From positions 3,196 to 67,195 of the forward strand of contig NIVC01002786.1 of NCBI GenBank assembly GCA_002269645.1: a stretch of 64,000 nt of DNA, written 5' to 3'. The translations under genes and the position numbers were made by a program. The stretch comes from Macrostomum lignano. Its lineage: Eukaryota. This document shows positions 1-64,000 of this stretch, piece after piece (positions within the stretch are counted from its first letter, which is position 1; every line of letters begins with the position of its first letter). Under the pieces are notes generated by a model, which saw only the letters and a program-made list of their open reading frames with translations, did no database searches and was not told the origin of the DNA.

Positions 1-491
1 TCATCGTCTGAAAATTATGTTATGGATGCCTGATGTACTCAATCAGTTGAGAAATGGAATAGAGTTTAGAAAACCCCCTTTTAAAGGCTCGTGATTCGTG
101 CATTAGCGAAACTGCTAATTGAAATCCAATAAACGTCCTTTGCACTTAGCCTGTCGAATTTAAAATTTTTTATCTTTTTGAAATGAGCTAACGACCCAAT
201 CTATTACTTGTAACAACCATGGAAACAGAGCCGCTAGAGAAGCTGACGAATAAAAGAATTAAATCACTCTTAGACGAACTTTTGAGCTGGCAGCTTTAAA
301 TGAAGCCTGTTAAAAAACTCACTGAATTCGCATTGGGAAAACATTCTCGCGTATTTACTGTTAGTAGTAAGTTAAAAATATACACGAAAATATCATTGCT
401 GAGGCAATGGGGATTATAAAATAGTGAAGCTGCTGTAAGATTGCAATAGAACACATTACTGGATAGTAAATCTTAACATTGATGTCTGATA

Positions 492-1063
492 GGGAACTGG
501 GTCAGGTGGGATCTTGGGCAGGTGGGAACTGGGTCAGATGGGAACTGGGTCAGGTGGGAACTGGGTCAGGTGGGAACTGGGGCAGGTAGGAACTAGGTCA
601 GGTGGGAACTGTGTCAGGTGGGAACTGGGTCATGTGGGAACTGGGTCTTGTAGGAACTAGGGCAGGTGGGAACTGAGTCAGGTGGGAACTGGGTCATGTG
701 GGAACTGGGTCAGGTAGGAACTAGGGCAGGTGGGAACTGGGTCAGGTGGGAACTGGGGCAGGTGGGAAATGGGTCAGGTGGGAACTGGGTCAGGTGGGAA
801 CTGGGGCAGGTGGGAAGGGGCAGGTAGGAACTGGGTCAGGTGGGAACTGGGTCATGTGGGAACTGGGTCAGGTAGGAACTAGGGCAGGTGGGAACTGGGT
901 CAGGTGGGAACTGGGGCAGGTGGGAAATGGGGCAGGTGGGAACTGGGGCAGGTAGGAACTAGGTCAGATGGGAACTGGTTCATGTGGGAACTGGGTCAGA
1001 TAGGAACTAGGTCAGGTGGGAACTGGGGTAGGTGGGTACTGGGGCAGGTAGGAACTGGGGCAG
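492..1063. repeat. Minisatellite, 16-bp unit (CAGGTGGGAACTGGGT)
   Basis: GGAACTGG recurs with period 16 (e.g. 541, 557). The ORFs overlapping it are repeat artefacts. Confidence 0.95.
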
Positions 1064-1406
1064 CTGAGGAGCAGCGATCTTTTTAGGTAGAAACGTATTC
1101 TAATAGAGCATAAAAAGTTTAACGTGCTGCGTGTAGGAGGCATGAAAGCAATCATAAAATTCTAGCTTTATATTCTTAGCAAATAGGCTCTCTAAAAATT
1201 TCATAAAACGCTTGGAAATTATAATTCGATCAGCCGCGCAAGCTCGTAAAAACAACAGGATGTTACAAAAATGCATTATTAGTAAAAAGAAAAGTTAAGA
1301 CAAAATGCGTCGACTTGAATTTTTGTAACCACTTTTTTTGCTAAAAATACTGCTATTAAATCGCGGACAAACAAAAAGAAGAAAACATTAAATATTACAG
1401 CACTAA

Positions 1407-1592
1407 GTGCAAGCACGAGGCATCAGCCAATGAGAGACGACTACGAAGTGAGGTGGGTGCAAGCACGAGGTATCAGCCAATGAGAGACGACTACGAAGTG
1501 AGGTGGGTGCAAGCACGGGTATCAGCCAATGAGAGATGACTACGAAGTGAGGTGGGTGCAAGCACCGGTTGTCAGCCAATGAGAGACGACTA
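1407..1592. repeat. Four tandem copies of a ~50-bp unit, each containing CAGCCAATGAGAG
   Basis: GTGCAAGCAC at 1407, 1457, 1507 and ~1556. Confidence 0.9.
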
Positions 1593-1614
1593 TGGGCACA
1601 TGAAAGAGACAGGC

Positions 1615-4600
1615 CTAGGCAAAGGAGCTTTTAAGCAGCCTGTGCACCGCATGGCCAATGCTAGATCTTTTGACCGCACTGGCGGCCGACTTCTGCTGGT
1701 GGTTTTGCCGTCGGCGCGGCGGCACCCTGTTGTCGCCAAAGAGGTGAAAATCTGCAAGCAAATACGGCCAAATAAATCCGCTGGGTCGAAGCGTTAACGA
1801 AATAGTGACAGGATTAACGATTAATTAATTAGGTTAATTGATTAGCTTAGCACAGCGGTTAAAGTTACGTAACTATAACGGTTAATAAATCATAATAGGC
1901 GGCTTTTTGCATACGCGAAATATTTTAAAGCGAAATCGGAGACTTCTCTTTGGTTAGGAACGACCCCATCTAATAAGGGAAAGAGCATGATCTCACTGCG
2001 CCCCCGGAAACAGGGAGCAACATTCTTGTCTGCCTGCTCCACAGACGCCGCACAACTCACCGACAAAGTCCTCCTTGGGCAGGGCGCACAGGCGGAGGCC
2101 GTCAACGCAGTCAACCGGAGCGTCCAGGCCCAGCGGCACGAAGCCGGACTCGCGGCAGACCACGAGCCGGTCCAGGCGGAGGCCGTACCGACCGCACACC
2201 GGGCGCAGCACGTCACGCAGCGATTTGGCTGGCCGAGCTCGGACACCGACGCACCGGCCGGCTGGGGCTGGCAGCTCTAGCCGGAACAGAACTCGCCGTT
2301 CCATCCGGATTTGCCGGCCAGCGAACGCCGACAGTGGAGCGTCCAGACCGCCGCTGCCGCTGACACCGTCGGGCTCGTCGTCGTTGAGCACGCGGACTTC
2401 AGCGGCGGCAAAGTTGAGGCCGCGCCGTTCGCAGAGATCTAGCAGGGCCTCGCGCAGGCTGCGCTGCTGCTGGCCGGCTGCGCCGCGAACGTCCAGCAGA
2501 GCCGAGGAGCCGTCAGCCAGCTGAACGCGGCAGCAGCCCGCAGCGGTGGGCAGCGCTGATGCAGACGGAGGTGACGGTGACCGAGATCCGTGCTGCTGCT
2601 GCTGATCGGAGTGGCGTCTCAGCGTGCGGCCTGTATAAACAATTGTTTAATAAGTTTTAGTAGCCAAAAATTTACACAATTTTTAATTCCTAGTAAAAGG
2701 GGCCTTCCGAAATAAGCGCTAAGAAGCGATTGGAATTTAAATAAAATTAGGACTCAAATTTGGGATTAAAAACTAAGAAGTAGGGATCAAGATTCCGAGA
2801 GCAGGGATTGGGAATCTGAAAGTAGGGATCGGGACTGAGAGTAGGGATCAGGACTGAGAGTAGGGATCAGGACTGAGAGTAGGGATCAGGACTGGGAGTA
2901 GGGATCGGGACTGAGAGTAGGGATCAGGACTCTGAGAGTAGGGATCAGGACTCTGAGAGTAGGGATCAGGACTGGGAGTAGGGATCGGGACTCTGAGAGT
3001 AAGGACCGTGGCAAGGCCAGCTCACCGCGAACCAAGCTCGCCAAGAAGCCGCGCCGCTTGGCCCCGCCGCCGTTGTCGAGAGTCTCGGCCCCGATAGTCA
3101 ACGGTCGCTGTTGTCGCTGTGCTGCGGCCGCGGCCACAGCCTCCCGGTAGCAGCTGGACTTGAGGAACCTGGCGTAGCTGTCCATCCGCATCAGATCGTA
3201 GATGTGCCGCTGCGCCTTGTCGAACGCGTGTCGACTTGGCGGCGGCCGACTGGCGTCCAGAATATCGGCGCGAAGCTGCTCAACCGTGGCGCCGTCCAGA
3301 TTGACGCACTGCGGCGCGTTGATGCCGATGAAGTCGTATACTATGCGGGCGGCTTCGGTTGACAGCTGCGGATGGGAGCAGCGCATCCGACACTATTTTC
3401 CAGTGACTGCTGGGTTTCCACCGGAGTTTCCCGATCCCAATTTTTAAGCCCTGATCATAAAATCCGAACTCATAAGTCACCGGTCCTAACTCTCTGACTC
3501 CCGATCCCAACTATTTGAGTCTAAATCCCAACTATCGAAGTCCCCATCCAAACTAATGGAAGTCCCGATCCCAATTAACGGAAGTTCCGATCCCAACTAA
3601 CGGAAGTCTTGATCCAAATACCAAAGTCCCGATCCCTACTATCGACGTCCCGATCCCTACTATCGACGTCCCGATCCCAACTATCGACGTCCCGATCCCA
3701 ACTATCGACGTCCCGATCCCAACTATCGACGTCCCGATTCCAACTATCGACGTCCCGATCCCAACTATCGACGTCTCGATCCCAACTATCGACGTCTCGA
3801 TCCCAACTATCGACGTCTCGATCCCAACTAACGGAAGTCCAAATCCCAACTAACGGAAGTCCCGATCCCAACTATCGAAGTCCCGACCCCAACTATCAAA
3901 GTCCTGATCCCAACTATCAAAGTCCTGATCCCAACTACTAAAGTCCTGATCCCAACTACCAAAGTCCCGATCCTAGCTATCGAAGTCCCGATCCCAACTA
4001 GCAAAGTCCCGATCCCAACTATCAAAGTCCTGATCCCAACTACTAAAGTCCTGATCCCAACTATCAAAGTCCTGATTCCAACTACCAAAGTTCCGATCCC
4101 AACTAGCGAAGTCCCGATCCCACTACTCATCCCCAGCCCCGAACTCACTGCCTCCTGGTCCTCAATCGCCCTATACCGCTCAACAGCCAGCCAGAAGGCG
4201 ACATTCTCTTCGCTGAACTCGCCGCGCAGAAATTCGGCGAACAGCTTGACGCCAGTCGGGTCGGCCAGCAGGCGGTCCAGCCCGGCCGACCAGTCGGAGG
4301 GACCGCCAGTGGCGGCTGTATCGTCGATGGCGTCGGGCGCATCAACGACGCCGGAGCCGAACGCCATCGCCGATTGGGGCCGGCGGCGCAGCAGCGGCGG
4401 CGGCGCCGGGACGAATTTGGCGCCGATTCCCGTACCGACGCCGAAGTCGCCGCCGCTGCGTCGGCGCTGATTGTCGGCAACGATTGGCGGCGATTCGGCG
4501 TCATCGGAGGAGGCGCTGCTGGCCAGATTCTGCGGTATGGAGAGGCGAGGCCGCTGGCTTTACTTAATTAGTTACCTAGCGTTAATTTGTAATTGCTTTT

Positions 4601-7275
4601 TAAGTGAGACATATTAGTTAAAAGGTCAGCTATGAGGGAAACTAGCTCTTCGGCATTGGACACTTGCTGCCTGATGCGCAAAAAAAGCGGCAGTTTTCTC
4701 CGCTTTACAATAATAACACTACCTCATATCATTCTGTCAGCTAAGATTTGGTTTCTTCAGTGGAGTTCAAGTCAGTGGAGCTCCAGTTAAATAGAATCCC
4801 AGTCAGTGAAATCACAGTTAGGAAAATTCCTGACAGTGGAATCCAATTAGGGGAATCCCAGATAGGAGAATCCTGTTAGGAGAATCCCAGCTAGGGGAAT
4901 CCCAGCTAGGGGAATCCCAGCTAGAGGAATCCAGTTAGGGGAATTCCAGTTAGGAGAATCCCAGCTAGGGGAATCCAGCTAGAGGAATCCAGCTAGGGGA
5001 ATCCCAGCTAGGAGAATATCAGCTAGGAGAATCCCAGCTAGGGGAATCCAGTTAGGGAAATCCCTGCTAGGAAAATCCCAGTTCGGGGAATCCAATTAGG
5101 AGAATTATAGCTAGGAGAATCCCAGCTAGAGGAATCCAGTTAGGGGAATCCCAGTCACCAATATAATAACTGGTACGAGCGTAAATCTGTACCTCACAAG
5201 AGAGCGCACTGAGTCCAGTTGTCCATCGCGTCGACGGAGCGACATCCGTCTTTTGCTGCTGCCCTTGAACAACTTCTCCAGAGGCCAGCGTCCTGACTGT
5301 TGAGTTCAACGATGCCGCCAGGCCAGTCAGGGTGCCCGATGAAGAGTCGGCGACGTGTATCGGAACCGACGGTCGACGAAGCTGGCGCTGCTGTCGATTG
5401 AGAGCCGGCGGGCCAGACGGCGGCGGGGTCGGATAGCTCAGACTGGGCGGCGCCGCGGCCTCCTTGTCGGCGAACAGGCGCACCAGCCGGTGCACGATGG
5501 GAGCCGCCACCTGAGGCAGCTGGGTGCAGCAGCCAGCGGACTCGTCCGGCTGGCAGTTCAATCCGAACGCCGCCGTCCATCGAGCGTGACCGCGGCGCCG
5601 ATGATCGGCTAGGCGGCCGCTGACCCGGAAGATGTGCACCGCGCCAGCGACGGTGAGGAGAGCAAAGTAGCGGGCGTCCTCGTTGTAGGCGCAGACGAAG
5701 GCCAGACTGTCTGCTGGCAGGCTGAGCAGCGAGCGGCTCGGGCGTCGGCGAGGCTGACAGAGCGCGGCGTCACCTCCAGAAGGGTCGGCTGGCCCGCCGC
5801 GGAAGTTGCTGGAGTCGGCGTCGGCTTCGTCGACGAGGTCGAAGACGACGGCGATAGTGAGGACGGCGAGGCCGAGGGCGACGACGGCTGCAGGCGGGCC
5901 GCGGCGCGGGCGCTGGCGATCGCCGAGCGAACGACGCGCAGCCGGTCGGCGGGCGCCGGGACCGGCAGCTGCAGGCTGGCGACGTGGATGACCAGCCAGC
6001 GGCCCGCCAGCTCACCCGACAGAGCCGAGGCAGTGGCAGCGGCGGCGTCTTCGTAGCGCTGCTCCGGCCCGATGGCGCCGCAGTGCTGATGCCGCGGTGG
6101 TGGCGGAGGCGGCGCCTGTTGCTGTGCCAGCTTTTGATGCGGCATTTCCGCTTCATCATTGTCTGAGCAGGCGCCTAGGAGGCTGGGCTCGGCCTGCGCG
6201 GCATCACAGATTAAGAATGAGTTCTCGCTCTGAGTAGTGCTCACGAATTCTGTTGTCATATTGATGAGGGCCGCCAAGTCCAAAGTAACAGTGGGCTTCG
6301 AACCTCAGACTGAGCCTTGTTTTGAACCTCAGACTGAGCTCGAAATATTGCAATGCCATCAACTTTCTCAAAAAGTCCCAAATGCCCAAAAGCTTCCTAC
6401 GTCTTAGAAGCTTCCCCCCAGCCCCTAAAATCCGTTCCGCCATTGATTTTTTTTTAAGTCACAGCCTTTAATTTCCCTACACCCTATAAATTCCCCACAC
6501 CCTACAAATTCCCCACACCCAATAAATTCCCCACATCCTTTAAATTCCCCACCCCTTTACCCCTTTAAACTCCCCACACGCTTTAAATTCCCCCACATCC
6601 TTAAATTCCCCATCCCTATACCTATTTAAACTCCCCACACGCTTTAATTCTCCACACGCTTTAAATTCCCCACACCCTTTAAATTCCCCTCACCCTTTAA
6701 ATTCCCTAAACGCTCTAAATTCCCCAAACGCTTGAAATTCCCCCACTTTTAAATTCCCCACACCCTTTAAATCACCCACACGCTTTGAATTCCCCACACG
6801 CTTTAAATTACCTACACCCTTTAAATTGCTCACACCATCAAAATTCCAACAGCTAAAGCTAAATTCCCTAGACCCTCTGAATTATCAAAACCTCTACGTT
6901 CCCTACAAAAGTTGACCAACTCACTGACACAACCTGAAGCGCCAGAGAGTCGCCGCTGGCGCCAATCAATGCAGCCACTCGCTCGTGCTCAGCCCCATCA
7001 ACTGGCTGGCCATTGACGCCCAGCAGGTAATCGCCAGGTTTCAGGCCGGCGTGCTGCGCGGCGCTGCCAGGCACAACTGCGCTAACAACGCACGGACGCT
7101 GGCCGCTGATGCTGAAGCCGTAGCCTGCCGGGAGTCTGTGCATAGCAACTGTGCGAACTGCATGCACAGTGCGGCACTGACGGCGGCAGTGGTGGCGGCG
7201 CTGTGCAGCCCGAAAGGCATCGCCTGCTGCTGCTGCGACACTGGAGGTCGCGACTGTTGCTCTTGCTATTGGCAT
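1615..7275 (-). CDS. RGS12: RGS12/loco-like regulator of G-protein signalling (PDZ, PTB, RGS, two Ras-binding domains), multi-exon
   Basis: Hand-built exons (minus): 7275-6925 PDZ (GYGFSISGQRPCVVSAVVPGSAAQHAGLKPGD); 6229-5193 PTB (HIFRV...DH...H..W..AFGLNC; one-base frameshift near 5736); 4553-4149 RGS N-half (WSAGLDRLLADPTGVKLFAEFLRGEFSEENVAFW); 3365-3026 RGS C-half (VNLD...FDKAQRHIYDLMRMDSYARFLKS); 2630-2061 RBD1+RBD2; tentative last exon 1751-1615. GT-AG junctions and phases are compatible. The domain order matches RGS12/loco. The start codon and last exon are uncertain. Confidence 0.88.
2780..3000. repeat. Intronic minisatellite, 19-bp unit (GAGAGTAGGGATCAGGACT)
   Basis: AGTAGGG at 2821, 2840, 2859, 2878. 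Confidence 0.9.
3500..4130. repeat. Intronic minisatellite, 21-bp unit (CCCGATCCCAACTATCGACGT)
   Basis: 7-residue periodicity in all overlapping ORFs. Lies in the intron splitting the RGS domain. Confidence 0.95.
4790..5155. repeat. Intronic minisatellite, ~16-bp unit (CCCAGCTAGGGGAATC)
   Basis: Visible tandem repetition. Confidence 0.85.
6470..6835. repeat. Intronic degenerate minisatellite (AAATTCCCCACACCCTTT-like)
   Basis: Visible tandem repetition with ~18-20 bp units. Confidence 0.8.
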
Positions 7276-8949
7276 CAGCAAAATTATTGTGGGCACTCCC
7301 TAAATATAAGCCTAATAATAAGCCTAAAGTTTCACATTGTCAATATGAACAGTCCTTTAGCTAACAGTCAGTTAAAAGTGATACTTCAATAACATGTAAT
7401 CTATAAAAAAGTAATTACCCAATACCTTAAACTCGAATACCCAAATTTTGAATATTGTTAATACACTAATTCCAATACCATATTTTAATACCCAGCTTTT
7501 TGCAAAAGCAACAATATCTAACATGTCTAGCTGTATAATTTAAGCTTCTTAGACATTTTTGATTCTCCTAGGTCAAGAAATCATACTTAGCATTGTTTTG
7601 AATAAAGAAAATTTCACTAGAATAAATAACAGATAAAATAAACAAATGCAAAACAATCAGTTGCATAATAATTTATTTCAGTTAAGATATTTATTAGACA
7701 CTACAGTCTATTATTGTTGATTATTTGTTTCATTTATTAAGTTACTATTGGCACCCTCCACCTTTAGTTATCAAATCACATTCTATTTTGTCAATTACTG
7801 TTATTTATTTGATTATTTAATAGTTGAATAACTATTATAGCTAGAAGTACATTGGATAATTTTTGTCAACAAGTTCTTTGGCACTACTCACTTATTGATT
7901 CTTTTATCTTACCAATAGACATTGCCATAAGATTTTAAACAATTTTTTTACCAAATTTCAGTTAGTGCAGACAAAATAGAATATTAGTGGACTGCTAATA
8001 CGCTTGTATAGAAAGGTATTTTATAATTGATAGTCATTTTCTCTATTGCTAGTTTATCTGCTATTCTAACTTGTCTATTAAAAGGGTGCTGACCATTTTA
8101 GTGAAAGACCACTTTGGTGAAGGCCATTTTGGCAAAAGACTACTTTGGTGAATCTATATAGACCATATTAAAAGTATAAAAACACATAAAAATCTTCTAC
8201 ATATCTTTCTAAACTACAGATTAATTTTTTTATATTGTATTAATCAGTTTCAATCATCCATTGAATAAATAATAGATAAATATTAATTAATAAATCATTC
8301 AATATAAAAATAGAAAATCAATAAATCATAAATTATTTACACTGTTGGGCACTATTATTGAAAATCTTAACTTCCATTAATGGCAAAAGTGTTAGCATTA
8401 AAACAAAAAAATCTTAACTTATTAACTCTTAATTTGTTAATAGCATTAATCCATTAAAGTTAACATAGAAAATACAGAAATGTTATACTTTTTCCAAAAC
8501 AAACTTCATAATGCATTGCCTTTGCTTTTCCATCTTTTTAGTAAAACACAGAGGTCATCCAAGCAACTTACAAGCTAAAAAAGTAATAAATATTAATTTA
8601 AAAAACTTGTATATATAATACTACTAAAAGTAAGCATATGGTAAAAGAATTAACTTATTTCTTTGAAACTTGAAAGCTAAATAGCTAATAATGAAATATG
8701 AATAAGGTTGTTTTAGTAGCATTAGCAAACATAGCAGAAAGTTACGAAAGATTGGGAAAGAAGAGAATAAAAGCAATTGGTGCTCATATACAAGAAATAG
8801 AGTTCACAATTTTAATTCATTATAGAGTTCATTAGTAAGAAGTTATTACATTTGCATAATTGTTATTATAAACAAATAGATTAATTGGGCATTTAGGTAA
8901 ATTCAATTCAACATTACATTCATAATGTTGTAACTTCTCTTTAGAAGCC

Positions 8950-9305
8950 TAGCAGTAGCGCAGCTGCTTTGGTGTACCAGTACCAGCAACCCAGGCTTGA
9001 TTCCAAGTGTAATCACATTAATTTGGGGCTGAATTAGAATCTCAGCTTGGCTTTGCTCATGCAATTAACGGCCTTGAGAGCCAACCCTCCAAGGTGCAGT
9101 GAAGTGTACAAGCCTAATGATAATATAAAGTTAGGGCTGCTGTATACTCCTATGTAAGTGTGTGCCTGCGTACATATCTGTGTGCTTGTATGCCTGCTCA
9201 GGGGAGTTGGCAGAATGGGCAGTAATGCCTCTCACCAGTTGTGTGCCTATGTCACTTAAAGTGCACCAAGGTGGACACAAACCCCCTGCCTTTAATAAAA
9301 AACTT
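8950..9305 (+). mobile_element. Possible tRNA-derived SINE
   Basis: Higher-GC island in AT-rich DNA with an A-box-like TAGCGCAGCTG (8956), a degenerate B-box GGCTTGATTCC (8994) and an A-rich tail AATAAAAAA (~9294). No second copy seen. Confidence 0.35.
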
Positions 9306-12187
9306 CTCTTTAGATTTGGTCATTGACATTACCATTAACATTAACAATGAATTTGTTGTTAACTCACAAAATTATTAGGCCTAATGCTAATATTTTTGTT
9401 AATCTATTAGTTCAAAAAATCTTAATGGCAGTTTGTTAATAAAAATCTTAATGCTTATTAATGATGCTTATTAATAGACTGGTGCCCAATATAGACTATT
9501 GAAGTCATTTATTAAAAAAGACTGTTTGTAAAATGGTCAAAGTTAAACTTATTTTCTTATCAATTTTAAATATAATATAATATGTTATTATATTTATTTA
9601 AAATATGATAAACCAAAGTCCAAATTATATGTAAAAAATAATATTTCACTATAACTTTTATCTTTCTATATTAATCACAATATATCATTATGGAAAATAA
9701 GTTTTACAATATATATACTTGACTATAGTCTACTTTTTTCAAACATTTTTATCTGCCAGCAGACAAGAACACAATAGATTAAATGACCATATTACTTCAA
9801 TGATAAATATATATTCATATTTTATTTTAATATTTTTAAAGAAATTTTATTTCTTTAAATTTTGTCAAAGACAAAGGACATGTATAATAAATTTAGCCGC
9901 TAATTTTAATGCAGACCTTCATAAACTCAAATAAATAGAATTATAGATTGTATAGCAGTATTTTTGTCACTAAAATTTGACTACATATGCAGGATGCATT
10001 TGACTTGTTTGAGATGTTACATCTCAGATGTAAACTAACTAAATATGAGAACAGTCGCAATCATACACACAACTGGTAGCCTAACATTGTTTTCTTTGTT
10101 TACTCTTTGCTCAACTTCGTCCTGAAACTTCAATGCTAGATCGGAACGGAACTAGAAAGATCGATGATAAGAATGTGATTCGATTCGGTTAAATATAGAC
10201 ATTAGTCAATATACCCAGTGCTCATTAAGATCACATGAAGAGCAAAATTAAATATCTGCTATTTCCTGCCTCCCACTTTTCGAAACAGTTTAAACTGCTA
10301 GATAAAATGAGAAAACATTTTTTTGAAAAAACTGCCTTTCTTATATTACAATTTTTCCCTAACAAGCAACAGTAAGCAACTATACGGTAAATTTTGTTAT
10401 AAATATAAAAAAATAACTCTGGGTAAGCAGGAATAAAGTTCGTAGGTAGAAAACGACTATTTATCCCAATAGTTGCTTAAATTTTTCATTATGTTCAAAA
10501 TATTAAATAATAAGCTGTCGTTGAATTTTAAATGTTTGCGACAATTTCAAAATTGGTGCACGTGTAGCCTATTGACGTGTAACTTAGAAAATATGTTTAC
10601 ACAAATTGATTGAATGATTGTGTAACACAATCGATTTTTAACTACAATTTTTAATAAATCAGACAAGTCAGAAAATATTGACTAGACTAGGTTGTTGTCA
10701 ATAATATGGCCTATATTAGCCCAAAACAATTAAAGCCTTTTATTTTACTTCAATGAAGGCACTACAGAGTGCACAGACTATAAAATTAGTACTACTAGAC
10801 TTATATGTAGATTATTTATTAGCTAAGCACGATAACAAATTTTCCTAAAACGAATGCATCAAGTTGTGCCATTTATTTTATTTCTGGTAACAATTATATC
10901 GTATATATAAATATCGTATATTTAAATAATTTAAATTGATATATGCGATATCAATTTATTTAAATTAACTTGGATTCCTGAAAAGCAAGTCATGTCAAAA
11001 CTCAAAAGATGAACATTGGATCCTCTTGTGCTGATCAAACCAAAACCTCCATTCTCCATAATAAATTTTTCGCCAAAATTTCCATTGTTTCATTCCCATC
11101 CTTCTGCTTACGCTCGTAGCAGTAGTCTTTTGAGAAAACCTTTGCATATCTTTATCTTCGCATTGCAAGAAGCTTAATATACAGTTATACTTTTAATTCA
11201 GATGCAGATTTCATCAACACTACTAGGAGTTGAAATGTACAAGCACATTGAATTCTTGAAAAAACATGAAAATCGGGCGGAAGCTTCAATCCATCCAATT
11301 ATGCTGATCGCCCTCGGCTTCCGCTCTTCCCAATCCCTCCTTCACCCAGCCCAACTCTGCGTTGCGTGGCGCAAGTTGCGTCACTCAAAAGTCAATACTG
11401 AACTGGAATTTACTGCGCACTCTCAAAGGTGGCGACTTTTTAATTCTTTTGAGTGTACGAGCATGCATGCATGTACATGTACTGCATGTATATATTATCC
11501 GTATCTCTGCTATGCAAACGTGCATGTACACAGTTAGGCAGCTGTATGATAAAAATTGGCAGTTTAACAATGGACAGCAAGAACCGATAAGGAAATCCAA
11601 AACCGTAAAAGCTGCACAAGCATGCACGACAAGTGCATATTTGTATAGCTAAAGCTCATGCATTATTTACTAGGCTTCAATTATTTAATAAATTTAAAGT
11701 ACAATTAAGTAACAATTAAAGTAATATAGTAGCAGGCAACTGTTGAAGTCATGCTCTGATGTATGGAAATTGAGACCATGACAACCATTTCTCTGGCATT
11801 AATTTTTGAAAAAAATATGCAGCTAAAGCCAACTGTAGCTGCATCTCCCAGACCAGCAAGTACACGGAGAAGCCTTATTAAATATATATTTTTAAAAATT
11901 ATAACAATAAAGTGAAAAGTACGTGTATTTATTTGAGGAAAGTTAAATGTTCAATAAAGAGATTCAACAAAGAGAGTATAAAATTGCCTTTTCGTGAGAA
12001 TTATTGCAATACATTTTTAGAGCTTTAAACATGTAATTAGTAGTGCATAAGCAACAAAAATAAAAGCAAAAAGTGACGCTGTGACATAAGTCATGGATTT
12101 TTGTGACAAGAAGTGCTTCTGCATGGAAACTTAAATTATAACTTAAAAGTAAATTTGTCCTATCTTCATGTCTGCTAATCGAACGAG

Positions 12188-15100
12188 TCACTGATCAACA
12201 TTTCCGGAAGTGTTGCTGGAACTGCCAACCGGATCTCTGCTGCTCATCGCCTGCTGGAGAATTCTGTAGCTCTCAGACTCGGTCGAGAATGGATTTCCCT
12301 GCAAGGGAGTGGCAATTGCTGGCATTTGATTGTACACGGATAACTAGTACTACTGCAGCTAGATGATCGAGACCCTCAGCAGCATATTTGCCTGTAAGCT
12401 ACTACCAGCTCAGTAGTAATGAAACATTTTCAAGCATTTTTATAAAGACACGGCTTATTCATTGGCTCTACCAACATCGCGTCTTTTTACACAGAATCTC
12501 TACCCCAGGTGCCCCACCGCCCATGCAATTTTATTGCCTTCTTCAATGCTCCAGCCTAAAGCTGCAATGTACATTTCAGTGAACTAGCTAATGTACATTA
12601 TGGCTGAACGCGAATTAGCAAGTTTGTTTACGCCTGCAAGCTAGCGCCCTGCAGATAAAGACCTGTCTAGAGGCTCTCAGGAGAGCGCAAGGGCGCGCTT
12701 GTCGCACGATCATGAGCGCCCCTCCGTCTGCTCCTTACGATGGCCTCAACGCCTTCCTCAACATTCCTCCGCTGGACATCTTTGTCCGCAGGGAAGCGGC
12801 TAAGACTGCCCGCCGTCTAGCTGACGCTGGCATTCGAATCCAGCCCCATAGGGCCATGGCTAAGCGCAAGCTTCTGCCCCACGCTGACCTCTGCCTCAAG
12901 GACTTGAGAGACAGCGGCGGGCTCCACGTCCTATCTGACGGCGAACCCCGCACTCTCAACCTCTTTCAGCGCTACAAGGTCACCATCCCCTCTAGGGATG
13001 CTGCCAATGACCACTGGAATTTCCAGGAGGTCCATTGCTACACGGACGGATCCATCAAAGACGGTCGCGCCGGCTTTGGGGTCTGCATCATCATCAACGG
13101 CCGCGTAATTGCCACGCATGCCCAGCACACTGGTAGACTCTCCACAGTCTTCCAGAACGAAGTCCTTGCCATCAGCTCTTGCGCTGCAGAGCTAAACGCC
13201 AAGGTTACGAGAGGAAAGACTATTGTCATCCACTCCGACAGCCAAGCGGCCTTACAGGCCCTTTGCCACACCACAACGAACTCCCGGACAGTCGCCGACT
13301 GCGCCCGGCAGCTCAACCTCCTGGCCAGAAGCAATACTGTCAGGCTGAAGTGGATCCCAGGGCACGCAGGGTTTCCGGGGAACGAGCTGGCAGACACCCT
13401 CGCCAAGAGGGGCGGCTCTGGCTCTTTTTTCGGCCCTGCCCCCCTGGTCCCTATGCCCTTGACAGTCATCAATCGTCAGATCGACGACTGGGCTGACTCC
13501 CTCCACAGGGACAGATGGGCGGGCACCCAAAACTGCCGGCAATCTCGTGCCGCGGTTCCTTGCCCGTCTCACAGGCTCAGAAACATCCTTCTGAACCAGA
13601 ATCGGAAGGATATTCGAGCCCTTGTCATGACCCTTACCGGCCATGGCTACCTCGCCAGGCACTGCTTCCTCCGAGGCGACCTCGAGAGCGAAATTTGCCC
13701 CTTTTGCGAGTGCGACAATGAAGATGCTCAGCACTTTGTCTGTCACTGCCCTTTCTTTAACAGAGACCGGCTACGCTACCTCGGGCCGAACCCGTCCATT
13801 GACGAGGTTTGCCAGCCCGACAGCATCCCACGGCTCATCCAGTTCCTTCGGGCGACTAGACGAGCCAGTTTCTTCCCAACGGAAGATCACGCTGCAGGAC
13901 GGACCGGCGGACCACCCTGACCGGCCCCACGCCTCTGCCTGTCTGCGGGCCTTCAGGGGCTAGCGGAATGGGCGACCCTCGCCTCCCCGCTGTGTCTACG
14001 GACCACCCTGCAGCTAAGTCAAGTCAAGTCAAAGTCAAGTAAGGCCCCACCGCCCATGCAATTTTATTGCCTTCTTCAATGCTCCAGCCTAAAGCTGCAA
14101 TGTACATTTCAGTGAACTAGCTAATGTACATTATGGCTGAACGCGAATTAGCAAGTTTGTTTACGCCTGCAAGCTTGGGTTTTAAACTTATCAAAGTCAT
14201 TTCAGCTGGCTTTATTTTTACAAAATAGCTTATGTATTCTTCATAGCTACTGAACTAAAAGTAGACAGAGAACTGAGAGTCGGTGAAAGTCGGCTTGAAA
14301 CTTAAAATCAAATTCGAATAAAATTTCAAAAAAATGTCAGGATAAGATCATAGTGGGGGACTTTACAGCTTCCGTCTCACCTGTAGCAGAAGCTTCATCA
14401 GTCCCGTGCCGTTCACCTTCTGCTTGCTCATGTAGGCCAGCTGGTAACTGACGGCCGTCTTCCACTGCAGCACGCCTTTGTCCGTGATCAGGTTTCCTGC
14501 AAGCAAGATAAAGATTGAGCAGGGTTTTTGTGTCAGCGCGTGGCATGATGATGAGATATACCAACTTATCCTGAATTTTGACACCGAATGCCATATATTG
14601 GCACTCAGTTAATTCCAAGCTGTTTAATTTAGATTTCATATTTTCTGTAATTCCATATTTCATTTGAAGCGTTAATAGTTTTATACTTATTGTCTTACAC
14701 TCGATTTTCTTAGAAATGAGAGCTGGAAGCCAATATAGAACGTTTAAAGAAGTATATAACCTTTATGGCAGAAGGCAAATGGCAGAGAAAGGATGAGGAC
14801 GCGGTTCTCAAGCCTTAGATAAACGCGTCCAAAGTTTTTTGCCATAGACACCAAAAGAACAGGCAAAGATTATTGGTATAGATCATTGTATACTTAATCT
14901 ACAGATGTCAGAAGCCCCATCACATAAGCGTCTATGGCCAAGCCTCACTAAAACGAAGCCTGAGAACTCGAAACGAGGCCAATTAACCAGTTGACAGGAC
15001 CAGTTGACATCTAATTTGGTCCAACAAGCATCAATTTGGTCCAAACACTCGTAAGCCATTCGGGAAATTCTTGCCTTCTCGCAACCGTCTGCAGGTTGTT

Positions 15101-18100
15101 GCGTACTGCTGGAATGTCAGCGTCTCTATACCAACAATTTTCAGTCGCTTTTCCAGAGCTCTGGTAATAGTAAAAATCTGATAACCAACTGCAACTGTTC
15201 CTTCATCTTCTGCTGCATTTTCTGCAATATTAACAAAGGCTTCGTCTCAACTGCATTGAGTAGCAGCTGGACCTGAGGCTCTCACAACTTGCCTTGGCGA
15301 TAGTCATAATTTCGCAGGCTATCTCTGCCGGTAGAGTTTCAACGCACTGATGGATGCTGCATACCATATTTTCTTTTACATTCAGCAACCTTGCAATGTA
15401 CTTTGGGTGCTCACCTCTGTCGAGTGCTTCGATCACAAGCCAATGGCATTTGTTCAACAGCCCAGCATATATGGTCCACAATTCTCAGCAGTTGCAAATG
15501 CCCTATGGACCAAATTGATGCTTGTTGTACCAAATTAAATGCCGCTGTGCCAGCCTTGCTACCATAGACAAAAGCTCCGTTACATTGGCAAACCTATCTT
15601 GGATTAAAATAAATGCGCGTAGGCCCAAATGGGCCGCAAAAAGCTATACTAGAGATCGCATAGCGCTGAATTAAGTCCATAGACGATCCTTAATTAGCGA
15701 CCTTCAGCTCGGTTCTAAGAAAATCAAGTGTAGCTTATCCCCCTACTTCAAGCTGTCCATGAGGACGCTTAAAGCATCGCCCAGTACAAAAGTGCATCTG
15801 GATTAAAGTGGACGCACTCGATAGATTGAGCAGTGTCAGCACGTGGTTGCCAGGGACCAGCAGGTATCCAGGCGCGTAGGCCGTGTCCACTCGCTCGAGC
15901 AGTGGATGGTCAGAGTCGGGCGGCTGCGACTCCTGTTGGAATTGCGGCGAACAGAACAAATTTTAAACTGCATTGCGTTCAATAAAGATCCTGGATCCTA
16001 AAAAAGTCTCTGGTACTTTTGATCCATCTGTCGAAAATGCGTCTTTTCTCTCTTGAACTTCCAGACTTCCCGATGTTGACTGTCGCGGGCCGGAGCCAAA
16101 ATCGCTCGCTCTACAAGCGCCCAGTAAGTAAATTTTTGTGCATAAGCCCCAAATCAAAGTGGCTGCACAGGGAATCGAACTCAGGTACTAAATCGCACTA
16201 CTAACCGCTGAGCTATCCAGCCCCATACTTGGACGTCGGCTCTTGAAACTTTTATAGCAAAACTGATATTTATAGCAACTATTTTCTTAACTTGCTACTG
16301 AACAGACAGTTCAGTAGTACAAACAGATCAGCCGCTCACCTCCTGGTCCAGCTGCAGGGGCGTTGAGACTTTCACGCGGCCGCCACCGCTGCTGCTGCTG
16401 TTGTTGCCGCCCTTTCCTTTGCCGGACTTCAGAGTGGCTGCTGAACTTTTCGAATCCTTCTCGGAGGCTTGAGCACCTGCGGATTCGGTGTATACGTGCA
16501 CATGTAAATTGGAAAGCTGGTCTGTCTTCTTTAATTGGAAGAAATTAGCCAATGAGATCGAAAAAAATTGGGGCTGATTTAATGCGCAATTATAACAAAC
16601 CTTTTCCATTTCAACTTTACAAGCAGTAGAAGCATTTAAAAGTTGCACAAGTTAAAAATTAGTAGCGATGAAATTTTATTGACTACGCTACTTACAGTAA
16701 AGGATAAGGAAATTGTGCGAGAAATTGGGAAGATAAAGAATAAATATTCTACGTTACTACAGCTAAAATAATGAATTAAATTAATGACGACATCTCAGAA
16801 TAACTTTTCACCTTTTCCTTTGGCTTTAGAATCTTCTTTTTGAGCTTTGTTCTTGGCCTTCTCTTCTGGCTTTGCTTTGTCGTCCTGCAATTAAGGTAGA
16901 GTAGGGGAGATGAGACAGAGATGAAAGGTAGATGTGACTGAGATGAGATCGAGATGGATAGTAGATGAGATCTAGAGAAAGGGATGTAGGTGAGATCGAG
17001 ATGGGATGGAAATGAGACTGAGGTGGGAGGAAGATCGAGATGGGAGGGAGAGGGATAATAAACATGGTAGTTAGACGATAATCTGAGACAGGGACACGGT
17101 TCACATCTAAACGAAAGTACATCAAGTACTCTCAGCATTGTACTTAAAGTACGTGTCAGGAACTCTGATTACAAAAATCTAGAAGGGCAAGTAATATAAT
17201 AATAAAAGAGCTCACTAAACATGCGCCTAACATCACGCGTACCTTCTTTCCTTTTCCAGGCGTTTTGCCGGTGCCGCCTGTCCGTCCGAGCTTCTCCTGG
17301 CCGGACCGGACACTGACGGGCCGGTCGGCGGCGCCGCGGCGACTGGGCGGGGGCTGCGCGAGAGGCGAAAGGACGGGCCATGGACTTTTAATGAATGAAC
17401 TACTAAATGCCAGCAAGCTCATGCAGTTAGCTTATAATTAAGCTTAGTGATAGTTTTAAATCGCTGCGCAAAAATAAATATCGTTTAGCCCTGTCAAACA
17501 ATGCAGAATAACAAAGAGTACTTGCGTCATGCATTTGTTTAGTTTTGTTTTTCAATAAGTAAATCAAAAGTGAAATTTTAAGGGATTTTTTGTTTCTAAT
17601 TTTCCTCTCGTTACCAAGGACTCATTCTCGGAGGGCAACTCCGAAGAAAAGTTCAAAGTGAACTTCACTTGTCGCCTCTGCAAATCCAGGACGCAATGAA
17701 CTTTTGTTAAAGTAATTTGTTTTCTCATTAATCTCGTAATTACTCTCAAATTAAGAGAATTATGTTCACAAACAGATGTAAAGTTTTAGTCTGCAAGAGC
17801 AATTAAGAAGGCAAAAGGCCGAGGCTCATTGGCTCTTACCCCCAAGCTTAAACGGGTCTATGACATTTTCCCGCAAGAAGTTTTCCCGCTGAGGTTTTCC
17901 TCGCTGCGGGAAAATCTCGCGGGGGAAACCTAGGCGGAAAAACTTCCTGTAGGAAATTCTCGTGCTCCCGCCTAAACACTCCAACCGCGCCTTTCCACAC
18001 TACCCCCCGCCGCCGACCCGCTCCGCACCAATTTTTATTGCCTTTCTCGGAATTCCAGCCCAAAGCTGCCATGTACATTTCAGTGGACTGGCTAATGTAC

Positions 18101-21100
18101 ATTATTGCTGAACCAATTAGCAAATTGCTTACGCCTGCAAGCTTGGGCTTCTAAACTTATCGAAGTCATTTTAGCTGGCTTTATTTTTATAAAATGCTTA
18201 TGTACTCTTCTTTGCTGCGCTATTATAGTTGCTAACTGAATTGTTTACTCTACTTTTTTATAGTTTCAAACTAAAATTAAATACAAAACAAATTAGGCTT
18301 ATTTTCATTGCAAATGCATATTAGCAAGTGTGTTAAAAACAAATAATTATTTATCAATTAGCAATTATAACAATTAAAATGCAACAGAAACTATATTGCG
18401 ACTTAAAAATGAATTATGTCTATAGTTCCTCAAGCAGATAGTTAAGCAGCAAAACAGGGCGCCACTGTCATGTCATTATATTGTACTAAATTATAGCTAC
18501 CGTCACTGCTGATGACGAGGGCCGACTCTGACAGCTTTCTGGCTGCAAGAAATTTAAGAAAAATCAATCACTTCATGTACCTGTAAAGAGATTAAAATAG
18601 AAATTGAAACAGACAATTGCTAATTGTTAGCTGTTGCAGGCATAGAAAATCGAAAAATAACGTGTGCCAAAGTTAAAATTCGGTTATACTCGTGTAAATG
18701 TTTTTTAACTCAACCTCTGCTAGCTCTTGCGGTCCATGATTGGAACCCTGGAGGACAGGAGCGTCTGAGCACTTTTTGTCTTTGGAAGAGGGTAGCTTAT
18801 TGAACCCTGGATGAGGGAGGGTACTTCGTAGCTTATTGGATCCTGGATAAGAGTAACTTATTGAACCCTGGATGAGGGCAGCTTATTGGACCCTGGATGA
18901 GAGTAGCTTATTGGACCCTGGATAAGGACAGCTTATTGAACCCTGGATGAGGGTAGCTTATTGGACCCTGGATGAGGGTAGCTTATTGGACCCTGGATGA
19001 GGGTAGCTTACTGGACCCTGGATGAGGGTAGCTTATTGAACCCTGGATGAGGGTAGCTTATTAGTCCCTGGACGAGGGCAGCTTATTGGACCCTGGAGTT
19101 GTGTCTATGAAGGCCATAAAACCAACCGGATGGTTAACCGTAAATAAGAAAACAGTAAAAATGCAGATATTGTTCGAATCGTGGAGAAGATAAAAAAGTG
19201 AAGAGTTCAGTTTAGCCAGTTAGAACTCAAGTTTAGAATAGCAGTTTACAATGTACATGTACATAAGGAGACATAAAATACACATAGAACACTGAACTGG
19301 CGCCTCTGGTTCGACAGTCTCACCTCGGCCGACTTAAAACGATGCGTTTTAACAAATTTTCGAGTGTGAGTGAGGGGGAGAGTTGCGTCGTTAAACTCTG
19401 CTTTGCAGCGATCGAACTCGCAGCGATATTGGCACGGCTCAAATAACTCACTAATCGGGTGGCGGTGCTTCCAGAGAAAACTGACTGAGTGAGCAGGGTG
19501 GCATGCGAAGCGGTGAACTGGCTCGCGTCACCGCTGCTCAAGTCACTCACGCTGAGTCCTGTGCGTCTCTCCGCTGCGGTTGACAGAAGCCTGCGGCGTT
19601 CGACAGTCTCCTCGTGCGTCAGGTAGAACCTGGAGCAGGACTCGGCGAGGGCGGTGGCGCCCCGGTCTGACACGCGATTGTTGCTTAGCGACAGGTGGAT
19701 CAGGGTGCGGTTGGTGCGCAGAGCCTGTCAAGAGGGATGCCATTGTTTGTATTGGCTTTGCATGCAAGCATTGGGCAGCCAGGAAATGCTTTTACGTAGC
19801 TCTGTAAAATGAGATTTCAGTGGCTGAATGGGAGTGCAATTATCATAAGGGAGGGTTGTACTGTTCACAGGGAGGGTTGTACTGTTCACAGGGAGGGTTG
19901 TACTGATCACAGGGAGGGTTGTACTGTTCACAGGGAGGGTTGTACTGATCACAGGGAGGGTTGTACTGTTCACAGGGAGGGTTGTACTCTTCACAGGGAG
20001 GGTTGTACTGTTCACAGGGAGGGTTGTACTGATCACAGGGAGGGTTGTACTCTTCACAGGGAGGGTTGTACTGTTCACAGTGAGGGTTGTACTGTTCACA
20101 GGGAGGGTTGTACTGATCACAGGGGGGGGGGGTTGTACTGTTCACAGGGAGGGTTGTACTGTTCACAGGGAGGGTTGTACTGTTCACAGGGAGGGTTGTA
20201 CTGTTCACAGGGAGGGTTGCAATGATCCCAGAAGGGTTGCAGGGATCTCAGAAGGGTTGCAGGGATCTCAAAAGGGTTGCAAAGCTGCAGACCTGAGCCA
20301 GAGCCGTGGCCCCGCCGTCCTGCACGCAGTTGGAGGACAGGTCCAGCGACACCAGCTTCGATGGCGGGTCGCGCAGTCCGCTGAGCTGTTCGCTAATTCT
20401 CGCTGCACCAGCATCCGTGATCTGGTTGAAGCGGAGCTGCAGCTTGGTGAGGCTGGATGAGGATGTAGATGCATTGCTATTGAAAATTCTCGTATATCAA
20501 AACGATCATCAGCATTGTATGTGCAAGTATAGGAGCTATAAATCATAAGCCTGTTAGCTGTTAGCAGAAGGGTTGCAATGATCACAGGGAGGTTTGCAAT
20601 GATCACAGGGAGGTTTGCAATGATCACAGGGAGGTTTGCAATGATCACAGGGAGGTTTGCAATGATCACAGGGAGGTTTGCAATGATCACAGGGAGGTTT
20701 GCAATGATCACAGAGAGGTTTGCAATGATCACAGGGAGGTTTGCAATGATCACAGGGAGGTTTGCAATGATTGCAAATCTGCAAACAGAAATCCCAAATC
20801 TGCAATAAGAAATCCCAAATCTTCCATCAGAAATCCCAAATCTGCAATCAGATCCCAAATCTTCCATCAGAAATCCCAAATCTGCAATCAGATCCCAAAT
20901 CTTCCATCAGAAATCCCAAATCTGTAATCATATCCCAAATATGCAATCAGAAATCCCAAATATGCAATCAGAAATCCCAAATCTGCAATTAGAAATCCCA
21001 AATCTGCAATCAGAAATCCCAAATCTGCAATCAGATCCCAAATCTTCCATCAGAAATCTTAAATCTGCAATCAGAAATCCCAAATCTGCAATCAGATCCC

Positions 21101-24100
21101 AAATCTGCAATGAGATCTCAAATATGCAATCAGAAATCCCAAATCTGCAATCAGAAATCCTAAATATGCAATCAGAAATCCCAAATCTGCAATCAGAAAT
21201 CCTAAATCTGCAATCAGAAATCTCAAATATGCAAATCAGAAATCTCAAATATGCAATCAGAAATCTCAAATATGCAATCAGAAATTTCAAATATGCAATC
21301 AGAAATTTCAAATATGCAATCAGAAATCTCAAATATGCAAATCAGAAATATCAAATATGCAAATCAGAAATTTCAAATATGCAATCAGAAATCTCAAATA
21401 TGCAATCAGAAATATCAAATATGCAAATCAGAAATCTCAAATATGCAATCAGAAATCTCAAATATGCAATCAGAAATTTCAAATATGCAATCAGAAATCT
21501 CAAATATGCAATCAGAAATTTCAAATATGCAAATCAGAAATCTCAAATATGCAATCAGAAATTTCAAATATGCAAATCAGAAATCTCAAATATGCAATCA
21601 GAAATCCCAAACCTGCAATCAGAAAAGCCGAGCTCCTGCACTCACTTGCTGTCCACCCGAATCAGGTCGGCATAGTTCTCGTCAGTCACGTGACCATTTG
21701 CTTCGAGCGACAGACAGCGCACAGAGTCCAGCTGGCGGAGCAGCTCCGCCAACTCGGCGATGACTTCAGCGCTGGCGGCCACTCGCCAGAATCTGCAAAA
21801 TCAAATTAGTTGATGAGATGAAGTTCCCTGAGTCTGCTGAAGTGGCACAGGTCAGACCCCTGAGGAGTGGCACAGGTCAGACCCCTGAGGAATGGTACAG
21901 GTCAGACCCCTGAGGAGTGGCACAGGTCAGACCCCTGCAGATTGGCACAGGTCAGACCCCTGCAGAGTGGCACAGGTCAGACCCCTGCAGAGTGGCACAG
22001 GTCAGACCCCTGCAGATTGGCACAGGTCAGACCCCTGCAGAGTGGCACAGGTCAGACCCCTGCAGATTGGCACAGGTCAGACCCCTGTAGAGTGGCACAG
22101 GTCAGACCCCTGCAGATTGGCACAGGTCAGACCCCTGCAGAGTGGCACAGGTCAGACCCCTGTAGAGTGGCACAGGTCAGACCCCTGCAGATTGGCACAG
22201 GTCAGACCCCTGCAGAGTGGCACAGGTCAGACCCCTGCAGATTGGCACAGGTCAGACCCCTGTAGAGTGGCACAGGTCAGACCCCTGCAGATTGGCACAG
22301 GTCAGACCCCTGCAGAGTGGCACAGGTCAGACCCCTGCAGAGTGGCACAGGTCAGACCCCTGCAGAGTGGCACAGGTCAGACCCCTGCAGAGTGGCACAG
22401 GTCAGACCCCTGCAGAGTGGCACAGGTCAGACCCCTGTAGAGTGGCACAGGTCAGACCCCTGCAGATTGGCACAGGTCAGACCCCTGCAGAGTGGCACAG
22501 GTCAGACCCCTGCAGATTGGCACAGGTCAGACCCCTGTAGAGTGGCACAGGTCAGACCCCTGCAGATTGGCACAGGTCAGACCCCTGCAGAGTGGCACAG
22601 GTCAGACCCCTGCAGAGTGGCACAGGTCAGACCCCTGCAGAGTGGCACAGGTCAGACCCCTGCAGAGTGGCACAGGTCAGACCCCTGCAGAGTGGCACAG
22701 GTCAGACCCCTGCAGAGTGGCACCAGAGCTACAGAAATCTCACACAATGGTGTGCAGCCGATTCAGCTTCTCAAAACAGCGGCCGAGAGTTTTAAGCATG
22801 GGCAACTCCAGCTTCCAGTTTTTGGCGTGCACCTCGGACACCGTGTCCGGCTTGTCCGGATTCTCCAAGTCGATGTGGACGCAGGGCTTCATCAAGTCCA
22901 AGTAGTACTTCACTGTGAACGTCTTCGGCTTGAAGCCCAGCTGCTCGATAACGGCTGTTAGGCAAGGAAAATTTCGGTATGTAGGCCGTATTCAAAATGT
23001 GCTACTCTTCAGTAGAATGGTTGGGGTTTTAACTTTATTTAATGGTCGCTACAATGATGAAAATTATTTTACAAATGCTAGTCACGGAATTCGAGAAAAC
23101 TTGGGTTTGAGTAAAAATTCGATGCATTCCAAAATTCACTCTCGAAGTCTGCAGGCTTTGGTGACTACGAGCTATTAAGTAGTATGCGTCAGTAGTGAAT
23201 TGTAAAAAATCTGTTGAAAACTTCATGTCAGTAAGTGTTACGCTTGGATACATGCTGCCATACTCGATTATTTGTGAGAATGATTTCGGTGACGTGAATA
23301 TACATTTTAGTGACTGATTCGCGGTGAAGGCAAAAACAACAGATACTGTAATATCTAGATGAGCCACTCATCCTACAAGCAATTGGCGTGTAAGCTACTT
23401 CCGTTCAGTAGTAAGTTTATTTCTCGTAGAAGCATTTTAATGTATTTTAGGACAAGACACGTTTATTGGCCCCTCACCCTAGCCGAACCCTTCAACAAGA
23501 CCTCTTCTACCCCACTCAATTTTTATTGCCTTCCTCGGTTTTATAGTCGCATGTACATTTATTTACATTTCAGTGGCGCGCTGGCTAATGTACATTACGG
23601 CTGAACTAATTAGATATTTGTTTACGTCTACAAGCGTGGCTTGCTTTATTTTTTATAAAACAGCTTATATACTCCTTTTTTCTACTGAACTGGAAGTAGA
23701 AAGTTGTTTTACTACTATGCATTTATGCCTAAGTGGCCCATCTAGTTTTAGTATCTGTGGGTAAAGGAGATTTCACTTTAAATCTTTGGCTTGCATTGGC
23801 TATGAATAAAAAACTACTGGAAGCAGGCCTGTAATGCTCCCTCATCTTGCTCGTGGATGTCCAATAAAGTTGTCTCTGTTTACCTGCATCGTCAACAGCC
23901 TGGTGGCTGCTGCATTCTTCCAGCACGTCAGGGTCTTGAGCACGGGGAGGTGGAACCAATGAGAACTCAATTAGCTTAATTTAAATAGCATGCAATTTAA
24001 CTTCAGAATCTGCAACATGTGCCTGTCCCCTCCGACAGGTGGGACTTAAACAGGTGGGATACCCCTACAACAGGTGAGATTCAAACAGGTAGGGATATCC

Positions 24101-25249
24101 CCTGAAACAGGTGAGACTCAAACAGGTGGGATACCCCCTACAACAGGTGGGACTCCGGTGTCTCTCATAAACCGAGGCCCATTATGGGTTCAAATTGTGT
24201 CCTTGATCTCGCAAACTCAATAACAAGTAGTATTTTGCTCACCCTTTTCTTCCGGCGTCTCCTCTTCCGGTTCAACCATTTGCTGGGCCATGGAGGCCTT
24301 CTTGTCCTCCTTGGCCTTCCGGTTGGTTGGCGCCTGAGTTTGCTGCTCGTTCTGAAACAACATTTCAAGCGAAACTGTAACTGAATAAATTTCACTTTCA
24401 TAAAACGGCCCTTTTCGGGTCTCAGTTACTTTACACTTTTCTATGGCCGCAACCGGCTTCGACCAGGCTTATTGGCTCCGGCTTCGCCTTGTATATACTC
24501 GTATATTTTTACGTCGTAATGCGCCCTGTGTACGGTAGAAAGTAGCTACTGGTTTGGCCATAGACATCCCAAGGACCACTCAAGTAGAAGGACGAGACAC
24601 TACGTTTCTTGGAAAATTATAGACTGCAAGCTTTACCAAAAAATACATTACGGAGATAGGAGGTTCTCATTTTTCAGCACAAAATTTGTTATGGCAATTC
24701 CCGTCCTTCATTCTACTTGAGTTGTTCTTGAGACATTCTTGTCTATTTAGAGCCAAGTTAAGGGAAACACAATAACACAAATCGAGTATTCCGTGTACAG
24801 CATCGCGACATCACCCCACAACCAGCGCTGAGGCCATTTTGCCCATTCCGCTGGCTCCTGAGCACATGCAAGCGCCAATACTGTACGCATGGTGTACATG
24901 GTGTACAGAGGTCTTGACTTCCTTATCGTCAGTCGTGTACACTCAGACGGGCATCAGTTCAGCCAGCAAAACTTCAACACTGCTAACCTGAATAGGCGAA
25001 GAAGGCCTCTTGGGTCGCAAGAACACGGGTGGCGGCCGGTACATTTTCATTTCTTTGCACAGCTCAACGAAGTCTGACTGGAAGTTTCCAGTTGGCTGGT
25101 AGGACTCTGAATGATGGGTGAATGAGTTGCAGCTTTTGATTTTATAGCTTCAGGACTGGTATTAAAGAACTCACTTTCTGCAACTCACCGTTCACCTTGT
25201 CCTCCTGTTCTTCACTTCGGGCCGACTTGTCGCTCTTCTTGCGGCCCAT
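12188..25249 (-). CDS. LRRC71: Leucine-rich repeat-containing protein 71-like, 14 coding exons
   Basis: Exons (minus): 25249-25189, 25106-24988, 24351-24243, 22954-22744, 21792-21646, 20452-20293 (one G missing in a G run near 20310), 19724-19551, 18542-18501, 17353-17243, 16884-16812, 16476-16340, 15932-15818, 14496-14381, 12298-12188. All are GT-AG with consistent phases apart from that indel. Peptides recall LRRC71: YQPTGNFQSDFVELC, LRTNRTLIHLSLSNNRVSDRGA, FYLTHEETVERRRLL, HPLLERV...LLVPGNHVLTLLNLSRNLITDKG, GNPF...YRILQQAM..RDP. Identification is from remembered homology, not a search. Confidence 0.85.
12511..12642. repeat. Left copy of a 132-bp direct duplication (right copy 14044-14175)
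   Basis: GCCCCACCGCCCATG...CGCCTGCAAGCT reads identical base by base at both sides of the LINE. Confidence 0.95.
12643..14043 (+). mobile_element. 5'-truncated non-LTR retrotransposon (RNase H-encoding, LOA/I/R1-like group) in the last LRRC71 intron, antisense to the host gene
   Basis: The open frame starts at the 5' junction with an RT-thumb motif (RAQGRACRTIMSAPPSAPYDGLNAFLNIPPL), followed by RNase H and a C-terminal CCHC. GC-rich 3' UTR and (AAGTC)n tail at 14016-14043. Flanked by an exact 132-bp direct repeat. Confidence 0.92.
12712..13920 (+). CDS. C-terminal part of LINE ORF2: RT thumb/connection, RNase H, Cys/His knuckle
   Basis: RNase H motifs CYTDGS, VFQNEVLAI, IHSDSQAAL, WIPGHAGFPGNELADTLAK; knuckle CPFCECDNEDAQHFVCHC. 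No stops, but the N-terminus is truncated, so it is probably not expressed. Confidence 0.9.
   Translation: MSAPPSAPYDGLNAFLNIPPLDIFVRREAAKTARRLADAGIRIQPHRAMAKRKLLPHADLCLKDLRDSGGLHVLSDGEPRTLNLFQRYKVTIPSRDAANDHWNFQEVHCYTDGSIKDGRAGFGVCIIINGRVIATHAQHTGRLSTVFQNEVLAISSCAAELNAKVTRGKTIVIHSDSQAALQALCHTTTNSRTVADCARQLNLLARSNTVRLKWIPGHAGFPGNELADTLAKRGGSGSFFGPAPLVPMPLTVINRQIDDWADSLHRDRWAGTQNCRQSRAAVPCPSHRLRNILLNQNRKDIRALVMTLTGHGYLARHCFLRGDLESEICPFCECDNEDAQHFVCHCPFFNRDRLRYLGPNPSIDEVCQPDSIPRLIQFLRATRRASFFPTEDHAAGRTGGPP
15008..15541. mobile_element. Small element bounded by 36-bp inverted repeats with a decayed helix-turn-helix-like frame
   Basis: 15008-15043 is the reverse complement of 15506-15541 with 2 mismatches. 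The minus-strand peptide VIEALDRGEHPKYIARLLNVKENMVCSI resembles transposase N-terminal HTHs. Confidence 0.4.
16161..16222 (-). pseudogene. Degenerate tRNA-like sequence or tRNA-derived SINE head
   Basis: Minus strand GGCTGGA TAGCTCAGCGG...GAGTTCGATTCCCTG TGCAGCC has A and B boxes and an acceptor-like stem, but the anticodon arm is shortened and the T-stem is broken. Confidence 0.5.
18030..18200. repeat. Dispersed repeat family (other copies ~14044-14260, 12511-12642 and ~23515-23700)
   Basis: Shared core CAATTTT(T)ATTGCC...TACATTTCAGTG...GCTAATGTACATTA...GCTGAA...AATTAG...TTACG.CT.CAAGC. Confidence 0.8.
18800..19098. repeat. Intronic minisatellite, 25-bp unit (GTAGCTTATTGGACCCTGGATGAGG)
   Basis: Period 25 (18961, 18986). 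Confidence 0.9.
19848..20220. repeat. Intronic minisatellite, 21-bp unit (AGGGAGGGTTGTACTGTTCAC)
   Basis: 7-aa periodic ORFs (HREGCTV). Confidence 0.95.
20570..20770. repeat. Intronic minisatellite, 21-bp unit (AGGGAGGTTTGCAATGATCAC)
   Basis: 7-aa periodic ORFs (MITGRFA). Confidence 0.95.
20775..21625. repeat. Intronic minisatellite, 21-22-bp unit (AATCTGCAATCAGAAATCCCA grading to AATATGCAATCAGAAATCTCA)
   Basis: 7-aa periodic ORFs (MQSEISN). The unit sequence drifts along the array. Confidence 0.95.
21841..22720. repeat. Intronic minisatellite, 25-bp unit (GAGTGGCACAGGTCAGACCCCTGCA)
   Basis: About 35 near-identical units. Confidence 0.97.
24560..24746. mobile_element. Short palindromic MITE-like element with ATAGAC...GTCTAT ends
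   Basis: CAAGGACCACTCAAGTAGAAGGACG pairs imperfectly with CGTCCTTCATTCTACTTGAGTTGTTCTTG. Related CCATAGAC/GTCTATGG ends occur at 14841-14938. Confidence 0.45.
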
Positions 25250-28064
25250 TTTTAGTTTTTTAGCGACCCTGTAAATTGTTTACAGCATTGTTAATTATTT
25301 TATGCAACACTCTCAGTCAAACAAAAATGCATAACCATCCATAGATAAATTTGTGAATCTATCCAAGGCAGCCAAGATGCTACCCATTTTTGTCATATGG
25401 ATAATAGTACTTTAAGTAAAAAAATCTTAAGCCAAAAAGTCAGTAATATATATAAATGAAACCAATCAGCATACTAATTCCATCACTACAATTTAGTATT
25501 ATTAATTGAAACTAATTTTTAATTCACGAAATTTCTGCCATTTTTGATTCAAGTAATGTAAGTAATTTTGGTGATTTAGGCATATTATGATTCAATTAAG
25601 ATCAAAGTGACAATGAGACTTTATTGTGCAGCAAAATACGAAATATACTCTATGAAATAGGCTTACACTTTACACACTTAAACTTGCATACAATTTATCT
25701 CTTAGTCTTCGCTATCTGTATGAAACGTATGAAATATCGCATTAAAAATTCTTGTGTCTAAGTTAATATTAGATATATAAAATCTTAAGTTTTCAATAGT
25801 CTACTCTATATTCGTGCCGTGGCCGTGATAGTATAAGTCATTACGTTTGTTTCCAGTATTGGTTTCACGTTAATCCTATTCAAGAAAAGCTGAAGCAGGT
25901 AGCAAAAATACTACTTCATTTTAAACGAAACAATAAAAATTCTAGGATTTGAAGTCATATTAAAACTACAGCCTAAAGGGCCCAACAACACGTTATTCTA
26001 CTGCTCATAAGCGACCGACAATGGACTGAATTTAAATAATATACAGCCAAATACAGGGAACAGGTATGCCTTTTTTGCTCTTCTCAATATAAACCGTTAA
26101 GTTGACCCAATATAAATATGAAGTACAACTCTTTAGCAAAGCAAATCTACAGATCTTTAGTAGAATAGGGCTAGATTAAGATTAAGACGCTAATAGTTAA
26201 TAAATATTAAATTACGTACATCAAGTCCTTCGTAGAAAAAACGCACAGATCGGTTGCTTTTAAAAGAAGAAAATGTAAACTTTACCTTAGCAATGTTTTA
26301 AACAAACAATTACTAAATTATGTAACTAAATATCTCTATTATCGCGTTAAACTCTGTATAACTTGTAAATTAAAACTTAAAACTTGAATCTTGGTTATAA
26401 CACCCAGAGTTTCTTTTTTATTGCTCGTTTAAAAATTTAAAATTTGTTTTAGGAAATCCATGGGTCTGGTTTCGATATTAAAATACAATTTGATAAAATT
26501 CTCTTTTATCCTATGCTGGATTTTCTAGGAATAATCAAAGCCTTTTATTCTTAGAAGTTGGAGTTGGATGAAAGGAAAACAACAAGTGTTGAATTACCAA
26601 CTATTTTTCCAGTGTTTCAGTGTACACGTAGTGCAATTAAGACGAAGAGGGGAGGCCCCTTGCGCGCAAGCGCTCGCAGAACAGGCGGGAGGGGCAGGCA
26701 CTAGCAGCCTGGATGGATCAGCTCAAGCGCCTGCAAGTCATGCAGGGGCAGAGCTGGGATCAAACAGCTGCCTCCCTGGGCTTGAGGGGATCGTACGTTG
26801 GGAGGCACTTATACCTCCGTTGAAATTTGATATCATTGCTTTATCTGAAAGGGGAAACCATCCAGGGGAAGTCAGGGTGCACGAGATCATATGTCCGCAG
26901 TGATAATAAAGAATTAAATGGTCAAACATGTATATGTATAATAAAATGTACATGCATATGTTATGTTATTTCATGCATACGAGGAGGCACTGCAAAAGTT
27001 TTCACCCATATTACTATACATTTATATACATGTAAAAGCCTGTCATCAGCTTTCTCAGACTCTGCGGCCGTCTTTTGCAACTGTAACCGCGTGTGCTGCA
27101 TGGTTCCAGCTCTGTCAAAAACCCTTGGTATAAAATGACGTACCGGAAATTTTGGTTTGGCGTTACTATAGAAGCATATTACATGTATTTTTGTATACTC
27201 TTTTCTGGCGACAATAATAAGCCGGGGCAAAGCGTCAATGAAAAGACACAAGCCATATTGTGCAACAATATAGCAATGCATGGCTGCGGGGGGGCATTAA
27301 AGATCCCCATGACCAAAAGGAGGCCCAATTGTGTAAATTTGCCAAACTAAATGGAGACAATAAGTGTGCGTGCCGTTTATTGTGATCTTGCGTAGCTCTG
27401 CGCATACAATGGCTAAGAATGCATGCACTGAATGTACGTGCTTAATTGCAGTCTGTAATGTTTACTTCTCTCAATTGATGAGGACGCACTTTTTCCCAAA
27501 TCCCGCGCTAGCACATGGGCTCTAAACTTACTTGCCTACTAACAGTGGGCAGTGGGCATTTTTATCCTTTTTCTGCGAATTTTCATAGAATCTATACTAG
27601 ATATAATGTCTGGCCATACTAGTAGTCATAATAACATAGGCGCAGCTTTTTGGGTCATAAATCATCGCTTTCGAAGCTGATCTGACAGCCACCTGCGCCT
27701 CACTCAGTGTTGAAGCGGGCGCCAGATGGTCTGAGAGGATGCGGGCGGTAGCTTTTTTCTCATCATTTTGACAGGCCATCAAGATTTATGAGGTCAGAGC
27801 CTATTGTTCGGATTCACTCAAGCGTGTGACAGCTTTGACAGCTATGCGTTTTACCCCTAAAAGTACCTTGGGATTAGCGATTAGCGATTTCTCTTCATTA
27901 TCTTCACTTTCTATTTAATAAGAGCTTTCTAATGTATATTTTTTCATTAATTTCTGTCAATCCTACGCGAAAAGTCATAAATCATTTTGTTGCGATTTTG
28001 AGTGATTTATGGCCGCACCTGTCATCTTTTTACGACCCTGTGGGAACTGATAGGATCTCTCGGT

Positions 28065-28195
28065 CACGTGATTCTGGGTGGCAACGAGCTTAGCCAATCA
28101 GAAAATTCGGCGCTCACTTTAACAAAACGGCTCGGCCAATCAGAATCGACGTGTTCCGTTATAACAAACTGCGGTCCAGTTGGCGGCTATTTAAA
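28065..28195 (+). promoter_or_regulatory. Pol II promoter-like module: E-box, two CCAAT boxes, TATA
   Basis: CACGTG 28065, GCCAATCAGAA with CCAAT at 28094 and 28136 (42 bp apart), TATTTAAA 28188, then a pyrimidine-rich leader. Confidence 0.5.
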
Positions 28196-29899
28196 CCGGA
28201 GTTTTTGGCCCGCTCGGACTCAACTTCTTCTTACTTTGGCTCGGGCCCAGCGCGCAACTTCTGGTTCCCGGAGCACGACCGTCGTTTCTTGATCCCCGGA
28301 TTGCAACTTCCCCCATCATCATCAAGGACGAGTCCCCCGGTCGACAGCAGCGAACATCCAGTTAAGAGCATCACCTGCTAGCTAACAGCGAAGATTGTGA
28401 CAGCATCATCCCGAGTCTACAGCTGCAGAGCATCGAGCCGATTCGGTCACTGTGGAATACCTGGTCTCCTGCTGTTGAGTTTCTGATTGGTTGGGTGAGA
28501 GGCTACCTAGACTTGCTTGATTGGGTGATCCCTTTTCTGTCCCCTGTTGCAGTAGCTGAATTAGGCGCACACTTTTGCTCATTTTGTTCAGTAGTGCTGT
28601 TGCTGAGGCAGAAATCATTCAATAATACTGCTAGTAGTCTAAGACTCCAATTCGATCTGAAGTGTGAAGAGAACTAAGGAGAAGGTTAAATCTAACAGTT
28701 ATCTTTGTCGGCTTTATTTCTTTGTTCGCCGATGGCTCAGATGAGTAGCTAAGCTAGTAGGCGCCGGTCACAGTGGACCAATGGCAAGGCAGTTCTCAGT
28801 CGACCAATCTAACAAATCAGTGAGCAAAACTGCCAAAAGTGCAGAATCGGCGCCAGAGATGTACTTTGTGCACTCTAGGGTAGCCAAGCGGCTCGGGTAA
28901 ATGAATCATGCGGTCTCTGAAGTTCGAGTTAGCCTATCATCAGCGCTATGAGAGGCTAGTTGGCGCGTTGAAGGCCAAAAGTACATATCTTCGTATTTAG
29001 CAATGTAATAGTACATGCAGCTACCCCATAGACTCGCCACCGCAAGAATCCCCTGCACAAGTCCCCTCTGTACCTGCATGGCCAACGCGATCTAGTCCCA
29101 GCAGTGTCCCTTATCATCGGCTATGACTTCGAGATTGACAGCAAAAAGACACTAGTTGGCAGGTAAGTGCAAAGCCCCTTCTAGTCGGAAGCCCGATTTC
29201 GAGAGTCCCGGTGTGGTGAGCCAGGGCGCACGGGCTGGTGGCAGCAAGTTAGTTGATCTGCGGATTAGCTAATTTCTACTTTCAAAATTCTCCCTGCTCG
29301 TCTCTCGCTGTCCCTCTCTTAGCTACGATAGGAGTCTATAGGACCTAGACTGCTCGCCACACGATCAAGCTACCATGGGGCTGACCATCTGACAGGAGTG
29401 GGGGGCCAGGTCTCTAATTGATTTATTTCTGAGCCTGAGGCTGGAAGGCTTCCCTAACAAGGAGCCCGAAGGTCGAAACCCATCACAATTCAGAGTAAAC
29501 TTTTTTCAGAAAAGTTCATCTTTTTTCCGGGGACTTTGCAGAGAAAAAAGGCAATTGTGTAGAAAAGCAAGATTCTGTACTACTACATCTGTATGGCTTC
29601 TGTTTGGGCCTTCTAATTAGATTAAAACCGATACTTTGTTTAAGCTAGTTTGAGTACATTCAGCATCCTTACTCTCATCACCTCTTCTCACTCCTCCATC
29701 TCTCCCTGTAGCTGCCGCTATATAGAGTGCCTGAGAAAGTGAAGAGTCTGTAGCTGCAGTGTCTTCCATCTCTGCAGAGTGCCCGCAGCTTCTGCCTGAC
29801 ATGATGAAACTAATGAAACTTATGAAACTAATAGAAAATTAAGGCTATTACAACCCTTAATAATCAACATTCTCACTTTTCTATACACTGTATCTCGGC

Positions 29900-30245
29900 T
29901 CCCTTATCTCTACTCTCCTTTACATATTTCATCGCCTATCTCATTCCCCTTATCTCTACTCTCCTTTACATATTTCATCGCCTATCTCATTCCCCTTATC
30001 TCTACTCTCATTTACTTACATATTTCATCTCCTATCTCATTCCTCTTATCTCTACTCTCCTTTACATATTTCATCTCCAATCTCATTCCCCTTATCTCTA
30101 CTCTTCTTTACATATTTCATCTCCTATCTCATTCCCTTTATCTCTACTCTCCTTTACATATTTCATCTCCTATCTCATTCCCTTTATCTCTACTCTCCTT
30201 TACATATTTCATCTCCTATCTCATTCCTCTAATCTCTACTCTCAT
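29900..30245. repeat. Pyrimidine-rich tandem repeat, ~46-bp unit
   Basis: CCCTTATCTCTACTCTCC at 29901, 29947 and onward. Confidence 0.9.
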
Positions 30246-30759
30246 CTTCATTTCTCTTCTCCATTTCTCAGCTCACTTATATCTATTCTCAGTTCCATCT
30301 CTCTTCTCCATATTACGACTCCCTTATCTCTATTCTCATTTTCTCATTCACTCCCAATCTCTTCCTGTTGAACTCCACTTTGTCTCTCTACAACCTCCAT
30401 GTCAATGTTCCTAATACGCAGCTACCTGTGTAGTCCTGCATTCTGTATTCAATTTCTATTGTCCTTCTCAGCCTCGTTTATTCATAGCTGCAAACGGCGG
30501 AACTGAGCCTTCGCGTGTGCAAAAAATGTGAAGCTGCAAAGAGAGCATATTCAACTGTCGGAACCATATGCTCAGGAAAAATGTATTCTCTTTGTCTGAT
30601 TTTGTAGGCCAAAAGATAATACAATCTGACATGAGTCTGAGCCCCCCATTGTGATTCAGTCTCAAAGCAAATAGTCTTCTCAATGGTTTCGACATTTGCT
30701 CAAAATTTCAACATATAGAAATACTTTTATAATATATACAATACTGCAATGGCACAGGT

Positions 30760-31345
30760 GAGAGCAGCTACACTGGTGTGTGAGCAGCTACACTGGTGTG
30801 TGAGCAGCTACACTGGTGTGTGAGCAGCTACACTGGTGTGTGAGCAGCTACACTGGTGTGTGAGCAGCTACATTGGTGTGTGAGCAGCTACACTGCTGTG
30901 TGAGCAGCTACACTGGTGTGTGAGCAGCTACACTGGTGTGTGAGCAGCTACAGTGGTGTGTGAGCAGCTACACTGCTGTGTGAGCAGCTACACTGGTGTG
31001 TGAGCAGCTACAGTGGTGTGTGAGCAGCTACACTGCTGTGTGAGCAGCTACAGTGGTGTGTGAGCAGCTACAGTGGTGTGTGAGCAGCTACATTGGTGTG
31101 TGAGCAGCTACATTGGTGTGTGAGCAGCTACACTGCTGTGTGAGCAGCTACACTGCTGTGTGAGCAGCTACACTGGTGTGTGAGCAGCTACACTGGTGTG
31201 TGAGCAGCTACATTGGGGGGTGTGTGAGCAGCTACACTGCTGTGTGAGCAGCTACACTGCTGTGTGAGCAGCTACACTGGTGTGTGAGCAGCTACACTGC
31301 TGTGTGAGCAGCTACACTGGTGTGTGAGCAGCTACACTGGTGTGT
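30760..31345. repeat. Minisatellite, 20-bp unit (GAGCAGCTACACTGGTGTGT)
   Basis: Exact period 20 over about 29 units. Confidence 0.97.
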
Positions 31346-31929
31346 GAGCAGCACATTGGTATTTGAGCAGCTACGGAGCGTAAAAAAACAGCATAGCAAC
31401 AAGAAATGGAAATGGCACAGGTGCATTGCACAGTGTTCGCAAAAAGACCGGCACTCACTGAGTGGCCTGCTGGATCTGCCGCATGGTCAGCGAAGTGCTC
31501 GGAGTGGGTGACGGCGTCGATGTCGACATGATTGCAGCTTTTTACAAAACAAACAACAAAAGAATTGTTTCCTATAGTAAAAGCATGCAGCAGGCGGGTA
31601 ACGAAAAGAGCTGGGAGAGAAATTTCCAAATTTAAATTTGCTTCGGCATAAAACGAGACAAGACAATGCAGATGGACCGGTTGCCATGGGCCAGATCATG
31701 GGCGAGGAATGAGCGGCTGCATTTTTACTTGATTATTGAGCCGGCTGCATCAATTCCGCCCACATGTCCGCACTTGTTTCTGCACGCCTGCTGCAGTTTT
31801 CTATGAAAGGAATTGGACAGCCAATCATGACTCAGCTCTTCTACTCTGCTGATCGTTTAGCAGTTCTAGCTTGGAATCTAGAGTGGAACAACCATTGTGT
31901 TCTAGTGAGCGCGGCGGCGCACGCAGAGG

Positions 31930-32642
31930 GACGCCTACCAAGAGACAGTGGCGCCTACCAAGAGACAGTGGCGCCTACCAAGAGACAGTGGCGCCTACCA
32001 AGAGACAGGGGCGCCCACCAAGAGACAGTGGCGCCTACCAAGAGACAGGGGCGCCCACCAAGAGACAGGGGCGTCCACCAAGAGACAGGGGCGTCCACCA
32101 AGAGACAGGGCGCCATCAAGAGACAGGGGCGCCCACCAAGAGACAGGGGCGCCTACCAAGAGACAGGGGGGCGCCCACCAAGAGACAGGGGCGCCCACCA
32201 AGAGACAGGGGCGCCCACCAAGAGACGGGGGCGCCTACCAAGAGACAGGGGCACCCACCAAGAGACAGGGGCACCCACCAAGAGACGGGGGCGCCCACCA
32301 AGAGACAGTGGCGTCCACCAAGAGACAGGGGCGCCCACCAAGAGACAGGAGCGCCCACCAAGAGACAGGAGCGCCCACCAAGAGACGGGGCGCCCACCAA
32401 GAGACAGGAGCGCCTACCAAGAGACAGTGGCGCCTACCAAGAGACAGTGGCGCCTACCAAGAGACGGAGGCGCCCACCAAGAGACAGGGGCGCCCACCAA
32501 GAGACGGGGGCGCCTACCAAGAGACAGGGGCACCCACCAAGAGACGGGGGCGCCCACCAAATAGACAGGGGCGTCCACCAAATAGACAGGGGCGCCCATC
32601 AAGAGACAGGGGCGCCCATCAAGAGACAGGGGCGCCCACCAA
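31930..32642. repeat. Minisatellite, 21-bp unit (CCAAGAGACAGGGGCGCCCA-type)
   Basis: All three plus frames are open only because of the repeat. Confidence 0.95.
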
Positions 32643-35600
32643 GAAATCAGATATTGGTGCCTCAGTTAGAGTTTCGCATCCAGGTTACTTCAATTAAAAT
32701 TCTTGCGCACGTCACTTACTAAAAAGTACGTAACACATTACGATCTTTAAACTCAGTTTTTCGTTCGCAGCTATACATGCGTGTACATGTACACGTGACC
32801 CAGATATAAAGAAAATATGCTGACCGAACTTCTTGCAACCGGTGTCAAAAGATTGCTTGTTTTCTGGCAATGGTAATGCGTGGTTTTGGCTAAAAAATTC
32901 AGAGATCGAAGTGGGTAAAAAATCCCAAATATTTTATAACTAAAAGCATCAGCATCAGTTCAAGTGCTTGGAAAGTCTGTCATTGTGGGGGACAGAATAC
33001 TCTAATAAAGTTATTCCAAAACATGCACTGTACATTTGCTATGTACATTAAGCCCTATCACCTGATCCTTGCTCTGGGGGAATGAGCTGGATGAGTCCGA
33101 TGAGAGGCACAACAGAAAAAGCAGACAAACTTCACTTGCCTACAGTTTCTGTCCTAATTGAGGTACAAAGTTGAGACTACATGTATATTTAGCTAGATAA
33201 TGAGTCAATGAAGAATTGTATCAAGTTTGAAGTCAATCGCTGTACGTGGAGCAAACTTAATGCCAGCTGCATGAAAGTTAGTTAATTTTAAACGGCCTTT
33301 CACACACATCTGTCCAGTGGCCAGGAAGGAGAGAGAGGCGGAGGTTGGGGTGGCTGTCTCGCTGACGAAAAGCAGACTAACTTTAAAAGTACACAGTGCC
33401 GTTCAGAATTAACTTCGAGACTCAAACTTTATACGATTGTGCCAAAATAGTTGAAAATTGATTGTGTCCAATTTGAAGAGGATTGGTAAAAGTGGAGCGA
33501 TGCTATAGAGGATTTAGTGAAATTCTTGCGAAACTGGACAAGCCAATTGTCTCTATAGCTATAACTACAACTGCCTGAGTTCGGCTAGCCAAATTGCTGC
33601 TTGCCGGTTTTGGTGGATTCTCGATAGCAGATTTCGGCTAGCTAAATCCTCGCTAGCAAAATTCCTGCTAGCAAGCTTCGGCTGGCAAACTTCAGCTAGC
33701 AAATTTCGGCTAGCAAACTTCGGCCAGCAGATTACCTGCTAGCAAATGTCATAGACCCCAATTCTTCTTTTCTAACTTTTTATTATTTTTTTTATTATTT
33801 TTAATTATTATCCTTATTGTTATCAACATCATCATTAAATGCGCACGCCGATGGTTCCAATTCGCCCAGAGTAGCTAAATTGGCGGCAACGTAACGCGCC
33901 TCCTCGCTGCATCGATGCCCGGACCCCCTGCAGCTACCTGAAATTCATTCCTGTACCTGAGTCAAGTAAAAGCAGGGTTGCTGATTTTTATATGTGACAT
34001 TTTACCAAATATTTTACACAAAAAATGAATGCAAGAAACTGCATTGTGAATAAACACTTCAGACGTAACAGGAAGTTAAAATCTTATTCTCACAACAGAG
34101 TTCAAGATTTAATTTTTGGATACCAAGATGAACCCTAATCAGGGCATTTTTATTTAACTCTTCTATTCCCTCTCCTTTCCCCTCTCATCTGACCCGCAGC
34201 CATGAGCTAAATTCTTTATCTAGCTGAAGCTGGTCTATGATCATGAGGTAAAAAGTCTGCTAATTAACTCCTGAGTCCTGACATTCAGCCAATTTTCTTA
34301 GAATAGCTTAAATTAAAGAGTTTTATGTAAAGTTTTTAAAAATAAAAAAGGCACTTTTAATGAAACTATGAGTAGGTAATTGAATCTGTAGCGAAAAGTA
34401 AAAACAATAGTTTTTTGTATATAGGTTTGTTTTATTGCATAAATATAGGTTGATTAAAGAAATATTTAGGCAATTGTTTGTACAAAAAAGATAATTTGAT
34501 CAGAGCCGACGCCGGCGGTCTTAGCGCCGGTGGGCCGCAGCGGATACACAACTAGGGCCTTGGTCGAAGCCTGCGGCAGTGCCGCCTATTGTATACTACT
34601 GTACTGTACTGTTTTTAGTCATTAAAACTTTACATTATTATAGAGCTAGGTTAATTAATGATGTAGGGCCTAATAACAATGCCAATTGACAATGTGGCAT
34701 AGGCCTAGGCCCTAAGTCTAAACTCTGAATTATTTTTTTGTATGTATAACAGTATTGTCAATAAAAAAGACCTACCATCCATTATATAGTGGAGAGGAGA
34801 TCCTCCAAAGGAGTAGTAACTAAGGATAAGGTATATGTTATTCAAATTTAAAGTAAAATAAAAACCTTATTTAATGCCATTTTATATCAAACTTTCTTTT
34901 TTATTATAGATCCTAATCTAGTCTAGACAGATTTAGCATTAGTAGGGACTTCAGTAAGGGTCTCATGATTTGCTAGTATTATAGAAAGCAAATTTAGTGA
35001 AAACTCAAACTAGCCCTAAGTAGATTTTTGCAATAAAAAACTTTAGAATAAAATTATATAAAATTGTAGGCAAGAATATACTAAAAAGAGGAGAAAAATG
35101 TGGCAGTCTTGCAAATTCTTTTGTGTAATTAAGTCAATCTAATGTGCCAATAATCATTTGTAAAAGTTTAAATAAACTTAAAATAATTAGGCCTATGTAA
35201 AACAAACTGCAAGATTGCCAAAATGTTTTGTCTTAAAAGGAAAAACTTTTAAAAGTAGGCCTAGGCCTATTTTTCTGGCTTTTATTGCAGTAATAGTAGG
35301 CCTAAACTATATTATATTTTTATTGAAATGGCTCTAAAAAAGTTTAGCTACTGTCCTTATCTGTAACTGCACTACTTTCTTTAGGCCTTATGTATGTTAT
35401 AAGATAATACAAACAAGATTGAAACAGTTTAAGGGTTGATAAATTTTAAGCTAGCTTTATAACCTTTACTCTTTCATTGATCATCTATTAGACTAGTTGG
35501 TAAATGATAATATTTGATCAATTTCACAATTAAATTGCAAGCCTACCACAAGAATTACAAAAGATCATAAAAATTCATAAAATTAACCAGATAGTTCTAA

Positions 35601-38600
35601 AAAATTAAAGACAGACAGACAAACAGAGAGAGAAATAGATAAACAGCATAAAATTAGTATATAGACTATTAATCTTGTCCACCTATATTAAGATATATCT
35701 AGTAAGCAAAAGACAAAAAATATTTAGGAAATCTTATTTTCTTTGATTTTTAAACCATTCTCCTAATAAGCCTTGATTTTTAGCAATAGCAATTCCCCTA
35801 ATAGGTCTCAAAGCCTTAGCAATTCTCTTAATAATCCTTGACCATCTCACTGATTACCTAGTAAGCCTTAACATCTTGTAATTCCCCTAGTAAGCCTTGA
35901 CATCTCATTTAATGATTCATCTAATAAGCCTTGACACCTCAGCAATTCCCCCAGTAAATCTTGAAATCTCAGAGATTCCCTAGTAAGCCTGGACATTTAA
36001 GCAATTCTCCCTTTAGCCTCAATAAGCAATTCTCCCAGATAGCAAGTATCCCTCTAACAAAAAGCATCCCCACTTAGATTGCAAGCATCCTTAGCCTATC
36101 CCCATATAGCAAGAACCCCCCCCCCCCCCTAGAAAAAAGCTAATATAGCAATTTCTTCAAATAGTATAATAATCCTTTCCTCATCAAGTGCAATAATCAT
36201 TTTCTTAGCTAGTGCAATAATCCCTTTTAAGCTAGTGCAGTAATCCTTTTCTTAGCTAGTGCAATAATCCATGTCTTAGCTAATGCAATAATCTTTTTTT
36301 AGCCAGTGCAATAATCTTTTAGCTTCTTTTATGCTTTACATGGTGCTTCCTTTATATGACAATGCTCTGTATTAAAAGCTTTTTATAAAAAATACATAGC
36401 TTAGATTTGATTCTAGGTTGCTGCATTAGCAAGTCAGCCTATTTACATCTAGACTAGCTCTTATTGGATAAAAAAACAATTTATATCACTTATAATTCAA
36501 TATCCATACTAAGTCAGTTAGAGTTTAAAGCACACAAAGCAGTTATGTCATAATCAATTTCTTAGGTATTCTAGTTAGTCAGACTAGTCTCTATTAAAGT
36601 TAACAGTATGGTTATACAATCTCAACCATGTCCTATGCTATGTATCCAAATTGAATTTTTCAATGTGTTATGTTAAGTGTGTTTCTGCCATTATTGTGAA
36701 TATACATTTTTGACATAGATATTACATGACTTTGTCACAAAATATATTTCAACTAATTTGTTAAACCTTGTTATTGGACTATAACCAAAGCTACCAATTC
36801 TCTATCTAGGGTGGGTGCCCCTGGGAGCGTGAGGTCTGATCTCCTATCTTGTTATTAGTATCTCACTAGCAATCTTCATCCCCCAATGGGGGACATCTGG
36901 AAAGAATCCTTGTTCTTTATAAAAAAACAAATAGACAGCAAAATAAAGCCTTCATAAAAAACAACGGACATTCCCTCTAAAAACTGGGATTTTTTTAGCA
37001 TATAGATGAATTTATATCACAACTGGTGTGATTTTCCTAAGCTGATACTGGCATATAAAAAAAGCTTGTCTATATGCTAGTCTACAGTATATATCACGCT
37101 AATTCAGAGCTAATTGTCAGTTTCTTGTTTGCAAAATCTTTTATTTTATTCTATTTATATGCTTTAAAGCTATTTGAAATCAGATTAGATGGCTTCATAA
37201 GCCAAAATTGCACCAACAAAAATTAGACACTTTCTCAATCCTATGATCCTAGCCCAATTTGTTGAGATCCTGGGATAGGAAAAGTCTGGGATATCCTGAT
37301 CCCAATAATAGGATTTTCAAAGTCTGGGATATCCCAATCCTAAAAATCCCAAGATTGGCAGAACTCTAGATTTTGTATTCCCTAATTGCCGATCTAAAAT
37401 TATAATTAAAAACTTAATGCATCCTGGGTTTTTTCTAAGGTTGGAAATCCAGTTTGCCAGCTGGCCCTTTGGGCTCAAAATCCAGTTGCCAATGGCTATT
37501 TTTAGTTGCCCATTGGCAACTAGCCAAATTCTCAAGGATGAATATTTCCAAGGCTTATTAAACATGTATGCACTGTATAATTGCGGGGAATGAGACTGTC
37601 TGGGACTTGTTATTGAAATTGTCAATTTTCGAAATTGGCAACTGGCATTGGGAAAATGAAGTTGCCAGATTGACCTCTGATGCCAAAAATCCAATTGCCA
37701 ATAAGATTTTCAGGGGGCCAAAAAACCCTATGTGGCCCAAAAAACCAGAATGCATCTGCAAGGTAATATGATATAAGTTATTTGAAACAATGTTTGTATC
37801 TTATAAATAATAATTTATTACACCTACCTTATAAAGCAGATATTGAACCAAAAGCTTAGTTGCACTTATTGTATAGCATATCTAAAGGCTATATATAGCT
37901 GTTCAGTCCAATGTTGAAAACTAAGGCATTGCCACATATATTCAGTTTGTAATGGAAAAATGAATATCTTTTATTATCTAACACAAGTTAAATTAAAATT
38001 GTTAATTCATTGAAGCATGTAGCAATTATATAAAAATGCTGCATGTAATATGTACAAAAAAAGACTTTTAGCTTAACATTCAATAAATTGAATAGAGACA
38101 TCTTTTTGGGTCATAAGACTGTCAATGCACAAACAAATGGAGACAAAAATTATATACTTAAATATAATTGAATTTTTTTGAGATTCAACTTACAAGTAAA
38201 AAAATGTTAAACATACAATATTAACTTGTATAGATTAGGTTAGATATGAATAAAGGTTAATCAAAGTACATAAAAATTAAAAACTTTTAGCAGATTTTAG
38301 ATTTAGATTTCTAGTATACAAACCAGAAAATAATTATTTTTTAATCTAGTATACACAGGGAATAATCTTGACTATTATAATCTTGAATATATATAATTTC
38401 TTTTAAGGTTATAGGCCTATATTAAATTTCAAGTAATAAAAAATACAATTTTGTCATTGTTTTGACTAGTAATAAATATTTACTAGTTTTAAAAAAAAAG
38501 TTTATTTATATATTTTGCATACATGTCCATGTAATACTATTTGTAATCTGCTCAAAATCACTAGAAGCCATAAAATAGTATTCTTCACTGTGTTCTGGGT

Positions 38601-38787
38601 ATGCTATGAGAAATGCACAAATGCTCTTAGAATCCTAGGCTATTGTAGGTAAAAAAGTACAATGATTTTTTTATGAAATAAACCTTATTCCTTGTGCTAC
38701 ACCTATAATGAATGTCAAAGATCAAAATGAAAATTCTTACTGCATTTCGGTTTCAACTTTCGCTGCTACCAGCTATAATATTGGACC

Positions 38788-39750
38788 ATGGCAAACAAAG
38801 CGGCCAGCAGCTCTTCTTGCGATCTGCAGCAGGACGGCTCATTTCTCAAGCTGGTGATCTCTAGCATTCCAACCAAGACGCTACTATTCGACGCCAACAA
38901 CAATACGGTTAGCTATGCAAAGCGGCGCAAAGAGAAGAAGGAGGCTGGGGTCAGGCGGTCCTTTCCAGCCAACCAGGTGGCCGGCCACCGCGGGGCAGAC
39001 GAGATCGAACGGCTGCTGGAGTTCATCGAGAATCGGCCGCCTCAGACTGTCGGCTCGATGTCGCGTTCAGCGGCCGGAAGTTTGGACCGGAAATCAGCCG
39101 AGAAGGCTGTAAAAGAAGAGTTCAAAGCTGCAGTTGAAACGGAGGCCGAGCCAGCCAATGAGCAGCTGCAGGCTGATGAGGCTTCTGTTGAGCAGCCAGA
39201 AGAAACATCAACAGAATTTCCAGCGGAGCCGGCTGAGGTGAACGCAGAGGCAGCGGTGGAGGCTTCGGACTCTGGTGCGGACAAACCGAGCTACGCCGGG
39301 CCTGGTTGTCGCGGCGGGCGAGGTGGCATCGGCGCCAACCGTCGTACAAATCTGACGCACTGCTTCGGCAGCAGCTTTGCCGGCAACTCCAGGTGTCCCG
39401 GCTATGGCTATGCACCCGGCGGTGCTTATAATTATTACAATCGCCAGAAGCAGCAGTTCCACCATCAGCCGCAGCGTGGTTGCTTCCAGCAGCAGCAATT
39501 TGTTCGCAGACAGGAGTTCGTCAACTCTTACCAGCATCGGCAGCACCAGCGGCCGCAGTGGCAGATGTACTGCAATAATCGCCGGTTTCAACAGGCCGTG
39601 TCGCCAGAGCAGCACGGCCAGCGGCTGTGGGAGCTGGCCCGCACTAACAGGCTGCTGCACAGAGATCTGGTCCGGGCTAGCAGGGGCGACAGCCACCGCC
39701 AGCTGCTGGGATTTCTGTCCTCCTTGGCCAAAGAGGCTCCCAGTCGCTGA
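38788..39750 (+). CDS. Uncharacterised 320-aa low-complexity protein (acidic middle, RGG, Gln/aromatic-rich region)
   Basis: 963-bp GC-rich ORF in AT-rich flanks. The ATG is in good context (ACCATGG), about 15 nt after a pyrimidine tract and CAG acceptor. No recognisable domain. Confidence 0.65.
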   Translation: MANKAASSSSCDLQQDGSFLKLVISSIPTKTLLFDANNNTVSYAKRRKEKKEAGVRRSFPANQVAGHRGADEIERLLEFIENRPPQTVGSMSRSAAGSLDRKSAEKAVKEEFKAAVETEAEPANEQLQADEASVEQPEETSTEFPAEPAEVNAEAAVEASDSGADKPSYAGPGCRGGRGGIGANRRTNLTHCFGSSFAGNSRCPGYGYAPGGAYNYYNRQKQQFHHQPQRGCFQQQQFVRRQEFVNSYQHRQHQRPQWQMYCNNRRFQQAVSPEQHGQRLWELARTNRLLHRDLVRASRGDSHRQLLGFLSSLAKEAPSR

Positions 39751-40319
39751 ACCAGCTTTGCTCTGTGCCACAGTTGAAACACTTCTTAATTACGCTTTAC
39801 ATACCTGCTTTTCAACTCATTCTTCACGTCTACCGGTTTCGTTTCGTTTTTTTATTAAGCCAACTTTAGAATAATTTTTTGTGTATATCCGATCCTATTT
39901 TTCGAAAATCAGTGTTATACTATGCTATTATATTATGCCTACCTGCATACAAAAGCTCAATTTATTATTGTTGTTGCATTCATTTTAAAATTTTATAGGC
40001 AAATTTATCCTGCCGGCTTCCCGTTTCAATTCTAAACTGCTGTAGCCTAGTAAGTGTACTCTTACGCTATGAGCGTCTTTGTGAAGCACAACTTGCCAGC
40101 CAGTCAGCCTTTTTATCGGCTCTGCCTTCTCATTTTAGTATTCCAAATCTTACTCTCTACAGCTTAAACAATGGTGTCGCGTCAATTACTCGGTGGATTC
40201 AGAGATGCCTGTAGCTCACATTGTAGCAAGCAAGACTCATCTTATTTGAGCAGTTCATCCAACTTACATCTATTCCTGTAATCCCATCCTATTCATTATC
40301 TCCGTCTCATCAATGACGT

Positions 40320-41110
40320 CCCCATTCCATGCCATTTCAATCCATCCCATTCCCCATCCCCAGTCCTATCCCATTCCCAATTACCAATCTAATGTGATTA
40401 TTCATTCCTAATCTCATTCCATTCTCCATCCCTAATCCCATTCCCATCCCTAATGCATCCCACTCCCCACTCCCTAATCCCACCCCATTTCCCATTCCCA
40501 ATACCATCCCCAATTCATCGCATTCCCTACTCCATAATCCCACCATTCCCCATTCCCAATACCATCCCCAATGCATCCCATTCCCCACTCCCTAATCCCA
40601 TCCCATTCCCCACTCCCTAATCCCATCCCATTCCCCATTCCCAATACCATCCCCAATGCATCCCATTCCCCATTCCTAATCCCATCCCATTCCCCATTCC
40701 CAATACCATCCCCAATGCATCCCATTCCCCACTCCCTAATCCCACCCATTCCCCATTCCCAATACCATCCCCAATGCATCCCATTCCCTGCTCCCTAATC
40801 CCACCCCATTCCCCATTCCCAATACCATCCCCAATGCATCCCATTCCCTGCTCCCTAATCCCACCCCATTCCCCATTCCCAATACCATCCCCAATGCATC
40901 CCATTCCCTGCTCCCTAATCCCACCCCATTCCCCATTCCCAATACCATCCCCAATGCATCCCATTCCCCATTCCTAATCCCATCCCATTCCCCATTCCCA
41001 ATACCATCCCCAATGAATCCCATTCCCCACTCCCTAATCCCACCCCATTCCCCATTCCTAATCTCATCCCTGATACATCCCAGTCCCTATCCTATTCCCC
41101 ATCCCTTTCC
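40320..41110. repeat. C-rich complex satellite (CCCATTCCCC / CCCTAATCCC motifs)
   Basis: Visible repetition with ~60-bp higher-order units at 40740-40960. Confidence 0.92.
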
Positions 41111-41859
41111 CATTCCCAAGCTGGGAGCTATGCTCTCTGGCTTGTGATTCAAGTTCGCATCTGCTTTTTCAATTTTAATAAATACACCAAACTCCTAGCG
41201 CCTCTGAAAGAGTCCAGGCCCTAGAAAACTTTGCATACACTGAACTCCATACTGCGCCAGCGTCTATTAAATATAGATAAATATTAAATATTTACGACAA
41301 TAACAAAAGTGCAAAATGCGCTTTAAGTAATGCTTAGTTTACATTAAATACTATATTAAGTGACTTTCTGAGAGGTATAGAAACATTATTCATCTTAGCA
41401 TTTAAATGTCCCAGTCTATGAAATTTGCTATTTAGTTTACCGTTGCATTAATTAGATTTATTTATTATCACCATTTATATTCTCGCAATAGCCTCTGAGC
41501 GAACAGTGATCGCCTGTATCGCAGTTTATCTATTCTCTGCCTTATTTCATTTTTGCTTATATTCATATTTCACTTGGCATTGTTTTGCTACAAGAAAATA
41601 CTTTATGCGTACTATTATATTCAGTTTGTCGTTTGCCAACTTGCACCAATTCTAAGTCGCATTTGTCCTTTCTACAGCAATCCCCTGTGTGTTTTTTGTC
41701 TTAATAATCACCTCCCACTTCTCCTGCAAATTACATGCGTAACATGCGTTTTTACCGTTGCTTATATCTTCTTTTCAAGTTTATTCTCGGAAATGCTTCG
41801 CCTTCCATTCCTTGTTTCTGTTCTTTTAACAACTTTGTGTGCGACTGGAAATGGCACAC

Positions 41860-43965
41860 ATGCTACTGGACAGGTAGCACACATACTGATAGACAGGTAG
41901 CACATACTAATAGACAGGTATCACACCCACTGATGGACAGGTAACACACATACTGATGGACAGGTATCACACCCACTGAAGGACAGGTAACACACATACT
42001 GATGGACAGGTAGCACATACTGATGGACAGGTATCACACCCACTGATGGACATTGGACAGGTAGCACATACTGATAGAACAGGTAGCACATACTGACAGA
42101 CACGTAGCACATACTGATAGACAGGTGGCACATGCTGATAGACAGGTGGCACATGCTGATAGACAGGTAGCACATGCTGATAGACAGGTAGCACACGCTG
42201 ATAGACAGGTGGCACATGCTGATAGACAGGTAGCACATGCTGATAGACAGGTAGCACACGCTGATAGACAGGTAGCACACAGTCTGATGGACAGGTAGCA
42301 CATACTGATAGATAGGTAGCACACATGCTGATAGACAGGTGTCACACCCACTGATGGACAGGTAACACACATACTGATGGACAGGTATCACACCCACTGA
42401 AGGACAGGTAACACACATACTGATGGACAGGTAGCACATACTGATGGACAGGTATCACACCCACTGATGGACATTGGACAGGTAGCACATACTGATAGAA
42501 CAGGTAGCACATACTGACAGACACGTAGCACATACTGATAGACAGGTGGCACATGCTGATAGACAGGTGGCACATGCTGATAGACAGGTAGCACATGCTG
42601 ATAGACAGGTAGCACACGCTGATAGACAGGTAGCACACAGTCTGATGGACAGGTAGCACATACTGATAGATAGGTAGCACACATGCTGATAGACAGGTGT
42701 CACACCCACTGATGGACAGGTAACACACATACTGATGGACAGGTATCACACCCACTGAAGGACAGGTAACACACATACTGATGGACAGGTATCACATACT
42801 GATGGACAGGTATCACACCCACTGATGGACAGGTATCACATACTAATAGACAGGTATCACACCCACTGATGGACAGGTAACACACATACTGATGGACAGG
42901 TATCACACCCACTGAAGGACAGGTAACACACATACTGATGGACAGGTAGCACATACTGATGGACAGGTATCACACCCACTGATGGACATTGGACAGGTAG
43001 CACATACTGATAGAACAGGTAGCACATACTGACAGACACGTAGCACATACTGATAGACAGGTGGCACATGCTGATAGACAGGTGGCACATGCTGATAGAC
43101 AGGTAGCACATGCTGATAGACAGGTAGCACACGCTGATAGACAGGTAGCACACAGTCTGATGGACAGGTAGCACATGCTGATAGATAGGTAGCACACATG
43201 CTGATAGACAGGTGTCACACCCACTGATGGACAGGTATCACACCCACTAATAAACAGATATCACACCCACTGGTGGACAGGCATCACACCCACTGGTGGG
43301 CAGGTACGTAACGTAGCACACCTGATGGGCAGGTACGTAGCACACCTGATGGGCAGGTACCACACCCACTGATGGACAGGTAGCATACCCACTGATGAAC
43401 AGGTAGCATACCCACTGATGGACAGGTATCACACCCACTGATGGACAGGTAGCATACCCACTGATGAACAGGTAGCATACCCACTGATGGACAGGTATCA
43501 CACCCACTGATGAACAGGTAGCATACCCACTGATGGACAGGTATCACACCCACTGATGAACAGGTAGCATACCCACTGATGGACAGGTAGCATACCCACT
43601 GATGGACAGGTAGCATACCCACTGATGGACAGGTATCACACCCACTGATGGACAGGTATCACACCCACTGATGGACAGGTAGCATACCCACTGATGAACA
43701 GGTAGCATACCCACTGATGGACAGGTATCACACCCACTGATGGACAGGTAGCATACCCACTGATGAACAGGTAGCATACCCACTGATGGACAGGTATCAC
43801 ACCCACTGATGGACAGGTATCACACCCACTGATGGACAGGTAGCATACCCACTGATGAACAGGTAGCATACCCACTGATGGACAGGTAGCATACCCACTG
43901 ATGAACAGGTAGCATACCCACTGATAAACAGGTAGCATACCCACTGATAAACAGGTATCAACCCA
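41860..43965. repeat. Satellite with ~21-bp base unit (GATGGACAGGTAGCACATACT) and higher-order blocks
   Basis: Diagnostic CATTGGACAG variant at ~42051, ~42472 and ~42987; near-identical minus ORFs repeat. Confidence 0.95.
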
Positions 43966-44354
43966 CTGGTGGAAAGCTAGTACATCCACAAATAGGCAGG
44001 TAAAAGCAGCACAGAACCAATGACAAGCATTTGCCCTACTAAAAACGCTATATGAATTTGGTCTACGAACTTTGCCAGCCGGGAAAGTTTCCAGCGGAGT
44101 TCGATCATTTGCAGCAACAAAGGTACCAGCTCAGAATTCGAGCAGCTATCTAATTTTACAATCATAAATCAATCATTCTATAGGTTTAATGTAGATTATA
44201 GGAACTTAGTTATATCTATTACATTGTTTCTGAATGTTAGCTGCATAAAAATATCTGTACTTTAAACAAAATATTCGCTCTTTGGGGTGTCTTAATACAG
44301 GTTTCTTTCGAGCCTAATATAATGAATCTATCCAATGTTTGTCTCTCAACTCAA

Positions 44355-45515
44355 TCCTGATACAATATGTTTAATTTGTCCACCTCAATCCTGACACAAT
44401 GTTTAATTTGTCTCACCTCCATCCTGACACAATGTTTAATTTGTCTCACTTCAATCCTGACACAATGTTTAATTTGTCTCACTTCAATCCTGACACAATG
44501 TTTAATTTGTCTCACTTCAATCCTGACACAATGTTTAATTTGTCTCACTTCAATCCTGACACAATGTTTAATTTGTCTCACTTCAATCCTGACAATGTTT
44601 AATTTGTCTCACCTCCATCCTGACACAATGTTTAATTTGTCTCACCTCCATCCTGACACAATGTTTAATTTGTCTCACCTCCATCCTGACACAATGTTTA
44701 ATTTGTCTCACTTCAATCCTGACACAATGTTTAATTTGTCTCACTTCAATCCTGACACAATGTTTAATTTGTCTCACCTCCATCCTGACACAATGTTTAA
44801 TTTGTCTCACTTCAATCCTGACACAATGTTTAATTTGTCTCACTTCAATCCTGACACAATGTTTAATTTGTCTCACTTCAATCCTGACAATGTTTAATTT
44901 GTCTCTCACCTCCATCCTGACAATGTTTAATTTGTCTCACTTCAATCCTGACACAATGTTTAATTTGTCTCACTTCAATCCTGACACAATGTTTAATTTG
45001 TCTCACTTCAATCCTGACAATGTTTAATTTGTCTCACTTCAATCCTGACAATGTTTAATTTGTCTCTCACCTCCATCCTGACAATGTTTAATTTGTCTCA
45101 ACCTCCATCCTGACACAATGTTTAATTTGTCTCACTTCAATCCTGACAATGTTTAATTTGTCTCTCACCTCCATCCTGACACAGTGTTTAATTTGTCTCA
45201 CCTCAATCCTGACAATGTTTAATTTGTCTCTCACCTCCATCCTGACACAGTGTTTAATTTGTCTCACCTCAATCCTGACAATGTTTAATTTGTCTCTCAC
45301 CTCCATCCTGACACAGTGTTTAATTTGTCTCAACCTCCATCCTGACACAATGTTTAATTTGTCTCACTTCAATCCTGACAATGTTTAATTTGTCTCTCAC
45401 CTCCATCCTGACACAGTGTTTAATTTGTCTCACCTCAATCCTGACAATGTTTAATTTGTCTCTCACCTCCATCCTGACACAGTGTTTAATTTGTCTCACC
45501 TCAATCCTGACAATG
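44355..45515. repeat. Minisatellite, 33-bp unit (TCAATCCTGACACAATGTTTAATTTGTCTCACT)
   Basis: Period 33 (44461, 44494); 11-aa periodic ORFs. Confidence 0.97.
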
Positions 45516-48448
45516 TTTTGTCTCAAATGCAACAGGCTAAGCATACTTTGTAAATTGGAAAGTAAAGATGTGGATGACATCATTGGTATGACAGAGTCGA
45601 GAAGGCCCTTTTACGCGCCATATCTGACATGTGAATTGCCTGGGCTAATGATACTATGAATTGCATATATTGCATATAATTGTCACATATAGAAAAATCG
45701 ATTAAACTTAATTTGAAAACGCGAGTAATCAGCAAAAAGTTGGGGTGCTTTCACAGGGTCGAAATTTCACGTCGAAAAGTAAATTATTTCACAATATCAA
45801 AAACTTTAGCAAGGGACTTCATAAGGTCGAAATTTCAAAGCGTTGAAAACTTAATTTAACAAGAACTGTGCAGTAGTCGAAATAGACTTCGAGTCAATGG
45901 CAGTAAATTAAGTAATGAAATGACAATTAAAACTTACAATTGAGACAATGACAATTATGGCATCCCGTAAATGCCATGAGAGTGGGTAGAAACGGAGGGT
46001 GGGAAATTCTTAGTCAATTATTTCAAACTTGCTTTTTTAAGCTTTCAAACTTCAATCTTTTTAAAAGTTTATTCTCGGAGATGCTTCACCTTCCATTCTT
46101 TGTTTCTCTGGAACTACTGTTGTTAAGGCTGGCGAGGGGCCCAAGCCAAGGTACGAGTACATGTAAGTCGCAAAAATTCCCACCGAAAAAGACGTGGCAC
46201 TAATTAGATGACGAGGCATTTAGCCTTAATGTAATAATAAATAGTTACTCCTGCCGTTTACCCAAAATGCGTTTTTACTTGGGTTTTTTTATATTATAGC
46301 TAAGTCGCACTGCCTCTGTAAATCAGGGGGTTGCGCCTCAGCGCATGTACATGTATGTTTGAGAGCACATCCGAAGGTAAGCTATTTGAGATGGCCCTTT
46401 GCACAGCCTTCTGCTTGAGCACGACGGAAGCAAATCTTCTCAGCCTCCCGAAAGCAGTCGGGGTGCTTTCACAGGTCTAAAAGAAAATTATTTCACAAGG
46501 TCGAAATTTCACATTAAAAACTTGAATAGCAGCCACTTTCACAGGGTCGAAACTTTATTAGCTCGAAATTTCGGGAGCACCCCAACTGCCAGCCGGAAAA
46601 CCGCCAGCCGACAACTGCCAGCCGACAACTGCCAGCCGACAACTGCCAGCCGAAAATTGCCAGCCGAGAAAACTGCCAGTTGGAAAACTGCCAGTCGACA
46701 ACTGCCAGCCGACAAGTTCTAGCTAATTGAATCTACTGTAGCCTACTTATTAGCTAAGTAAAAAGTACGAAACTGTTTGGCTAGCAAAAGGCTTGTGGGG
46801 TAGCCTTAAATGTCGCCCTTCCCTTCCCTAATTTTTTCAGATTTCCATTAGAAGTGTATATGTGAAAGAGAAGGCATTCTGTAATGCCTATTGTAAATAT
46901 ATTTGTATTGAAAGTTCATTTACTTTATTATTTAATTTGCGATTGCGATTGCTATATGACGCAATCCTAGAAAAGTCTATTAAATTACTTTACTTAAATA
47001 AAGCTTTCAAAGAAAGAGCAAAGGCTACCTAAAATACGAAATTTGAACCAAGATGTTCGTGCAGGAGCCGAAAGTTGCCAGCTCTGATTCGCGCACATGC
47101 CGCACAAGCTTACAAACTTTTGTTGGCGATAAAACAAAACAACTTGTAGCTAGGCTAACTGATTTCTGTAACAATGCAATGGCAACCTGTTTTTGCTGAA
47201 TAATAAACTGATTTAATAAATAGTAAACAAAGCTGTCTACTTTCTAGCTAGATCCTGAATGCCATATTGCGGAAGGTGTAGTGTACGCCGGAAAATTCCG
47301 GCGTACAAACGCTTTGTCTGGCGTACATCTAGCGTTTTTCTCGCTGGCAGTTTTCTCGGCTGGCAATTGTCGTCTGGCAATTGTCGACTGGCAATTGTCG
47401 ACTGGCAGTTGTCGGCTGGCAGTTTTCCGGCTGGCAGTTGTCGGCTGGCAGTTGTCGACTAGCAGTTTTCCGGCCGGCAGTTGGGGTGGACCCCGAAATT
47501 TCACGTCGAAAACCTGATATAACAAGAACCATGCAGTGTAGTTTTCTGCGTTGCGAAATTTCGATCTTGTGAATGTGGCTGCTAAGTTTTCTACGTTGTG
47601 AAGGTTCGACGAAGAACAAGACCAGCGTCTTAACACCTGGCTAATCAACCAAATTGATATTAAAAAGTGCTACATGAAGCGAGTGGCTCCGCCACTAGTG
47701 AAAAAATTAATCATTGTCTACCTAAGTCTTTATTGCTTAAGCACATGCATTGTTTCATGAATGAATTTTAGTAGCCTTATATTAAATTGACTTCGAAGCG
47801 TTGAAAAATGAGCGTACACCATGGATAAATAATCAGCTGTCCCAGTGCGTGACGATTGTCTGGCGAGCGCCTGTAGGCGCGAGCCATAGACAAATCGCTG
47901 TCACGTGCTGCGACCGCTGATTCTTTGCATTGTTTTTCTGTTTGCCGATCCTACAGACAATGCATTGTTTGTAGTAACGGATTGTTCTGCATTAAAATTG
48001 TGAATAATGATCGTCAAATTGCTAAACAATGACATATGTTTACTTTAACTTCCTTCACCCTAAATTCCTAAATTCAGCCATTAAATAGCAATTCCTTCAC
48101 GGCCCCTAAAAGGGCCGTTTTATTACCGTGCAAGTGCAAAATTGTCAACTAGCCGTTGAGGTTCACGAAGTACAGGATTGAATCCTAAACAAACTTTAAT
48201 GTAAGTAATGTAACTTACAATAAATACTCTTATGTGCATTAAGCTAAGATCACGATCTCTACCCAAAGTTACACAGTTGGGTTTTTATAGACATTCCGTA
48301 AATTTTTCTGTACGAACATACAGTAATGTAGCACATTGCCTGTTTTGAGTAAAAAGGATTATTACAGCTCAGCAGCTGTTCTATACAAGTTTAGGCAGGG
48401 GGTTTTGACTAAACTAAGCAGGCGATTTTGACATCAATTTAATGTGGT

Positions 48449-48464
48449 GGCCCTGAAAAGGGCC
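48449..48464 (-). terminator. Histone mRNA 3' stem-loop of the H3 gene
   Basis: Minus strand AAAAC GGCCCT TTTC AGGGCC ACCAC, about 110 nt after the H3 stop. Confidence 0.92.
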
Positions 48465-48572
48465 GTTTTAGCGTTCAGTTTGCTATGGACGGACTTTTGT
48501 TATATGCCGATGTCGAGACGAAGCTAACCAATCGAAGGATCACCGGGATACGTTGCGAGACGATTGGAAAGT

Positions 48573-48989
<417 letters not shown>

Positions 48990-49073
48990 CTATTTAACTA
49001 CAAAGCAAAATGAATTTAATAGTCCTCTGACGACAAGGGGATGGTGAATGGCGGCGAGATGAGAAAACGCGTG

Positions 49074-49125
49074 TTTATATAGCGCAGTTTCTATTATCAT
49101 AATTTATGAATCGTATTCTTATTGG
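49074..49125 (-). promoter_or_regulatory. H3 promoter: TATA box and CCAAT box
   Basis: Minus strand TATATAAA at 49081-49074 and CCAAT at 49125-49121, about 90 and 140 nt upstream of the ATG. Confidence 0.75.
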
Positions 49126-49607
49126 CTGATAAAATTATGTTAAATTTCTATCATTTTTTATGCGCACTTCTACTCTAAGTAGAACTGCAAGTTTTATTTG
49201 TTCTATAGCAGCCTGCTAATCCTAAGAAAGCTACAAACTCGAACGAAAGAAGTAGAAATGAACTAACCGAACAACACAAATTTCAACAGACAAAGCAGGA
49301 TAAAGCAGAATTGATATGAACGTGACAACTCTGGCTGTAGGTTTGGTCTGGAGTGGAGTCTGGACAAGAAAAAGAACAAAAAGCAAGAAAGCAAGCTAAA
49401 GACCCGCTCAAACTGCACTCTTCCTTCGAATAAACGAGCCAGGATTAAGAATTGAAGTATGATTATATAGTTAGGTCTCTATTATCTGTGTATTGTTTAA
49501 ATATTTTTTCTCGTAAAACTGGGCTAGGCCTAAACTAGACGGAGCTTAAGTTGTAAGACTAAAATTTCAAAGAAAGATTTGTGAGCCTAGTTAATCTCAT
49601 TTTACCC

Positions 49608-49931
49608 GAGATGATTGTTTCTTTGTGTAACAAAATAAGTTAGATTAGATTAATGCAAACAAATAGTGTCATCAATAAGCTAGCATTATGGTTTGCACAT
49701 GTATAGGAAGAGTACATGTAAAACGGCCCCTTTAAGGGCACCCTCTGATAGTTTATATGGGAAGGGATGTATGAGATGGTTGTTTCTTTGTGTAACAAAA
49801 TAAGTTAGATTAGATTAATGCAAACAAATAGCGTCATCAATAAGCTAGCATTATAGTTTGCACATGTATAGGAAGAGTACATGTAAAACGGCCCCTTTAA
49901 GGACACCCTCTGATAGTTTATATGGAAAGGG
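49608..49931. repeat. Tandem duplication, 165-bp period, each copy ending in a degenerate histone-type stem-loop
   Basis: GAGATG.TTGTTTCTTTGTG at 49608 and 49773. Confidence 0.9.
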
Positions 49932-50734
49932 AATCCAATAAAGTAAGTGTTGCTATCATTAGATATTTATAATAATTCGCAGGACAAAGTCAAGAACATA
50001 ATGCATTCGAAGTTAAAGCTAAAATTAAGAGTTCCAAAAGTTCTTTGCGATTAGCAGTGATTGTGGGACTTAAGGTAAGCCTAATTGGTCAAAATTAAAA
50101 TCTCACAAGAAAAAAACGCAAACCTCTACTCTAAGAACTCACATTAAACTATGAGACATATTAAAGCGAAATTCTCGGGAGGTTGACAGGACAGTTTGTT
50201 GAACGGCCATTTTTATGCATTTGACAGCCAAACAGTCTACACTCTACAGCCACCGATCAGGTCCATGTACCACTCGTACCTTGACTTTTACGAAGCTTGC
50301 TTGCACTCCAAAACTACTCCCTCTGGCAAATTGTAGGTCCATTCATAGCTCGTATTCTTCTTGTTCACAGGTGCGCGTGTCACTTAAATCTCTATTAATT
50401 TTGCTTAAAAATATTTAATTCACTACACAGTAATAAAATGTAATTTTGCTGCGATAAGACTTAGTTAAGTACTTCTAAAGTACTTCGTGCCACCTGGGCT
50501 GACTCATGGAGGCCGGTTGCTGAGATGCCAAGGATCAATTGGAAGTTGTTGGTGCACCAAGCCAAAGGCAGGTCAAAGGGAGAGTTAGGGTTTAAGCCAT
50601 GGCTTACAAGGGAGTCTGATTGCCAAAGCTCACTGGGGATGCTGATATCTTAGGCTCTCTAGGGGGGGGGTGTACTTGCTATTTGGGAGAGAGGGGTACT
50701 AGCTACATGTATGGGATTCTTTCTATCCAAAGAT

Positions 50735-51040
50735 GCTTGCTATCTGGGGGGATGCTTGCTATCAGGGGGGATGCTTGCTATCAGGGGCCGGGATGCTTGC
50801 TATCAGGGGATGCTTGCTATCTGGGGGATGCTTGCTGTCTGGGGGATGCTTGCTGTCTGGGGGATGCTTGCTATCAGGGGATGCTTGCTATCTGGGGGAT
50901 GCTTGCTGTCTGGGGGATGCTTGCTGTCTGGGGGATGCTTGTTATCAGGGGATGCTTGCTATCTGGGGGATGCTATCTGGGGGGATGCTTGCTATCTGGG
51001 GGATGCTTGTTATCTGGGGGATGCTATCTGGGGGGATGCT
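50735..51040. repeat. 18-bp satellite (GGGGGATGCTTGCTATCT), left part of an array interrupted by the polB element
   Basis: 6-aa periodic ORFs (GGCLLS). The same array resumes at 55431. Confidence 0.95.
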
Positions 51041-51836
51041 ACTACGTAATGCGCAGATAGAGCAGGGTTTTCAGGCAGATTTGACGCAAAAAACGCAAAT
51101 TATACTACTATCTGAAAATGAAGTAAGTAGTATACAAAAACGCTATCCTAAGCGTGATGTGGCAATATGTAGTTGTAATAATCCATGTGCTCATATTAAT
51201 ACCATGTACATTAATCCCTATCTATCTCAAATTGTACATTAATTCCATGTACATTAATCCCTATCCCAAATTGTCTATCCCCAATTCTATATGTACATGT
51301 GCATTAATCTACAGTGTCATCCCCAGCGCGCGCGCACCAACATTACATGTACAATGCTACATGTACACAGAGGCGAGAATTACTAATCTCATCTACTACC
51401 AAATGAGTCAACTAACCGTGTAGCGTACATCATGTATAAGTATTTACAATGAAGATATATTTACATTTAATCAGTAGCATATTACAGGAAATAATTTATG
51501 TACAGCATTACCAGCAAATAGAATATACAGAAAATTTTACATTGTTTTTCATTAATTTTCTTTTCATAAATAATTTTAAACAAGTTTGACACGCAAAATA
51601 TGTACAATAGATTTTTACATTGGCAATTTCGCTGCATACAATACAAAAATGCTTTATGTACATTTGTATAGTAGTATGTAACTCTTCATTAATTTAACAT
51701 GCAAAATATGTACAACAATAAATAGATTTTACTCAGTCAAATTTAACAAGATATTTATTAAGCAAGGGCCACATTATTTATAACCATAAGGCCTGCTGCA
51801 GGCCCCGTACACGCGCTTCGTCAGGACGCGCTGAAA
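51041..51836. repeat. Left terminal inverted repeat (796 bp)
   Basis: Reverse complement of 54635-55430. The same 89-aa ORF appears at 51154-51423(+) and 55048-55317(-), each 113 bp from its end. Confidence 0.97.
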
Positions 51837-51861
51837 GGCTCCCAAAGTGAAAGCTTCGACT

Positions 51862-54697
51862 ATGCCATACGTGTTCTACGATACGGAAACATACACGGAC
51901 GAGGAGAAGCAGCATCACGTGCACCTGGTGACTGCCGTCACGTGCTGCGAGACCTGCTCCGGCCGGGCGTTTCCGCGCGAGACTTGCCGCCTCTGCAATG
52001 GCCTGCATAGCGCCGCCAATTGTCTGACTGGCCGCGATCTGGGGGAGGAATTCTCCAATTGCGTCAGCCACTCAGACTGCGCCTGCCAAATGGCCGATTT
52101 TGTGGCTGTGGGCCCGGCCTCGCTGAATGCGTTTTTCACCTGGCTGAGCACAGCTTTCCGAGGCGGCGCCATTGTTGTAGCGCACAATGCATCAGGCTAC
52201 GATTCGTTCCTACTGCTTGGCGCTCTACTCAACGGCCTGGCCAAGAAGCGGCCACAAGTACTGTTCCAGGGCAGCCGGCTAATGAGCATGACGGTGGATA
52301 AATTGGTATTTAAAGATTCATTAAATTTTATACCAATCCCGCTTGCGCAATTCCCCAAAGCTCTGGGGCTCGCTAACACAAAGCTGGCCAAGGGGACCTT
52401 TCCCCACGAGTTTAACAAGCCGGCTAATTGGAACTACGTTGGCCCCTACCCGGCTATTGAATATTATGGCGGCAAAGCGAACAAGGACTATGACTCAATC
52501 TGTGCTTGGCTAGCCTCGCGACAGGGCGAGTTGTTCAACTTTAATCGGGAATATCTCGATTATTGTTTGAGCGACACAGTCCTGCTTCGCGAGGGCTGCA
52601 TCAAGTACAGGGCAATAATTGGTGAAATTTGCGACGGCCTGGAACCGTTTGTTCAGGCCAATACGATTGCCAGTTTGGCAATGGCCGTTTTCACCACCCG
52701 GTTTATGGAGCCCAACTCGGTCGGCGTGATTGCCCGGCAGGCCGACCAGCAGTCGTTCAAGGCGCGCAAGTGGCTGGCCTATTTGAATGCCACCGAATTT
52801 GGCGGGCGGCTGCGAACCTGCGACTCGACTGGCGGCGAGGCTGTCATTCTCGGCCGCAAGGTGGACGGCTTCGATGAGGCGAGCAACACTGTTTTGCAGT
52901 TTCATGGCTGTTTCTACCATGGCTGCGAGCAGTGTATGCCCGATCAGGATGTCGTCCACCCGCTCAAACGGCAGCCTCTGAGCCATATTCGCCACGAGAC
53001 TGAGTGGTTCACTCGCGAGTTGGAGCGGCACAATTACAGTGTTCGAGTCATTTGGGAGCATGAGTACGACACTGTATTGGCGTCGCAGGCCGACTTTATC
53101 GCCGCAACTGCACATCTGCGCGCTCCGCTCAAGATGGAGGATGCGCTCTACGGTGGCCGCGTAGAGTGCTTTATCCCGCATGCTGTGGCCAGCGAGACTG
53201 AGACTCTCAAATATCGGGATGTGGTGAGTAGCGATACTACTAATATAGTAGAATATTTTGCAAAAAATACAGTTTATGAAAAAAAAATAATGCTTTATTT
53301 CAACTGGCAGGTCTCTCTGTACCCGACGGTGCAGTCGAAAGACCCATACCCGATTGGCCACCCGGTGCAACATCCGACGCCGCAAGTGCTCGATTCTGAC
53401 GCGCTGGCTAGCTACTTTGGCATTGCCAAGGTGACAGTGCTGCCGCCGTCAGATTTGCACATTCCGCTGCTGCCCTACAGGGTGCAAAAGAAGCTCTTTT
53501 TTGGGCTTTGCCGCACCTGTATGGAGCAGCAGTGCGGCGAGTGCTGCGACCACTCTGACCAGCAGCGGGCACTGACTGGTACCTGGGCAACGCCGGAGCT
53601 GCGGAAGGCCTTCCAGTTGGGCTACCGGCTGCAGGCGGTGCACGCGCTGGCCTACTGGACAGAGAAGCGGACCGGTCTGTTCAGTGACTATGTCAGCACC
53701 TTTCTCAAGCTGAAGGCTGAGTCGAGCGGTTCCCCCGGCATGTCGGATGAAGACAAGGCCGCCTACATTGCCGATTTTTACGCCAAGGAGGGCGTCACGC
53801 TGGACAAGGTCGAGCCCAACCCAGGACTTCGCTTTGTAGCGAAAATCTTTTTGAATTCGTAAGTATTCATAAATTTTTGTATTTTAAATGATTTTCTTCT
53901 TCTACTAACAGTAGCACTTCTTTTCACAACACACAGGCTCTGGGGCAAATTTTGTCAGCGTGATGACCTGACATCGACAGAAATTGTATCCAGCTACGAG
54001 GACTGGCTCGCCCGGCTGACCGACCCCAACCTCAAAGTCAAGGCCTGCGAACCGATTGGCAGCGAGTTTATGCTGCTAGAGTACCGGCACCGCTATTTTA
54101 ATCAGCGGCCGTTCCGGTACTCCAATGTGCCAATCGGGGTCTTTACGACCACTCAGGCCCGGCTGCGCCTGTATGAGGCATTGGAGGGGCTCGGCGAACG
54201 GGCCATTTACTGCGACACTGACTCGTAAGTATTGCATTGGGAAAATTATTTTAGAATTGATTACATGTAAATAGTTAGCAATTATCTCGTTTTCTCTCCC
54301 ACACAGGGTCGTTTACCGGCATTCCGAGGGCCAATGGGAGCCGCCCCATGGCACGAGCCTCGGAATGTGGACCGATGAGGTGCCCGCAGGCAGCCGGATG
54401 ACCGACTTTGTAAGTGGGGGGCCCAAACTCTACACTTACATTGTCGAGGATGCGGCCGGTGCCCGGAGTCAGGTCCTGAAGTGCAAGGGCATCCGCCTGA
54501 CTCCGGAGATTCGGGAGCGCAGCGATGAATTGCGCAGTGCCCTACTACACGGCGGCTCCCTGCAGCTGCCGCAGCTTCAGTTTAGGCGCGACAAGGCGTC
54601 TTGTACCATACACACAATCAATATGGACAAGACGTTTCAGCGCGTCCTGACGAAGCGCGTGTACGGGGCCTGCAGCAGGCCTTATGGTTATAAATAA
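51862..54697 (+). CDS. polB: Protein-primed family B DNA polymerase (Polinton/adintovirus type) with VSR-like nuclease insert; 4 exons, ~862 aa spliced; N-terminal terminal-protein region missing
   Basis: Exons 51862-53223, 53311-53858, 53937-54224, 54307-54697 (2589 nt, in frame). ExoI FYDTET, ExoII AHNASGYD, ExoIII YCLSDT; insert VDG...QFHGCFYHGC...IWEHE; motif A YRDV^VSLYP; LCRTC...H...RALTGTW...EL; motif B KIFLNS^LWGKFCQR; motif C IYCDTDS^VVY; KLY, KCKG and terminal KR...PYGY. Confidence 0.95.
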
Positions 54698-55430
54698 TGT
54701 GGCCCTTGCTTAATAAATATCTTGTTAAATTTGACTGAGTAAAATCTATTTATTGTTGTACATATTTTGCATGTTAAATTAATGAAGAGTTACATACTAC
54801 TATACAAATGTACATAAAGCATTTTTGTATTGTATGCAGCGAAATTGCCAATGTAAAAATCTATTGTACATATTTTGCGTGTCAAACTTGTTTAAAATTA
54901 TTTATGAAAAGAAAATTAATGAAAAACAATGTAAAATTTTCTGTATATTCTATTTGCTGGTAATGCTGTACATAAATTATTTCCTGTAATATGCTACTGA
55001 TTAAATGTAAATATATCTTCATTGTAAATACTTATACATGATGTACGCTACACGGTTAGTTGACTCATTTGGTAGTAGATGAGATTAGTAATTCTCGCCT
55101 CTGTGTACATGTAGCATTGTACATGTAATGTTGGTGCGCGCGCGCTGGGGATGACACTGTAGATTAATGCACATGTACATATAGAATTGGGGATAGACAA
55201 TTTGGGATAGGGATTAATGTACATGGAATTAATGTACAATTTGAGATAGATAGGGATTAATGTACATGGTATTAATATGAGCACATGGATTATTACAACT
55301 ACATATTGCCACATCACGCTTAGGATAGCGTTTTTGTATACTACTTACTTCATTTTCAGATAGTAGTATAATTTGCGTTTTTTGCGTCAAATCTGCCTGA
55401 AAACCCTGCTCTATCTGCGCATTACGTAGT
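54635..55430. repeat. Right terminal inverted repeat (796 bp), overlapping the last 63 nt of polB
   Basis: Begins at TTTCAGCGCGTCC (codons FQRVL...). Contains the stop at 54695-54697 and AATAAA at 54712. Confidence 0.97.
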
Positions 55431-56150
55431 GATGCTTGCTATCTGGGGGATGCTTGCTATCTGGGGGATGCTTGCTATCTGGGGGATGCTATCTGGGGGG
55501 ATGCTAGCTATCTGGGGGATGCTTGCTATCAGGGGGGATGCTTGCTATCAGGGGATGCTTGCTATCTGGGGGATGCTTGCTGTCTGGGGGATGCTTGCTG
55601 TCTGGGGGATGCTTGTTATCAGGGGATGCTTGCTATCTGGGGGATGCTATCTGGGGGGATGCTTGCTATCTGGGGGATGCTTGTTATCAGGGGATGATAT
55701 GCGGTTGCTTACTCTTGGAGGGCGGTGCTTGCTATCTGGGAGATACTTGTTATCTGCGGGATGCTTGCTATCTGGGGAATGCTTGCTATCTGGGGGGGGG
55801 GTGCTTGTTATCAGGGATGCTTGCTATCTGGGGAATGCTTGCTATCTTGGGAATGCTTGCTATCAGGGGATGCTTGCTATCAGGGGATGCTTGCTATCTG
55901 GGGGATGCTTGCTATCTGGGGAATGCTTGCTATCTGGGGGGGGGGGGTGCTTGTTATCAGGGATGCTTGCTATCTGGGGAATGCTTGCTATCTTGGGAAT
56001 GCTTGCTATCAGGGGATGCTTGCTATCTGGGGGGGTGCTTGTTATCAGGGGATGATATGCGGTTGCTTACTCTTGGAGGGCGGTGCTTGCTATCTGGGAG
56101 ATACTTGTTATCTGCGGCATGCTTGCTATCAGCTGGGGGATGCTTGCTGT
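55431..56150. repeat. 18-bp satellite (GGGGGATGCTTGCTATCT), right part
   Basis: Same unit as 50735-51040. Confidence 0.95.
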
Positions 56151-57934
56151 CTTGGGATGTTTTCTGTTTAGGGGGAATGTCTGTTATCATTGTGAAAGCT
56201 TCATTTTGTCGTCTTTGTTAATTTTTAAAAAAAAACTTCATAGCCAACAAACATCTTTGACTTTGACCGTGACAATTTTACTCGAATAAGGTGATTTTAA
56301 AACTGAAGAATTCTTAAGAAAATGTGCTTTTTTAACTGTTTTCCATGAATGATTTTTGCTCCTTGCATATTGCGCGCCACGAAGGGGGCACTAGATTGCT
56401 AGTCAATCTTTTAAAGTTGAAGATATCCTTGCAAAGAGCTAGAAATTTTACAATTTCTGCTAGATGTAGAGTTCCACTTGCGTTAAATTGTAACTCACTA
56501 AGAAGCAGCATTGGCGACAACACGCTGATACAGAAAGCCTTGAAGGTCAAGCATCCCATACAATGGGTGCTACTCATAAGTAGAGCAGACAGTGTTTCTT
56601 ATTACGAAGAATCAAAATAAATAAAAGTTTGTCAAAGTAATAACAGTTACGCTATTTGTGAACGCCTAAAGTAAGCTTTGCACAGACTTCGCGCAGGTCT
56701 GCGCAACATTCCAAGGGTTATAATTATAGTCTCTATCTGAGCTCTATATGTATATATTTGTATTATAGTACTGTAATATAATAAGCATGTAATAAGTTCA
56801 ATTAAATCTTAACGAGAGAGTGCTTGCATTGATGAGGATAATAAATAAGGTGCGAAAGCCGCTACCGCCGCGTACAATCGAGAATCTGAATTCATCCTGG
56901 TCCAAAATCTTACACTTGGAAATATTATTATGAAACACACAGAGAAGGAAGAGAGTACGGTGACTGTAGCTGGGAGATTTGAGTGTCGGGCATTTGATTA
57001 TTAGTTGAATCGAGTGCAATAGTGACTACTGAGAACGTGTGATTCAGTAGATTGCAAAACAATATAAATTTCAACTGCACAAAAAATCAATGGTTAGTTT
57101 GTTAGCCTGCCCGACAGAAATCAGTTAACAATCTAAAATTTGGACTGGAGTATGGAACGAAAATTGTCCATACTAAAGTACTTTTAGTACTATTACGAGT
57201 AGAATGGCATAATAATTCCCTATACAGTACTATTAATAATTCCCTATACAGTACTATTAGAATGGCATAATAATTCCCTATACAGAATGGCATAAAACTC
57301 ACGAGACCCCAAATTTATTCTACAAATTAACAGGTGCCAGCGCACTGCCCACAATTAGTCATGGAGAACTGCGCACTGGTGCGCAAAAGCAGACAAAAAG
57401 ACAAATTATTGAAGGCAATGCGCTGAATTGTTTGCAAGACAGCTACAGGTGGCTGGTTGCAGCAATAACACTTATAACTTGATGACAGGGTAATTAATGC
57501 AACAATCAACGGATATCAAAATAAAATAGGCCTTCAAATTAACAACGTGAGATCAGGTGTGAGGTACAGTCAGTACAATTGATGACAAAATATTTATCAG
57601 TTCAAAAAACTCAATAAATAAAACAACTCAAGTGAGATTAATTAGCTGATTAGGTGAACGCATTTATTCAACAAGATAATATAAATAATAATTTACAGAC
57701 TGGCATTGCAAGTTTGAAGACAAGGGATGGATTAAAATCTGACTAAAGCATGGCCATATGGCCACGTGCACACGGTGAATACCAAGAGCACGATTTTCAT
57801 TCGGATCTAAAAAGACAGCTTGTACTTTTATGATTAACTAGACCAGATAAATCAGACAGATACAGTCAGAGTTTACCGCTACAGATGCAAATATTTTTCA
57901 AAATCTATTATTAGCAGCAAGACAATGAATCAAC

Positions 57935-58650
57935 AAAGCAGAATTCCAACCGGAAATCAAAGCAGAATTCCAACCGGAAATCAAAGCAGAATTCCAACCG
58001 GAAATCAAAGCAGAATTCCAACCGGAAATCAAGCAGAATTCCAACCGGAAATCAAAGCAGAATTCCAACCGGAAATCAAAGCAGAATTCCAACCGGAAAT
58101 TAAAGCAGAATTCCAACCGGAAATCAAAGCAGAATTCCAACCGGAAATCAAAGCAGACTTCCAACCGGAAATCAAGCAGACTTCCAACCGGAAATCAAAG
58201 CAGACTTCCAACCGGAAATTAAAGCAGAATTCCAACCGGAAATCAAGCAGACTTCCAACCGGAAATCAAGCAGACTTCCAACCGGAAATCAAGTAAGTTG
58301 AATTCCAACCGGAAATCAAGTTGAATTCCAACCGGAAATCAAGTTGAATTCCAACCGGAAATCAAGTTGAATTCCAACCGGAAATCAAGTTGAATTCCAA
58401 CCGGAAATCAAAGCATAATTTCAACCGGAAATCAAGTTGAATTCCAACCGGAAATCAAAGCATAATTTCAACCGGAAATCAAGTAGAATTCCAACCGGAA
58501 ACCCAAGCAGACTTCCAACCGAAATCAAGTTGAATTCCAACCGAAAATCAAGTAGAATTCCAACCGGAAACCCAAGCAGAATTCCAACCGGAAATCAAGC
58601 AGAATTCCAACCGGAAATCAAGCAGAATTCAAAGCAGAAATCGAGCAGAA
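57935..58650. repeat. Minisatellite, 23-24-bp unit (AAGCAGAATTCCAACCGGAAATCA)
   Basis: 8-aa periodic ORFs (AEFQPEIK). Confidence 0.95.
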
Positions 58651-58843
58651 TTCCAACCGTAGTTTGTCCATCACACTAGGAGGAATTCCAGAAAGAAAAT
58701 ATAATTTTCAGAGAGCAGCTACAAACTGTACAATAAGAATCAATTGATCTAGGATCTAGGTTATGCCGCACTAATATTCTGGTTGTCAGGCAAAAAATAA
58801 CAGAGGCAGTGAGTAGTGACGGGAGACTAAGGACTGGGGACTG

Positions 58844-61110
58844 TTAAAGCGGTTTCAGCCGTTCCAACTCCAATTCCAAGGCAATCCTTTGCTCGGTGAC
58901 CTCCTTGAGCTCGACAGCCAGTTCATTGTTGAGCCTAACCAGGGTGTGATTCTTCTCTTTCTGAGCCTTCACCGCCGCTAGCAGGCGTTCCCGATTGGGC
59001 GGCTGGCCGGAGGCAACAGCGGCGGCGTCGGCAGCAGCGGCGGCAGCAGCAGCGGAGGACGCCAGCTGATAGCTGGCAGCTCGTGGCGGCACAGTCGGAG
59101 CGGACGGGTCGGCGTGCTGTTGCAGGAGATGCTGCTGCTGATGCGCTGTCGGTTTCCTAGGGGTCGGATGAAGCACGCCAACACCGGTTGGAGGAATTCC
59201 GCCAAAGACTGACGGCTCCGGCGGCGGCTGCTGCTGGTGAATTGGCGGTGGCGGCGGCATCGTCGGAGGCGGCGAAGCCTCGTCCTGGTCGGACAGCGGC
59301 TCGTAGCCGGCAGCAACAGGGGGCAGCCTGTCGGGTATCGGCACATTGTTGCGCCTCAGCACGACCAGGTGCATCGCGGTGGAGAACTCGGCCAGGTTGA
59401 GCTGGCCGTCCATGTCGCGATCGGACAGGGCCCAGATGCGGGACAGCTCGGGCGGGGGCAGGCGGGACTTCTCAAAGAACTGCTTGGCCACTGGGCCGGT
59501 GATGCGGCCGGTGAGGCTGGGGCACAGGGTGAGGAATTGGTTGGCGTAGTACTCGCGCTGCTCGCGGGTCATGGCCAGCGGATCCGAGCTGTCCTCTTCA
59601 TCCTCGAAGCCGCCAGCGCCGCCGCCGTTGCCCTCAACGTACTTGTGCCGGTCGTCGGGCGCGTCGCCAGCCTGGCTGTCGGAGTCGTCCGAATCCGACG
59701 TCGAATCGTCATCATCGACATCGTCGCCGTCGTCGTTTTTGGATCCCCCGACGCCGCCTTCTGCCGAGGACGACGAGGCGGCCCGACGATGACGTCGGCG
59801 AGAGGCGCCGCGGCCGCCAGTGGATGCTGCGGCAGCGGTCGAGCCGGCCAAAGGCTCGCGGCCAGCGGCCGAGCCGCTGATGAGGCCAGTGTCCGAGTCG
59901 ACGTCCGAGAAGTGGGCCCAGCCGCCGCCGCTGCCGCGCCCAGACTGGTCAGTGCCGCCGCCGCCGGCCCCGGGATCGGCGTCTTCGTCCGAGTGGCGCC
60001 GGACTCCGCCGCCGGCCTCGGCAGCGTCGACAACTCTAGGTGCTTCGTCGGCGTCGGCGCTAGAGGAGCCCGGCTTCAGTTTGGGCTTCGGTTTTGGCTT
60101 CGGCTGCGGCGGCGGTAGCGCCGAGCGGTCCAGACTGGCCGCCCTGGCGTCTCCAGGCGTGGCGGCGCCGGCGACCTTAGGGGAGGGGCGTTTTTAAATG
60201 TGAGTTAAATAATAGTTACAATTTGCGCGCTTTTCTACTGAGCGGGACGAAGGCAGTAGAGGATAAAAAAATTTAATGTATCTGTAGTCTAAATGAGTCA
60301 GAATGACAGTTTCTTCTCAAGCAATATCTGATTTCCCCAGTAGATAATACCCCCAATTCCTCAGTAGATAATATCCCAATTCCTCAGTAGATAATAACCC
60401 CAATTCCTCAGTAGATAATATCCCCAATTCCTCAGTAGATAATATCCCAATTCCTCAGTAGATAATATCCCAATTCCTCAGTAGATAATATCCCAATTCC
60501 TCAGTAGATAATATCCCAATTCCTCAGTAGATAATATCCCAATTCCTCAGTAGATAATACCCCCAATTCCTCAGTAGATAATATCCCCAATTCCTCAGTA
60601 GATAATATCCCAATTCCTCAGTAGATAATATCCCAATTCCTCAGTAGATAATACCCCAATTCCTCAGTAGATAATACCCCAATTCCTCAGTAGATAATAT
60701 CCCAATTCCTCAGTAGATAATATCCCAATTCTTCATTAGATAATATCTTCAATTCCCCAGTAGATAATATCCCAATTCCTCAGTAGATAATATCCCAATT
60801 CCTCAGTAGATAATATCCCCAATTCCTCAGTAGATAATATCCCAATTCTTCATTAGATAATATCTTCAATTCCCCAGTAGATAATATCCCAATTCCTCAG
60901 TAGATAATATCCCAATTCCTCAGTAGATAATATCCCAATTCTTCATTAGATAATATCTTCAATTCCCCAGTAGACAAAAACCTGAAAACAAGTATTTTAT
61001 CACACCTATGCAAACCTACCTTTTGCTGCAATACATCTTTCTTGCTTGGGGGTGGAGGTATGTAGCTAGCAGAGCCACGTCTCTCAGCTGTCACAGGAGG
61101 ATCCCTGGCT
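58844..61110 (-). CDS. REPS1: RalBP1-associated Eps-homology domain protein (REPS1/2-like), 3' exons only
   Basis: Terminal exon 60175-58844 (acceptor CCCCTAAG, phase 0, open) encodes an EH domain (QREYYANQF...ITGPVAKQFFEKSRLPPPELSRIWALSDRDMDGQLNLAEFSTAMHLV) and a C-terminal coiled coil (KEKNHTLVRLNNEL...RIALELELERLKPL) typical of REPS. Tentative upstream exon ~61110-61020 (SYIPPPPSKK, donor AAG|GTAGGT). The first EH domain is not found in the window. Confidence 0.85.
60340..60972. repeat. Intronic minisatellite, 23-bp unit (AATTCCTCAGTAGATAATATCCC)
   Basis: Period 23 (60481, 60504). Confidence 0.95.
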
Positions 61111-64000
61111 CTGTGTATTGATGTCATTCTTTGCTGGCCAGCAAAAAGCTCAACAATGCCAAACAATGCCAAATTACTTGAAAATTTATTTAGTCAAGAA
61201 TTAATGATGAACTTGGACTCACATAAATTTAATCATCAGTTTTATTTTCTTCTTTGATGTCTTAAGACGAAATTAAAAGCTAACTCTAAACTAAATAGCT
61301 TATTAAGAAAATAGAAAAAAATAATTAGAGTTAGGCAAGAGGCTTAACCAAGATAATTGACAGAAAATGCCAATCTAAAGATATAGACTTTAGAAAATTA
61401 TATCTTTTTAGTTAGAACAATTAGTTAGAAAGTTAGAAAAATAAAGAAAACTGAAGACTAAGAAAGAGAAATATAAAAAACATAGAGCCAGTTGTAGCAA
61501 TAAAAAACATTCAAGTCAAAGACAATAAATTTGTCCTAGTCAGGTTTCCATTCTAACAAAAATATGTGGGCCTAAAACAATCTACCTAAACAACCTAAAA
61601 CAAAATGGTAATTAGAATTTATTATAACCCTTAAAAAGCTAAAGGGGCAATGGGCAACTATTGCTATGACCTTTGCCAAAAGTCATTTATTGCTATGACC
61701 ACTAAAATATAAATTGCTTTTTGATAAAACAAAGTTATATTAGCCAAGTTAAATTTGGAAGTTAGACATATTGAATTATAGAGAATATATATTATTTACA
61801 TGAGTATTAGATAATCCCTAGGCCTAGTTTCAATTAAACCAAACCCTTGGCCTTATCTAAATAGGCTAATATAACTTCATTACTGTATAGGCTTAATTGT
61901 TACTAGTGCCACTTAATCATACTTTGCTATTCAGTAAGTACAAATATTTTGCTAGCTCTAGACTAAAGGTAATAGTCTACTTTAGTAATAGCCACTTTAG
62001 TAATAGCCATTTCAGTAGGGCCTAATAATAAAGATAAAGAAAAAAAACAAAATTGATTTTTGTTAAAATTTTAAATGGTTACATTTAAAAAAACAAAACT
62101 TCAGTTTTATATTAAATAGTTAATCAAATTTTACAATTATGATATATGGCCAACTATTATGACTTTTACTAATACATATAACATAGGATTATAGATATAT
62201 TTTTTCAACTTTTGGTGCATATCAAACATATACAACAAAATGCCCAAAATCACTCTTCATATATCAACATATAAATACAATCCACTTTGGTAACTGCCAC
62301 TTTGTTAACAAAAATGACCACTTTGGTAATTTCCACTTCTATAACAAAGCAGATTTACAACTGTCAGCAGTATATCTTTATGGTAGTTAACTTTAGCAAT
62401 AATTAGTTTAATAGGAGGGGTGATCAAATAATAGTTCTACAACCTCTTGTTATAGCTTTTAGTTATAGAATTGGCAAAAGCCAAAAACTTATACATATGT
62501 AGCTATATCTGTTTGCTATATTTATATGCATTTTTGGCTTCCAAATGTGCTCCAATAAAATTTTACAGCCATATATATTCTATGTGTTTTTAGTAGCTGA
62601 TGGAAATATCAAAAGACAGTGTTCGCTTCTATATCTTTATGTGCATGCAACTTGGTTTCAAAGCAACTAAGATTCATATTGATCTGGTGAATATTTTAGC
62701 TAACTCTGCTCTATCAATTGACATGTTGTCTGCTGGCTACACCATTTCTTAGAAGGCCGGGACAGCTTCAACAATGAATCGAGGTCTAGCCAACCTTGGA
62801 CATCCTTGACTAAAGATGCTATAGCCTGTGCTAATGCAATAATTTGTGAGGAATAGAGCATTACACTAAGATTCCTTGCCTATGAGCTTAGTATCAGCTA
62901 TAGTAATGCTCATAGGCCTAAGCCTAACATCATGCATGAGCAACTAGGGTGCACAAAGACTTGCACTCAATGGGTATACCATCTTCTCACTCTGTAAATA
63001 ATTAACAAAGAAAAAAGTAGATTCTGTAATTTTAACTTAAATATTATAATGTATATAATATTTTGCCAATTATAAGATATGCTTTTGGTACATGCATCTA
63101 ATATACCTAGTAATTAAAAAATTGGTTAAAACATTTAAACAAATAGTTTTTTGCATTAAGCAAAATCTTTCAAAATGTGCAAGAATGTATCTTAATTATT
63201 TTTTGTCTTTATTTCCTTTAAGTTCATTTGCACATTTTTGGAATATATTAATCAATGCATATAGCAAATACTTATTACCAAAGTGGCTATTACAAAACTG
63301 GTCATGGTTTGTTACCAAAGTGTTTATTACTGAAATGGATTATTACCCCAACATATATGCCAAATTTCTTGAGTAGGCCTATACCCAGAAAATTTCTAGT
63401 GTATATCAGTTTCAACCTACTTTGGTGAAAGAATTTTTAGCGAAAGTCAATAACGGCAAAAAATAACTTTTGCAATGACCATTTTGTCTAAAGCTCACCA
63501 TTTTGGCGAAAAATTTATTCTAAGCTTTGCTGAAGAGTTTTTTGTTTTTAGAAGAAAGTTAAAAAGAAAAACAACCAACTTTAAAAATACTAATTTTATT
63601 TTATTGTGACACATACATGCGCAACAATCGGCCGACTTGGCCGATCTGGCCAACCGATTCGGTGGCCAACCAAGGAAGTCACAAAAATGCCCACCCAAAA
63701 ACCGAAGTAGTAGTACTAAGTAGCTGACGAGGCATTTTGGCTTAATAAGACAGTTATAGTTACTCCTGCCATTTACCCAAAGTTGCATTAATTTTGCTTT
63801 AGGGTTTTTTTACATGTAAGTTGCATTTTTAGCCAAAAACTGTCACATTTTTGTTAAAACTAAGTCGCATGGCCGACCGAATTTTGGAGGTTGTGCATGT
63901 ATGTCGTGACATGTTTTCCTTTTGTTGCAGTTTAATTTAGTTGTTTCATTAGATGCCCTTCCATTATGGCAGAATTTCAAAGTACGATTTTAGGAGCCTG

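Follow-up and report, generated by a model that had tools for sequence, protein, structure and literature searches.

A probable copy-back derivative of a polB-only Polinton-type element in the flatworm Macrostomum lignano

The window analyzed here is a stretch of 64,000 nucleotides (nt) of Macrostomum lignano DNA (assembly GCA_002269645.1, contig NIVC01002786.1, positions 3,196 to 67,195 of the forward strand), in which positions 51041-55430 are occupied by an element of 4,390 nt, called the C2786 copy after its contig. The element is bounded by 796-nt inverted repeats (51041-51836 versus 54635-55430) that are 100% complementary, which is far beyond chance, and the direct GATGCT found on both flanks is a 6-bp target-site duplication. 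The right arm opens at the TTT codon of FQRVLTKRVYGACSRPYGYK* (54635-54697, 63 nt), whereas the left arm stops 25 nt upstream of the ATG at 51862, and the Asp of FYDTET lies 43 nt (about 14 codons) past the arm end. An earlier note, made from the sequence alone, had reported that the final 63 nt of polB and its AATAAA lie within the repeat and that the left copy ends at 51836, 25 nt before the ATG and about 14 codons before ExoI, and all of these figures hold. A feature additional to that description is the AA at 51835-51836, which can be assigned to either side of the junction. The features of the element are listed below by coordinates, strand and content.

51035..51040, strand +, left target-site duplication GATGCT, within a GATGCTTGCTATCTGGGG-type minisatellite; the same duplication is present in the sister copies on contigs C4430 and C3085
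51041..51836, strand -, left inverted repeat, 796 nt, mirror of the right end with the natural repeat of about 310 nt, the 3′ untranslated region and the last 63 nt of polB
51041..51071, strand +, terminal 31-nt module, identical at both ends and at the left end of the integrase-capsid element G000:C175:235327
51774..51836, strand -, antisense copy of the last 21 polB codons
51835..51836, no strand, junction with 2-nt microhomology (AA), where 1,571 nt of the sister copies are absent, the putative original copy-back junction among them
51837..51861, strand +, remnant of the linker (APKVKAST) leading from the last zinc finger to the exonuclease
51862..53223, strand +, polB exon from an internal Met, with exonuclease, nuclease-like insertion and start of the palm (PF03175, E 2.4e-28)
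53132..55430, strand +, source stretch of the 2,299-nt left arm of the sisters (as mirror), its inner end being the putative original copy-back point
53224..53310, strand +, intron, 87 nt, GT..AG, in frame and stop-free, with a spliced joint in one run guessed to be RNA (family level)
53311..53858, strand +, polB exon (VSLYP ... KIFLN)
53859..53936, strand +, predicted intron, 78 nt, GT..AG, with no spliced joint among those listed
53937..54224, strand +, polB exon (LWGKF ... YCDTD)
54225..54306, strand +, intron, 82 nt, GT..AG, with a spliced joint in one run guessed to be RNA (family level)
54307..54697, strand +, last polB exon including the stop
54635..55430, strand +, right inverted repeat of the window copy, with AATAAA at 54712-54717
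55431..55436, strand +, right target-site duplication GATGCT

Judged from the alignment with the sister copies, the left inverted repeat at 51041..51836 is what remains of a 2,299-nt arm. The terminal 31-nt module is predicted to be an integrase site and, presumably, a replication origin.

The four polB exons of the window copy (1362, 548, 288 and 391 nt) add up to 2,589 nt or 863 codons with the stop, giving a product of 862 amino acids with no internal stop that matches the protein-primed family B polymerases (PF03175, E 2.4e-28). Its nuclease-like insertion, which we take to be Vsr-like from its motif, gave no Pfam match. The terminal-protein, vOTU-like protease and zinc-finger part, all of which are found in the common form of the family, is missing from this copy, as are the TATA box and the basic first exon of that form. 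The break is located in the linker of about 10 codons that joins the last zinc finger to ExoI. Two of the introns were seen spliced in one of four runs, which is presumably RNA, and none in the other three; as this was observed at the family level, it speaks for the family, not for the window copy. A spliced upstream exon as the source of the N-terminus, which the earlier note had raised as a contrary possibility, was rejected because the sequence upstream is the antisense 3′ end and contains in-frame stops.

The genome search gave at least 119 matches (39 of 345 candidates scored), and the long ones start at element position 795 or beyond, the window's own match excepted. When the sequence upstream of the junction anchor was compared at 30 loci, cysteine-rich parental coding sequence was found at 23, the sister junction in four rows and the window junction in one, and the anchor was absent from two. 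The common form having both ends is about 9.5 kb long with inverted repeats of about 310-345 nt, so the true terminal repeat is shorter than 796 nt, and 796 nt was rejected as the natural repeat length of the family. In the common form, the gene begins with terminal-protein and vOTU-like domains, and the order upstream of the exonuclease is terminal-protein exon, vOTU-like region and zinc-finger motifs. The vOTU-like domain is split by an intron, and its near-invariant N-D-x-x-C-x-x-R together with a later HF motif would fit the catalytic Cys and His. The TATA box and the short basic first exon are kept in 6 of the 7 common-form copies examined. About 3 kb of the common form has no detectable genes: in the search for a second gene in the left arm, seven frames gave no Pfam match over the cut-off and the translated comparison with a related polB family was blank, a search that could overlook a very divergent or many-exon gene.

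The structure of the lost exon was modeled from 22 sequences (mean pLDDT 83.7) as two strands, a helix, two strands, a helix and a strand, and Ser90, the sole invariant residue, sits in the loop preceding the last strand. A study of the D1 terminal-protein domain gives the same topology and the same position of the linking residue, and relates that domain to the little-finger domains of Y-family polymerases (10.1101/2024.03.18.585575). Among solved structures, the best matches of our model were indeed Y-family little-finger domains (Z 6.1-6.6, rmsd 3.0-5.1, 82-99 residues aligned), values of Z below 8 being able to reflect a common arrangement and not decisive alone; against a viral fold library, the model gave no match at E 0.001. 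The topology, the position of the invariant Ser and the fold matches thus fit a terminal protein. The proposal that the sequence upstream of KAPKVKAST encodes a terminal protein was therefore borne out for the common form, where zinc-finger, vOTU-like and putative terminal-protein coding sequence lies at this place.

Because the natural repeat in the common form is only about 310 nt, the left arm of the window element really is a copy of the right end that replaced the original arm. The earlier note had supposed that the terminal protein and other genes were lost in such a replacement; the loss of the terminal protein and the mirror nature of the arm stand, but the search of the lost arm yielded no further gene.

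The position of the replacement junction was different from that first supposed. The sister elements C4430 and C3085 are 5,961 and 5,960 nt long with arms of about 2,299 nt, and C2786, C4430 and C3085 have common flanks (99.2-99.95% identity in the unique parts) and the same target duplication, so they represent a single insertion that was assembled three times. When the window copy was compared with C4430, the first 796 nt were identical, the next 1,571 nt were absent, and two substitutions were found across the other 3,594 nt. About 65 nt of parental sequence persist in the sister form, where a loop flanked by two short inverted repeats is inverted; this sequence is missing from the window copy and could not have arisen from it. 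Since this parental sequence is found only in the longer form, the direction is fixed from the longer form to the window form. Therefore, 51836 is not the copy-back point, which would lie about 65 nt upstream, but most likely a deletion junction. A simple internal deletion in a parent with this left end already in place, which the earlier note had set against its own reading, comes close to this outcome. A 2-nt microhomology is expected by chance in 16% of random deletions and so names no pathway. What counts against this explanation is that the deletion ends within 70 nt of the first junction and inside the 10-codon linker, which would happen by chance in a few percent of cases.

The window junction occurs once in the genome assembly, the longer form is found in two of the three assembled copies, and none of the 32 listed contig pieces spans 51836, as would be expected if every chromosome copy were 5.96 kb long and the 796-nt boundary were an assembly or consensus error in which a long inverted repeat caused 1,571 nt to be skipped. 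We consider such an error unlikely. The window contig has its own substitutions in the element and in the flanks, as expected of a separate chromosome copy, similar one-sided inner deletions are found in many of the family's palindromes, and the 32 listed pieces, few out of more than 22,000, speak neither for nor against the junction.

The ends of the family were then compared, using a 26-nt subterminal motif that occurs 155 times in the genome. Among the first 100 of these hits there were 30 facing end pairs, with the nested C157 cluster left out, C1190 suspect and some pairs being haplotype copies: 20 are palindromes without polB, polB is present in 8, and the other 2 are short copies that lack it, so that palindromes without genes outnumber polymerase-carrying copies (20 versus 8) among the pairs analyzed. 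The palindrome arms measured reach 4.2-4.8 kb with identities of 99.2-99.9%, and maps served to judge the symmetry of C126, C600, C1299a and the outer copy at C1485. Read chimeras were rejected as the origin of the palindromes since the flanks are not mirrored and the duplications are direct, with C1190 as the exception. One snap-back center with a 48-nt spacer has 19 exact occurrences, spread over 15 contigs, and the target duplications differ where checked, indicating that the palindrome itself multiplied and was inserted as a unit; no non-palindromic parent of this center was found among 30 loci. Other right-end expansions were found in polB copies, namely about 384 nt (C3173), 693 nt (C1945), 845-903 nt (C566) and 1,473 nt (C2274).

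The terminal 31 nt are variable, with 51 types in the family. When 39 elements were examined, of which two lack one end, the terminal 31 nt were the same at both ends in 30 of the remaining 37, compared with 40 of 2,664 between-element comparisons, and they matched in 10 of the 13 ordinary polB copies. The 6-bp target duplication was found in 35 of 37 family elements. The matching of variable termini within an element fits the copying of one end from the other before insertion, and in these comparisons copy-back of one end over the other is pervasive in the family. A rearrangement so common is likely due to the element's own polymerase switching templates.

The integrase was searched for in the same genome. 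There was no rve match in the window or at any polB locus, and among 173 loci integrase/capsid-type genes of the C175 kind were found at none of the polB loci and only at four loci without polB. The C175 element is 10.4 kb long, has a 6-bp duplication and an rve integrase (E 2.5e-08) and lacks polB; it starts with the 31 nt of the window copy, and a stretch of its left arm is common to the polB form. Its capsid, protease and ATPase genes are presumably such, the labels being given by motif; the capsid-like frame had no significant Pfam or PDB sequence match. The packaging ATPase profile PF04665 matched nothing in the genome, a search that is insensitive here because C175 has a Walker A frame and yet was not matched. 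No element joining the family polB with C175-type genes was found in the stretches round the capsid matches near C211, C234, C175 and C1176, with 3 of 147 candidates scored in the integrase-element search, and a full-length parent with all genes may exist. The integrase would be supplied in trans, probably by a polB-free element of the C175 type that shares the terminal modules.

From these results, we regard the window element as probably defective and derived from a family of Polinton type that has polB only: copy-back gave a form of 5.96 kb, which was inserted in trans and later lost 1,571 nt. The starting point would be the common form of about 9.5 kb, with its repeats of about 310 nt, its gene-free 3 kb and its polB opening with the terminal-protein and vOTU-like domains. 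Copy-back would then have occurred where the codons of the last zinc finger form a stem-loop, and in the 5,961-nt product a mirror of the last 2,299 nt is joined to the exonuclease region with the loop inverted. This mirror arm likely arose by a template switch of the protein-primed polymerase during extrachromosomal replication. An rve integrase acting in trans would have inserted the element, leaving the 6-bp duplication. Finally, judging from the three copies of this locus, the long palindrome may have lost 1,571 nt over the 2-nt microhomology in one chromosome copy, giving the 796-nt repeat.

The copy-back form is known from one insertion, and formation in the chromosome is possible: a full-length copy may have inserted first, and host double-strand-break repair, by fold-back priming or by gene conversion between the repeats, may then have lengthened the left repeat with no part played by the element polymerase. 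Such chromosomal repeat extension is the mechanism proposed for foldback transposons and for foldback inversions in yeast, and nested clusters such as C157 have chromosomal-looking inversions. This course of events nevertheless seems improbable to us, because a single palindrome center is found at many insertions with different target duplications, the matching variable ends of 10 of the 13 ordinary polB copies point to end-copying before insertion, and the assembly holds no full-length allele of the locus.

Very improbable is the reading of the earlier note, in which one copy-back at 51836, on the domain boundary, made a translatable polymerase without terminal protein that was expressed and kept: the 862 codons are open, the break is inside the short linker before ExoI, the ATG is preceded by an A at -3, a TATTTATA word stands at 51775 and the stretch from there to 51862 is free of other ATGs, and introns of the family are spliced, but the junction is a deletion in a longer form of the same locus and is single-copy and unamplified, Met 51862 is an ordinary internal residue in other copies, the TATA box and basic first exon are lost, a same-strand AATAAA lies 145 nt upstream, and youth alone (2 substitutions against the sisters) predicts an open frame. 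Most likely, the frame of 862 codons is left over as a by-product that has no promoter, first exon or terminal protein, and we found no support for a primer-less polymerase under selection or in expression. A protein-primed polymerase without its terminal protein still requires a primer, so the loss of that protein does not confer primer independence. The product is a truncated protein-primed PolB, and nothing suggests primer independence of the kind known from the piPolB of pipolins.

Returning to the derivation by copy-back, we found that the window element has two traits of a copy-back defective genome. One end is replaced beyond the natural repeat (796 and 2,299 nt versus about 310 nt), and the ends are kept while essential genes are lost, since the terminal 31 nt are identical and the terminal protein, promoter and first exon are gone. 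As for multiplication, the window form is known as one insertion, and a gene-free palindrome of the same family has 19 exact center matches. The window element works like such a genome and is neither an autonomous Polinton nor a primer-independent polymerase. The weight of the finding lies in the family-wide pattern, which is stronger than the window junction.

We tentatively propose, as a possibility somewhat short of even, that the family is a split Polinton accompanied by defective-interfering genomes that it produces itself. One segment would carry polB and another the integrase and capsid genes, and snap-back palindromes without genes would be replicated along with both. All three would exchange terminal modules of 31 nt from a small set, copy one end onto the other via panhandles and be inserted by the shared integrase. 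The flatworm genome would then hold a fossil record of defective-genome dynamics in which palindromes exceed the polymerase segment in number.

In published accounts, Polintons or Mavericks are 13-25 kb long, have repeats of 100-1,500 nt and carry polB, integrase and virion genes (10.1101/2023.08.22.554363, PMC8097293, PMC8502044, PMC6431247). The closest likeness in those sources is to the Polintons with pfam03175 (Alpha-class, OTU-bearing) PolB, with which the flatworm family shares the order TP-vOTU-Exo-palm, the protein-primed PolB, the terminal inverted repeats and the 6-bp duplications (PMC8502044, PMC8097293, 10.1101/2023.08.22.554363). As described there, integrase, capsid, protease and ATPase are on the same element, which is intronless in vertebrates, whereas the flatworm family has polB alone, with introns, in 9.5 kb. 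The termini differ as well (ACTACG in the flatworm family, AGTAGT or AGAGAG in the Polintons of these accounts), and the arms reach 4.7 kb compared with the 46-1,500 nt given for the repeats of these Polintons. In Caenorhabditis elegans, polB with repeats and without integrase is reported at 10 loci (10.1101/2024.01.15.575659).

Template switching by the phi29 polymerase yields subgenomic DNA, as cited in a later article (Murthy 1998, in PMC4974454). The likeness is of a protein-primed, strand-displacing replicon in which molecules are built from one end, origins are kept and genes are lost. The phi29 products are transient and extrachromosomal, whereas those of the flatworm bear target duplications, have become fixed in the germ line of an animal and include one that has amplified as a family. 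In copy-back and snap-back defective genomes of RNA viruses and AAV, an end is likewise replaced by the complement of the other, a long panhandle or near-perfect hairpin results and a helper is needed, as would be the case for the flatworm element, but the latter is an integrating DNA transposon-virus. Yeast and fungal linear plasmids also give hairpin and palindromic derivatives that are built from one end, keep origins and lose genes, and these are transient and extrachromosomal. Panhandle replication and end repair are known for adenovirus, and a racket model has been proposed for the replication of Polintons. To our knowledge, this replication has been modeled and never observed. Strand-displacement replication with panhandle intermediates predicts just such products as variable termini that match within an element, repeat expansions that recur and a snap-back palindrome that has amplified, so the family offers sequence-level evidence for it and, with one center junction and known termini, markers for catching replication intermediates.

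Foldback transposons (Galileo, Tetris, Mutator/Foldback) have similarly long and variable inverted repeats, inner tandem repeats and non-coding palindromic copies, but are cut-and-paste elements with a transposase, whereas the flatworm family descends from a self-synthesizing PolB element. The 9-kb gene-free palindromes would be classed as foldback transposons, and standard Polinton screens, which demand polB and integrase, would overlook every element of the flatworm family. In listings and abstracts, we found no amplified snap-back palindromes or copy-back derivatives of Polintons, and subscription journals, Repbase and supplements may hold cases; the 2006 Polinton paper may describe non-autonomous Polintons.

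The break in polB had been described as falling neatly at the domain boundary and leaving a translatable polymerase; the linker position and the open frame are as described, but there is a stem-loop at this place, the form is one unamplified copy, and the predicted promoter and the first exon are lost. The DNA stem-loop coincides with the domain-boundary break. Among the short inverted repeats in the polB span of the reference copy it comes second, but its window is unremarkable in folding energy, ranking 66 of 202, so there is modest support for the hairpin as the only cause of the break. At C157, an inversion of unrelated origin has its break about 120 nt from the domain boundary.

The polB rearrangement of the window element has a reverse counterpart in the same genome (G000; C-numbers are its contigs and L-numbers the family loci extracted from them), where two further loci of unusual structure were noted.

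G000:C157:77046-83269 (L048-L049), reverse-case polB rearrangement
G000:C362:496180-525280, tandem units
G000:C1190:89300-93050 (L095), palindrome with mirrored flanks

C157 shows the reverse of the arrangement in the window element: here upstream polB sequence has been copied in inverted orientation and fused to the polB 3′ end, and both break points lie no more than about 120 nt from the two break points of the window element. The C362 locus consists of three units of approximately 9.9 kb in tandem, each of which ends in a family end, and represents either a tandem duplication or an assembly repeat. In the C1190 palindrome the host flanks are mirrored as well and a direct duplication is absent; this palindrome is possibly an assembly artefact. 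Nesting of family members within each other was frequent (G000:C1485, C157, C471 and C513), and at C1485 a palindromic copy hosts a polB copy inside.

Inspection of 51 distinct ends (loci L001-L143) indicated that positions 6-31 are a mosaic of few short modules, such as AGAT/AGAA/CAAA and TCTGCA/TGTTGT/AAGTGT. Many combinations of these modules were seen, alike on polB elements, palindromes and the following integrase/capsid elements.

G000:C175:235327-245769 and elements on C10, C166 and C296 (L111-L112, L124, L126, L128-L129), integrase/capsid elements

These elements are 9.6-10.4 kb long and carry an rve integrase together with capsid-, protease- and ATPase-like frames, and polB is absent. 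Their terminal repeat length differs: C175 has repeats of about 806 nt, C10 repeats of about 65 nt. The left and right ends were unlike in both of the two elements compared.

For the common form of the polB element, a first exon was predicted.

L033:2850-3090, minus strand, predicted first exon of polB (also in five other copies)

The predicted exon is missing from database gene models. In six of the seven copies examined, a TATA box is followed by a short basic poly-Gln peptide, whose length varies between copies without loss of the reading frame, and by a phase-1 donor. Further PF03175 polymerase families are many, with at least 119 matches in the whole genome (91 of 974 candidates scored), and double jelly-roll matches in the whole genome numbered 73.

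The window also contains the following features.

48573-48983, minus strand, lone histone H3 gene
46566-47500, small inverted repeat with short tandem units as building blocks
1993-7275 (minus), 12712-13920 (plus) and 58844-59572 (minus), host exons and a retroelement fragment

The H3 gene carries KMPFQR and SAVQAL, which differ from canonical H3. The inverted repeat is MITE- or foldback-like. The last three stretches comprise PDZ, RGS and RBD host exons, an RNase H retroelement fragment and the end of an EH-domain gene, and the PDZ, RGS and RBD exons follow an RGS12-like order.
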